A stretch of 64,000 bases of DNA from Pseudovirgaria hyperparasitica. Taxonomy: Eukaryota. The notes beneath the pieces were generated by a model, which was not told the DNA's origin, searched no databases, and worked only from the letters and a program-made list of their open reading frames with translations. Both the position numbers and the translations under genes were made by a program. The DNA is taken from assembly GCA_010093815.1 (NCBI GenBank), contig ML996565.1. One strand, written 5' to 3'. Of the stretch, positions 1-64,000 are shown piece by piece; the stretch's first letter is position 1, and each line of letters begins with the position of its first letter.

Positions 1-1479
1 ACCCCAGTTCGACGCGGGAAGCTATCAACATTTGACCAACCAAAGCGGGCATCGAGCAGCGTACCGCCATCAAAATGGGGCGTTTCTACAGCACAAGCTC
101 AAGACATTGGAGTTGGGACAAAGGAAGAGCGAGAGAATATGGTCCGAGCAATGAAACGGCGAGATTTGCTCAGCGCAAATGGTCACATGTATCAGGATAC
201 TGTTGGTCGATTCAAGAGGAGAAATTCGGACGAGCGCATGTCAAGCTCGGCGCCTCCTGGGGAGGGAGAAGATCGCGATGCACTGGTATACGTTCATCAC
301 GTAAAGCCTTCGGATACTCTTGCTGGCCTCACAATAAAGTACAATTGCGCGGCAGCGGTGCTCCAGAAGGCTAATCGCATGTGGCCAAATGATAGTGTAC
401 AAGTACGGAAAAAGATTGTGCTCCCTGTGGATGCATGCGGTGTCAAAGGTCGTCGTTGCACAGGGCCAGAGGACAAGGATGAAGACCTGCTCGGGCATGA
501 TGAGGAGTCGAAGACCATAAAAGACACAAATGACAATGGTTGGCTTTCAGGAACAAACAGTTCGACCCGGAGGCGAACAGACACAATCATATCTAACCCT
601 ACTGCATCGACGGCATCTAACAGATCCGACTCTGAACCTCCTTGGATACATGACTCTTGGGTGATGCTACCACATGATGAAGAGCCGATTGAGATTGCAC
701 GCTTACCACGGCGGACGCTTGGCTTCTTTCCACCTGCAAGACGGAAGAGTCTTACATTATCAGATTCGGACACTCCTTCGCCATCACTTGACCTTCCGCG
801 ATCTCTCGATGCGACAGCCACATCTCCACAACGCTCAACACAAGACGCTTCTTCTGTAACCTCATCCCCTCCGCCCATTCGACCGATTAGAACACGAAAA
901 CATAGTATATCACAGGGCTTCTCACTGCAGGGACCAGGTGGTGTTGGTACGCTGGGCAAGAATATTCGCGCTCCAGGTCCAGGAGAGGACGCTTTCAATA
1001 AATTCGTCGCGCAACATCTCCCGAGTCTACAGCCTCCACCCGGTCAAGAGCATTCTATACCTTGGGCACCATCTATGTTAGAGCAAGCTGGAGAAGGGTC
1101 TGGGCCAGTAGGATATTCCGCGGTTTCCAGACAGGGAGGCTTTGATTTCGAACAAGTTGGCGGTGCAATAGAGACCTGGATGCGCAAAACTGCGGCAAAG
1201 GTCTCTGCGTCAATCAACGAACAGGCAAACACGAACAGCCGCAGATTTGCACCTGTCCCGGGATTGGCCGCAGAAGGAGGTGGACTGGGCGACCTTATAG
1301 AGCTCCGTGATGATGCATTCGAAATCGGTGATGACGAAGAAGACATTCTCAGAGGCCGCCCATCTACAATCGAGACCACTATATCGACAGATACCAGCTC
1401 GGCGCGACCGGACTTGCCTACCACAATGAAGCAAAGAGAATCACGGGCAGGTGGCAGCAAGGGAGGGAAAGGAGACTGA
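1..1479 (+). CDS. LysM-domain protein (5'-partial; intracellular LysMD-like type)
   Basis: The frame of ORF 139..1479 is open back to base 1. LysM motif YVHHVKPSDTLAGLTIKYNC...LQKANRMWPNDSVQVRKKIVLPV; the rest is Ser/Pro-rich low complexity. Confidence 0.85.
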   Translation, partial: TPVRRGKLSTFDQPKRASSSVPPSKWGVSTAQAQDIGVGTKEERENMVRAMKRRDLLSANGHMYQDTVGRFKRRNSDERMSSSAPPGEGEDRDALVYVHHVKPSDTLAGLTIKYNCAAAVLQKANRMWPNDSVQVRKKIVLPVDACGVKGRRCTGPEDKDEDLLGHDEESKTIKDTNDNGWLSGTNSSTRRRTDTIISNPTASTASNRSDSEPPWIHDSWVMLPHDEEPIEIARLPRRTLGFFPPARRKSLTLSDSDTPSPSLDLPRSLDATATSPQRSTQDASSVTSSPPPIRPIRTRKHSISQGFSLQGPGGVGTLGKNIRAPGPGEDAFNKFVAQHLPSLQPPPGQEHSIPWAPSMLEQAGEGSGPVGYSAVSRQGGFDFEQVGGAIETWMRKTAAKVSASINEQANTNSRRFAPVPGLAAEGGGLGDLIELRDDAFEIGDDEEDILRGRPSTIETTISTDTSSARPDLPTTMKQRESRAGGSKGGKGD

Positions 1480-4400
1480 TCGGAGCAGACGAACGTGATA
1501 TAATGGACTTTTGAGACGTTCAGGCGTCAGGTGCTGGATCGACTGATTTTTAGAGCGATTGTAGCCTGGATATTTGGAGCAGATGTTGGCGCTGGACTTA
1601 TTCTATATGACATTCTAGCATTGTATCTTTGGAGCGGCTCGAGTAGCCAGGAATCAATGTACTTGTGAGAGAATCACACACAGCATCCTATCTTGTGCGC
1701 TCCGCGTCCGCGCGCTTGGAATATAGAGCATGTATAGATCTATACATGCACGCACTCTTCGATGAAGACGTTGCTCTCGAGTCCTGAAATTGATACAAAA
1801 TCTCTCGGTTTCCTGTGTTCGGTCGTGACATTTAGATCAAGCATCTTTACTGCATACAACTTTGAGACTGGACCGTTCATATCGTTTTTGAGAGTGAGGA
1901 ATCTATCATCATAGGTAGGTAGCTACTGCTTCCATCTGAGTGTATTACCTTTGAGTGTATCACTTCATGCGAAAATTGCATATACCGAGGTATGCTGAAT
2001 CTCATCTTAGTCAGCTATCAACCTCATCCCGTCTTATATTCTTGTATGTCTAGGAGTCTACAAGCAGCTCATCGTCTTTCCACTAGCAACCAGCCTGAAT
2101 GTGACTACCATCTGTCGAGCGCATCTACCCTAATAATAGACGTCCTCTGGAGGTTCGAGTTCGAGTTCAAAGACATGACTTCTGCAATCATAATCCGCCC
2201 CCAAGTCGCTCATCAGACACGGACTGGGACCGGGACTGGACTTGGCTAGATCCCAAAACGATCGAGACTGAACTAAACCTCCTAGCAGGAGTCTAGATCT
2301 ACAGGGCTGCATTCCATTGCTCGAGTTAGGACGACCTTCATCGACAAATCTCCAATTGTCCTTAGATTTTTGGCCGCCCGACCCTCTGATTGCCGGATAT
2401 GATCATTTGAACAAAGAAGGGTTCTAGACGCCTGGTCCCACTTGCGATTTACTTTCACCGAAATGCCGACTTCAAACACCGGCAGCATGCTCTCGTTCCC
2501 AATATTCCAGGGACCTAAATATTCCATGTCGATCTCTCCACGTGGGGCAGTACCTCTTGCCCGTGTGGGGATGCAACGGTGTACTTAGCGCATGAAGATA
2601 GACACACCAGGGCTCGTCGTTCGAGGTATTTCGCAGGAACCCATCGCTCAATGTAGTACGGAACGTTGGTGCGAAATGAGTATCCTTCCTAGGCCGGTAT
2701 CAACGCTCGTGACCATGTCTGTGCGTGACGGATGCGATTCTTTGAACCTCTCACACGTTCTGATCCACTTCTCTTAGGTCTAATTTTCAAAAGCCATGCT
2801 TGAGACCTGCATTGAGCTTCGTCGGGCTCGTGAGACTTATATGTGCTTGTGATGCTGTGGATTGTTAGTCTAGGTATGGGAGTGCTCTCAACTAGATCCC
2901 TCATGGGCCCGGAACTGGATACGAAACCTAGGAGTTAGGCGTTGATTGATTCAGGCTGCATGCTTGACTTAACATATATCCCTCCGGCCCGCATCTGTCA
3001 TGCAACGCTCAAAGCCGTCCAAGTCCGCACGTACACTCCAACTCACGTCCATTTGTACGCCTGGGGAAATGGCCTGTCCGTCAGTTTCAGACCCACTCGG
3101 TATCAGTGCTTACGTCTTCGCGATTGCTATAAAAACCTTGTTAGAGGGGCTGCATGATAGCTAGCTATTCCTGTGTAAATGCACAATCGTCGTGGCGCCC
3201 ATTGAGTTCTTAGCCTCATCTTAGGTGTATACTGGTCAATGGAGCTCTGGTTTCCTGGTCGTGAGCACAGATGGAATGCATTCTCGATGAAGCAGATTCA
3301 AGAACAGTTCCAGTTATTGTATCTTGTATTCCCCAAGAAAAACTGGTTTCTGGTAACGGAATAAGACGAAGTTCCACAGTCGTATGTGCCTCGCGATCTG
3401 GAAAGGTGACATTTCATGCATCAGCGTCCGTTGCATGTGAAACCCAGAGGACAAACTCCTCTCTCTTGAAACGGTCGAAATGTTTCTTAGTCGACGTAGA
3501 CCTTGACTCGACCTTCTCATCAGCTAGAGTGCCCTTTCGCAGCTATGCTTTATCACCGTCGTGGTGGTAGTCGATGGTTTGACAGATTCTACCGAAGAGA
3601 GGAATACATTTTCGGTAGAATGTCTTCGATGTATCGGTCACTGTGCAGAATGACTGGCTCAGCACACATTACCGACGCCAAAAGGACATCCCAGTGCTAA
3701 TACAGAGCAAATCGATCCTTCTCCTCATCGATACGGAGGACGAGAAGTTTCCAAGCGCCACAGTTACACTTCTTCTGCTGGCGTCCAAAAGCGTGCCGTG
3801 AAGAATCCTTCGGCAGGTGCGACTCCGCATTGCGCACTGACTGTGTTCATGGATGCTGATAACAGCTCGTGTCGTGGGATGCCTTATGGCGATATGCAGC
3901 ACGGCCATTGCCGAACACCATGTTGAGTCCTCAACCGTCCCTCCACGCCACGATAAATGAAATCATGGGAGGTATGTCTGCTTTGATCGCAGCAACGAAC
4001 GGATTGGAAACAGAGAATATTTATCGAAGGAGGCATCAAACAAAGATCCGGAGCATATGACATTATCAACTTGGGGTATTTACCCTTCATAGCCAAGCAA
4101 CTCAAGCCATGCTTCACTGATACGCCTATCAGAGCGTGACATGGGTGTAGTTCAGTGTTGGTATGCTTCAAGGATCAAGGACCTGATGCATGTGCAAATC
4201 ATGTCTTGGCTGTGGACGTGGACTGCGGAGGGCTCCGGTCTAGCGAGCACGGGTTGTGGCGCTCTCCCGAAATACTTGGCTATGCGGTGAGGTTGCTTGT
4301 ACGCACTTTCGTCATCCGTTGGTTGTTCGAGCGTATAGACTCAGAGGATCAGAACCGGTGTGCCCCAGTGGCTGTCTCGCTTCATCCTGAGTCCCCTGGC

Positions 4401-6479
4401 TTATCACTTCGTCGATACGCGGATTCCAAACAAAGAACACACGTGTAGGATGTGTGCTGATATGAGCAAACGCGAAGGATGGGCCAAGATTTCCATATAT
4501 CCTCGTGTTTGACTCGTGATGTGTCTCGTCAGACACCCACCAGCCAGGCTTGCCAATCTCTTGGCGTTCTCCATGTTGAATGAAGATGTATCACTGCTTC
4601 TCGACGATCCTGGGTGCGTTAGCTCACGTACAGGAATGCAAGTTCGTGGGCTAGGAGAAGGCTTGGAAGCGGTTTCCAAGAGACAGGCCAAGCTTACGTG
4701 ACCACCCGCGATCAGCATCGATCTTTCAACCATCAACCATGTCAAACGCGCGTGTTTCGAGGACTGGGGGCGGACATCATTGGCTTCATGCCAGCCATCT
4801 CAATCACCCACTGATGACCACGATTTATTACCCGTCGTCGGCTCGAAACCTGCATGGCGCCGGCGGAAGCTAGCTCCACAAAGGCTTGTTGACCCCCCTG
4901 ATATATTACAAGCCCCACTCCTGGATTCGATACATGTACGCTAACCTTCATTAGGCAAACGCTTTGTGTGTACTCTAGCCCCAGCACTCACGACAATCGT
5001 GGCTAGTCGCTTGTGTTCTGGGGATTGTGGACTTTGCCACTACGACATGTGCTCGGGTAGATTTTGTTCCAAGAAGTGGCCGTGCAGTGTCGATTGACCT
5101 CGTAAGGCTGACGACCCTGAAAATGATGATCATGATCGTTTCCCAATCCGGCAATTGTAAAGCTGTATATCACGACTCGCAGAGTATGGAGATGTGGGTT
5201 CGTGATATGGCCTCAAAGTCTACGGCCTAGGCTGGTTCCTTGTATTGCACCACTTTGCTACTGTTAACAAGCAATGTCACAGAAGACTGCACTAGAGTCG
5301 AACCCGAGACATGCTAATACGCAGCCTGCGCATCCTATCTGGACTGATACGGCAAGGGCAAGAGAATCCGCAGCCGTTAGATCGACACTAAGCTCGAGGT
5401 TAATTTGCTTGTCGTGATGGGATTCTATACCTGGCTCGCCTGGTAGTGTCTCAGCCATGTTTTTCCACACGGCCCAAAGACCAGCATGAGCATTGACTGA
5501 CTTCTTCGTTGGAGGGATCCGCATCCAGCACGCTGGGTATTGACTCTCTGGGTAATGGGAGGTTAGGGATGCAAGTCTTGCCGCTGTATGTGCCATATAT
5601 TTCTTCCTGTGCAGGCACGTTTGACGTGGGATATGAACTACTGTAATTACATGTCGATGAGCTAGTCCCACAGAGATGTTGTCGCTATTACTGCTGATGG
5701 ATGTGTATCCCTGAGGGTGATTCATGCCATAGAAATTTCAAGCAGCTTCTTTGCCGCTTTATACGCGTACTTTCAGTAGCTATCATCATAGGCCGACGCC
5801 AAAGTAGATGACTCTTAAGTCATTTTGCAAACTCCTGAACAGCGGGAAACGACCATCGTGGACGGCCGACTACCCACCCGACACGCATTCCGACTTCCAA
5901 CACTCTCTCATTGCACTGCTCTAATTCGATCCGGGCAGCAGTCACGAATACATGCGTTAAAGTCACAGACGAGGTACGTGCACATATAGTACCACTACGC
6001 CACTAACCTACACACATCTCGTCTCGCTCAGTTTTCCCGAAACGGAGTCCCACAGCAGCCTCCGGCCTCCCTCCAGGATCCTCTCTATCTCACGCCCTGA
6101 CTGTTGACATGGAGCGGATGGCGTAGCTGAGTGAGCATGGATTGAGCCTCACCCAGCCAAAAATCAGCACTAGTACCGCCGACCCACCCAGAACGACATC
6201 CACAATCTCTTATATGCCGCGCAGATATACGCACTAATCCGACTGTCGCTTTCACCGTGGATATATTCCTGAGGTCGGAATTCGCTGTGATACATGAGTA
6301 AGGGACCTGAAGCTTGTCATTGCTTACATCTTTGCTCCATTACTCGCACGGCGGGTGTCCGAGTAAGTGACCGGTCGGATTACCCCTGCCTGTCTGCCTG
6401 CCTTTCTGCGTTACCCGATAACCATGAGCTCTGCCGTGTATATTGGCTGCGGTAGGAATGCAAAGGTTGCAACAGTAGG

Positions 6480-6900
6480 ATCAAGTGATACAGAGGTTTG
6501 GAGTTTAACAGGCAGGGTGGAAGTAAGACAATGTATCTTCATACAGTAGTCTGTATATCAAGGTGGTATTAGATTCAAAATTATAGATTAGGGAGATTAA
6601 GAGGAACATAAAGAGAGAGTATAAACATAAGAATGAAAATAATTGATTGCGACACACAGGACTATAGACACTACAATCTGATCTATAGACAGGATACATT
6701 AAACTTAAATAGATTACTCTCTCTGTTGTATACATCCACATGAACGGAAATAGTGCAACTCTCTCGTACACGCTTTTGGTTATCTTCTGATAGCGGGTAA
6801 TCACAAGATCTGCAATGTATAATCAGATGCTTCGATCTAGGTTGATACCTTCATGCTATGCTATGCTATATACTTTAATCTAATATCCTGTAATACAGAC
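6480..6900. other. AT/TpA-rich tract, probable RIP-degraded repeat relic
   Basis: Abrupt drop in GC with many TA dinucleotides (e.g. attatagattagg, ctatgctatgctatatact) and no credible ORF. Judged by eye only. Confidence 0.4.
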
Positions 6901-7298
6901 AGTCCCACTAAGACGATTTGGAATAAACATTGCGTGCTACGCGCCTCCCTCGCTACAATGACAAAAGTCTCCACTTTCCAAACTCCAAAGCGCCATCTAG
7001 ACTAGACTAGGGGAAGAGGGTATTGATGTGGCCATATTAATACATAGTCATTGTGTTGTGGTAGAAGGTGCGTGGGTTGATGAGGGGCGTTTTTGCGTGT
7101 CGTTGTAAGATGCCCTCCATCAAAGTCCCTCATAAAGTAGAAATGTCCCAGTCTGCCTGCCGTCTATGCACTAGTACCTTGTCTCTTGGTTTCTTGGGGA
7201 TTTTTCGTGTCATTGCTCGAGGTTCACCAACATCGCCAATAATCCCATCTATCTTGCCGATGTCGCCGAGTCTACCACCTTCCCAGTCCGGCGCAATC

Positions 7299-9917
7299 TC
7301 ACCAGAACCTCGTGTTCATCGGCATTACAGGCGTATGCTCGACAGCACCGACGCCGCTGAAAAACATCTCGTTGAAACTCGTCGGGCTGAGCGGTGGCGG
7401 CAAAGGCCCGCCTCCACTTGTATGGCTAGGCTTGCGTCCATTTGCGTGGTCTGATGAAAATGGCATTGGGGCGTCTAGGTGTGTGGCAGCGTGGTGGTGG
7501 TGGTTATGGTTCCAGCCCTCGCCGTTGGCGTATGGGTTGGGTGGGAAGGACGTGATGAAGAGTGATTCTGGGCTAGCCCAGGTGCCCATGCTCATGTCCA
7601 TGTCCATGGACATGGGGTCGAGATCAGTTGTGGGCACAGGGACAGCGTGGGTGAGGGAGCCGGAGCCTGGAGAAGAGTGTGCGAAAGATGGGTCGATGGA
7701 GCTGTAAGTTATGTTTGGGATGCTAGGGTTTGTAGTTGCGGTTGTGTGGGGATTTGCGGGGTTTTCGGCGATGAAGTCCGGTGTAGGAGAGGTATTGACG
7801 GAGTCGACCATTTCGACGCCAGTGAGGGGGTGTGTGTTTGGCTTACGCATGTCACTGAGTGAAGTAAAGGCTGCGAATTGATTCTTTGCGGTTTTGAGGG
7901 TGCGTTTGGCGGGCCGCACGCGGGTTGTGGTCAGGATAAGGTCGTCCTTGGCGACGGAGTGGAGTTCGGTTGCGAGGCCTTGCAGTTGGGTTGCTGCGCT
8001 GGAGACAGCTTCGTGGTCGGATTTGGGGCCGGCGAGCGCGCGGTCGTGTAGATGGATGAGGCCACGCCCGCAGACGTCTAGGCCGAGGGGGATGATATCG
8101 ACAATGTTGAGAGTGGATGTGGCGGTATGGGAGCTAGTGAGTCGGCAAGATGGCTTCTGAGACCCTGTGACTTGGGCGAGGATGCGGAGTAGATCTGTGC
8201 TAGAGGCGAGAAAGTCGCGGATCAAGTAGGTGGTAGGAACGGATGTGTCAGCAGCATCGATGTGGTTGGGAAAATTGAGGTGGATGATGAGTACATAATA
8301 TGCGATAGTGACAAAAGCCTTGGAGGTCCAATTCCGGATCTCGGTATTCAGGGTCTGGATAGCGTCCATCAGAACCTTCTTGATCTTCTGACACAGAGCA
8401 TTAAAGTCTTCGTTGAAGTTGAGGAGCCGGCGCAGTTGGTTGACAGGACGGTGCTGCCACGATGTGTTGCCCTGACTGGGAGCTTCACTCTCGTGTGGAT
8501 ACAGGGCATATATGTGGGCGCTGGTGGAAACAATCTGTGCCAGTGGCCACAAGCCTCGAATCATGCGGGCTTGTGCCTGAAAAGTGGACACGATGTCGCT
8601 GGCGATGTCGAGTTTGATGACGGCTGATTGGGTTTCGTCTACGGACGGGAAGTCTGGGGGGAGGCCGCGTTGTAGTACAGTCGCAAATGGCTCTCCCATT
8701 TCCATGTATGCCCATAGTGTGGTGGAAAAGGATAGCCAGTGAAGGTTACGAACTAGCTCTGTCTCCACGGCATCGACATCAATACCGTTAACGCGGCTAC
8801 CTGCAACACGAGTACCATCACTCATCTGAGCCTGAATCTTGGATGATATTTGACCAGAATAGCCAATGAGACACGAAGCTCGTTTTGTATTCCGTGTACA
8901 CATCTCATGCCAGCCAAGAAGCATGAGGGCCTGAGAGGTGGGAATATCACAGGTATCCACGGAGCGCGAGCGTACACAATTATCAGCGTGCTTGAACAGT
9001 CTCCCCTCCAGATCTGTATACTGGCCCGCGTTGTGGAAGTGCTGAGCGTCAGCCAGAATGACAGCAAGCAGAGCCTCGTCGTATTCGTTGTTCTTGCACG
9101 TCTGCAGGAAGAGTGTTTTGGAGAGAAGCATGGAGAGTGGGTGCACGCTGAACCAGACTTCAATCAGCTGCATCCGGACCTGGTCGTCGATTTCGGTGAT
9201 AGGGTTGGTATCGAAGGTAATATTGTTGCCAAACATGCGCTGGGAGCGGTCTCGAGCAACGCCGTTAACGTAGAAGCCTGCTCTGGGGTCTTCGTTTAGA
9301 CATGTGCCAAGGTGCCCGAATCTCGATGAGAGCAGGCCGACTAGCTCCTGGCTCATGAAAGCGAAGAGGTCGTCGTAGGAAATGGCAGCAGGTGGATGAT
9401 CTGTCCGGAAACCGAGACTGTGAATAAAGCCTTCCGGACTGGGCTCTAGCTTCCGGACAAAGTTGTTGAGCGAGGCTTGGAAGGCATTTCGTTCGATGCC
9501 AGGGACGTCTGTGAAGGCGCCGAGATATAGGAACTCAAGAGCCTCACCGATAGTACCACTAGTGACAAAGTTGCCCGTCTCTCGCCTGTAGAACTCGGGT
9601 GGTAGGCGGTGACCCTCGGAGGAGTCCTCTGACGAACGGGGAGGCGCCGAGCCTCTCTCTTCACTGTGAGACGACCTGCCTGAGATGCTGCCTTTGGAGG
9701 CATGCTTGTTGCTAGATGAGCCTCTGGGACGACCTTTTGCAGACTCGAGGTCGTAGATGCAGTCAATACCACGCTCCTTGCACGCCGTACAAATGCCCTT
9801 GCTCTGGCCTGAGCATTTAATCTTCCGACGACGGCAGAAGTGACAGCTCTTGCGCAAGTTGTCGCCGCCAGCGGAGGAATTTGCAAACATGGTGTGAGAC
9901 TGAGAAAGGTCAAACAA
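7299..9917 (-). CDS. Zn(II)2Cys6 fungal transcription factor with middle-homology (Fungal_trans-like) region
   Basis: Intronless ORF with CHFCRRRKIKCSGQSKGICTACKERGIDC binuclear cluster. Middle region has WFSVHPLSMLLSKTLF...QALMLLGWHE. The first ATG is at about 9890. Confidence 0.92.
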   Translation of the reverse strand: MFDLSQSHTMFANSSAGGDNLRKSCHFCRRRKIKCSGQSKGICTACKERGIDCIYDLESAKGRPRGSSSNKHASKGSISGRSSHSEERGSAPPRSSEDSSEGHRLPPEFYRRETGNFVTSGTIGEALEFLYLGAFTDVPGIERNAFQASLNNFVRKLEPSPEGFIHSLGFRTDHPPAAISYDDLFAFMSQELVGLLSSRFGHLGTCLNEDPRAGFYVNGVARDRSQRMFGNNITFDTNPITEIDDQVRMQLIEVWFSVHPLSMLLSKTLFLQTCKNNEYDEALLAVILADAQHFHNAGQYTDLEGRLFKHADNCVRSRSVDTCDIPTSQALMLLGWHEMCTRNTKRASCLIGYSGQISSKIQAQMSDGTRVAGSRVNGIDVDAVETELVRNLHWLSFSTTLWAYMEMGEPFATVLQRGLPPDFPSVDETQSAVIKLDIASDIVSTFQAQARMIRGLWPLAQIVSTSAHIYALYPHESEAPSQGNTSWQHRPVNQLRRLLNFNEDFNALCQKIKKVLMDAIQTLNTEIRNWTSKAFVTIAYYVLIIHLNFPNHIDAADTSVPTTYLIRDFLASSTDLLRILAQVTGSQKPSCRLTSSHTATSTLNIVDIIPLGLDVCGRGLIHLHDRALAGPKSDHEAVSSAATQLQGLATELHSVAKDDLILTTTRVRPAKRTLKTAKNQFAAFTSLSDMRKPNTHPLTGVEMVDSVNTSPTPDFIAENPANPHTTATTNPSIPNITYSSIDPSFAHSSPGSGSLTHAVPVPTTDLDPMSMDMDMSMGTWASPESLFITSFPPNPYANGEGWNHNHHHHAATHLDAPMPFSSDHANGRKPSHTSGGGPLPPPLSPTSFNEMFFSGVGAVEHTPVMPMNTRFW

Positions 9918-12900
9918 GGGATATCATAACAAGGTATCAAGGTCGGGGTCCCAAGTCGTAGTAATAGGGACAAGCTTGGAGGGAAGCCCGGGAGCAAAGC
10001 ATGGGATATATTAAGGTAGTCATATGAAGTCGACAAGTGGAATTGCGTCACGGAGTAAGGTGGGAAGTGCAATGTGAAACCGAAACACGTACAGCATTCG
10101 CGTCCCAAAAGGGATGCTCGGGGCATTACGAATTAAACCACACCCCCCCTCCCCGTCTAACGCCCTGACCATACAGTGGATACAGGTCGACGATGAATAG
10201 TGGCGTCCAATGAGAGTCGGTATATTGGGCTGTGATTCTTGGATGGTCAACAAGACGGTATATAATATACGCCGTAGGTTATGGCATGACATCAGCTAGC
10301 CCCTAGAGCCTTTGATAGCGGGACAAGCGGATCCAGCAGCGAGCATTGGAGAAAATAGCAGCAGATTTCCATGTCTACGCCTCCACTCTACTCAGCGATC
10401 TGCCACCAAGGGTGTAGTCTAGCCAGCCATGAGGCTGAAAGAGCACTGCCTGACTAGCTGTCTACACAGCAAAGTAAGTTTCTTGGTATTGGCGACGAGA
10501 AGCTGGAGCTGAGCGTGTATCGATGTAGGTATATCCACAGCAATTCTAGCCTATAAGTTAAGGTCCACATCGAGATCAAGATCCAGATCCAGATACAGAT
10601 TCACGTTCGGAGCCCGGCGACACTCAAACTCTCGAAACATTGCCCCTTCCCTGCCCTGCATGGAGAGTCTACCTTGCGATGACCTCCCTCCCACTTCGAA
10701 GCCCTGCATGATCCCAGCCGAGGATATCCTAGATATCCCAGTTCCTATTGCAGATTAGCAAGGATGGCTAAGATTCTCACGACTCATAGTCTGAGCAACT
10801 ACTGTCTCGAAGCATGTCAGTCGGCAAAGACAATGGTCTCGAATACAGTAAGGCGTTGTTATACACGCATATCCATCCCCCCCTCTCATTAGAGAGGCAA
10901 GGGACAATGATGAGCAAAGGATATGACTCGCAAGCTAGACGAAGCATTAGCCAAGCATTGGCCAAGCAGAGCATAGCGTCGTGATATGCTATGGTAGCGC
11001 CAGGCGGGCCGTATTGTTGGAGGCGGCGAACACTTGGGGATAGCAACGTGCGGTGTTGGGATGCCCGCCGGGATATGCCAACAATCAAGTGTACAGCACG
11101 GCAGGATGCAGGATGGCGGTTCAAAAGGGGACTGTAACTCTCGCTCGCTTACAGTGAGATTACTGCATATAAATACGCAATCTGTGTCTCTTGTTGAGTA
11201 CTCTTATTCTTTGCATCAGCAGTATCATGGAGGCACATGTATAGGTATCTACATGTTTTGTTGCGATAATGTCACGTCAGTAGCTAAAAATAGCTCCAGT
11301 ACGCCGCTGCTCCATAGATGGAAGTTGGACAAAGATAGTCATTTAATTACGATACGGAAAGTGCTCCAAGGGATCGGGTTCCAGGTGGGGTATACACTAG
11401 CCGTTTATAGCGTAGCGCCATCGCATCCCTTCCGACTCCAAGGCACTCCTCACTCCTATATCATAACACTAATACTTACCTAATCAAAGTCGGCATCGGG
11501 CATGACTCGGCCATCACTCCGCCCCACGATGTTCCACCACCACTCCAGTAGTGGACCGTTACATCGCAAACACCATGTACTCTCGGCTGTCCGATGTCCA
11601 ACATGTCGACCGTCAGTTTATTCCAATCGCTGCTTTCGCGGCATGATTTGCGCGGTCCCTCGTGTTTGGCCCCCTTTAGTTCTGTTCTTGTTGCTCCTTT
11701 GAGGGTGCTGCACATTGCTGCAAATGCTATTCGTGTAGGTGGGTTTAAGTGTATCTGTATCTGTATCCCGCGAGCAGCTGCTTGCGAGACGTCATCGTGC
11801 GCGATAGCATCTTGTCTGCCTGCGAACGGCTGTTTTGTGTTTGTGTTTGTTGTCGTCGTCGTCGTCATGCTCATGACAACCCAGTCTGGTACTGTGACTA
11901 CGCAGACACAGACCTTACTGCACTGGATCCTTCATCCTCCTCCTCGTGGCAGGATGATCATCAGTAATTATCCATCCATACATCAATCAATCATCTCAAC
12001 TCTTGACGTTCGTGTCTGTATTGATCGCGATGATGGAAACGAATATCGAATCACCTCGATACCATAGGCAAAAGGGCCATGTCCAACATATGCACATATG
12101 CAGTGCAGGCCTCTGTGTGTCTGTATCGTCGCCTAGCCAGGACCCATACCCTCACTGCCTTTGCGTCGTCGTTGTTGTTGTCATTGGCGTTTCGTTGCTT
12201 TTCAGTCGTAGTCCTCTCGGCCACAAGACATCATCTTCCACTTCACTTCAACCCTCCAGAGTGCCGTCCAGCGCCCTTTAATAACATTCCTCGCCGGAAG
12301 CGGACACCTCTATACGCCCGTACGCTCCGTCGACGGAGAGTTTAGATATCCCATGTATCCGACTTGACTATATGTCTCTCTCTTCGTGATGCCTCCTTCC
12401 ACGTCTCTTTAGGGCTTTACGGCTGGTACATCGTGGCGGTATCTGTGCAACCTGGATTCGTCCCGATCGCGAGGCCAGTATCCCTACGTGTGTGGGTGGT
12501 TGTGCGCATCGGCGATTTCGCAGTTCATCTATCCTATATATCCTCTGTGCTGGGTGTTCTTGGGCTTCTTGGCAGTCCGCTTCTGGACGGAGAGTTTTTT
12601 ACGTCCTGTTCTTTCTTTAATACTATTTATTATTAGGCTTTCTTATGTAGGATTTAGTCGACGTGGCTGCTCTTCCGAGACGGCGTCGCTGGTATGGGAC
12701 TATTACCTTATCACGAGCTTTTATTATTATCATTGCGGGCATGATTGGGGGGGTACGTTACGTGTTGGAGGATGCTGACTCCTCGCGAGGAGGGGCTCCT
12801 TGTCCCGTGTACTATTGTCGTGCTGTGCTGCTGAGGGATGCTGTTCCTTGTGGCTTATTAGACGGAGCGGAGCGTTTATCTAAGTAAAGCTCATGTTCAA

Positions 12901-13787
12901 CTTAGACATATCCACTGTCAGGCTTTGAGATCGAGATCGAGATCGCAGGCTTGGTTTCATATTCGTATGTATGCTAAGCTCCGGGATACAGTTCGAGAGG
13001 ATGGAGCGAATGCTTGTGTCCTCCAGCCCTGTCATCCTCGTCATCGTCCATCCTTGTACGACATGAGCACGAGCGCGTAGTCATGGCCAGGGACAAGGAT
13101 TTGTGCGTATGCGTATACGGTCAAGACCATCGTCTTTTATTCGCCTACGAGATCTTTGCGAAGAAATCCATGTGGATAATAATTCATCAGGCGACACGTT
13201 GCGAGTTGAGAGATCTCTTATCGAATCGTAGCTTCCAACGGTGTGGTCGGATAACGCTCTTGAGCGGTGTCAATTCGAAACGCAAAGAAGTGCTAAGTTT
13301 TGTCGTGAGGCCTCATTGTCTGAGTCCTGTGTGAGCGGTGTGTGATTAGAGGGTAGGGCTACGCTTTTGATATAATAGCAAACTATTGTACTCGGGTCCA
13401 AAAATCCAACATTTAGCATAGGTACATACACGAGTGCAGGCAACTATTATGAATGACGATTGCGTGTCCATCTTAGGGGGGCTTAGCATAGTTCTTTGGA
13501 AAGTATTATTCCAATCATGCTTCGTCACGCTTTGTCCAGTGGTGTTGACGACAGCAACAACCATACCTCTGCAACCAGCCAAGCTGAACGAACCATGCAT
13601 GACTCCTTAGCATTTTGTTTTTGACGGATTTATGCAAATCTGTAGCCAGGACTGCAACCTCATGGCAACTCCTCATCAGACTGTTTACAATATCGTCCTT
13701 TAATCATAACCTTATTCGCGGCTATACTTCCGCATGCCCCACTCCATCTTTCTCTAGCATCTCTTGCCCAAACCACCACAACATATG

Positions 13788-15334
13788 TCACCTTGCTTCG
13801 AACTTCACTCTCACATCGCCTCTCAACCAGGGCGCTCCCCAGCCTCTCCAGTCCAAAGACGTCGTATCCTGTAACGCTCCCACGCCGCCCCAACGTATAT
13901 CTGATCTTCTCACAACCTCCGCAATCACAGCTGCACTCACTCTATGACACATCTCCCCGCCTGATCTATCGAACTCGCCCACAGGAAGGTAGTTAGCGAC
14001 TCTGTTCGTATTCAGTCTCTGCGGCAAGTCTACATCCTCGAGCCATCGTTCTGGATAGTATATTTGCGGTAGAAGCCATGTCGCGGGGTCGTGGTGTATG
14101 AGATATGGCGAGATCGCAACCCGAGCACCAGCGGGTATGTCTGGGAGGCTCGGGATTTCATTCCTTGGTGCGCCTGGATGGGAGGATAGAGAAGTGCGCT
14201 TCTGAGAAATGCGGACACAGGACGCTGAGCTGTAGTGGCGATGGGTCTCATTCAGGTAGGCAGACAGTACGGGTGATCGGAGTGGATCAGAGTGCTGGAG
14301 ATCGAGGCGAAGTGTATTGAGGCGGCGAGGTGACTTCAGTAGCTGTGCTTATTAGACGTGGACAGGCATGTTGATTTCATAGCTTACCTCCAGTAATGTC
14401 CAAGAAACCATTGATGTTGTGTTCTTATGTATAGAGATCCAAAGAACGATGAAATGCATTGTAAAGTGTCCTCTAAGGTGAGCCGTCGTTGGGTCCTGCA
14501 CCGTAAATGATAAGTAGTCCATGTCACCGCTCTTCACGTTCAGTCGCCGTTCTCGCTGTTCGAGCCTGTCTTGGAATATCTGATCTAGACGTAACTTTGC
14601 CTCGTGTCCATTGACGGAACTGTAGAGCCAATTCGGCCAGTATGAGCTCAAGCTGTCATTCGCTTCTTTTACTATAACAAGCATGAGATGATAAATTCTA
14701 TCGAGGTCATTCTCATAAAAGTCGGACCCCAGGATGGTTGCGACAATAATACGGTGGATCAGGTAAGACACAGAGCTAAAGAGCTGGATGTCAGATCGCT
14801 GGGACCAATGCCGAAGAGCAAGACTGGTCTCGCGGGCAGCGACAGTCCTGTGATATTTTTGCGCATCGGTTCGTGTAAGCCCTCTCAATGCTACATTGGC
14901 CCAGATGTGGAAATGTGAAAAGTATCCTGACGCTGCGACTCGGTGCAGATAGAGTCTCTACGTCAGTGTTAGAATTGGACATACTACAAGTCTTCAGCAC
15001 AACCCACTAATGAATCTCCGTACGACCAGACATCTTCGCCCATATAGAAAAACATCCGGACCAAGCTCTTGTTCGTCAACCAATACGTCGTGGAGAATAT
15101 CGTTCGTACTCTGAGTATGCCGCCATGTATTCTGGCTGATGCTTCCAGGAACGCTATTGGATCCTGCGCCCATTCCCTGTACAGTCTGATACCCAGCAAA
15201 CTAGATTTGACGGTCGGTACTTGAGCGCATCGGCCCAGTAAGAAACATCTCTGGTGGGTTATTAGAAAGAATCCCGCAAGCAGGGCAAGCCCCGTGACCA
15301 GCAAGAGGCCCTTCCAAAAGTCCAATGCCATCAT
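13788..15334 (-). CDS. Cytochrome P450-fold protein, CYP51-like, with atypical heme-binding motif (483 aa)
   Basis: Exons 15334-15008, 14957-14388 and 14342-13788 splice in frame via GT-AG introns. N-terminal TM anchor, DPIAFL, ExxR (ETHR), SPYLIHHDP and PERW are present. The heme region reads YLPVGEFDRSGGEMC. Confidence 0.85.
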
Positions 15335-17250
15335 ATTTCCGACCAAAAGTTGAATGTTTACCTATGATAGTAGTATCCATTCGCCAGAGTCAATGCCAAT
15401 TCTCAGGTTTCTATCGTGAGCAATAAAGTAGATATTCCAACAAGGAGGCGAATCGATGTACTCCATAGCTTCGATAGATGCTTCTCCACATCTTGGGCCG
15501 TCAGGCATATCGTTTCCTTTCTTGACGACCGTGACAGTCAATATAGAAACCTGTCACACGTACGACTGAGTGTCTAGCCTGAGGAACACATCTCTTTCGC
15601 CACCAAGGCCAGCCATTCATTGTAAGTGCAAAGTCGGAGTGTTAATTTACTCTCCGCACCGACGCGGCAACACCTTTGCACATCAGTCCTGCCGCGCGGA
15701 AAAGTGGACAACGAATGTGTGGCTTAGTATATAGGATGAGAAATCCTCTAAATACATTGAGGCGGGTAACTTCTAGACCTGGTGTCGTGTGATTGATCCG
15801 CTATGTAGGAGCAAGTTGGATGCAATCAAGCCGTGTACGCTGCGTCGGGATGCGAATCATGTGCTCCCCAATCTGTTGATCTCGAGGCTGTGTCAGTGAC
15901 AGGTTTCATATGGCACCGTGAGCTCGCATGCGTAGTAAACATGCTATTTGCGTTCAGGTCTTCATGCAATTGTTGTGATTTGCAGTTGTTGTGATTAGAG
16001 GTCGCTGTGATCCGTTGATCGATGTGGCTTTGCTCTGTTTATTTTAGCTAACCAAGCTAGAGACCGACAGACCAATCACAGCGCCTTTTCAGAATATCCC
16101 GCTCGATACTGGGACTTTGATCTCAACCTGCTGACGCGAAGGATGATGCTCACTATTGCTTAAGTCAATAGTCACCTTATTAGCTTTTTCTTGTTGTGAG
16201 AATTTGACAGGATCGCCACTTGGTCCAAAGTCCGGGCCACTGAGACTCTTAAAATGTCTAGAAGCATATATCCACCTCCGTATCGCAAAGGTGCCTCAGT
16301 AAAACAAGTTCTAGTGAGACATTATCTATCGGAAAGGTCATTATCGTATCCGACAGAAAGACTGGAGTGATCGTCTGTATATCAAATATGGTACGGACCT
16401 TGTGTAGTAATTGTTTGGTAGTTTCTAAGCGTGTACTCACAGTCAATTCACTATTTCACTGTTGATCGTGATCTGTCTTATGACGACGCTGACTATACCA
16501 TGAGCATATCGTTGTGTGCTCTGTCATGTTACAGTCTTAGTCTGGATATCCCTTGCATGCCTCCACATAGCTGCCCCAGTCATACACTTGACGGGAGATG
16601 CAAGGTCTGGTGATCGGCCTCGCATCTAGACGTTAGCAAGATTCTTCAACGATCAGACCAGAAGTCTTATACAGGGCCATTGCATACAAATCTCTATCAG
16701 TGAAACTCTTGCCCAGTACAGAGTGTACGTACAAGTTTTGCCTGCGATGCTTAAATTGTGCCATGCTTGAAGATACAGTTCGACAATTTTCCTGGCTTCC
16801 ATGGGGACGATTTGTTTGAGGAGCAGGTTATTCTATAGCATTAAAGGCCGTTAGCAGACGCTGGTAATCTATTAATACGATAAGACAAAATTTGTATCTG
16901 CGCAGGGCAGTGTCTCAATCATTCCCAGACCATTCCAAATGCAGAGATGATTAATTCGTAATGTTTCCAGAAAGCTAGCTACATCTCTCTTGGCTAATGT
17001 CCGCTTTTGCAAGGAAGGAAAAAAATGCCTGAACGCCGGAAGTGGTATCGAGGAACGCCAAAAGATTACTCGCGACCGACTTTCAGATCAATCGGGGAGT
17101 ACAACGCAATAAGGGTAATCGCGATGGTGAAATACTTGTATTTACACAATGAGTGACAGCCACACAGTCCAAGAATTGCTTGCATGATGGCCATGGACCA
17201 AGATGGAGTACGTGTAAATGGTAGCCCAGCGGTTAATGACGACAAGTCCC

Positions 17251-18528
17251 CTAGAAAATGCCTTCCTCGAATCCCTCATCGTCATAGCTCATATGCTCGT
17301 CTCTATGACCATAACTACTCTTGAGTGCATTCTGACCTTCTCGAATCAAGTCTGCTAGACGCATGCTCATGTTGCGCATGCTTTCGTCTGCGAGTTCTTC
17401 ATCCTGTCTGATCTTTTCTGCAATCTCTTGCACTTCTGGTGAAAGTGGAGACCTACGCTCGTCCTCGTGACTCGGAAGGTTTGTGGGCGTGTATGGTCTG
17501 TCATGGTATGGCGCAAATGGATTGGTGGGATTATACGATCGAGGGCGGGTCGCAGGACTTGACTCGAAGTAAGAAGATTGTCTAGAAGCAGGACGAAGAC
17601 TAGGCGACTGTGTTGAGCCGACCAGGGATGAACGGCGAGAAATAGGTATCAATGAGCGTCGCGGAAAATAACGATTTGGCGTATATTTGGGGGATGGAAG
17701 AGAAGGTCGGGGAATGTAGGACTGCGAAGGTATTTTGCGGTCCGAGAGACGAGGACTGTTACAAGCTGACGCAGGTTCACAATCACCCATTCCACGAGAG
17801 GGGACCACCATCCAGCTAGTACCACTGTCCACATGGACGCGTTTCGATGGGCGAGGGGGAGTCGATTCCGATGTTGCAAAAGGGTCATCAACAGGGAACT
17901 GCCCAGGAATCGGGGTCATTCTATTGCCATAGAACGCCTCATGCGTGGGAGGCTGTGACACTTCTTCCCACATACTCGATGCTTGCTGTAAGCTTTCGAA
18001 ACTCTCTGGATTCACAGGGACTGCCTGGCCTCCGCCAGCAGCAAACCCACGAAACGGTACAGAGGAGCAGAAATTCCACATGCGACCCGCCAGGCTCCCG
18101 GCGATGTTGAAGACAAATTTACCCCAGCCGCTGTGAGGCGTGCTGACCCTATCTTGGTTTGCCATATTCCAGCAACGTCTGAAGTCAGTGTCGTGATCCT
18201 CCTCGTCCTCAAGGTCTTGATTGGGTGATTCTAAACCATCTTTGAGGATATATTGGGTGTTGGCGAATGGTTGCGGACTCATAGCATCGCTTCTTGCGAT
18301 CGAGGCAGCCGAGCTAATATGTGACCAGTTGTTTGCGTTCGTTGACCATGGTGTGTTTTGAATGGGTGAAGCACTGGGCCGGGTGCGTTTTCGGCTACGA
18401 TTCGGCGGTGTCGAGCTATCTGAGCTTTGTACTAGAGGAGTGCGTGGAGGTGGACAGTACGCTTTGGCTCGTTTCTCTAGAGGTGCCTGAGACGGCTTAC
18501 GCCTTTGTATCGAAGTTGAGACAGTCAT
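17251..18528 (-). CDS. Hypothetical protein, Ser/Pro/Arg-rich with C-terminal coiled coil
   Basis: 425-aa intronless ORF containing FRGFAAGGG and a C-terminal DESMRNMSMRLADLIREGQNALKS segment resembling conserved fungal hypothetical proteins. Confidence 0.8.
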   Translation of the reverse strand: MTVSTSIQRRKPSQAPLEKRAKAYCPPPRTPLVQSSDSSTPPNRSRKRTRPSASPIQNTPWSTNANNWSHISSAASIARSDAMSPQPFANTQYILKDGLESPNQDLEDEEDHDTDFRRCWNMANQDRVSTPHSGWGKFVFNIAGSLAGRMWNFCSSVPFRGFAAGGGQAVPVNPESFESLQQASSMWEEVSQPPTHEAFYGNRMTPIPGQFPVDDPFATSESTPPRPSKRVHVDSGTSWMVVPSRGMGDCEPASACNSPRLSDRKIPSQSYIPRPSLPSPKYTPNRYFPRRSLIPISRRSSLVGSTQSPSLRPASRQSSYFESSPATRPRSYNPTNPFAPYHDRPYTPTNLPSHEDERRSPLSPEVQEIAEKIRQDEELADESMRNMSMRLADLIREGQNALKSSYGHRDEHMSYDDEGFEEGIF

Positions 18529-20052
18529 GCTGAGTAGAAGTTGCGAATCGCTGAAGCGTGCTCGTGACGCTGTTCGCTGAGACAGGTCCGCAACAGCAGA
18601 CGACTTTGAGTTCGTAGACTCAAAGACACATGTCGGTAGAGGGCACTACGCATCAGCTCTCGAAGCTGCTGCTCCTTCGCTGGCTTGTCTAGCTGCGTTG
18701 GGTTGGGCAGTGTGAAGTTGAGGGAGCGGTGAAGTAGGCGGTGGGGTTTGTTGTCTCGCCCCACTTCCAAAACATGGGTGGCGCGTGCGCGTTTCCCAAG
18801 GCAGCGGCAAATTATGGATTTAAGCCTGAGGCAACAACAGGCCCTCACTTTTCACACGCCACCCACAGTCCCGCTTCATCTCTTCACCATTCACGAGAAC
18901 TACCACACAAGTATAAATGACATTTGTGGCGACGACATCTGAGACTACGAATCCGCCCGACATGTTACCGAAGTCTTCCGACTTATGATATGCCTATGCC
19001 ATCATATTCAGTTCTCCTCGTCTTGGTGTCGAGAAAGGACCGATCTTGATCATGGTCAAATGACCAAACTTCTAGCTGTCACGTCGCTGGTCGGGAGGGA
19101 TATAACGACTCGATGGCAATAACTAGGGCCGAGCGGTATCCGGCTCTCACCTACCCTGTATAGCGTTTTCCGGGTCTGCCCACTGTTATACTAACATTTC
19201 GAACCGAGCATAACGAGGAGAGTGGTCGGGGATTTACGACCTCTACTCCTAGCTAATCCATCTCAGCAAGGTATTCGGAAGCCGCCTATTAGGACTTTAA
19301 GGAAATCTTCTCCTCACGGTTTTCCTCGTCACTTAATCCCACTCTTTGCTTGAACTCCCACATCTTTGCTTCGAATATTTTCCCACCCTGTCTTCAAGCA
19401 ACATCCTTTTCCAATGAGCTTCTTGTGTCACTTCTCAATGTCCGTCAGACGGTTGACCGTATTAGAGTGGTCTATCAATCCATGCTTCTGCGCCAGCTCA
19501 GGGCGGCAAATCGATCTGATGCACTAGCATATGGCAAATATGTCGTTGCGGAGGATACCACTTATGGCCTCTGGCAGTCGGCTCAAACGCATAGCTTCAT
19601 GGCTATGCATATCCATAGTGAAAAATGGCTCGAGAGCCGTGGAGGATAGATTAAACCGATGCAGCGCTTTAACACTAGCTATAACCTATGTCTTATACTG
19701 TAGCACATGGCTGTTTAGTTCTATTGCCATCTTGTAGATTGTCGGGTAATTTTGGTAGCTAAGGTGATTAATCGCGTCGCAGTAGGGCTATTTGGACTTC
19801 TCTCCCCTCTTCGTCATTCTACAATCAGGCTGTTCCATTGTGGTGTTCCGATTTACACATGTGGAAAGCTGGTACGGTTGAGCACTTAGCGTGATATAAT
19901 GGTCTGATATGATTATCGTCTGCCGCGCTTCTTAACCGACAATGAGTACCGCGGGGTTGACTAGGATTCGATACCGGGCAAGGTAAGTATAAACAATCCT
20001 CAATTCACAACTGTGATGAAAGTAGTCCTACATATCCATTCTACGATCAGAC

Positions 20053-20681
20053 ATGCAGTTCCTCACCGGCATACTCCTACTCTCAGCAGGACTCGTCACT
20101 GGTTCTTTATCCTCAAACACCACCACCCAATCTCCACCATCCCTCACATTTCTCTACACTGCCTACGTCGACTGCTTGCCCAATATCTATACCAGCTATG
20201 GTCCCTTTGGTAATCGCACCACGATCCCCATCGTTGGTGGCAACTTCACCGGCCCCCGTATGAGCGGCCGGATCCTCGACGTTGGCGCCGACTGGGGACT
20301 TACAGATGTCCAGACTGGGATTTTTAGTGCAGATACGAGGTACAACCTGCAGACTGATGATGGTGCAAATATCTTCATTAGAACGAGTGGTCCGAGTCAG
20401 CCGAGCGGGGGTTTGCAACTGAGAATCTTGTTTGAGACGGGCGATGCAAGGTATTATTGGTTGAACAATGTCATTGGTAGGCTGTGATAGATCCGAGTGA
20501 GACGAGGTAACTTTTTAATATGAGTTTCTAGCTGTTGGTGTGTTGAGTCCGGTTTCGACGACGGATGATGGTTTTACGTTGAGGATTGATGCTTGGCATG
20601 TATGATTGAGTGCACTCCGTTCACACTTACCAGTGCTGACATTAACAGCTGGACTCGGAACTTGCCGCCCCTAGATCATAA
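20053..20681 (+). CDS. Secreted DUF3237 (UPF0311) beta-barrel protein
   Basis: Signal peptide, then IPIVGGNFTGPRMSGRILDVGADW...DTRYNLQTDDGANIFI...FETGDARYYWLN. Two introns (20477-20530, 20599-20648) add AVGVLSP...IDAWHLDSELAAPRS*. Confidence 0.85.
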
Positions 20682-21282
20682 GACACGTCTCTAGTCTAGC
20701 TATTTATCGAAGTAGAGAGTCGTGAGGTAACTGTGTAAAGGTTGGCTCATTGTTTCATAAACAATAATGCATTCTTTGATGATCCCACTGAGGCCTTATC
20801 AGTCGAAGGCACTCGCCGCTTTTGTGCAATCGACCATACCGACCAAGGTAAGTACTCTCCGCGGGGTGTTTACGCTCTTGACACATATCTATTCTCGATC
20901 GAATTCATGCAGTACTAAAACATCCAATTGATAAAGATTGGTAGACGCAAAGAAACGTGCAGTGTTACAATATCATAAGCCTCTATCAATACGTCTTGGG
21001 GCTTATACCGCCCAATTTAATGATTTGATCATGTAAGACCAAGAATGGGACAAGAGAACCAGATGTTCTTCTATTTATCTTTTTGGATATACGTGTCTCA
21101 AAGCATGGCCTTGCTATGGTACAAGTCTCGGTCGTTACTCTGGTAAATCAATAAGATATTTCCAATGTTGCGTCGTGCATTGGTGCAAAGACTCCCACTA
21201 TATATGAGAGCCCATTACTAGGTCATATATTTTACGTCCATCTTTCGTCTGAAATTTTCAGGCCCTTGTAACTCGTCAGCGC

Positions 21283-21836
21283 CTAGACCTCCTTTTTGTG
21301 ATATTGACCACATATATAGCCCGCAACCATGCAGCTGAATACTAATTGCACCCCGAGCTGTGAGCTGATAATAGTCCGCCTCCATCCATCATTATTTCCG
21401 GCATACCATAATGTCCAGCCCAGGAGAAACTTTGCGATGGCAATGTCCATCAATACTAATGGGGACCATGCCACCGCCAATGCCAACTGTGTTGCAGTCT
21501 CATACCCTCAAATAAGAACTGTAACATGGTAGCTAGGACAACAGATATGACAGAACTCAGAGCTGCACTTGTAAGTAGCCCTTCTGAGGCTCGTATCAGT
21601 TTCGACCTGTTTGGACGATGATACTCGTCGAAAGTCAACACTGTAAGAGACAAGCCGGCCATCAATGCGTTGGCAGCATTCATTGTTGTATATGTTCGCC
21701 GTAGCCTCTCAAAGATAATGAATGATTTGAAGCCGACCAGCTGGCCCCCTGCGTCTGATTTAGTACACACCACAAGGCTAGAGGAAAGATGAAGGATTTT
21801 ACATTTGGAACGAGACGCAGGGTATGCACTCTCCAT
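21283..21836 (-). pseudogene. Small multi-TM membrane protein gene with apparent 1-nt frameshift
   Basis: Hydrophobic ORF 21456..21836 (…ANALMAGLSLTVLTF…LATMLQFLFEG) continues in another frame as YETATQLALAVAWSPLVLMD… (ORF 21283..21486). The break is near 21505 with no usable intron. Confidence 0.5.
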
Positions 21837-22668
21837 GATGTCCTATTGCATGTTCCGCGAGATCATGCACATGATATCTCGTGGCACGTTCGATATTGTG
21901 CGATTGTGCTTTTCAAATCTCTTTGAGTGACTCCAGTGACAGGCAGGTTGCACTACGTGAAATAATGTACATGGATACGGCGCACTCTGAAGCTTATCAG
22001 ACTTATTAGACTGCTCTAAGCGCTGGGCAGATACATCGTGCAGGCGGCTATCCTAGCAACGATTAGACCGTTGCAGCTTGCTTGTTCATGCGCGCGATCG
22101 CTCAATTCAGGAGTAATGATTGGCGTAGCATCGCCGGGCGGCAAGGAGTGATCTTAGTGGATATAGATTGCAGGATCAGATATATACGCAAGCAGATGCC
22201 CCCTTGGCCCAATACTAACCACATCTATACCCTATCTCGACAGTAAAAAAGCTACATTCCTCGAGTGTATCTCTGAATACTCTTCAAGTATATCCACTTG
22301 TACGGCTTCTCCGTCAGGCGTTCCTGAGACTACTCTGGACCGGCGAATACCGAGATCATGCTGCTTAGCAGAGATGACTTTGGGTCTTTAGGGAGAGTTT
22401 GTTATAAACATTTGATCAAGGGGCACACGGGTAGATGGACCACATGTGAAACACCGTACTGCTTTTCTTAACAACATCATTATTGCTAGTCAATTCTCTC
22501 TGGCGATCTTGACTAATTATTTTGCAGTCCCTCGTAATCCTATGACACTGATAGCTCTTGGACGGCAGCCTGCTCTACCACCGCGTCTGAGGCTAAGTCT
22601 ACATTCGTAGCCATACGGAGCTGTTGGTATTGATGGGCTGAAGTGTGTACCGAGTGGCGTACTCTCAT

Positions 22669-23307
22669 CTAACTGGAGCGCGAAGATTGAGGGTGTGAGG
22701 TAGACACATCAATCTTATCATTCATATGTACACAATCATATAGGTATTTGACCGTCTCCGAGTCAATTCCTCCTGTAAGTTGGATGGCATGATCCTCTAG
22801 CGTGGTGTAAGACAAGTCCTTCCCATCCCCATCAATGATCGCAAGGACATGCCCTTACCTAACATCAACAACACCTCGGATCAGAAACTCATTCTCGTGG
22901 CAGAATCTGTTCCCCAAAAATCGGGAGCCATTCGCCGCGTATCCCAAATTCATGCTGATCTCAAAAGCACTGAAGATGTCGCGGACTTTCCGACCGTCGA
23001 CGACAACGATGCGGACATGTTCTTTTCCTTGCTTTAGAAAGTTTTCTCGGATCATTAGAGCGTCGCGCCACTGGCTGGTGAATGTCATGAATGGGGATTT
23101 GGACTCGTTGCCCACTCGGTCTTTGACTTGTACGCGCAGATGCAAGTCTGCGTATACTTCTAGTGGTCGAGTTTTCCAGGCGCCTCGTGCAACAAGTTGA
23201 TCGTTAGGTAAGCCTGATTGATTGCCCTCGGTGGGAACACCGTATATGACGCGGTATAGGAGAGCAGGGCGCTCGGCATTGGGCGAGAGTTCGGTCGTGT
23301 ATGACAT
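22669..23307 (-). pseudogene. ADP-ribosyltransferase-fold (DUF7587-like) gene copy 1, in-frame stop at 22855-22857
   Basis: From ATG 23307: LLYRV…KSPFMTFTSQW…CHENEFLIRG. After TAA the same frame continues GHVLAIIDGDG, matching SDAILGVFHDD of the neighbouring paralog, until TAG at 22669. Confidence 0.55.
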
Positions 23308-23878
23308 GACTTTCGCATTCTGTGACTCTGGCACAGAGATTGCGATCCTCAAGGAGCTGCGTTTGATGAACGAGGTCCTTCAAGTGATCAGTGGGTCTAC
23401 AATGTCTGATATTAAAGGCTTGTCTTTCACTGCTAGAATAGCGCACCCATTGCATTAGTAAATTGTGGTGCCTTGTGCATGAAAGGCGTAAAGAGTGAAG
23501 AGGTCAGACTCTCGACATCTAGGATCTCAAGGACCACTTGACCTCCTTTAATTAACAGGATCGCGATCGGCATAAGGGCAGAAAAACAGGCTTTAACAGT
23601 GAAGCAAAAGTATCCTTTGTTACATTAGGAGATGAGTTGAAACAATGTTTACATGGTGTTCCTCCCACTGTTTCGATCTTCCAGAGGATGCATGAACGAG
23701 GTTCTGCAGTCCCTTATATGCCCATAGGCATGCAATCGATAAGATCGGTCTACGGCCTCCTTCGAGATAATGGTCTGCTGACAGGCGCACCTGGGAGTGG
23801 TGTGACTTCTACAGATGAATACAGATATCTGTTCGCCACATCTTCATAACACGCGACAGTACCGTGCCAATCGAGCCG

Positions 23879-24697
23879 CTACAAGGCGGAAGCAACAGCG
23901 AGAGGACGCACGCTCTGAATTCCAAGCCGAGAGAGCTTAGACGTAAGTTCATCGACTGCAGATTCGCTCCCTTGTGCTGCCTCTGAGCGCTCGGTACACT
24001 CGAGATGCCGCCCGCGAAAGCATCTGTCCAACAACATCAATAGCTCGCCGACATCCAGTAGCTTTGACCACTCTTCAACTTCTGTTTGATCAAGCTCCAT
24101 CGCCGTAAAGAGTGGTAAAAGCATAGGGTAACGGAATTCGCCGGTACAAGTCAGAACTTCGCGAGACACCTCGTCACACGAGAACGGTCTGTCATCATGG
24201 AAGACTCCAAGTATTGCATCACTGCCAGTAGGAACACCGTCAAGGATTAGATATTCGCGTCTGTGATTGATCGGATTGCCGTCCTTCCAAGACCTCCTCC
24301 AATAGTACTTTAGATGCTTGGCATACTTGGAGGCATTGTATACATTGGTCAAGCCTTTCGTTTGGATTGCAATAATTCGTACGTTTTTCTTCCCTTGCCT
24401 TGCGTAGAGTTTCCGGAATCTCTGGGCCTTGGACCAATCGCTTGTGAATGACACAAAAGGAGATCTCCATGGTTTGCCGTAATAATACTTGCGCCATCGA
24501 AGATGAAGATCCACGTCTTTCGTAGTCGGTGTTGTCCTTTCGGAGAACGGCAGGAGGATTCCCATTTCACCTAAAGCAGAAACTGCGCCGAGACTCCGAG
24601 CCGATGCGGCATCTTCATCACGATCATAGACGGTGCGAAATAGGACTTTAGGGACGTTTTGCATAGGCCCTAGAGGGCCTTCAGCAGGTATGTTCAT
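23879..24697 (-). CDS. ADP-ribosyltransferase-fold (DUF7587-like) protein copy 2
   Basis: 272-aa ORF with VLFRTVYDR…RSPFVSFTSDW…NHRREYLILDGVP, an R / S-x-T / E arrangement. Clearly paralogous to the 22.7-23.3 kb gene. Confidence 0.7.
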   Translation of the reverse strand: MNIPAEGPLGPMQNVPKVLFRTVYDRDEDAASARSLGAVSALGEMGILLPFSERTTPTTKDVDLHLRWRKYYYGKPWRSPFVSFTSDWSKAQRFRKLYARQGKKNVRIIAIQTKGLTNVYNASKYAKHLKYYWRRSWKDGNPINHRREYLILDGVPTGSDAILGVFHDDRPFSCDEVSREVLTCTGEFRYPMLLPLFTAMELDQTEVEEWSKLLDVGELLMLLDRCFRGRHLECTERSEAAQGSESAVDELTSKLSRLGIQSVRPLAVASAL

Positions 24698-24839
24698 AAT
24701 GAGAAAGTACAGCCTTCGAAAGGGTCGACGAGAAAATTGGGGGGCGGATTGGGGAGATTTTTAAAGAAGCACGGTCACTGTTTGACACCATTATCGTGCT
24801 TCCGCTCGTTTCTGGCATGATCCCCGAAGCGTTCTCGGT

Positions 24840-25260
24840 CTAGATCAGCTAACTATATAGTCATCTCCCATATTCTCTAGGTAGAGCTTATATATACGTA
24901 TATGTCTATATATAACTATATGAGAGTACAATTATAAGCTTTCTTTGATTATATGGATCTGTATCAAAGACATAGAGCGAGAAAAAAAAGAAGTATCGCA
25001 TAAGCAAAAAAGAAGAGATTCCGAAACACGGCCCGTGCGAGAAAAGAAACATAACTACTTTTTATAATTAACCCCTTACTTGAGAACCCTATGGAAAGAA
25101 ACCAAGTCTTAGTTTTGAACTAAAAACACGTGTAGAGATCAAGAAAGAGAAAAAAATATAAGCATCAGTGGTAATAGACTTTAAATACCAAACTGATTTT
25201 CTGGAAAACCTCTAGGTCTAGGACTCTGGATCAAGTTTAGACGACCCGCAGTTACCTAAC
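24840..25260. other. AT/TpA-rich tract, probable RIP-degraded relic
   Basis: Runs such as tatatatacgtatatgtctatatataactatat and poly-A stretches, with no ORF. Confidence 0.4.
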
Positions 25261-25991
25261 GATCACAAGAGTGAGCTAGCTAGTCACGTTTCGGTGTTAG
25301 CAGCGAAGTATATACGTACACAACGTGCCTTGACCCAACACAAGAAACAAGGTGTGGGCACCAAGATTATGGATCTTTCCATCATACCGATGGTCAATAT
25401 GGACTGCGAAATGGCATTTCGGATCTTACGCCAATAATATTTTGGCTCGTCCAAGAGTTTACCACAGGACTGACTGCGAGCTGGGTCCGAAGATCGCATA
25501 CTTTCGAGCGACGCAAGATATTTTTCGGGATGCTCCATTTCCTAGCGGTCGGTAGAAGAATAGAAGGAGTTATTGCGACAAGTAGTAGGAGGCTTCACGG
25601 GTCATTTGCTGGATTCTATGATATGACGCTCTTGTCACGTCGGCAAGTGATAGGGCTCGCCGTGTTGTTCGGCATATATGAGGAAGGTGTAGATAATCAA
25701 ACCTCGCCATACAGATATGCCGATGTCAAGAACTGCATTCAGTATACCGCCGTTCGATGACGACCAGAGAAGAATGTCATTACATTGTACCGGTTTGCTG
25801 GAGACATGCAGAAAACATCTTTCGATCTTTAGGGGTTGGAGATGGATGTCCGAGGGCAAAACATATTGTAAATTAATTAGTATTCAATTGCATGACTGTG
25901 ACATATTAATCAGTTAGAGTCGTTTGCTCATCCCTCGCATGCTCCTCCGAGTAAGAGATACTCCCAAGGCGTTGCCGTCATGAATCGCTAA

Positions 25992-26745
25992 TCAGAGCAT
26001 ACCAAAAACCATGGCAAACACACCAAGCACACCACCAGACAGCGCGTCAGATCCAACATAAGCAGCCGCACCACCCGAAGTCGAGCTCGGCGCAGCAGAG
26101 TCAGAAACACTACTCGACGCCCTGGTCGTCGTCCCTCTAGTCGACATCGGCGAGCCATTCTCAGAGGAGTCATTGTCGCCCGAGTTCGTTGCCATAGCTA
26201 CTGTAATATCAGCGACACAGCCAACGCGCCTAGCCATCAAACCTCTTACCATCACCAGGCGTCTGCACAAGCGCAAACGGGTCCGTTCCGTACTCCGTTG
26301 CCCAGCACGCCAAATAGCTCAGTCCATCAGACGCGCCGGCGGTGGGTACAATCACACCTGTGTTACAGTAACCCTGGTCGCAGTATACATTTGTCGATGC
26401 CGCGAGGAGGTTCCCATCGGAGCATGAAGTGAAGAAATTGCATGAGCCCGAGGTAGGGCAGCATGTTGCGTAGGCGCCGCTGCTCGTAAGGGTCGCGGTG
26501 GGATCGCACTGCTGTGCCGGAGTGATCACTACGAAGTGATGTATCAGTACTCTACAGAAGCACTGATAAGGCGTCGGTAAGGATCATGGTTTACCTTCAG
26601 ATGCGCCGCTTGTGCTGACGTAGCCAACGAGCTCGCCATCATTCTGTCTAGGGATCAGTCTCGGTGCATGGGTGATCAATGGATCCTGGACAGCTGTAGC
26701 GAGCTGCGCAAGAGCAATAAGGCCGACGGTGAAGACGGGCTTCAT
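25992..26745 (-). CDS. Secreted Cys-rich, probably GPI-anchored cell-surface protein
   Basis: Signal peptide MKPVFTVGLIALAQLATA, PRQ junction, Cys-rich exon (CDPT…CCPTSGSC…CSDG…CDQGYC…CW), Ser/Thr-rich stalk and hydrophobic C-terminus GGVLGVFAMVFGML. Two introns inferred. Confidence 0.8.
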
Positions 26746-27405
26746 GATTGACACGATGATCGCAAGTGATAAATGGGACGCGCACAAAAGTGGACCGGCG
26801 CCCTGGTGCCAGGGGCAAGCATGCATTTTAAATTGGAGCCACGCGCTAAGATTCTTTAATTACGTGTTAGGGCTGTTGCATCGCGGCTGGCAGTGCCGAA
26901 CGGGCGAGGGCTTCTTTCCGACCCGCGTCTCGTCCACGTCTGGTGGATGATGAATAATTCGGATCACTCCGATGTATATCTTCCACCAGGCTCTTATGCC
27001 TTCTTTGTCGCTCTCATCTTGACCTTAAAAATAGCGTATCGAGCATAAATAACACTGCAGGAGAATAGTGTGACAGGATTGACCTACGAGCAGCTCAAGT
27101 GTGTATGCCGGATTAGGCTAGTGCGTAAAAGAGTGGGATACCTAAGCACAGCGACAAAACAACAGCATGTATGATTTGTATGAACGCACAAATTGGCACT
27201 GGTCACTACTCGGATTTCCATGTATATATGATATCCTTCAATATGATAGTCTAAGACGACGTTTGAGTCATCCAGGGATTTTTGTCCACATAAACATTCT
27301 ATCATCCTCCTATGTCAACAGTCATCCTCAATAAGATAACACTGACGCATAGCTTCTACTCGAGGTTCAATGGTCGACTTGCATCTCTTCATCAATTAGA
27401 TCATC

Positions 27406-27991
27406 CTACGCGCCAATCTTCAACGCCGCATTTGCACCCTCCCCGACGCCCTCCCAAAACACATTCACCGGAAGCCCCTCCGGCGTCGGCGCACTCCACC
27501 ACGCATAAATGCCCTCGTCAGCACCCTCTTTCACAAGATACGTCTCGCCATCAACCTCAATCTGGTCCAGTGCCGACCCAGCTCCACCCGCACCATTGAA
27601 CAAGAACGGAGTATCAACACCAAAGGGTCGGTTTCCATTCGTGGGTTCGTCGGCTTTGAAAATACGTTTCGACGTCCTGTAAGTAGGTTAATTCCTTGAC
27701 GCATGATAATGCAAGGTGGGAGTTCCAAGAGCAGGTCTAGGGTGGGAAAGTTGGAGAGGTAGAAGTTGGAGAAAGGATTTGCACGTACACATCGTAAGTA
27801 AACTGCTGCGTATACTCCAATGCGCTCGACAGAATCTGGGCGCCGCGCGATACAGTGGCGACTGTTGCTGGATATGGAGCGGAACCATCTTCGGGGACGA
27901 TGGTGAGGTAGAAGGGGCCTGTGATCTGGGCGTAGACAGTGCTGGCAGCGGCAAGAGCGAGTGCTGCGGTGTGTGCGTAAGAGAAATGCAT
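27406..27991 (-). CDS. Small secreted protein of unknown function
   Basis: Signal peptide MHFSYAHTAALALAAASTVYA; an intron separates it from the last exon …FNGAGGAGSALDQIEVDGETYLV…AALKIGA*. Confidence 0.7.
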
Positions 27992-28543
27992 TTTGAAGCT
28001 GGTTTGGTGTAAAGTGTAGTGAAGAGGACTTGGCTGCAAGCGTGCTGGTCGTTTGTTTTGAGAACAAACAAACAAATTATATACTGTTCTGATGGGGAGT
28101 TTAATTGGTGGAACAACAGTTGCTAAGACGATAATCCTCCCGATGTCTCATGCACAGATTCATCATCAAATGGCTCGTCGACACCTGTCGAGAATCTTAC
28201 CAGATAATTCTCGCCGTCATACGATTTTCTGTCAGCAACATTCAGGGGAGCCCTGGCGGTGGACGCTCGCTTAGCGATTACAACCTGGATAAGTCTAGGC
28301 AGATTGGTTCCTGGCATCCCTAATGGGCATGATTGACTTCTGATGGCGTAAGATGACGATTATCTACCATGCGGCTCTTATTTAGCTTGCTTACTCCTCA
28401 CTCAGCAAGGAATCATAGACACAGTTCTTTGGAGCTAAAGTATTGCAACTATGATTGTTAGTTATGTAGAAATTCGTGAGGTCTAATCCTATGAACTGTG
28501 CCGTTATCATCGAAAAGTGTGTGGGTACATTGCAACTGCTGAA

Positions 28544-31500
28544 TCACCAAGCTAGCCTTGCAATGATCGAATGGGGATATTTTCTCAGCCAGAATTTCCT
28601 CCCTTCGTCCAACAACAAGATTGCCATCCCAAATGCCATCGGCAGAAACCAATGCGCAACCGGAATCGTGCTGGTGCTAAGATTTTGCTGGAATGTCGGC
28701 ACATAGTTGAAAAACACTGCAATCAGCAACGCAAACACGATTGCTGGGAACAAATACACATTACGAGTATCCACCCTGAACAGCGGCGGGTGCTGTAGGA
28801 TGGACAAACGACGCGTGCGTACCGCCATCAGGTTGAACCACTGCATGACCACGAGAGTGACAAAGTAGATCGAGGATGCCGTATTGAGGATGCTTGTGTA
28901 TTCAGCCATCGACATGTTGCTAGGCACAGTGCCGAAGCCGAACCATAAGGTGCCAAATGTAATACCACGGCGAGAGGCGAACCAGTAGCTCATAGCAAAG
29001 GACGAGACAGTTTGCAAGACACCGATAAAGCCGTATGCGTAGCCGATGAGTTTGAAGTTGACGAGGCGGTCTTTCGCAGGGTTACGTGGCTTGCGCAAGA
29101 GGACGTCGGCTTCTGGCTTCTCGTACGCGATGGCTATAGCTGCGGCGCAGTCTGTGAAACAGCATATGATGATCATGAGAAACGAAGATAGAATCTGTGG
29201 TAGGCCGAAGAGGACATTGGTCATGATAGGCCAAAACTCTGAGAACGATCCTGCGGGGAGGAGATAGCAGATTGTCTTCTTCAAGTTATCGAAAACAACA
29301 CGGCCATACTTCACAGCCTCGACAATAGCGGCAAAGGAGTCGAGCAGGACCATGTCTGCGGCCTCAATGGCAACTTCAGAGCCCCCGCCCATGGCGATAC
29401 CAATGTCTGCGGCTTTGAGCGAAGGTGCGTCATTCACTCCATCACCTGTCATGCCGACCGTCTCCTTGCGTTTTTGGAACTCTTTCACGATACGAAGTTT
29501 TTGTTCTGGTGTTGTCCGGGCAAAGACAATTTCATCGTAGGCACAGAGGTTTTCCCATTGATCCTCGTCGAGTTGCATCATGTCAGGTCCGCTTAGAACT
29601 ATGGCGCGAGGGTTCTGAGGATTCATGTCGACGCCCCCGTAGGAACTCACAGCAGTCGACGGAACTGATGTTGACCTCGAGAGAGCGGAGATATCGTCGA
29701 CAGAGTGAGCCGTAATTATACCGCAATTCTCTGCAATGGCTTGGGCAGTGAGCCTGAAGTCCCCAGTAACCATGTGAAACTTGATACCAGCTCCACGCAG
29801 GGTACGAATGACGTCTGGGATTTCTTGTCTCACGGGATCTGTGATTGCGACGAGACCGACGATACCCAAACTGGATGCTGCTTGCTCCATGATCCAGTCT
29901 TCGAATTCGTAAGAGTCTGGTGCAGGCATTTTCTCCGTCGGAATTTCCTTCTGTGCAAAAATAATGACTCGCTTAGCTTCGCGCGACCATCTGTCTTTGG
30001 TCTGTTCAAGGTAGGTGGAGTACACGCTGTCGATGGCCTCGTTAATGCCAGCAGAGGTCAGGTAGTGAGTACACCGCGGGAGAAGGACGTCGGGTGCGCC
30101 CTTAAGTGTGAGAAGAACAGTCGAATTGGTTGAACTAGCGTCATGTATTCCACTCGATCGTACAAGCTGAGCCATGAACTTATTCTTACTGTTGAAAGCC
30201 ACCCGGTGCACACTTGCCCACTGGCTGCGTGCCTCCGCGACCGAGCGAAGACTTTCAGCGAAGCGTAACACCGCTTGGTCTGTCGCGTCGCCGAAAACCT
30301 TTCGGCATGCAAGAGGTTCAGAGACTGTTGCAGCATCGAATTCTCCCGCGTTGCAGAGTGCACCTATGAGCGATAGGCATGACAGCGTTAAGACAGGTGC
30401 TGATACCGGTTTAGCTGTACCGTTAGTTTCCATCACGCCAGATGCAGCCACCGCAGTCAAACTTTGTTGTTCGACCATAATGTCGGTGACAGTCATACTG
30501 TTTCTAGTCAATGTGCCGGTTTTGTCGGAGCAGATGACCGACACGCTACCCAATGTTTCGACAGTCTTCAGACTTTTGCAGAGAATCTGGTTGCGCTTCA
30601 TGATGTTCGCCGTGATTGTCAAGCTAGATGTCACAGCAATGGGCAGCCCTTCCGGAATGAACGCTACAGCAACACTAACACAGGCGATTATGAGGTTCGA
30701 TACGCTGAGCCAGTTAGGGTGATCTTTGCGAAGCCACGTTGCCCTACTGATGTCAGTCACAGCGACAGCTACAGCAATATATCTTACCAGACGGTAATGA
30801 CTACGATAACCATCGTGAGCATGACACCGACAATGACGGAGACGAAGTAGTATATCTCGCGCTCCAGGTTTGTCAAACCGGTATTGGGCGCGCTTGTGAG
30901 CTTCGCAAGCTAGGAACAGGCTGTCAGCTTCCGTCATTATCGGCAAGAGGTTTTACGCACACGACCAAAGACCGAGTTGTCACCCGTGGCGACGACAACA
31001 CCAGTAGCCTCGCCTGACACACAGTGAGTTCCGGCCATGCCAATACAGGCTGTCTCGAGAAAGTTGTCATCCGTCGATACTGTCGAGCCTCGAATTGGAA
31101 CGGTTTCGCCTATATCGTTCAGCGATAATACTCCATAGATGATCGAGGATCGTACCCGTTAGAACCGAACGGTCAAATTTGGCGTCAGCAGAGACATGGA
31201 CATAGCGTACATCCGCGGGCAATTTATTTCCTAGCCTGAGATATATAATATCACCGGGAACAATTTCTGAGCCAGCGATACGAATTTGTTGGCCGTCGCG
31301 AAGAACAATTGCTTCATCGGGTATCATACTAGTGATTGAAGCCATGACACGAGAGCTGGACCAATCTGTCGCATGTCAGAAACATAAGAGTCCGTCTGGA
31401 ACGACTTACCCTGATAGAATGAAAAGCACGCTTGAATGACCCAAACTATGGCGAGCACGACCGCAAGAGCCAGATTCGCAACTTGAGGAGGTTTACCTAG

Positions 31501-32148
31501 TGGCTTCCATGCGATGAAGACCAATATTGAAGCAACAAACAGAATGGAGCCAAACCCTCCAAACAAGTACAAAAACGTTTTCTTCGCCCACTGTGATGGC
31601 GGCGATGAAAAGACGTTGGGTCCATAGTCCTTGAGCTTTCTTGCAACTTGTTCTTTGGCTAGTCCCTGGAGTGGTGAAGTTGAAAGTCGTTGATAGAGTT
31701 CATCTTCATCTAGGCGGTGCCAGACAGTATCGGCGAACTCTTGAAATGATATGTTAGCTTACAGTGATTTGTCACGGGTGATTTGGGGAGCAGACCAACT
31801 CCTTTTTCGTCTTTGGACTTGCTAGCTTTCTTTGATCTCAGTGCTTCTTTGGCATCTCTGGTATTCGACTCTTCAACGTTGAAAGATCTGCGGGCAGGCA
31901 GTTAGTATTGTCGATTACAACGTTGGGAGGAATATAGAAAAGGCATACAGGGTCTTGAATTGAGTAGGTAGGACAACTTTAGGCTCGACAATCCTCATGG
32001 AGTGCATCGATCGAATACTGTCCATGGACAAACGACGACCCCTGGACCGCGAGTGTCGATTATCGATCTCGTCCGCATATTGAACGCGTAGCACGCGGGG
32101 CTGAACTTCGGGGTCTGTTACTTGTGGTTCCTTTGACTCCGGCTCCAT
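28544..32148 (-). CDS. P-type ATPase, type IIC (Na+/K+-ATPase alpha-like; fungal ACU-type K+/Na+ uptake ATPase)
   Basis: Multi-exon gene with spliced LTGET, FIPEGLP, ICSDKTGTLT phosphorylation motif, KGAPD, VTGD, FARTTPEQK, TGDGVNDAPSLKAADIG and C-terminal TM helices. Confidence 0.93.
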
Positions 32149-33459
32149 TTACGAGTATAATAGTTTGCCAGGTATCGGATATTGCAGGTCACCCAGTTGA
32201 TAGCTACGTCGCCAAATGCAAAATAATTGACAAGGCAGGCACAAAATCAAAAGCGTTTTGAGAACCGACCTATACGTGGGGCGAGATCAGTTCTTGTAAG
32301 GACAGAGATACCGGAGGACCATTTCTACTCCCACAGCGGCTGCACTATATGTTAGCATGTGTTTGCATCAAGGAATCTAGGAGCGCCTAGGCATATCACG
32401 TGACTGAGGCATTTTTGAGAACGGGAACCAAGGAAAACGGCTAAAAGGGGGCGGTGCTGCGAATCATCTTGTTGTGTACTTGTTTCCCTGCATCACAGAG
32501 GCATATCGCTTGTCTACAGAGCTGTTCATTGGGTGACATTGACGGTAGACGTTGCGGAATCTCCGGCTACAGGCCATGTGTTGTGTGCATAATCCCAAAC
32601 CTAAACGTCAGATAAGCTATACGCACGTGTAGACAGAACCATGGACCCCACATATATGGTCATGTCAAGTTCTGAACCTGCGGACAAACGGGAACGCCGT
32701 TTATCTGGCGAATCATGCTTCTACCCTAAGAGGTAGCAACATATCGAATGCGAACAAAGCAAGCTGTCGATGGTATGTGGATAGTCGTTGTATGCCATGC
32801 AAGCTGAGCCTGCACTCCATGGCCGAGGAGAGGAACCAAGGTCTAAAGGTTGGGGTCTTTGGGGTGTTGGGGTCCATGTTAATTGTCCATTATACTTCCA
32901 TTCATCTGCAATTGAAGCGAGGCCGGATTAGGGAATCGTATGCGGCATCTCCACTGTCTACCTCGACACGGCAGTGCGACGCCACATGCTCATCTTATGC
33001 AACCTTTCGTTGCTGCTGGCGGTGAGCGATTTGTTTCCTTTCGCATAGAAATGTTACCATAACAATCCTCCCGGGGGCTCGCGTGTCAACCGTCAGTGAG
33101 CGAGCGCATAGCAGCTAACCTAGCCTCGAACAGTTCGCGGGTGCCGCGTTGCGCAATTTCCGCCATTCTTCCACACACTCATGACAAGACAAGGAGTAGC
33201 TACGTCCATAACAATAGATATGTCATGTTCAGACGACTCAAACACCAGCACCTGGTTCTGAGAACCACTGCGAGAGATGGCGCTACGCGCTCGCCGCCTG
33301 CTAGGATTGTCGTCGGCACACTCTATTTCGCAGCCCATCCGGGGTCCAGCTAGGATGTACGAAATGATGCAAGCCTCGTGGGAGGGATATTGTGTAGCTT
33401 CCCATGGTTTCTTGCATGTCTAGTCTAGGGGATGCCGTATATTCCGCCTGACCTTCCGT

Positions 33460-34972
33460 CTACCAGGCCAAGATGTTGACACCAACGCCGCGCAAAGCGT
33501 CAACTACCCAGGTAGGGACTCGGCTCGTATCATTATCGTATAACCTGCGAAAGAAATCTTTCAGGAATGCCGGATACGCGTCATCCATGATCGCCTGCCT
33601 TGCACGACCCATCAGCGAAAGCTGGTAATGAACATTGTGCATAGTCAATAGGTGGGCTCCAACTGTTTCTTTTGCAGCCAAATGATATATGTAAGCTCGC
33701 GTGATGCCCAGACCGCCCTCTGACAGAGGTTTGCAGCATATACAAGTACACCCTTCCTCTATGGACGAAAAGTCTTCAGAGTATGCAGCATTTCTCAGGT
33801 TTAATATACCTGCAGACGTCACCGCATTTCCAAAGCGAGCGGTTCGCGTTGGCCACACACAGTCAAACATGTCGGCGCCGAGGGCAACAGACACAACGAG
33901 ATCTTCAGGATATCCCTGCACATGTCAGCGAAATATCATAAACAGTATTGCGATACATACAACGCCCATAACGTATCTTGGCTTGTTGTCCGGCAGTAGG
34001 CCAGTACACGTGTCCACGACCCTGCAATATGCGTCTTTGGCTTCACCTCCAGACAGACCACCGATAGCTATACCAGGTGTATCGCGTGCAACCATTTCTT
34101 CGGTACATATGCGCCGAAGTTCGAGATCGAGGCCGCCTTGTATGATGCAAAAGAGGTTCTGAGATTCTGGCTTCTTGTGCGCTGTTATGCATCGGTCAAG
34201 CCACCTTATTGAGCGCCACATTGCCTCTTCAATTCGCGCAAGATCCGGTGATGTTGTTGCAATGACATCATCGAGCTGCATCATGATGTCGGACCCTATG
34301 GAGTTCTGTAAGGATATCGAATGTTCGGGAGTGAGAAGCCTGTCGCGTTCAGCAGTAGTTTAATGTCTGTTTAATGTGGACCTACATTGGTGTGCCATCG
34401 TGCGGGCTTAGAAACCTCACTCCATCCTCAGTAACCTGAGCCAGCTTCAGGAGAGATACCATCTGGAACCTTGATTCGGCGTTAGTCACGACTGTATTGT
34501 CCACATGGATTATTGGATCACCGACCCACCACTGTCTGTCTGTGTCAGCATACGAGTTCTCACAAAGTGAATTAGGAGTCAGAGACCTGTCAAGAGGTTA
34601 TGCGGCCATGATTGCAACTTGTGCGCTCCACCTAATGCATCCAAGGTTTCTTGACCCGGCTTAAGTCCTCTATGACCGTCAGGCGCGCTCAGTCTTTTAG
34701 GTGGACCGGAGGAAAAGCATACAAGTGATATGTATTATTCAGACATAGTCTACAACCAGTCTCTTCTAATTGCTCCGGAGTCAAGCCCTTCAAAGATCCC
34801 TGCGTCGCAACCGGCATGAATATGGGGAGCGGCACTGGGCCATGAGGAAGGATAAGATTCGCAGCGCGGGCTTTCGTAACCTGAGATATGTGTCAGTGCA
34901 TCGTCTTGGGACCTTTGAGTCAGTACTTACCGAGCATTTGGCAAGAAGCTCGAACTGCAATGCTGAGTGCAT
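33460..34972 (-). CDS. qtrt1: Queuine tRNA-ribosyltransferase catalytic subunit (eukaryotic TGT/QTRT1)
   Basis: Spliced exons give [81 protein letters not shown], Zn-site CTCICC and HNVHYQL. Confidence 0.95.
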
Positions 34973-35306
34973 ATTCGATACCAATTCCCTTTCCAGACTC
35001 GCACACACACCCACACACGCACACAATGACTGAGTGGAGGTCGCGTCGCACTCCGCCCAGACTGGAGCTAATTTTAGCTTAGACTGATCGGCGAGCGGCC
35101 GGTTCTGATAGCGGCCGGTGCCACTTCACGCGCCGAGATCCCGGCTCGTAGGGCTGACTTCAACGCGTCCCCGGACTTCTAGCATGTTCCTACAGAGAAT
35201 CTATCGAGATTAATCATCGTCAGGCTTCAAGGCCGCGTCACGCATCTGTTGTGTCTGTGCTCCTTTCCTCTACTACATCTACTGCCACAGCTCCAACTCC
35301 TTTGTC

Positions 35307-36275
35307 ATGTCTTCAAAATCTTCTGAACATCAGAACCCTACGAGCTATACCAGCATGGCAGCAACCGTCGGGGACGTGGAAGCTATTGGGAAACACTGCC
35401 AGGCAGCCTTCTGCAACCAGCTCGACTTCCTACCTTTCCGCTGCGAGAGTTGCAAAGGCACCTTCTGTCTCGAACACCGGACGGAATCTGCTCACAAGTG
35501 TGACAATGCAGGTGCATGGGCGAAAAGAAGGCGTGAAGCTGAATCGCGATCGTCTGGATACACACCAACACAGAAGCCTACTGTCCTCAACCACGAAAAG
35601 CAATGCGCTACTCCAGTGTGCAAGACACTCATCGATACTCCTCTCACCCCTAGCATCCACTGCCCAAACTGCAATAGACACTACTGTCTGAAACACAGAA
35701 TGCGCGAAGACCACGACTGCTCAAATCTCAAGCCCCTCGGCGCACGTCCGCCAAACATGATGCAGCAACAAAGGGAAAAAGGCCTCGCAGCGCTCGATAA
35801 GTTAAGATTATGGGGAGCAAGCAAAAAAGATTCGATGGCTTCTACCGCACAGAAGTCTGGGTCCACTATCGTATCCAAAGCCTCCTCTGGCTCCGCACGG
35901 TCTGCTGCCGCTAGTGTTGCGGCCATAAACCAGCTCAAGAGGACTGCCGTAGGCGATGCAAGCATAGCACAGGACAAACGTATCTACCTATACGTCGACG
36001 CTACGGCAAACACTGCGGAAAAGAAGACCGGAAATTTCTTCTACAACAAAGAACGAACTGTTGGACACCTTCTTGACAAGGCGGCAAAGGACCTCAAAAT
36101 ACCAAATCTCAACAACAGCGGCAAAGAGGAAGATAAGCTTAGTGTATGCCTTGTCATGCCGAAAGGCACCCGGGTGCTCAAATTCTCCGAGAAGCTCTGC
36201 GAAAGCTGCCAGAACGGTGACACAATACACCTTATACGTGGGTTTCCGTCCGCTCCGAACCTGATAGAAATGTAG
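35307..36275 (+). CDS. AN1-type zinc-finger protein with C-terminal ubiquitin-like domain (Cuz1/ZFAND1-like)
   Basis: Two AN1 fingers (CQAAFCNQLDFLPFRCESCKGTFCLEHRTESAHKC; CATPVC…CPNCNRHYCLKHRMREDHDC) and a UBL-like tail ending NGDTIHLIRG. Confidence 0.9.
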   Translation: MSSKSSEHQNPTSYTSMAATVGDVEAIGKHCQAAFCNQLDFLPFRCESCKGTFCLEHRTESAHKCDNAGAWAKRRREAESRSSGYTPTQKPTVLNHEKQCATPVCKTLIDTPLTPSIHCPNCNRHYCLKHRMREDHDCSNLKPLGARPPNMMQQQREKGLAALDKLRLWGASKKDSMASTAQKSGSTIVSKASSGSARSAAASVAAINQLKRTAVGDASIAQDKRIYLYVDATANTAEKKTGNFFYNKERTVGHLLDKAAKDLKIPNLNNSGKEEDKLSVCLVMPKGTRVLKFSEKLCESCQNGDTIHLIRGFPSAPNLIEM

Positions 36276-37584
36276 ACTTATGCTGTCCTTTGTTTGCTCA
36301 CTGTCTTGGATCTTGGTTTACATGATATATTGTACAAGGCGCAGAAAGGTCTCCTAGTTTCGATACCCAATCTCATTCGCGTTTCCCTCATCAAATCGAC
36401 TGTCTATATCCTGACTAACTTCATCTGCGAGCTGTTGCAAAACACTGTCCTCCCACCTCCATGTGTGTAAGTAGTCCACGACATCTTGGACGTGGCATGC
36501 GAGAGACAACTCTAGCTGTGCAACCGCCCAAAATTCCAGTCTGTCCCATGTGACGACTACTACTGGAGCATTCTCAGGGGCTGGAAAAAGCTTCACTCAA
36601 TGTATGTCACATCTCCAATTCTGACTACTACTATCGAAGTGGAACTAAGTAGCATTGTCCCACAGGCCTCTAGCCAGCCTCGCCATATATGTATTTACCC
36701 ATGTCTAGTTGACACCTACGACTCTCCAACGTTACGGCCCTGCAAGTTGATACTGACAAGGCTCGCGGCATAGGTATTGTTACAGTTTTGACACAAGACG
36801 AGTGTTCCATCCAGTAACATACCCGAAACCTATTCCGTAGATAAGAGATCACAAAATACAGGCCTCCATTCCTCTTCACTGTCTTCGCTATGATGGTCCC
36901 CCTGGCAATCCCAGCCCCTGCAGGCACACATTCTCGCAGCCCTACACAGAGAGTCTCTAGTGATCCAATGATTGCACTCTACTCAATGCACCTGTGCTGA
37001 CCGTAGCGTCAGGTCCACATACCTGCAAAGGCTAATATGCGACATCGTAAGACAGAGCAATGCTTTTAATAAAGAAGCAGTGCATACAAACATAATTTAG
37101 CCTGAGGGCGTAAGTTGCTAATGCCTGCTTGTGAGATTCAGCACAAGATCTTGCAGACACTTATGACGATTCCTTTACGAAGTTCCGAAAACACAGCCAC
37201 ACAGCCACACAGCCTTCCATCTAGTGACTCAAAGGTGAGTACAGCAATCAAGATCACAGAGACTGTGTTGCCTGCGTATTGTATCAGTCATAGGTCGTAG
37301 AGTATGTTATTGAGCTCGGCCCCACAAGAAGTGATATCTTACGACAGAGGGATTCTGATATGCAGTCCTACCTACGATACTAGACTGCCAACGCTCTTGC
37401 AGCGAGAGACTACTCAATCATTTGGTAACTCTGATTGGAGGACACATAACAAGGCAAGGAATCCCATCTTCAAACAAAGTTTCACATAAGGTGATACGTA
37501 CGCCTCTAAATATCGCGCCTAAGGCGACGTAGTGTTATCTGGAATAATTCAGAACGTGGTATATTGGAGCTCATCCCCTCCACA

Positions 37585-37856
37585 TTACTTCTTCTTTTCT
37601 TCGGCGTTCTTTTCCATATTCGCCTTGCTAGCTGCAGCCATCGCTGCTTCTGTCTATTCATGTCAGAACATCGAAAACGCAGATCTAAGACTGTCAAGAG
37701 CAGCGATACCTTACACCTTGGACAACGCTCTGTCTTGAGATGCGACCAACCATGTACTTGACATATAGTCTGATGGGTCTTGCAGAAGTGGCCGACCCTG
37801 CAGTTTCCTTTGCTTCTCATTGGGCAGTGGTGCGTTGTAAATCCTTTTCCTGGCAT
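37585..37856 (-). CDS. Tiny Cys/His-rich protein (putative Zn-binding)
   Basis: Exon 1 MPGKGFTTHHCPMRSKGNCRVGHFCKTHQTICQVHGWSHLKTERCPRCK, intron GTATCG…CTGAC…TAG, exon 2 TEAAMAAASKANMEKNAEEKKK*. Confidence 0.6.
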
Positions 37857-38597
37857 GATGATGTGCTATGGACGAATGGTTGATGGGAAGCAGTACCTTT
37901 GTTTTATCTCAAACAGGAGTATGGTGCTGGACTCTGAATGGAATTCTTCAGGTGTTGCAGAAAGCTATTACTGTTCTTTTCATATCTGCTAGCTAGAACA
38001 TGTGCACGCAGTCAATGGCGTTGACGATGGAAGCTGCTAGGCAAGCGACGGCCGCTGGTACGGTTGTCCCGTTGAAGCGGTGCACTTCTGTCAGGCGATG
38101 GTAATAGCCATTCCCGAGTGGTATAACGGTAAATCGTTACTAAGTGGTGTTCAGGTAAAGTTCCCTTTCAATTGTATTATGTTTTCAAGATTTTATTTTC
38201 ATGGATGTTAAAGGTCAGCGATGCAGTCTGTCTTGTGAGTTGAAGCACAGTTCCATTCAGATTGTGATGTTCTGCATGAATGAATGTAGTACAGTACATG
38301 AGGATCACAATTGGGAGCACCTGACTCCCTTTTTGCTCTACGCAACTATTAATATATTGTGAAATATCATCGACAGCTTGTTCCTTATCCAGCCTTCACA
38401 CCGCACGCGGCGGGCTAGACCGGAACGGGACGTCGCTCGCGTGAAAACCAGTCATGTCGACCATTTGAGGCAAACATGGACACGTTCACAAGCATTGCCA
38501 GCTCCCACATCATACTTTTACAACCATCTAGGAATGATGTGCGTCAACAAGATCCTCCCCATCAACGCTACTTGACAACATCAACTAAAAGTCTACA

Positions 38598-40121
38598 ATG
38601 CCTGAGCAGGAGATCACGCCCCTGCATATAAATCCCTGTGGAGGGCCAAACGCTGAATCGGACGCAGGATCAAGTTTTGAACCTTCCCGTGACGCCGAGA
38701 TATATTTGGATTTGGGGAAAACAACGGATGGCGATGACGATGACGATAACGATGATGAATCGGACACATCCACTGTCCAGTACGAACAGGAGTCCTTCGA
38801 TACCTTTAAGTTTAGAGTGCTACAATTTGCCCAGCGGATCTGGAATGTATCATCAGCTGAACACATTACGATCGAAAGATTGCGGGGAGGAGGATACAAT
38901 CGGGTTATTGGTATCACTGTCGACACGCCTGGAGCAGCCGGAAGCGCTCAGTATATTCTGCGGATCGCGCGGTCTTATAGACCTAGAGTCGACCGAGACG
39001 CTGCCGCCTTCATCTTCGCCAAAAGATGTGGTGATCTCGTACCAGGATGTATGCCAGTTCCTCATGTGCTGGCCTTTGAAGAAGCACCTTGCAATGAACT
39101 GGACGCTCCTTACATGATCCAAAGCCGGCTACCGGGGGAAAACCTTCGCACAACATTCCTAGATCTGGAACACCATCAAAAAGTCCAAGTAGCGACACAA
39201 CTTGGCCGCATAGTTCGCCTCATGCTATCTGTCAAGAAACCTCAGGCAGGGCAGATTGCCTTTTCTGCAGATTCTCGAGCCATGAATATCTGCAACCATC
39301 GGATCGACTCATCTATCCCCTCGGACAGAAGTTCCTTTTTTCTCCCACAGCCCATCATAGAGCCTTTCTTAACCTCGCCTGTGTTGCAACATAACAGGTC
39401 TTGTTCTACCGGAGAGTTTATAATAGGCAAATTCAAGTCACGAAAGAAAGCGCTTGAAGAGGAAAATGTGGATGAATCCACAAAGTATTTCGACGAAGAC
39501 TATCTGGACCAACTAATCACCATGACCACAGAGATGGATAGTGAGGGATGGTTCAGGAACGTTCCGTTCTCTCTGTGCCACTGGGATTTTGAACCTCGAA
39601 ACATTCTTCTTAGCTCCGACCGAGACGCGTCATCAGATGTCAATATCACAGGTATCCTAGACTGGGACCACGCCAGCATTGCACCAGCTTTCATGTCGTG
39701 TAGGCCGCCAATGTGGATCTGGGCATGGGATGATGAAGATGATGAGGATGAGCGCCTGGCCAACGATGAGCCTGCCACGCAAGAGGATCGTGAACTGAAA
39801 CAATGTTTCGAAGAAGCTGCTGGGCCAGAGTATGTGCGTTACGCATATCCTCCGCCATATCGACTTGCTCGAAGACTTGTGCGGTTTGCAATCGAAGGAT
39901 TCAGTCCCAATGATAACAACATGCGCTTCAGTCACTTCTATCAAGAAGCCGAAGCAATGATGGCAGAATGGGCTGGCATGCGGACAGTCTCTCCTGTAGA
40001 GCGTCAGGAGGGTCCTTGCGACGAAGTGCAACAGAATGGTACTGGAGAAGAGTGCTCGACAGAAAGCATTGGGACCACCAGTGACGAAGGGGCTGTGTTC
40101 GTTGATCCGGACCAGGACTAG
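38598..40121 (+). CDS. Phosphotransferase enzyme family (APH / protein-kinase-like) protein
   Basis: RGGGYNRV P-loop, YILRI, PVPHV, PYMIQSRLPG, LCHWDFEPRNIL catalytic loop, ITGILDWD. Confidence 0.88.
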   Translation: MPEQEITPLHINPCGGPNAESDAGSSFEPSRDAEIYLDLGKTTDGDDDDDNDDESDTSTVQYEQESFDTFKFRVLQFAQRIWNVSSAEHITIERLRGGGYNRVIGITVDTPGAAGSAQYILRIARSYRPRVDRDAAAFIFAKRCGDLVPGCMPVPHVLAFEEAPCNELDAPYMIQSRLPGENLRTTFLDLEHHQKVQVATQLGRIVRLMLSVKKPQAGQIAFSADSRAMNICNHRIDSSIPSDRSSFFLPQPIIEPFLTSPVLQHNRSCSTGEFIIGKFKSRKKALEEENVDESTKYFDEDYLDQLITMTTEMDSEGWFRNVPFSLCHWDFEPRNILLSSDRDASSDVNITGILDWDHASIAPAFMSCRPPMWIWAWDDEDDEDERLANDEPATQEDRELKQCFEEAAGPEYVRYAYPPPYRLARRLVRFAIEGFSPNDNNMRFSHFYQEAEAMMAEWAGMRTVSPVERQEGPCDEVQQNGTGEECSTESIGTTSDEGAVFVDPDQD

Positions 40122-41444
40122 TCGTAGACTGTAAAGCCTCTCTTCCGTAGACTACAGTACTTCTTCTCCTTCTTCCCTTTCTCTTGCCTGACTCAAACTA
40201 GAATCATCACTTCTTACATCTTCTTCAACAGAAACACACGCCATACGGAAAGCTCGAGAGCGTCAAAATCTCTCGTCATACTGTCTCTAGGTCAGAGATG
40301 AGTTGCAAAGCTCATACCTAAATGTTCTGTCGTAAACAATGTAAGGCATAGCTCTAAATACTCATTCGTTCAGAACGCTTCTTGTGCAATATGGCTCACT
40401 CATGATGCATAGTCCTACCAAGCATACGTCTTTGTGCAATCATTTGCTATATGGGCCCTACGGAAGAGTTAAGAAAGAGCCCATAGCTTTAGATTTCGGC
40501 ATTCGACCCAGATGTACGAATACGTATCTATGAACGTCAGTCGATGAACCATCTCTTCATTAAAACAATTGAATCCTCACGACCTGGCTACTTAACCGTG
40601 AACAACATGTCTCATTCTTCTGGATAGGTAGTCTCTCAATGGCAGCAGCGTCTACACTATATGCAACTGCCTCTAGATCAAATACGATGATGAAAACGAG
40701 AGAAGGGTACGAGTTGTGCTAACGGGATAGACTGGTCCCTTTGAATTCTGCATGGTCCAAAGGCGAACCTGCCCTTCACGATCGGAGCATGACTTCGTCA
40801 GACAGAATATTGCGACTGGAGACCTGTCAGTAATCACCCAGTCCCCAGCCAGTCGTGGACACAAATACCTAGACTGCATTGCGTTGAGCTTGCTATTTTT
40901 CTCTATAGACCCCTGAAAATCCTGTGGTATATGATAATAGCGTCCGTTCGACGCATATATTGATGGAAAGTCTTCGCATATGAGGGAAAAAGACAACAGG
41001 AATATCCAGGGCGCACTTGGACCCTAACAATGTTCTATCCTTACCATCATCGAGCTCCGACCAATCGTACTAGTCAAAATACGAGCATTAAGACGCTACA
41101 TTGCTTAGCGCCATCAAGCTACACGGCTCGGATGCTTTCATTTCTCCTCCGACTCGCCAGATTGGGGGATGCCCAGTCCGATCTTTGTCGGATCCTGCCT
41201 CGGTCAGTCTGGGCGAGAGTCATAGCAGCCATATTGCTCCAATAATGACTGCGACCTCGTATTCAGGCTCCACGTGTGATCGCCTTCAGCTTTCAAGAAC
41301 ATGGCTCGCTCATTGAGCGTGCTGATGGCTTTCCGTTGGCGTTGGAAATCATGACTCGAATGACAAGGCTGGCGCTCATATCAAGAGTGCTTCCTCGCCT
41401 TGCATATCCTTTTCCAACATCAAGGCGTGCAAGGAGAGAGCAGG

Positions 41445-42668
41445 ATGTTACTATCTGCACTATATATCGCGTTCATTGCTTTCGCGACTTCAGCGTACGC
41501 CGGCAACTATGCAGGCGACTTCAACGCGCTCATCGAATTCGCGCCGCTGGCTGTAGATTCATCAAGCAATGCTTCGAATGTCGAGCAAGCCAAGAGCAAC
41601 GATTACGGGATGGACATGTTTGCGGCAATGAAGTCGAGGCGACAGTCTTGCTCAGCTGGTTATGGGATATGCTATGGTACGAGCAGTGTTTCCGCATCCG
41701 GCAACTTTGTTCTGAACTTTCCACAGAGACTGGGCGTTGTTGCCCCGACCCGGACGGCCAAGGCGGATGCTGTGATGGCTCGGGAGTGTGTATCACTGCT
41801 GGCGACACCTGCTGTGCGGCTGGTCATGCGTGTCAAGCGGGCCGGGATTGTTGCGGTGATGGATGCGTTACCGAGGGCTCACAATGCTGTCAAGGAACAA
41901 GTTCGTAAAGACATTAATATCCACAGACTTTGATCCTGACCAATCCAGCCGTATACGTTTGTACTTCCGACGAGGAGTGCTGCTCAGACTCCTGCATGCC
42001 AATAGGGAGTCAGTGTTGCGACAGTATGTATCAAGTCCAGTGATCTCTTCTGCATTGGCTAAGGCATTCTAGATGGTCAGTATTGCGAAAGTGGTAATAG
42101 TTGCTACAGCTTTGACGACGATCCATCCGATATCTTTTGCTGTACTAATGAAGCCTGCACTGCTTATGTCGAGGGCGGCGTGACGACAACACGTACGACT
42201 TCACAGGCTCCACCACAAAGCACCCGTCTACCCTCAACAGAAGAGTATCAGTACTACTACATCGTCTATACTTGGTACTACTATGCCTATTACTATACTC
42301 TTGTTCAACGAACATCTGTCGTTACCTACACCTACACCACGACTACAACTACATTATCAATATATGCCACCAACTCCCAGGAGGCCTCTTCCATCGGAGA
42401 AAGCCAGATCGAGACAATCACGCGAATACCTCCGGAGGATGCAAGTACCGAGTTGGCGAGTCTTGTTGAGACAGCTCCACCATCAGTATCGCAGACAGCC
42501 AATATCATAGCGGGGACCATCGCACCCGGAGGTACGAGAAGCGTAGCAGCGACCACTACCGGGACGGGGCCGGAAGAGACCGAAGGTGCGAGCGCTGGAG
42601 CGAGGATTCAGGCGGGCCTACCATTAGTGGCGATAAACGCGATGGTAGCATTATGGATCTACATGTAA
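41445..42668 (+). CDS. Cys-rich GPI-anchored cell-surface protein
   Basis: Signal peptide MLLSALYIAFIAFATSAYA, repeated CC motifs across short exons, Tyr/Thr-rich segment YYYIVYTWYYYAYYY, S/T stalk and hydrophobic C-terminus. Confidence 0.8.
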
Positions 42669-43583
42669 ATCCGGAAGTTAATAGATGAGGTACACTATAG
42701 GCAACATTATCCGTCTAATGTAATGTAGGGTTAATTCAGATCATGTTTCGTTGACGACTTTTCTTATCAGACGTCCAAACGGGCTGCTGTATTTCCGTCC
42801 ATGTCTACGCTCAACTAATCTTACCAACTGCAACTCAAAATCATGCCCGAGTGAGCAGTCCTTATACTTGTAGAGCATACATAACAAAAAAACCATGCGG
42901 ACAGCAAATCCCTGACACATAGCGAAGTATCATGAAAGATACCAGAGTGACGGAAACGGTGACAGCAACTGTGAAGTGCTAAGAATGGCAAGTTCTGACC
43001 TTTGGGCGGCAACAATAGGTCTCCGTAGAAGACGGCACTATATAAGCTCTCCCAAGATGAGGGTTAAATGCGAAAAAATATTCACACGAGCAAAGGAGCG
43101 CCCTGTTCCAAAGAGTTATGCATGCGGCGCTAGCAGTTCAGATCTCAAATAACAAGGGGGAGCATTTCGCCGTCCGGGGCGTCAAGTTGACTATGCCTTG
43201 TGGAACATATCTGACTCCCGTGACATGTTTGAGAAGTTGATAATCAGTGCTAGGTGATGTGTCGCAGGTTATTGCATGTCCGCCAGAAGCTGAGTATAGC
43301 TGGATCATTAAGCCATCCAAGCAGTCGGACTCGTACTACAGGTATTCGTGCTGCTCTGGGGAAATGCTTATGATCTGAAGAGGACGACGGCGGAAGGGTA
43401 GCAAGACGTCAAATGAAACAATATGGAGGTGTATTGTGTATTATTGGATGATTATTTGAAGACAGTCAGACTATAGTTGAGCAGTTCTACGTGCGGGTAG
43501 GCTCTCTCTGTCTGAGACCTGCCATATTCACGAAGTCCTTCCTCGTCCACACGTCAAATATGCAATGAGGACAGAACAAATCT

Positions 43584-45227
43584 CTACTTTTTACCGCGTC
43601 GACCTCCCCGACGACTGTCACCTTGACCTCCACGGGCACCACCACGTCCTCCTCTACCGCCACCACTTCGTTCAATATGGCCAATGTTCAAGCCTTGCAC
43701 ACCTCTAAGGCCCATCTTTCCGACAACCGTTCTGTCAATCAAAGGAGGTTCGGGACAGCCCATCGCTCGTGCATATTCATTGGCCTCTTGAACGAGCATG
43801 TTGTTATCGAACTGGAGTTGTTTTGTAAAAGATTTGTTGAAACCCAACCAGGCCTGATATGCTTTTGCCTTGGTGAGCTGATCAACGCCTGTGAAAGCTG
43901 CGGCTAATTCACGGGGTTGGCTCAACGCTAGGTCTTCGAGAAGATCTACAGGGTAAGGTTGAATGGGGAGACGCTTGTTGACATGCAAAAAAAAGCGTTC
44001 GCGTTGTGTCAGGATTATGAATGCGCGACCTTCGTTTCCGGCGCGCGCGGTACGACCAACTCGGTGGACGTACTGATCGCCACTGGATGGCAGACCCACC
44101 TGGACGACATGCGAGACATTCGGGAAGTCCATTCCACGGCCGATAACGTCACTTGCAAACATGATGCCAGCTTTGGCCTCCTTGAATTCATTGGTTGTTC
44201 GTGTGCGGTTCGATTGAGTGAGTCGCGACTGGAGCTGGAAGACTTGGAGCGTTGAATTGCTTGCAAGCAGATTGGTGAATAGCGAATGCATAAGTGCCAC
44301 GCCATTGGCTGTGGTCCCGAAAACAATGACCTTGAAATCGCCGACAGTGGATTTGTATTCCATCTGCAGGAGCGCCCAGAGTGCATTATACACGTCGCTG
44401 ACTGACGGCACAACCGCAAAAAACTGGGGTACACGATCGATTGTTGGCGTCTCGTTAGGATCAACGGTCGATAAACGAGTGTGGTCGTTCTTCAGGACTT
44501 TTGACAGCACAGGTTGGATTTTTGGAGGAATAGTGGCGCTGAAACACATGCCTTGCCAATTGGCTTGCTGCTTCTGTGGGAGTCGGCGCAAGATGTCGTT
44601 GAGGGCTACTAGAAAACCGGCCTCTAGCATTTGATCCGCTTCATCCAGAATCAAAGTGCGAATGGATTGAAATTTATGGGCGATGTATTCATCGTTGAGG
44701 TAGTCATTTAGTCGACCGGGAGTCGCCACCAAGACCTTTGGGTCACCACCGAGGAATGTTTTCAGATCACGCTCCTTTGAGGTACCACCGTACGCGGTAT
44801 GACATTCGATCTTCGGTTGGAGTTTGGCTGTGACTGCATTGCATTCTTTCGCGATTTGCAGTGCAAGCTCACGAGTAGGTGAGAGGATGAGGATCGCAAC
44901 CTGGCCTTTCGGAATATTTTGATTCGAGGCGAGTAGTGACTGCAGCGCTGGCAGTAGGAATGCAATTGTTTTGCCAGTCCCAGTCTTAGCTTGGACGAGG
45001 CAGTCGGCTTGATAGTTCGGTAGCTCGGTGAGCACTTTTTCCTGAACCGGTGTCATGAACCTGGGCTTGGTGGTCAGTATATGCCTCCGATTGGCGCTAA
45101 ACCAGGACGGACGTTTTTCTCACTGGTAACCCATGCTGTTCAGGCCGTTCAGCAGGCCTGGGGCCACATTGCTCTCAAGGACACTCCATCTCTGCGGCTC
45201 CCTGGTCGTTGTTCCAGCAGTGGCCAT
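43584..45227 (-). CDS. DEAD-box RNA helicase, Mss116/CYT-19-like
   Basis: Short exon 1 (MATAG…SMGYQ), intron, then Q-motif MTPVQ, AKTGTGKT, PTRELA, TPGRL, DEAD, SAT, RGMD, HRVGRTARAG and an RGG-rich tail. Confidence 0.92.
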
Positions 45228-45640
45228 AGTGTGGTTTCGCGTATGCACGGAGATGCCCAGATGCAGTGGTTGAGGACTGAGAGCCTTGGGCAACTGTGAG
45301 CTGTATGTTGTATGTGAAGGACTGTGACGCGTTTCTAAACAACGATTGAAAGAAATTGGAGATGCCAAGCTTTGAGGCGTCGACACAGGGCTCGCGCTAA
45401 CCCATAATCGGCTTAGCTGTAATTGACAACGTTGATTACGCTCCACGACGATGACATTCACTTGTCTGCACCAGCGTTGCAGCAGCGTCTCACATGTGCC
45501 ACCGGCTATCAGGAATCCTGAAGATGTACTCAAGACTTGAAAGGGGTGCCCGTGCTGACAAAACAGGCAGTGGATATTACATCTGACTCGAATTCCAGAC
45601 CTGAAAGCAAGAATCCACTGTGACGTGACCTTTCCACCCC

Positions 45641-46750
45641 TCACGCCACAGTAAGGTTGTCCATCACCTCGACATTGACCTTCCACTGGTCCCACAGATG
45701 TGGCATCACTCCCTGCATCAACGTGGATGCAAATTGCTCTTTGGCCATGTGCTTCAATGACCAGTAGTGTCGTAGGAACTGTCCGGTACATTCGGGGATG
45801 TTTACCTCAGGACAACCGTTCGCATCTCGACATGGCAGCTCTTTGATGTTCTCCCCGAACTCATATCGAATGAACTCTCCTAGTGCGGACTGTTCATGGA
45901 AATACTGTAGCTTCCATTTCTCGCACCCTGGATATCGTTCGCCTTTCGTACACTCACTCCACGCGTCGTATATATCTTTCGCGTGTGGAGCCGCGGGCTG
46001 CGTAATCATGAACCCTGTATTCGGCAGCACACGGTGTTTCGAATCGAAATTTGCTCCTGCGGCCGGATCTAGAGCGGTGGCGAGCGCAGTCGCTTCAGTG
46101 ATGTTCCAGTAGTTGAACAGCCATTCCAGCGGAAGGTGAGGATGCACAAATGCCACATCCGCATCCAACGTTACGATCCAGTCGTACGAACTCAACATAC
46201 TGGCCGTCGCAGCGATCTTACCCCAGGTTCCGTAGTGACCCTCCCATGATTTTGCACGGATGAACCTATAGTCGTATCCGTGAATTAGTGCGAAGAGTTG
46301 ATGCGACAAGATTCCTGCAGAGAGATAATGTAGGTTATCCCATCTAGGAGCGTCTGTAGAGAACACTTGGCCTTCTCCATCGAGCGGTCGAGTATCGACA
46401 TCAAGTATGAGCAGCCTCTTTCCGAGTCGTGATGTAAATCGTAGCGGTTCAGATGTGGACAGATTGTGACGTTCGCCCGAGAGATCAATAAAGCTTGAGG
46501 CATCGATATCGACTACGGAAGACTGATATAGGGCCCGAAGTATGTCAAGAACATTGTGTGTACTCTGCGGGACCGAATTGACGGAGCCAGGGCCATCCAC
46601 CGAAAATGTTACGAGATGGAAGCTTCGCTGTACCAGATGTGTTGGTAGCTGGCTAAAGGTGAAAACTAAAAGGCAAGTTCCAAACACGAGGAGCCAAGCA
46701 GCGACTCTTGGTATTGGAATAGAGGTGAGATGTCGCATGATAACCAGCAT
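45641..46750 (-). CDS. Type II membrane glycosyltransferase, GT34/GMA12-MNN10-like
   Basis: N-terminal TM helix, ALIHGYDY, GTWGK, DXD motif LDADVAF, NTGFMI, HEQSAL, RHYW. The start Met is uncertain (46750 or 46738). Confidence 0.82.
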   Translation of the reverse strand: MLVIMRHLTSIPIPRVAAWLLVFGTCLLVFTFSQLPTHLVQRSFHLVTFSVDGPGSVNSVPQSTHNVLDILRALYQSSVVDIDASSFIDLSGERHNLSTSEPLRFTSRLGKRLLILDVDTRPLDGEGQVFSTDAPRWDNLHYLSAGILSHQLFALIHGYDYRFIRAKSWEGHYGTWGKIAATASMLSSYDWIVTLDADVAFVHPHLPLEWLFNYWNITEATALATALDPAAGANFDSKHRVLPNTGFMITQPAAPHAKDIYDAWSECTKGERYPGCEKWKLQYFHEQSALGEFIRYEFGENIKELPCRDANGCPEVNIPECTGQFLRHYWSLKHMAKEQFASTLMQGVMPHLWDQWKVNVEVMDNLTVA

Positions 46751-47177
46751 TTCTTTATTGATAACGAAAAGGTTTACGGCATTTCCGCACTTAAGTATGT
46801 GTCTGGAGCGCAAACATAATGAAGCCGTGCTACCTCAAACAAGGTCAAGTCTTGCATGGAACTGTGCGAGAAGTGCGAATTAATTGCAAGGACTGAAATC
46901 CTGAGATGGCCCTGTGGTGAACAGTGCCAGCATGGTTCAAAGCTCAGACTCATCGCTACTTCATTCCGTGGTCTGTGGGGTGCTTACGAGCTTTACGTAC
47001 AAATCCGTTCTCAATCCTGGCAGATTTTGAAACCCTGTAGTTGCCCGAGGGTACGTGCTCTAAGAATAGAGTCTTACAGACTGATAAAAACTATGTCCGG
47101 AGGTTGAGAAATTGCAAGTCTTTCCACAAAGCGCAAGGGGCCCAGCTATCTTTTCCTTGTTGCGGTCGCTCCTTAGG

Positions 47178-48431
47178 ATGCACGATCAAGAGAACACCAC
47201 AGGCTCGAGAAGCACTGAAAATGTTAATTTTCCAGACGAAGAAGCGGATTTACGGGTCTTAGACAGCTCCAACACTCACATACCCGTATCAATTTGGTAT
47301 GTCAAGAGATCAGCGCTATAGGATCATGTCATCACTGATCCTTAATTAGTGCATGGATAGCCTTGAGTTCGCTCGTTATTGCCTTCAATAAGTGGATTCT
47401 AGAGCGCGCACCATATCGTGAGACCCTACAGAGCATATACTTCGATCGTAACTGACAGAAGATGAGCTATTCTACTTACAACATGGCATCTGATCACGGC
47501 CTCCCTACTCACGCAGATACTAGCGTTATGCTCTCTACTGAGGTTTTCCGACCACAGGATCACTCCGCACAAATACATCCAGGCAATTGTCCCAATCGGC
47601 GTTTTCTACAGCTTCAGCCTCGCGTGTGGCAACATAGCATATCTGCACCTTAGTGTCTCCTTCATCCAGATGCTCAAGGCTATGGCACCAGTCGCTGTTT
47701 TGCTAACAAGACTTGCCATAGGTCTTGCCCGACCAGATCTAGAGGTTCTGTTCATTGTTATGCTGGTCGCGGTTGGTACCACTGCGACAACCTCCAGTGA
47801 AGCGCTATTCAGTTGGGTTGGCTTCCTCTATCAAAGTGGTGCTGTGGTATTTGAAGCTGTACGGGTGGTGCTGGTCGAGAAGCTGATGGGTACCAGAGAA
47901 AAGATGGACCCATTAGTCGCACTATATTACTACGCACCAATATGTGCAATCATTAATACAGCATTATTCATAGTATTTGAGCTTCCGAGAGTCAATCTAC
48001 AAGAGATAGTGGCGGTGGGCGCAGGAGTCTTGCTGTACAATGCGGCAGCAGCATTCCTACTTAACGTTTCCTCCGTGATGGTGGTAAGTTCTCGAACTAT
48101 GACTTGGACCGGCATATCTGACACAAGATAGATTGGGAAGTCATCCTCCCTAGTCTTGTCCCTTTCGGGTATACTTAAGACTATAATAATAGTCGTTGGA
48201 TCAGTGCTATTCTATGGAGACACTGTGTCTGCTATCCAGGTTCTGGGCTACTCAGTAGCCCTGATAGGCTTAATCATGTATAACGTGGGATTCATGCAAG
48301 TTCTCGAGACCTCAAGAAACATACGGCAGGCAGCTTCTAGCAATCCGCTCGTCTTGATTGCGATTATAACGACCGGCATTAGTATAGGATGTATGATGGT
48401 GGTGTACTTCCAAGGAGTACTTCTCGCTTGA
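47178..48431 (+). CDS. Triose-phosphate/nucleotide-sugar transporter family (TPT) membrane protein
   Basis: Spliced exons give AWIALSSLVIAFNKWIL, LLTTWHL, IVPIGVFYSFSLACGNIAYLHLSVSFIQMLKA, MDPLVALYYYAPIC, IGKSSSLVLSLSGILK. Confidence 0.88.
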
Positions 48432-48539
48432 ATGTAATAGCAAGCGGTCAGCAGATAAGATGGCAACTTTTCAATACAAACACATATCGCCAGCTTGTTA
48501 TCTCCTATTAACACTCCGCCAAGTAATTCTTAGATCATG

Positions 48540-49560
48540 GAGTAGGACCAAGCAGTCACAAATACTCTCGTATTACTCAATCTACCCCGTGGAGAACTTA
48601 CTATTAGTCCTAAAAGAGACGTAAGAGTACCGTGATGCTATATTGTCAAGGAGATTAGTATAGAATGTCAAATGGTAGGAGCAAAGGCAGCTTATCTACC
48701 TACTCTTGTCTCAGTAATGCTAGGAGTATTGAGTGGTCTCTACAATACTTACTATAGTCACATATAGGGTAAGCTTTCTTTGGAGCTCTAATCTCTTACC
48801 TCTATAAGTGGACATTAGATACGGAGACTCTGTATGTCATGCTCTCCGCTACTCCCCTAAGCCCAGATGGATAGTCACCACATGTGCATGTCAGATCAAT
48901 ATCACGAATCTAAGGAGTCTTCGAGTGGCTATCAATCTAATGGTAGGAGTGGGCAGAGGATCGATTCCATAGTACAAAGACTGGCCATCTTTCATGTTTT
49001 AACTTAGTTTTATCTCCTTATGGTTCACTTAGAGTTACACAAATTCGTTGCATATGCCACCTGTTGCCTATGCCGGACATCTACATCTTCTGAATATTCT
49101 CTATGGCATTCTTCTAACATTAAATATCTAGATTTGTGAATGCGACTTTGTAATAGATGAAACATGATCAAAAAAAATACTCTATAGGAATCTAAAAGTA
49201 AGAGTACTCTAAAATACTAACAGCATAATTATATCCAAGAAGGAAATTCATTTACTAGTTAAAGAGGTGATATCTAGGTTGTGAATGATACATAGAATAC
49301 TAGCAGTAGATACCTTAGTAAATCAATTCGCGTTTCTAATGGATATTCCAAACATGATATGCAATAGATCATATAGATATCGATACATATCAAGTCTAAT
49401 CATTATATGCCCCGTGACAGATATACTTATCAAGAAGATAGCTATAATGCGAAAAATAGTATAAACCTTGAGGATGACTCTATCTATCCTTAACTTAGAT
49501 AATTGCTGTTTACATACCAGTCTTAATAACAGGCTTTGTCATTCATTCCATTTTAGATGA
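48540..49560. other. AT/TpA-rich tract, probable RIP-degraded transposon or repeat relic
   Basis: About 1 kb with dense TA/TAG/TAA, low GC and no ORF of 60 aa or more in the track. Confidence 0.5.
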
Positions 49561-49598
49561 TTGAGGACGCTACACATACATGTAGCGACGTAGCATTC

Positions 49599-51054
49599 CT
49601 AGAATCCTAGATAATCAAGCAACCTCTTCAGTTGCTCCTCATTCTCGCGCCTGCATTTCTTGATCACTTCTTCTGACTGTCGTTGCAAGATGTCAGGATT
49701 ACTGAGACGCCATGGCACGATAGTACGTAGTATAGTGTCAACATCTGCCACCTTTTCGATTCCCTTGATCGTCTTAGGCCTCCTGACGTCCAGCTTCTCT
49801 AGCTCCTCATCTAAGACTCTCGCAGCTTCCCAGTCTACTCCATTCTCAGTAGATTGTGGGAGAGGTGAGGGAAACCCGTGCAGCCTAGCTTCGGTCAGTG
49901 CCGCTTGCTCACCTCCTTCTTCACCACACCAGCCTCGAAATTGGCCGCCGGCACCAAGAAAAGACCGTAGGTACTCGTAAGAAGGGTGCAAGATACTAGA
50001 GAAGTCGTAATCAATCAATCCAGTAATACGAAGGGTCGAAGGGTCGATGAGAAGGTTACTGGGGTCTGTTGGAAAAAAGACTGTTAGTCTGGTAGCATGT
50101 ACGCGAAGTGAAAGAAGGACAAGGAGACAAGGCTTGGAAAGGGGTACTTACTGAAGTCGGCATGTACAATTGACTTGTCCTGCTTTGTCTCCAGTGATTC
50201 GAATTGAGCTGAGAGTCCACGCTCAACAAATGCATCCAACCTGTCTCTGATACCTTCACCGCGCCATCCTTGAACGTGAGGATTTTCGTCCACTTCCCGG
50301 AATTCCTCTTCTATTCGACCCCTAAAAGAAGCCTCATACGATGGCCATGGTCCTTTGCCAACAGTAGGCATGACCGCGCTTACGATTTTGCCATCCTTGT
50401 CAAAGGTCACACCTCCAAATGCGGTAATAGTTTCGGGAAGTTGGTAGTCCTGCAAGCCTTTGAGCAGTCTAGCCATCTGTGCAAACACTTCCCTCTTCTG
50501 CGGAAGTTCCATTGATGGGAATAATTCATCCAGAGAGGTACCAGGCATCAGTTCCTGGATGGTCCAACCAAAGGAAGACTTGGCTGCCGCACTGCCCCAG
50601 GCATATATAGACGGAACCACATGTGGCTGGAAGTCCCTCAGCGCTGAGGCGGCGAGACTGATGATGGCCACTTCGTTCTCAATCCTGGTCTCATGATGCA
50701 TTCCTTCAGCATTGGGATTTGCAAGGCGCACTATGAGATTCTTGGTGCCGTCGGGAATTGATACACAGCCAGGACGGTGAGATACGCCATACTTCCTTCC
50801 CTGGTCTGAGCTGGTCGGTTCACAGAGTGTAATACGATAGACAAAATTATTGTATCTAAACGGAAACTCGGGGTCGTATAGGATGGGAGTGATTTCAGCA
50901 TCTGACTATGATGCGGTGAAAAGTTAGCATCAGGCACCACCCTTGAGCATGCCGATGGAATTAGGCTTACGTTGACGCCTAATTCCTCACGCAGCAGACT
51001 TTGAACGAAGTCGATTCGGGCTTGGTAGCCCATATGATTGTGATTAGTGGACAT
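49599..51054 (-). CDS. Phosphotransferase enzyme family (APH / protein-kinase-like) protein
   Basis: Three exons: …FRYNNFVYR…, IENEVA, VPSIYAWG, WTIQELMPG, IVHADF|TPSNLL, ITGLIDYDFS, EYLRSF. Confidence 0.85.
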
Positions 51055-51407
51055 GATGATAGACTCTAGAAGTGACTCAATAATTTTCTTTCGTAAGCTC
51101 TAAACGTCAGTAATTTTGAACGGTAGTGATGGAATGTACCAGTGGACAACAAAAAGGTTTGTGGGGTTTATATACTTGCACGTAGTGCAGATCTCACAGG
51201 GATCGAAACGCCAGGCACCACCTTCACTTCAGGTAAGGTACACACTTGGCAACATCACGTGATGTGGGATGAAGAGCACAGACTTGCTTGGCGCAGCTGT
51301 GCCTCAATTCAATTGCGATGGGCTTATTTCTTGATTATGCTACGGCTAGCGGTCTAGCTTGCGATTCATCCCACCGTCTCCGCTACCAAGAAAGGTAGCA
51401 ATGTTTC

Positions 51408-51987
51408 CTAAGCATTGCCGACTTTGAAAAAACGTTTGACATCGCGAAGTCTTGAATGAAGCCAGGATCCTGAATCGTGCATGTTCATCAAATGAGCGTG
51501 GTAGCCCACCTCAAGATCGTTGACATCGAGAGATTCTGGTCCATTTGGTAGCTTCAAGTCCATCAGTACCTCTGTCAACCAGATTGAGTCGTATGCATAC
51601 CCAGTGATCACTACCGGTCAGGTCTTTATCGCCATTCGAAGCCAATGGTACAGCAACAGCAAGATCTTGCCCATCGCGAGGACTGTTGTAAGCAGACACC
51701 CACTGGGATCTCGTGGCCGTACTATCGACAGTAAAGCCAGCCTCAGATTTTTGTGCATCACGAGGGATCTTGTAAGCAGACACCCACTGAGATCTCGTGG
51801 CCGTACTGTCGACGGTCGTAGGGTTTACATCTGGATCATGAATAGACCGTTCCTTGATGGCCTGTGCTACGTTAGTTCCATATCATATCATAGAGCGTTA
51901 GAAACTCCCGGCTATGTTGACCGAAGGCGCTATCGCCATGCATGCCGCGGTAGCAGCCAGAGTAGAGGAGAAAAACACTGTCTTCAT
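51408..51987 (-). CDS. Putative dikaritin (fungal RiPP) precursor peptide with two core repeats
   Basis: Signal peptide MKTVFFSSTLAATAACMAIAPS, intron ending CTAAC…CAG at 51862, then AIKERSIHDPDVNPT-TVDSTATRSQWVSAY-KIPRDAQKSEAGF-TVDSTATRSQWVSAY-NSPRDGQ…. The 3' end is 51408 if the GTATGC…AAG intron is spliced, otherwise 51511. Adjacent to two DUF3328 genes. Confidence 0.75.
51688..51816 (-). repeat. Two 45-nt direct repeats (84-nt period) encoding TVDSTATRSQWVSAY
   Basis: Copies at 51772-51816 and 51688-51732 differ at three positions, all synonymous third positions in this frame (ACC/ACT, GAC/GAT, TCT/TCC). Confidence 0.95.
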
Positions 51988-52501
51988 TTCGAAAGGAACT
52001 TTCAGTTGGTCGTTTTGCGCGTTGGGTAGAAGTATTCTATTCTTATATCTACTCTAATCACGCTAATCATAATTACAGACATCGGTTAAATCTCTCAAGG
52101 CTCATCGTATAAGTCAGGGGATCCCGGGAAGCAGAATAGGGAAGGGATTGGATGCTTGCTAGATTTCTCTTGCCAGCCTACAGAATATTCAACATATTTG
52201 TTCGTCTACGGCATAGGCTTATCTTGCCTGACTGTTGCACTAAACCGGGATCGTGCATGTGCAGGAGGACAGCATCACAATGCGGGACTAAGTTGTAGAG
52301 GATCACTAGTGCGACTGAATGTTGCATAGATGTGCAGGGGACAACCACAGCGCCAAAACACTCTGCTGTGCCTCAACCCAGCATTCTAGCATTCCCGAAG
52401 CACTGCCATACTGCTGTCCCAGATATCCATTATTCAGCACATTTCGGAACATCTTTAAGTCAAGCCTCGAACATAGATTGTAATCATCATTCTCTTTCAC
52501 A

Positions 52502-53552
52502 ATGTTTCGACGCCAAGCAGCTGGGTCGAGAGGCCATGATGGACTTGAGTATGTTCGTCTTGAAAATCTCGACTCCAGTAGTATAACCACTACTGGGATA
52601 CATAGGGCACCAGATGCAGAAGAGCAGCCCATTGTTGGACAATACGAACCTATGCGCAGACCAAGAATAATTGTACTAAAGCGCATCGTCTTTGTTCTCT
52701 CCTTGGTCTTAAACTTCGTGAGCGCCTGGAAATGGTTGTTTCCAGGATCCTTATATGATCGAATTCTTACATACTGTGAGGCCAGATCACTCCGAAATGA
52801 GTCCGCGTGCAGAGTACTAACCAGAACGAGAAGCTCCTGCTCTGCCTGTTATTGAGAATGAGAGAGTTGTTTTCTCAAGTGCGTTTGGCATTGAACGATC
52901 ACCATTCCAAGGAGAGCCTTCAGAAGCGAACAATGAATTGTGGACCGGTCTCTACGACTGTAAGAAGTCCATGATTTTGCTCGGTTACCAATGCTAATTG
53001 TTTTGAGTTGGCATTACAAGAATCAGCGCAGAGGAAGCTAGGCCTATGGACAACAAGACTCTCCCCTTGCCCGATAACAAGGGCGGCTACGTAGTTCAAT
53101 TATCAGTGTTCCATCAGCTTCATTGTTTGGTGAGTCTGAACTGCGTGAAATGAATATGAAAATCCGTGCTGATCGAATTGTCTGACAGAACATGATCAGA
53201 AAGGGTATATATAACGGTGTCGATATGTCGAATGTGGATGAATTGATGGGTATCGAGCATATTGATCATTGTATTGATATGCTCCGTCAAAGCATAATGG
53301 TATGTCAGTGCAACGCATGTGACTCATTCTGACGAGCTTCGATAGTGCCATAGTGACATAACTCCTACTACGTTTGCACGGCAATCGCTCAAGGACAGCA
53401 TGAAAGTCGTGGCAGAAGTTGTCCATACTTGTAGGAAGTTCTCTAATATTCAACAGTGGGCCTGGAATAGACGGATCAAAAGCGCCATTGATAAGGAGAC
53501 GGTTGTTACTAATGATCCCTTGGGATGGGGAACGTACACATATTCACCATAG
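52502..53552 (+). CDS. UstYa-family (DUF3328) oxidase 1
   Basis: Five exons: TM helix, YSPA, SPFQGEPSEANNELW, VFHQLHCL|NMIRK, EHIDHCIDMLRQSIM|CHSDITP, HTCRKFSNIQQWA. Both HxxHC motifs are intact. Confidence 0.93.
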
Positions 53553-53774
53553 GCTTATTCAGTTGTGCATAGATATTGCGAATCTGGCAGAAGGGTTGAT
53601 AGAGTAGTCATACAGTATCTAGTTTCCAGACCACTCCCTCTACAGGGCTGGTAGAGATCTAATTGATTGGGACGATACCACAATGTGGGGACAGTGCGGC
53701 TGTACCGAATTGTCGGTTTTACGAAAAAGGCCAATATGTATTGGTAGGAGATCAAACGAAGCGTCCGAATAGAC

Positions 53775-54666
53775 TCAATTGACATCATTTTCTGCATAAA
53801 TTCCTAGCTCAGAGTCATGCTTGTTGACCCATTCTGTAATCGCAGCGAAGTCTCGACACATGTGGGTTGTAGAGAAACGGGGAACAGGTTTCAGTTTACC
53901 AACGTCAGTGTAAAAGACGAGACCTATATCTCCGTTGCACATTAGGACCTGACGAAGGAGATCTATACAGTGATCTGTTTACCCTTAGATAATATACATT
54001 CCTGAACAGTACTAGAACTTACCAACGTGCTCCCAAACCATATCCGGGGGATCCTGGAATGTGTCGACATGTTGATAGTTCTGCCGCCAGATGAATTTAC
54101 GAGTTATATCTAGACAATGCAGCTGGTGATAAACTTCGACTGTAGCATAATAATGACCGTTGACGCCTTTTGAAGGCTTTGAAGTTGGATCAAACGACTG
54201 CAACGTCTCATTGTTAACTAGAAGCATAGGCTCTGCTGAGAGTCAGAATGAAAGTATGTATACTGGTGTGGCCGTAGAGAATTCGAAGACAATACATACG
54301 ATCGACCAACCTCTTCCACGCGTCGTCAAGTTGTGGTCTAGGAGGACCCTTGTAAACTGATGGTGCTCCCAAATCAGCGTCAAACCTCTTAGGACTGTAT
54401 TGTGCTAAGTCAATCAGAGGGTCTCCATTGCGTTAGTACCAGAAGCGGAGTTATAAAAAAGGATTTACATTACAATGACTCTTCAAGACTCGTTGTTGTC
54501 GGCTATCTGTTGGAAGCAAAGTCGTCTTGTTACATGAATTTAGTCGTTGGAAACTCCAGATATTGAGGATAACGGTGAAAAAGAAAACAACAATGTTCAG
54601 ACTGGTCAAGATTCGGGCCCAGCAGGCTCGAAATGAAGTCGTCTCGTGATTGTAAAAGACCTCCAT
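53775..54666 (-). CDS. UstYa-family (DUF3328) oxidase 2
   Basis: Four exons: TM helix, SVYKGPPRPQLDDAW, EVYHQLHCLDITRK, EHV|DHCIDLLRQVLMCNGD, HMCRDFAAITEWV, stop at 53775. The start codon is uncertain. Confidence 0.9.
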
Positions 54667-55199
54667 CGCGAGAAGCTTCACAGTCAGTAGACACCTTCAA
54701 TAAGGGAGCCAGAGGCTCCAGAAACCGATTATCATGCTCTTCCTTTTCGCTTCACCCTGTCATACGAAGGCTCTAGTGCAATTACTGGGCAGTCGCGGCA
54801 TTTCATAGCCAACGTCATCTTGCTGGCTCCAGAAAATCCCTCACCATGTAATCTCAAAACGTATAACCACTGAGGTGGCCTGGCTTGACCTGTTTAAAAG
54901 GAGGATGCATGTAAGGAACTTACCCATGATAGTGCATGCATACCGTGTGTTTGGGTTTCGCCTAGCCCCAACTTGGGTGCCGGGGATGAGCTGTGTGGCT
55001 GGCTGTGGGCGGGCTGTTGCTTCACAGATGCCGATAGTTCACCGCAAATGGATTGACATTCGAAGAAAGTGAGGACATTCGGCATATCCGAAGATAAAGG
55101 ATTTTGACACCCCAGTACTTTATCCATCCAGCAGAACATACTTATGTCTGCGTTTCGGGATATTAGATAGGCCTGGTCTGTGCGATATTCGGAGAGAAG

Positions 55200-55580
55200 T
55201 CCTTACCTTAGTGTAGCTTTTAGCTCATCCATAGAAGCACCCTCATGAGTCATTTCTCGGGAGCTTATTATATAGAGAGTAGAGATAGTAGCTTACGATT
55301 TATATTTTTGCTTTCATATCGAACATACTCCCTAATAAATAAGATAGCTAGTTGCTATTAAGTTTTTCTTCTCGATATCTCTATCTATTTTGCCTGACAT
55401 CTATAATACTATCTAGCGTTCTATACTTCTATTCTATTATTATAGTTCGTCAAGGTATAGTGTGCATTACGGGGACTATTTATTATGAAAATGTTATTAT
55501 TATACTAAGCCGCTATCTCTAATTCTATATAAGCTCCCGAGACTACAATTTCATGTGGAAAATGCGGGGGCGTCATATTA
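55200..55580. other. AT/TpA-rich tract, probable RIP-degraded relic
   Basis: Sequences such as ctataatactatctagcgttctatacttctattctattattatag; no ORF. Confidence 0.5.
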
Positions 55581-56509
55581 TACTCTTTGAGGAAGCTCCA
55601 TATAGAGTTCCATGGTCACGTGTACACAGTATAAACATGAAATCGTAGTAGCACGATGTGTTATGGATCCAAGGTTACAATGTGTCTCTGAACCTTCACA
55701 CCCAATCAATGCATAGCCGCCTGCAACGCACGCACTTGCTTTGGGCTTAAAATAGGCAGCAATCACTACTTGAGTGACAGCACTATGTTTCAAAAAAGGA
55801 CTTTGCTTGTTCTATTACCAATTCTGATACGAACTACGAGTCAACGTCACTTTCATATTATATTAATTTGTAGATAGCGTACCTAGTGGCAAAGGCGGAG
55901 AATCGCCCCAAGGCAAGAGTACGTTTCTAGTAGACCGCACACAGTATCCCTCAAAGACAGACCAGCGCTCCCTGCTCTTCACGTTGATCGAACAAAAGCA
56001 CCTCCAGCCATTCCAGGAAAGTTATTTCATCATTCGAGCTCGCGACGATGAGTCGGAGAGACCAGCTACGTCTAAGTATGAAGAACTTGGTCTCTTTGTT
56101 GTCCCTGGTCTGGTGAGAGGTGTCCCTCCAGGAGTTCTCTAGAGTGGAGATCCAAAGACTGAAGGACAGAGCGGTGGCTCAGACTCTGTCACAGGTGGGG
56201 GAGATGCGGCAGTGATAGCTGACGTCACATCCTAAATTAGACTGTGTTATTCCAAATGAGCAGGTTAGTTCGTGCTGATCAGAAAGCCAGCACGTTACGA
56301 CAATGTACTTTTCACGAGCGTCGTCTCAGTGTGCCGGCGATGCGTCACTTTGAAGGAACCTTAGATAGGCCCGGTTGGTGCTTCAAACCCTGTCAGAAGC
56401 ACGCAGTCATTCTCCAACAATGTCTCGTAGATGACACGGGCAACAGTGAAGTGGTTCAGTTGCGGTGACTCGAACTCTTGCTGCCCAAATAGCCATGCTT
56501 CTGACGTCT

Positions 56510-57029
56510 TCATAAACCACCTTGGAACCCGAATGAAGATAGTATGAGGACCAAAGTGCAGACAAGTGCCCAAGCGAACGGAATCCAGGTTGACACTCTA
56601 TAGTAACCCGCTTGATATACGGTTCCAATTCTGTCATGGGTGAGTATCACATATCTTGTATCATGAAAGCACATACAAGCCTCCCGTAACGCTGCCTGCA
56701 ATTAATGCCTCCACTCCACCGATCACAGCATATATTATTGGCACCGTCCATATCACCTTATAATTCCGTTTTTGGATCGCAATCGCCCAGAAGCAGACAG
56801 CGGCGTGTACAGCAGCGTAGAAGATGAGTGTCCAGAGAAGCGTGAACCTCCAGACGTCTCCAATATTGTATAAGAAATTTGCCTGGGGGCCGGCCACAGG
56901 AATTGGCCAGTACAGAGATGGAAATGATGGAGTTGTGTAGCCTAGGGGTGCGGTGCGGATGTTTCGCTGCAAGAAACTGCAGCTCGTCAGTGACTTGGAC
57001 AGGATCGTAAAATCAGTCGCATACCTCAT
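56510..57029 (-). CDS. Small integral membrane protein, TMEM170-like
   Basis: Three exons: MS|FLQRNIRTAPLGYTTPSFPSLYWP…DVWRFTLLWTLIFY…GSVTGGL|IGTVYQAGYYRVSTWIPFAWA…SFGFQGGL*. Confidence 0.8.
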
Positions 57030-57642
57030 TGGGCCCTACAAGTTGTGGTCGCGCGGATGCATATTCATCGGATCATGAAGCTGCGACGATAAAAGTGGAT
57101 GTATGGCGCAACTAGAATGAATGACTATGCTAGTTGCTTGCCTTGCTGCCTTAGACAGCCTGTCGGCGTATCGCAACAAGTAAACCTGACACCTATGGTC
57201 ACTACACTATGAGAGACCGGTCTTCCTTCTACACGATCTTTTGGCCTTCGATACTGGATGATCAAAGAGTACCACAACAATAGTACAATGTGTGTTTGCG
57301 ACGATAGCTCCCTTGGCGTTCAGACCACCGGTTAAACCATCACCTACGCCACCGGCCCCTTTCAAACAGCCGTGTCGCATTCACTTTCGTCAACGCGTCT
57401 GACTTGTCTTTCCCAACCTCCTTCTCCACAGATCTCTTTGCACTTTTCAAAATATCCACGCTTTTCCATGTCCAATCCGCGAAAAGCTCGTACATTCGTA
57501 CGGTAGCAAGGATCTTCCGATCGCGTTGTCCTCTACGACAAGCCTCCATTTATCCCTTCGAATTGCGCGCGCATATTGTTTACGCCTGTTCAGCCGCTGA
57601 AATATCGTCTGGAAGACACGCTGGTCAACTGATACAGTCATC

Positions 57643-59737
57643 ATGGGCAGCAGAAAAGAGAAGGAGGCCGCACCGCTGGGTGAGGCCCTTGCAAAGAAGG
57701 GCGGATTGACGCTTTCGCAATTGGCGAACTACGATGACTTGATCACGGATCTGGTTGTAGATCGTGTATGTACTCCTGTATGATCGCGGGGTTCAGAGTG
57801 AACCCTTTATCGGCGAACAATGTCTAACGAGCTTTATGCAGATATATTACTGGACCTCAATTCGCAAGAACAAGCCACGGTATTCGGCAGCCCGAGGCAC
57901 ACGCGAGGAAGAAATCTGCGACGTAATTCGCCAACATGTCATTGAAGAGAAACAGCCCGGGCGTGCGGTGGAAAAGTTCCTTACACAGATAAGCGCCTCG
58001 CGCAATTTCTACCAACGCTTACGAACCGTGGACGAAAAGGACCACTTTAAGAAGCACTTGCGGAAATACGTTGATATCTATATGCCGGACTGTCCTTTTG
58101 AGGTTACAACAACTAATCGATACACAATCGACACTCATGAAGCGTCCATTACTGCACGCAAGGAGATCAAGAAGGGGGAGACCATCAAATATCTAAGCGG
58201 CGTGCAGGTCGCACTCACGAAGGCGGAAGAGAAGGACTTAGACTTGACGAGACGTGACTTCAGTATTGTCATGTCGAGTCGCAAAAAGTGCCCGTCACTG
58301 TTCTTGGGCCCGGCACGCTTCGCAAACCACGACTGCAACGCGAACGCAAAGTTGATGACGCACGGTTGGAACGGCATGCAGATTCAATCTGTGAAGCATA
58401 TTGAGGTTGGCGAGGAAATCACCGTAAAATATGGAGATGACTACTTCGGTGAAGACAATTGCGAATGTTTATGTGAGAGTTGTGAGAAAGCTGGCAGGAA
58501 TGGATGGGCGGCATACTATGAGGAATCGTCAACCAATGTGTCATCTGACTCTATCTCAAGTCGAGCGCCGAGTCCTGGCCCAGAAGAGTCATCTGGAAAT
58601 GGAACGCCCTACTCTTTCCGGAAAAAGAGAAAGCATGATGGCGAAGAGGATAACATCGGAAAGGAAGATACACCTGTCTCTAGCAAAAAGCGTCGAAAGA
58701 GTTGGGAAAGCGACGTAGCTTCAGGCTCCAGAGTCCCTCAATTCCTCAGCTCTCCAAGCAGGGTGAAACGGCCTAGTCTGCTGTCTCGTACTATTCAGCA
58801 AGAGTCGTCCCCAACGCCGCCGGTCAGGCATGATGACACTGTGGCCTCTACCGCACCCATTGATTGCGTTTTGCCGTCTACGAGGCGGCTGAGTAAATCA
58901 CCTGCCAAGGGAAGAAGAGCCTCTGCTGACCACGCTCCAATCTCTTCATCAGACTCTGAGGCTTCCATTGGATCACCATTCGCCTCATCTGTAAACGATT
59001 CAAATCCATCGACCCAGTCTACAGCTGCTAGCTCCGTCGATGACGACCTTATTAGTAAAGTCAAGTCTGAATATGATTCTGCAACCCTTACGGTCGGGGG
59101 AGTGGTACTCGGTCCTCAGAGAGCACTAATCCCAAAGTCTGCTTCCAAGGCGCGACTCAACTTACTCCTCGATGCTGATGATTCATCTGATCTCTCTGAA
59201 CTGTCTGATAGCCTGGAAATGGACGACGTAAGCCAAACAATTCGACGCAGACCCAGAGCCACGCGCGCGAGAAGTCGCCCCAACCTGCTCAGCACACCTA
59301 TTGCCTCAATCGAAGACCCCGATCGTCCAAATCTGAACCCTCGACGACATGGCGACTATACCATGACCGAAGTGCTACTGTGTAATTTGAATTCACGGTG
59401 GGTCAAGTGCCGAACCTGTAATTCAGACTTTGTCCAGGACGATGTGCAAACGCGAGCGGAATGCCCACGTTGCGAGCGTCACTCGAAGTTGTATGGCTAC
59501 GTTTGGCCAAAATGTGAGAAGGAAAACAAGCACGACCAGGAAGAGCGGATAGTTGATCATCGCATGGTCAACCGCTTCATTGCCCCCGAGGAGGAGAGAG
59601 AAGTGCGTCGAGGCAGAAGGGGGCTGAGGGAGGAAATTCTCAAGAGAGAGACTCAGAGCCGGGAGAGGAGCCTGAGCATGGCCGGTTCAGAGAGCCCAAG
59701 AAGAAGTGGCAGATCGCGCCTCCGAATATCGTATTGA
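57643..59737 (+). CDS. set9: Histone H4K20 methyltransferase Set9
   Basis: Exon 1 …LTLSQLANYDDLITDLVVDR, intron, then IYYWTSIRK, SET domain DFSIVMSSRKKCPSLFLGPARFANHDC…EITVKYGDDYFG, post-SET CECLCESC and C-terminal CPRCERHSKLYG. Confidence 0.95.
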
Positions 59738-60905
59738 GCTCGATGCGTCTTTCTCTACAACACATTTCTATATGGAGTATCTCAGCTGCATGTCGATATG
59801 CATTGGGTCATGATGAGTAGAGTGCGCTACAACGACTATTGCAGTAACGGCGCCCGGTAGAGGATGCCTGGGGTTAATTCGTGCACGGCTACAACATTAC
59901 CTATAATCTGCCTCGAAAGCATATGAGGCTGCTAAGATAGGCAGAACACGTTGTGCATTACGCACCTACTGTAAGATTACATATCATCGCCGCTGCTAAT
60001 GCCATAGCATGATCACCGGCGACATCATAGATTAGATATACACAAATGTACTTCTATATCTGCCCTTTCTGCAAGATTTAATCCATCATGGTTCTCTGCA
60101 GTCCTACCAAGCCTGAATGGAGCTTGACCGAAGATCTCATCACTGTGTGTGGTGTCGATTCTCGTCCTACCGCATCTAGCTTGTATCAATGCATCTTCAT
60201 GTCCCATTCTGTCATCAAGTAGAAGCGGCGGCGGCTGTTTGATATTACATGAGACAGGGAATAGGACTCCTCCTCAGCCGAGATAGCGAAGGAGACTTCC
60301 CACATGCATCTAACCGCACTGCCACGTCGCACAGGCATTGTTTGCCCTTCTCTCTTCGGCTCCTTCGCTCCACCTCCGGTGCCACAGGAGACGATTTCCA
60401 CGACGTAGCACCCTGCTCCAACGCTGTAGACATGTAGTTCAATATCATATCCTAGTCACGGTTACTTGTTTGCCTCAGTATGTCGCTTGTTTGCAAACGC
60501 CATTGTGCGTGTACTACGTTGAAGAGTCAGCTGATGGGCTGAGTTCGCACACTGCTGATCTAGTTGCTGGACTGGCAGGACACTCCTTTTCCCCTTCATT
60601 GTAGGTTTCTGTATTCGAGCTCGTTCGTGAGAGTGTTTACTGGTGGCAACAGTTGAACCTGCACGTCGCGAAGCGAGACTTATCAAGGACGGATGAGGCT
60701 AAACTATACGGCCCTATCGAATTTCTGCAAACTAGACAAATTGCATGGTTGTGGTTCGAGGCAGCTCACCGATATCTTTCCAAGTGTCTCATGTTGACAT
60801 ACAGCATCATCTCGAGTTCTTGATCTCGGCTTCTCGACGAATATCCCTAACCCCTTTATAAACAAGCCTAGACACACCCGGAAGATATCTTCTCTCCACG
60901 ACATC

Positions 60906-63394
60906 ATGGGCAACGCATCCTCAATGCCACCCCCTATCATCGCCGTCCCCGGCCCCTACGCCAACTACCCGATTGCCGACTACCATGAAGGCGACGAGAT
61001 CTGCCCTCCCTTCTACTACAGACCGCAGCCCGGTGGTCAACGTTTCCAGCCAGCACCACCCCAACCACCCTACGACCCATCATTCTACGGGCAAGCTAAT
61101 CACCACCTGCCATACAACCCTCAACATCCACCTCCTCGAGCCCATCTATACCCTCGCGCACGCAGAGATGCAGGCTTCGTCGAAGAACTCCCCGATAGCG
61201 ACGCCGATGACCATCCTCGTCAACCACCTCCTCGCGCACCTCGCTTTACAAAGGCTGAAATGGACACATATCCGCACGCACAAGCTGCTGCTGCGACTTC
61301 CACCAATAGAAACACAGCCGGAGATCCCTTCGTCGACGCATGCATCTGCCCAGGAACATGCAAGTGCCGGGGCAACGGGAAGAAGATCTCCTACCGAGGC
61401 CGGGACTCCAGAACCGGCGAAGCACTCTCCGGCACGATCCGTGTCGGGGACTTTGACGGCACGCAGGCAGCGCGCAAAGCGGCGCGGCGGAAGAAAAAGG
61501 CGAAGCAGAGCGAGCGAGAACGGGCGGAGAGGATGGAGGAGGGGATTGGGGGCATTCGGGAGGCGGTGGAGAAGGGGAATCGAGGTGTGGAGACGGCGAT
61601 GGAGAATCTGCCTCGGAGGTTGAGGGAGGCGTTTGAGCATGCTGTGCAAGGGGGTGGTGGAGATGGTGGGGATGAAGGTGAGATGGTTGAGGGGCGTGGG
61701 AGGAACGGGGTGCCGTCGCCACATTGGGGACTGCGTGGTAGAGGTGGATATGCCGGTGCTGAGTGCCATGATGGTGACGCATTCGGCGAAAGGGACCAGC
61801 ATGATATGTATAGGCCGCCACCGATGCGGTCTGGCATGGGCGCTCTGCGCGACCCTAGATATCAAAAACGACCACCGGGACGCCGCCAAGCTCGAAATGC
61901 GTTCGACGACCATCAGTTCGAATCTGACGATGACGACAGCTACGATGAAGAGCCATTTGTCGATCACCACAAAGGCCGAGACGGTGCCTTTGGCCACGAA
62001 GACCACAGAGCCAGAGGCAGAGCAGCCCACAGAGGCTTTGGCAGAGGCACTCGTGGTCTAGACGGGATGCGAAGAATGCAAAGCCGCATGGGTGGTCCAC
62101 ACGGAGGCAGGAGAGACCACATACATGTCCACGACCACGTCAACGCCGAGCACGGCGACAAGGACATGTTTGGCGGGCGTCTGCGCGGAGGACGAATGGA
62201 TGATGACTGGAGCACGGAGTCTAGCGATCATTTCGTCGGCAAAGGAGGAGGAGGAAGATGCCGACGAGGGAGAAACATGCGTAAACATGGAGGAGACGAG
62301 GATGACTGGGATGATGACGGTGATGATGGTGAGTTCTACACTGACTACTACTGAGTGGCGCCAGCGAGTACGTTGTGATCTTTGTGAATACACCACCATA
62401 CGTTTAACATTCTTTCCTCCTTTCAGCTTATGGAACGTCATCATATCAGTTCGCTTCTCACTCCAACAAACACTAACAATACAAAATAGCCGCGAAACCG
62501 CCAAAACACACCAATCCACCACCAGACCCAAAGACAACAGACCCACAGCCAACTCCGCAAGCCGCACCACCACCACCACCACCAGAAGACCCATCACCAA
62601 AATCTCCACCCGCAGTCAATCCCCCCACCCCAAACACCACACCCCCTCAGCACGCCCAGCAAACAAACCCATACCCCATCCCCTCCTACCCACACCCAAC
62701 ACACCCCTTCCCACCAAACCCCTACAACCCCAACCCAAGACCAGGATCCTATCCCCAGCCACCACCCTACCAAACCTACCCAACCGCACCCGCAAACCCC
62801 AACTATACCATACCCGCCCAACCCACAAACCTCCAACGCCCACCATACCCCCAGCAAACGCACTTCTTCGACCAACAACAAGGTGTGGCGCCCGGCACCA
62901 CGCTCCGCGGCACAGCAAACCAATACCCGTATCCATATCCATATCCATACCAAACCCAATATCAAAACCAACACCAACATCAGTATCCGAACCTGTATCC
63001 GAATCCGAACCAGCATCCGAACCAGCACCCGAATCCATACCCGAATCCGAATCCAAATCTAAATCCATACCAAGCGCAAGCAACACGTCGAGAAGCCCGT
63101 ATGGACGAGGATGCAGACGCAGATCCAGATGCAGATGCGAAAATGGGACGTGAAGGGGGTGAAAATCAGCAGGATGAGTGGGATGAAGGGCGGAGCGGGG
63201 AAGGTGGTGATGGCGATGAGGGGAAAGGTGAGAGTCCAGATGGGCGGGAAGGGGGAGAGAGAAGAGGAGTTGGGCGGAATGAGAGAAGAGCTGATAGTGG
63301 CAGGGAGCAGGATGAGAGGAGAGGGTTCATGTGGGGCGGAAGAGAAGGTGAGAGAGCGAGGAAAGGGAAGGGAGGGGGTGTGAAGGATGTCTAG
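60906..63394 (+). CDS. Low-complexity Pro/Gly/Arg-rich hypothetical protein; 3' exon structure uncertain
   Basis: 482-aa ORF 60906..62354 with a small CICPGTCKC motif. A GTGAGT donor near 62329 and a CTAAC…TAG acceptor near 62489 would join it to a Pro/Tyr/Asn/Gln-rich exon ending at 63394. Confidence 0.55.
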
Positions 63395-63540
63395 GCATAC
63401 ATACAAGAATTCCTGATATATTATAAGAACGCGGACCTACTCCACAGCGTACAAATCCGACATGCCGCTCATACTCTCCATCTCTGTCTCACTCAGGCTA
63501 TCTGCAAGAAAAAAAACTTTCCATATTCAGTCGGCCATCA

Positions 63541-64000
63541 TCAGATCCCACTATCATCCTGGAACGGATTCGGCGGAATCGCACACCTCTTCTCGTTTTT
63601 CTTGAACCACGCGTCCCAGTCTTTGCACACCTGTCTGTGCTGCGCCATCTGCGCAACCATCTCCGGGTCCTTGGAGGACAGCAAGGTTTTCAAGTCTTCC
63701 TTGCGCTCGATGATCTGCATGGCCAGACCGCTGCTTGCGTGCCAGGCAATATGGCAATGCTGTAAAGAAACACGGGTGCGAGTTAGCAAAGAATGATATT
63801 TTCCCTGGGGGTTAGTAATCTTTGTAGCGGAAGGAGTACGTACCACAATCCATACGCCCGGGTTGTCGGCTTTGAACGCCATCACGAGGTAGCCACCGCT
63901 TGGGAGTAGGGCCACATCTCGGCGAGGCGGATTGTCCCATTTGAGATTCACCTTGCCGAGCTCGAGGTCCGTCCAGTCCGTTCCTTGGGCAAGCAATGCA
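63541..64000 (-). CDS. Multicopper oxidase / laccase, C-terminal part (5'-partial)
   Basis: NPPRRDVALLP…AFKADNPGVWIV, intron, HCHIAWHASSGLAMQ copper-site motif and C-terminal DSGI typical of ascomycete laccases. Confidence 0.92.
   Translation of the reverse strand, partial: ALLAQGTDWTDLELGKVNLKWDNPPRRDVALLPSGGYLVMAFKADNPGVWIVVRTPSATKITNPQGKYHSLLTRTRVSLQHCHIAWHASSGLAMQIIERKEDLKTLLSSKDPEMVAQMAQHRQVCKDWDAWFKKNEKRCAIPPNPFQDDSGI

Follow-up and report, generated by a model that had tools for sequence, protein, structure and literature searches.

A candidate dikaritin-like RiPP locus with a conserved repeat precursor and two UstYa/DUF3328 genes in Pseudovirgaria hyperparasitica

The window analysed was a 64,000 nucleotide stretch of contig ML996565.1 from Pseudovirgaria hyperparasitica (GenBank assembly GCA_010093815.1). 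Positions 51408-54666 contain a small precursor gene on the minus strand, a divergent UstYa-1 gene on the plus strand and a convergent UstYa-2 gene on the minus strand (Table 1). A first-pass annotation had described a secreted-type repeat ORF transcribed divergently from one DUF3328 gene at about 0.5 kb, with a second DUF3328 gene converging on the first. Both parts of this layout held. The start codons of the precursor gene and UstYa-1 are 514 nt apart, and 222 nt lie between the stop codons of UstYa-1 and UstYa-2. The low coordinate given for the locus, 51408, was also correct and belongs to the stop codon of the RNA-supported last exon of the precursor gene; the deposited gene model uses another end.

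RNA evidence consisted of strandless assembled contigs from two runs, X1 and X2, of one sample. In these contigs all nine coding introns and one 5'-leader intron were spliced out, from genes on both strands. The whole head-to-head region between the precursor gene and UstYa-1 was crossed by one contig. The position of the leader intron places the 5' end of the UstYa-1 transcript near the 5' end of the precursor, or overlapping it. Both precursor introns were absent from the X1 and X2 contigs, so the supposed precursor gene is transcribed and spliced. The deposited precursor model P0001 has 142 amino acids and leaves the second intron unspliced, whereas the RNA-supported protein has 160.

Table 1. 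Features of the three-gene locus, in window coordinates, with the structure of each and the evidence for it.
Feature	Coordinates	Strand	Structure and evidence
Precursor gene, coding part	51408..51987	-	exons 51909-51987, 51601-51860, 51408-51551; 160 aa; spliced contigs X1 and X2, open translation
Precursor start and stop codons	ATG 51987; stop 51408-51410	-	
Signal-peptide-like N-terminus	51928..51987	-	about 20 residues: MK, hydrophobic stretch to AIA; read from sequence
Precursor intron 1		-	48 nt; non-canonical GG..AG boundary
Repeat unit 1	51772..51816	-	15 aa, TVDSTATRSQWVSAY
Repeat unit 2	51688..51732	-	15 aa, identical to unit 1 (TVDSTATRSQWVSAY)
Precursor intron 2		-	49 nt; GT..AG; contig joints
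Last precursor exon	51408..51551	-	C-terminal domain (LPxGPxxLD...GYHAHL...KRxF) and stop codon; alignment with homologues
Shared head-to-head region between start codons	51988..52501	.	
UstYa-1 5'-leader intron	52026-52078	+	GT..AG; joint 52024->52078 in both runs
UstYa-1 gene	52502..53552	+	exons 52502-52775, 52834-52959, 53008-53128, 53188-53298, 53345-53552; 279 aa; four GT..AG joints, open translation
UstYa-2 gene	53775..54666	-	exons 54474-54666, 54300-54422, 54023-54232, 53775-53974; 241 aa; three joints; translation identical to P0002
Single spliced contig over all three genes	51352..55173	.	X1 to 54953, X2 to 55173

The precursor begins with a signal-like segment, and the top 19-residue hydropathy falls on residues 10-28. 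The two identical 15-residue repeats reported at first pass are present. At the DNA level they belong to two 66-nt direct copies (84 nt apart, 86% identical) found by a repeat search; Tandem Repeats Finder reported no repeat when run on 51400-52000. Between unit 1 and unit 2 the 15 core codons carry three synonymous and no non-synonymous changes, while the next 13 codons, in the linker, carry one synonymous and nine non-synonymous changes (core vs linker, Fisher p = 0.014). The repeat and the gene trio exceed chance, as seen in this codon-change contrast and in the recurrence of the trio in other genomes.

Judged by sequence similarity, the precursor is not an orphan and belongs to a family found in Xylariales, Sordariales and Dothideomycetes. 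A HMMER search against 1.84 billion representatives gave relatives P0016, P0017, P0043, P0071, P0099 and P0112 among the matches listed. At E <= 0.01 a profile search retrieved 13 proteins, P0166-P0172 among them. Family members share a signal-like N-terminus, one to four copies of a 16-residue unit with the consensus PTVDxTSTRxQWVSSY, and a conserved C-terminal domain. Over 53 units from 18 proteins, V13 was conserved in 53, Y16 in 51, R9 in 50 and W12 in 49. The core had been placed within SQWVSAY from the window protein alone, and the invariant or near-invariant V, Y and W of the family agree with that placement. The linkers between units differ in both length and sequence. For the Podospora anserina homologue the InterPro entry 'Signal peptide' is given (PMC9801653, Table 3), and its gene, on chromosome 1, was without annotation until the RNA-seq re-annotation of 2022 (PMC9801653). 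Several relatives' models carry the same read-through error as the deposited model of the window species. No description of the precursor family was found in open PMC and bioRxiv papers; subscription papers and supplementary tables, such as the KEP lists of PMC7329392, could hold one.

The same searches raised the idea that the small protein is related to the bacterial SBBP beta-propeller repeat proteins, or is a piece of one, with its repeats acting as structural blades. Among the 150 best matches listed for P0001, 143 were long multi-stretch proteins aligned mostly to residues 73-112, and PF06739 was found in all four of those checked. P0001 matched all 143 of these proteins, but none of them was matched by the family profile or by any of the 15 other members, and no PF06739 match at E <= 1 was seen in five family members. 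The resemblance is confined to a species-specific linker, with a summed score inflated by the many repeats of the targets. It was rejected, and this origin of the protein is extremely improbable.

The C-terminal domain encoded by the last exon is common to family members with complete models. The exon shares 60% identity with the C-terminus of Nemania abortiva P0166, and it can also be aligned with those of P0167, P0169, P0170 and P0043. The sole dibasic pair in the 160-residue precursor is a KR at residues 152-153, in the C-terminal tail, and no Kex2 (dibasic) sites were found in this protein between or beside the repeats. Dibasic pairs occur near the units of some homologues and are not conserved: RR before QWV in Xylaria arbuscula, RK in Bombardia and KK in the Podospora-type protein. 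An AlphaFold2 model of the Nemania abortiva precursor had a mean pLDDT of 33.5 and no confident fold, from an alignment of only seven sequences. The ESM Atlas gave a top score of 0.84, under the meaningful level. A cluster of alpha-factor-type precursors appeared there at 0.76 and is a lead only.

These features bear on whether the protein is processed. It could be a UstYa substrate that is never cut to small peptides and is secreted whole or as a large fragment, bearing cross-links or hydroxylations at each unit; the outcome would then be a modified protein and not a RiPP natural product. The window protein is free of dibasic processing sites around its repeats, repeats are few in the family (one to four), and a C-terminal domain of about 47 residues kept across classes would be unusual in a disposable precursor. 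However, a variable copy number, with conserved units alternating with free-running linkers, is the pattern of a multi-core precursor. The dibasic pairs of the Xylaria arbuscula, Bombardia and Podospora-type proteins also speak for cutting, as does the lack of a confident predicted fold, though the latter came from the seven-sequence alignment. An uncut product is considered unlikely.

The assignment of both flanking genes to the DUF3328 family was borne out by PF11807, which matched four of the five exons of UstYa-1 and three of the four exons of UstYa-2 (E 1.6e-4 to 1.4e-17). The full-length UstYa-2 protein P0002 matched at E 7.8e-47. Each gene was expected to keep two HxxHC motifs and both do. 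UstYa-1 has HQLHC and HIDHC (53112-53126 and 53258-53272). UstYa-2 has HQLHC at 54114-54128 and HVDHC across its last intron (53967-54029). One membrane helix is present in each, at about 52667-52735 in UstYa-1 and about 54544-54612 in UstYa-2. In the UstYa/DUF3328 family the paired HxxHC motifs form a binuclear copper centre. The available text of PMC12435403 describes DUF3328 proteins as dioxygen-dependent binuclear-copper enzymes whose catalytic domain is lumenal and which sit in Golgi, endosome or vacuole membranes. It implicates them in macrocyclisation, hydroxylation and halogenation.

UstYa-1 and UstYa-2 share 29.5% identity and are distant paralogues. Across two fungal classes, UstYa-2 orthologues share 61-76% identity with the Nemania abortiva protein; for the window protein the figure is 67%. 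A PDB sequence search with UstYa-2 returned no matches at E <= 1. In a tree of 10 UstYa-2 orthologues with UstYa-1 as outgroup, six of the eight inner branches stayed open, and the tree therefore gives no argument for vertical descent or for transfer between classes.

The precursor gene was within two gene positions of a UstYa-2 orthologue in all seven genomes where both carry names or accessions. This takes accession order as gene order, an assumption calibrated with the window species and with two genomes whose locus tags are positional. The accessions of the window species are KAF2763254 for the precursor and KAF2763256 for UstYa-2; a single gene separates the two. The same n/n+2 spacing was found in Bombardia bombarda, Nemania abortiva, Nemania diffusa and Hypoxylon argillaceum. 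Adjacent tags (Uu.00g133480/133490) mark the precursor and UstYa-2 in Anthostomella pinea, and in Xylaria arbuscula g5405 and g5403 are on one 15-kb contig. Judging by the spacing, the intervening gene in the other genomes would be the UstYa-1 orthologue. For the ENA pair P0171 and P0011, a contig of 5122 nt was reported for each.

A metagenome scan with a five-row alignment gave one locus, L001. This locus, on a 67-kb contig, is the closest relative of the window precursor, and both lie next to an APH-type gene (79-84% amino acid identity between the two). No UstYa gene was found within 10 kb on either side of it by tblastn and by Pfam analysis of 19 ORFs. The L001 copy has one repeat and TTC where the ancestral start codon stood, and may therefore be decaying. 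Even so, it is an instance of a precursor without linked enzymes. Transcription of the precursor gene and linkage of its homologues to DUF3328 genes, whose absence was named at first pass as refuting the idea, thus both came out in its favour, with L001 as the one exception to linkage within 10 kb on either side.

In another explanation the small protein is not a substrate. It would then be a UstYa helper, for example in copper handling or docking through the His-rich DHW...GYHAHL stretch, or else an unrelated secreted protein kept in place only by a shared bidirectional promoter, with the enzymes acting on a substrate encoded elsewhere. The His residues of the C-terminal domain are conserved, L001 keeps the small gene with no UstYa genes nearby, and DUF3328 enzymes are not restricted to RiPP pathways, since PMC12048977, in the text available, places their genes also in non-ribosomal peptide and polyketide clusters. 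Against this, linkage was seen in seven of seven named genomes from two classes, and a repeated, constrained Trp/Tyr unit has no obvious helper role. No NRPS or PKS was found among the 42 large ORFs scanned in the window. A non-substrate role is quite unlikely on this balance.

The three-gene cassette is instead likely to be a dikaritin-like (ustiloxin-type) RiPP locus with a precursor family undescribed so far in the open literature searched. Recurring in distant fungi, it probably makes a modified peptide. The signal-peptide-like N-terminus would direct the 160-residue precursor into the secretory pathway, where it would meet the lumenal domains of the two membrane-anchored UstYa/DUF3328 enzymes. 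These are proposed to modify each copy of the conserved unit oxidatively. The likeliest reaction would be a cross-link of the near-invariant Tyr with the Trp or Val of W-V-x-x-Y. Proteases would then free the peptide. The upstream half-unit PTVDxTSTR, the conserved C-terminal domain, or both, may serve as recognition elements. A bolder version is tentative and on present evidence doubtful. It proposes a Kex2-independent UstYa branch in which each W-V-x-x-Y core has its own upstream recognition stretch and a His-bearing C-terminal 'follower' docks the precursor to a heteromeric UstYa pair. The Trp-involving cross-link would be new to fungal RiPPs.

Very few ribosomal peptides are known from fungi, and mining of the UstYa class has so far relied on many-fold repeats with Kex2 separators. 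Published repeat-precursor miners would miss the present cassette because it has no Kex2 sites between its repeats. The cassette therefore brings in a conserved precursor family that breaks the Kex2-separator rule and is often mis-annotated. The wrong C-terminus in the deposited model, the read-through errors in relatives and the late annotation in Podospora anserina explain why protein-based surveys would have missed it. Podospora anserina is a genetically tractable model with a member of the family, which makes the product and the roles of the two divergent copper UstYa enzymes directly testable. Pseudovirgaria hyperparasitica parasitises rust fungi, and by analogy with characterised dikaritins, which inhibit tubulin, a bioactive product would be plausible in such a host. 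Tubulin inhibition is described for ustiloxins and phomopsins in PMC7329392 (available text).

The dikaritin criteria of adjoining UstYa genes with two HxxHC motifs each, repeated motifs and a core Tyr (51/53 units) were all present. The asperipin-2a cluster of Aspergillus flavus has the precursor AprA, a single DUF3328 oxidase, AprY, and few accessory genes. It resembles the present locus as a minimal cluster (PMC12048977, available text): a repeat precursor, secreted there and putatively so here, is encoded next to UstYa-type oxidase genes, with no tyrosinase or methyltransferase (here among the 42 large ORFs scanned). In both the core is rich in aromatic residues, Tyr included. Kex2 sites separate the many short repeats of AprA, whereas the window protein has two repeats (one to four in the family) without dibasic separators. 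Unlike AprA, the present family has nine conserved residues ahead of every core and its conserved C-terminal domain. The two distant UstYa paralogues here contrast with one UstYa there.

The founding dikaritins, ustiloxin (UstA/UstYa/UstYb) and phomopsin (PhomA/PhomY), share with the cassette a signal peptide (signal-like here), a repeated Tyr-containing core and at least two DUF3328 homologues (PMC7329392, available text). The same text gives at least two homologous DUF3328 proteins as required for cyclisation, and describes an ether bond between the Tyr and the side chain of a residue two positions away. Their cores are Y-x-I-x tetrapeptides with flanking KR, whereas here the Trp is four residues before the Tyr. 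Tyrosinase, methyltransferase, peptidases and a transporter are described in those clusters; in contrast, no tyrosinase, methyltransferase, peptidase or transporter domains were found among the 42 large window ORFs scanned. Later dikaritin definitions treat such accessory genes as dispensable (PMC12048977, available text). Known dikaritin precursors are described as Kex2-processed in the text available from PMC7329392 and PMC10840396. The first-pass proposal of a dikaritin-type precursor is thus kept as regards repeats and UstYa linkage, but the protein departs from that type in having only two repeats, no Kex2 separators and an extra conserved C-terminal domain.

KEPs are likewise fungal secreted tandem-repeat proteins (signal-like in the present case). 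They are defined by a signal peptide and at least three tandem repeats of at least eight amino acids between KR, KK, RK or RR, and 22% of those in the Umemura 2020 survey were near DUF3328 genes (PMC7329392, available text). With two repeats and no dibasic separators the window protein is outside this definition and outside the reach of that survey. Plant burpitides, made by BURP-domain copper cyclases, differ in enzyme fold and kingdom and no BURP domain is present here, so the likeness is one of mechanism and not of membership. It includes copper-dependent oxidative cross-linking of side chains (proposed here), repeat cores with Tyr and Trp, and enzyme-guiding recognition sequences next to the cores (also proposed here), as described for burpitides in the available text of PMC12186524, together with a similar four-histidine arrangement (PMC12435403, available text).

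Three genes lie at 51408-54666 of the window, a precursor gene on the minus strand, a divergent UstYa gene (UstYa-1) and a convergent one (UstYa-2). Pseudovirgaria hyperparasitica is placed in the Acrospermales of the Dothideomycetes. RNA evidence came from the assembled contigs of two runs, X1 and X2, both from one sample, examined over 49000-57500. In each run a single spliced contig spans all three genes (X1 51352-54953, X2 51352-55173), and spliced RNA exists for each gene in this sample. Splicing by the RNA joints gave open frames of 160 aa (precursor), 279 aa (UstYa-1) and 241 aa (UstYa-2). The deposited UstYa-2 model, P0002, is identical to the 241-aa product. Transcription of the precursor, on which the first-pass annotation of a dikaritin (ustiloxin-type fungal RiPP) locus depended, was observed, with both introns removed in the contigs of X1 and X2. 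The 142-aa model deposited for the precursor, P0001, missed the 49-nt second intron and uses a different stop, leaving its last ~29 residues wrong (window 51408-51617). Relatives conserve the last exon in its RNA-supported form, 51408-51551. Both runs splice the first precursor intron at a GG..AG boundary, which is non-canonical.

Features of the window and their coordinates
Feature	Position	Strand	Evidence
Precursor introns removed	51552-51600; 51862-51909	minus	X1 and X2 contigs
UstYa-1 5' leader intron removed	52026-52078	plus	X1 and X2 contigs
UstYa-1 introns removed	52776-52833; 52960-53007; 53130-53188; 53300-53345	plus	X1 and X2 contigs
UstYa-2 introns removed	53975-54022; 54233-54299; 54423-54473	minus	X1 and X2 contigs
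APH-type phosphotransferase gene, immediate neighbour of precursor	49602-51099	minus	scan of large ORFs
TMEM170-like gene, immediate neighbour	around 56664-57035		scan of large ORFs
ORF matching DUF7587	23882-24760	minus	E 1.8e-9
Adjoining ORF, weak DUF7587 match	22858-23379	minus	E 3e-4, 21.3 bits, below the Pfam 27-bit cutoff
Multicopper oxidase fragment, window's end	63544-63999

The first exon of the UstYa-1 leader lies within about 40 nt of the precursor start codon, or overlaps it (window 51909-52078), and one contig carries minus-strand and plus-strand splices just 116 nt apart. The precursor and UstYa-1 therefore appear to be transcribed head-to-head with overlapping 5' ends. Contig depth was 994 and 2628 over the APH-type gene (window 49472-51128), much higher than the 47 and 108 over the cassette. 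A Zn2Cys6 factor and a P450 are more than 35 kb from the cassette. No NRPS, PKS, tyrosinase, methyltransferase or peptidase was found among the 42 large ORFs scanned across the 64-kb window.

PF11807 (DUF3328) matched four of the five UstYa-1 exons, three of the four UstYa-2 exons and the complete protein P0002 (E 7.8e-47). Both genes keep two HxxHC motifs, so the earlier assignment of two DUF3328 genes with these motifs held. The enzymes share 29.5% identity, and a single hydrophobic helix is present near the N-terminus of both. According to a 2025 study of CctR, DUF3328 proteins are dioxygen-dependent binuclear-copper enzymes whose metal site is formed by the two HxxHC motifs; one helix anchors them in membranes of the Golgi, endosome or vacuole, and the catalytic domain faces the lumen. 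Macrocyclisation, hydroxylation, halogenation and isomerisation are the reactions in which the family is implicated (PMC12435403). With a lumenal catalytic domain the substrate must take the secretory route, and a signal-peptide-type precursor fits this site. Over its last exon UstYa-2 shares 70-83% identity with its nearest relatives, which occur in the taxa that also carry the precursor family. Across whole proteins the orthologues were 61-76% identical, with the Nemania abortiva protein as reference. Branching order was not resolved in the UstYa-2 tree. One deposited model of 1072 aa, P0014 from Cudoniella acicularis, joins a UstYa-2-like domain to protein kinase domains and may be a merged gene model.

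The precursor gene (51408-51987, minus strand) had no match in a Pfam search, and in a word-based protein search it matched nothing but itself. At E <= 0.001, a full HMMER search against 1.84 billion representative sequences returned 307 hits. Six short fungal-type proteins were among the best 150 of these (P0016, P0017, P0043, P0071, P0099 and P0112). A profile built from the six retrieved 13 proteins at E <= 0.01, and cluster look-ups added names. Family members were found in the Xylariales (Nemania abortiva, N. serpens, N. diffusa/Hypoxylon argillaceum, two strains of Xylaria arbuscula, Anthostomella pinea), the Sordariales (Bombardia bombarda, three Podospora species, Triangularia setosa) and, besides the window species, in the dothideomycete Elsinoe ampelina, with further members in Logan and ENA records. 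All share a signal-like N-terminus, one to four copies of a 16-residue unit (consensus PTVDxTSTRxQWVSSY), variable linkers, DHW and a conserved C-terminal domain of ~47 aa that includes GYHAHL and KR. Unrelated sequence after DHW in P0001, P0016, P0165, P0171 and P0112 reflects the same missed intron. The Podospora anserina homologue went unrecognised until 2022, when it was reported as a new transcript with three exons (PMC9801653); Table 3 of that paper lists it as 'Signal peptide, transmembrane domain', with no function assigned there. Structure prediction for one family member gave no confident fold. P0177, labelled Lasiodiplodia mahajangana, falls in the 90% cluster of the Nemania abortiva precursor, and the precursor is the same in Nemania diffusa and Hypoxylon argillaceum, whose UstYa-2 proteins are also nearly identical (P0167/P0003/P0173). 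Any of three causes, strain mislabelling, contamination or recent transfer, would account for these observations.

The long HMMER hits of P0001 among the matches listed were bacterial-type proteins, and all four that were checked carry the beta-propeller repeat SBBP (PF06739). Residues 73-112 of P0001 (window about 51619-51738), the second repeat and linker, resemble one SBBP blade, with about 40% identity over 41 aa in a hand alignment. Kinship with SBBP was rejected and the resemblance is read, on sequence comparison, as a local chance likeness because only the window protein shows it; the family profile and the 15 remaining members matched none of the 143 long proteins.

Conservation was counted in 53 units from 18 proteins, picked by D at position 4 and at least six consensus matches, so that the counts lean towards the consensus: V13 53/53, Y16 51/53, V3 51/53, R9 50/53, W12 49/53 and T2 47/53. 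Near the core only one basic residue is conserved, an Arg three positions ahead of Trp. The two 28-codon window units differ at three synonymous and no non-synonymous positions in the core (first 15 codons), compared to one synonymous and nine non-synonymous in the linker (next 13 codons; Fisher p = 0.014). The two 15-aa repeats first noticed in the precursor are thus identical in protein. The short Trp/Val/Tyr unit is constrained while the linkers drift.

Accession order was read as gene order and calibrated on the window species, where exactly one gene, UstYa-1, lies between the precursor (KAF2763254) and UstYa-2 (KAF2763256). The precursor was linked to DUF3328 in all seven genomes with both partners named, window species included, as had been expected of its homologues.

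Precursor and UstYa-2 orthologue in other genomes
Species	Precursor	UstYa-2 orthologue	Arrangement
Bombardia bombarda	KAK0637154	KAK0637156	n / n+2
Nemania abortiva	KAI1121062	KAI1121060	n / n+2, one 58.8-kb contig
Nemania diffusa	KAI1156486	KAI1156484	n / n+2
Hypoxylon argillaceum	KAI0878809	KAI0878811	n / n+2
Xylaria arbuscula	g5405	g5403	one 15-kb contig
Anthostomella pinea	Uu.00g133480	Uu.00g133490	adjacent tags

In an ENA pair, P0171 (precursor) and P0011 (UstYa-2), both proteins are on a contig with a length of 5122 nt. Elsinoe, Nemania serpens and the Podospora group were left out of the count; their lack of a recorded UstYa partner is uninformative because the UstYa search scored just 24 candidates.

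The window precursor has its closest relative (65-68% aa identity) at L001, the single metagenome locus found. This is a case of a precursor without linked enzymes: neither tblastn with the two UstYa sequences nor Pfam on 19 ORFs detected a UstYa within 10 kb to either side. Similarity to the window ends 18 nt inside the precursor coding sequence. This copy has one unit, AVDETAMRSEWVSSY, and TTC at the position of the window start codon, and may be a decaying remnant. It has a canonical GTAAGT where the window precursor has the GG donor of its first intron, and a GC donor at the second. An APH-type gene is also beside the precursor homologue here (79-84% aa identity to the window gene). An NRPS fragment (AMP-binding, PP-binding, Condensation) is at L001 16325-20317, 6 kb from that homologue.

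The locus is consistent with a dikaritin-like pathway in which UstYa oxidases act on a multi-core RiPP precursor, because a predicted secretory repeat protein has a constrained unit and drifting linkers, unit copy number differs among species, and linkage to a predicted pair of lumenal copper oxidases is tight in two fungal classes. On this basis the locus is supported as a dikaritin-like candidate. We infer the type of modification and the mode of peptide release. No description of the family as a RiPP precursor was found in searches of the open literature (PMC and bioRxiv), where the sole match to the unit motif strings was the P. anserina annotation table (PMC9801653). The Methods of the KEP (KEX2-processed repeat protein) miner require at least three repeats between dibasic sites (PMC7329392), and the miner would therefore not report the window precursor. 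Compared to dikaritins of the described kind, the window precursor lacks Kex2 sites between the repeats and has its only dibasic pair in the tail, and the family differs further in a conserved stretch of nine residues that precedes every core and in its conserved C-terminal domain.
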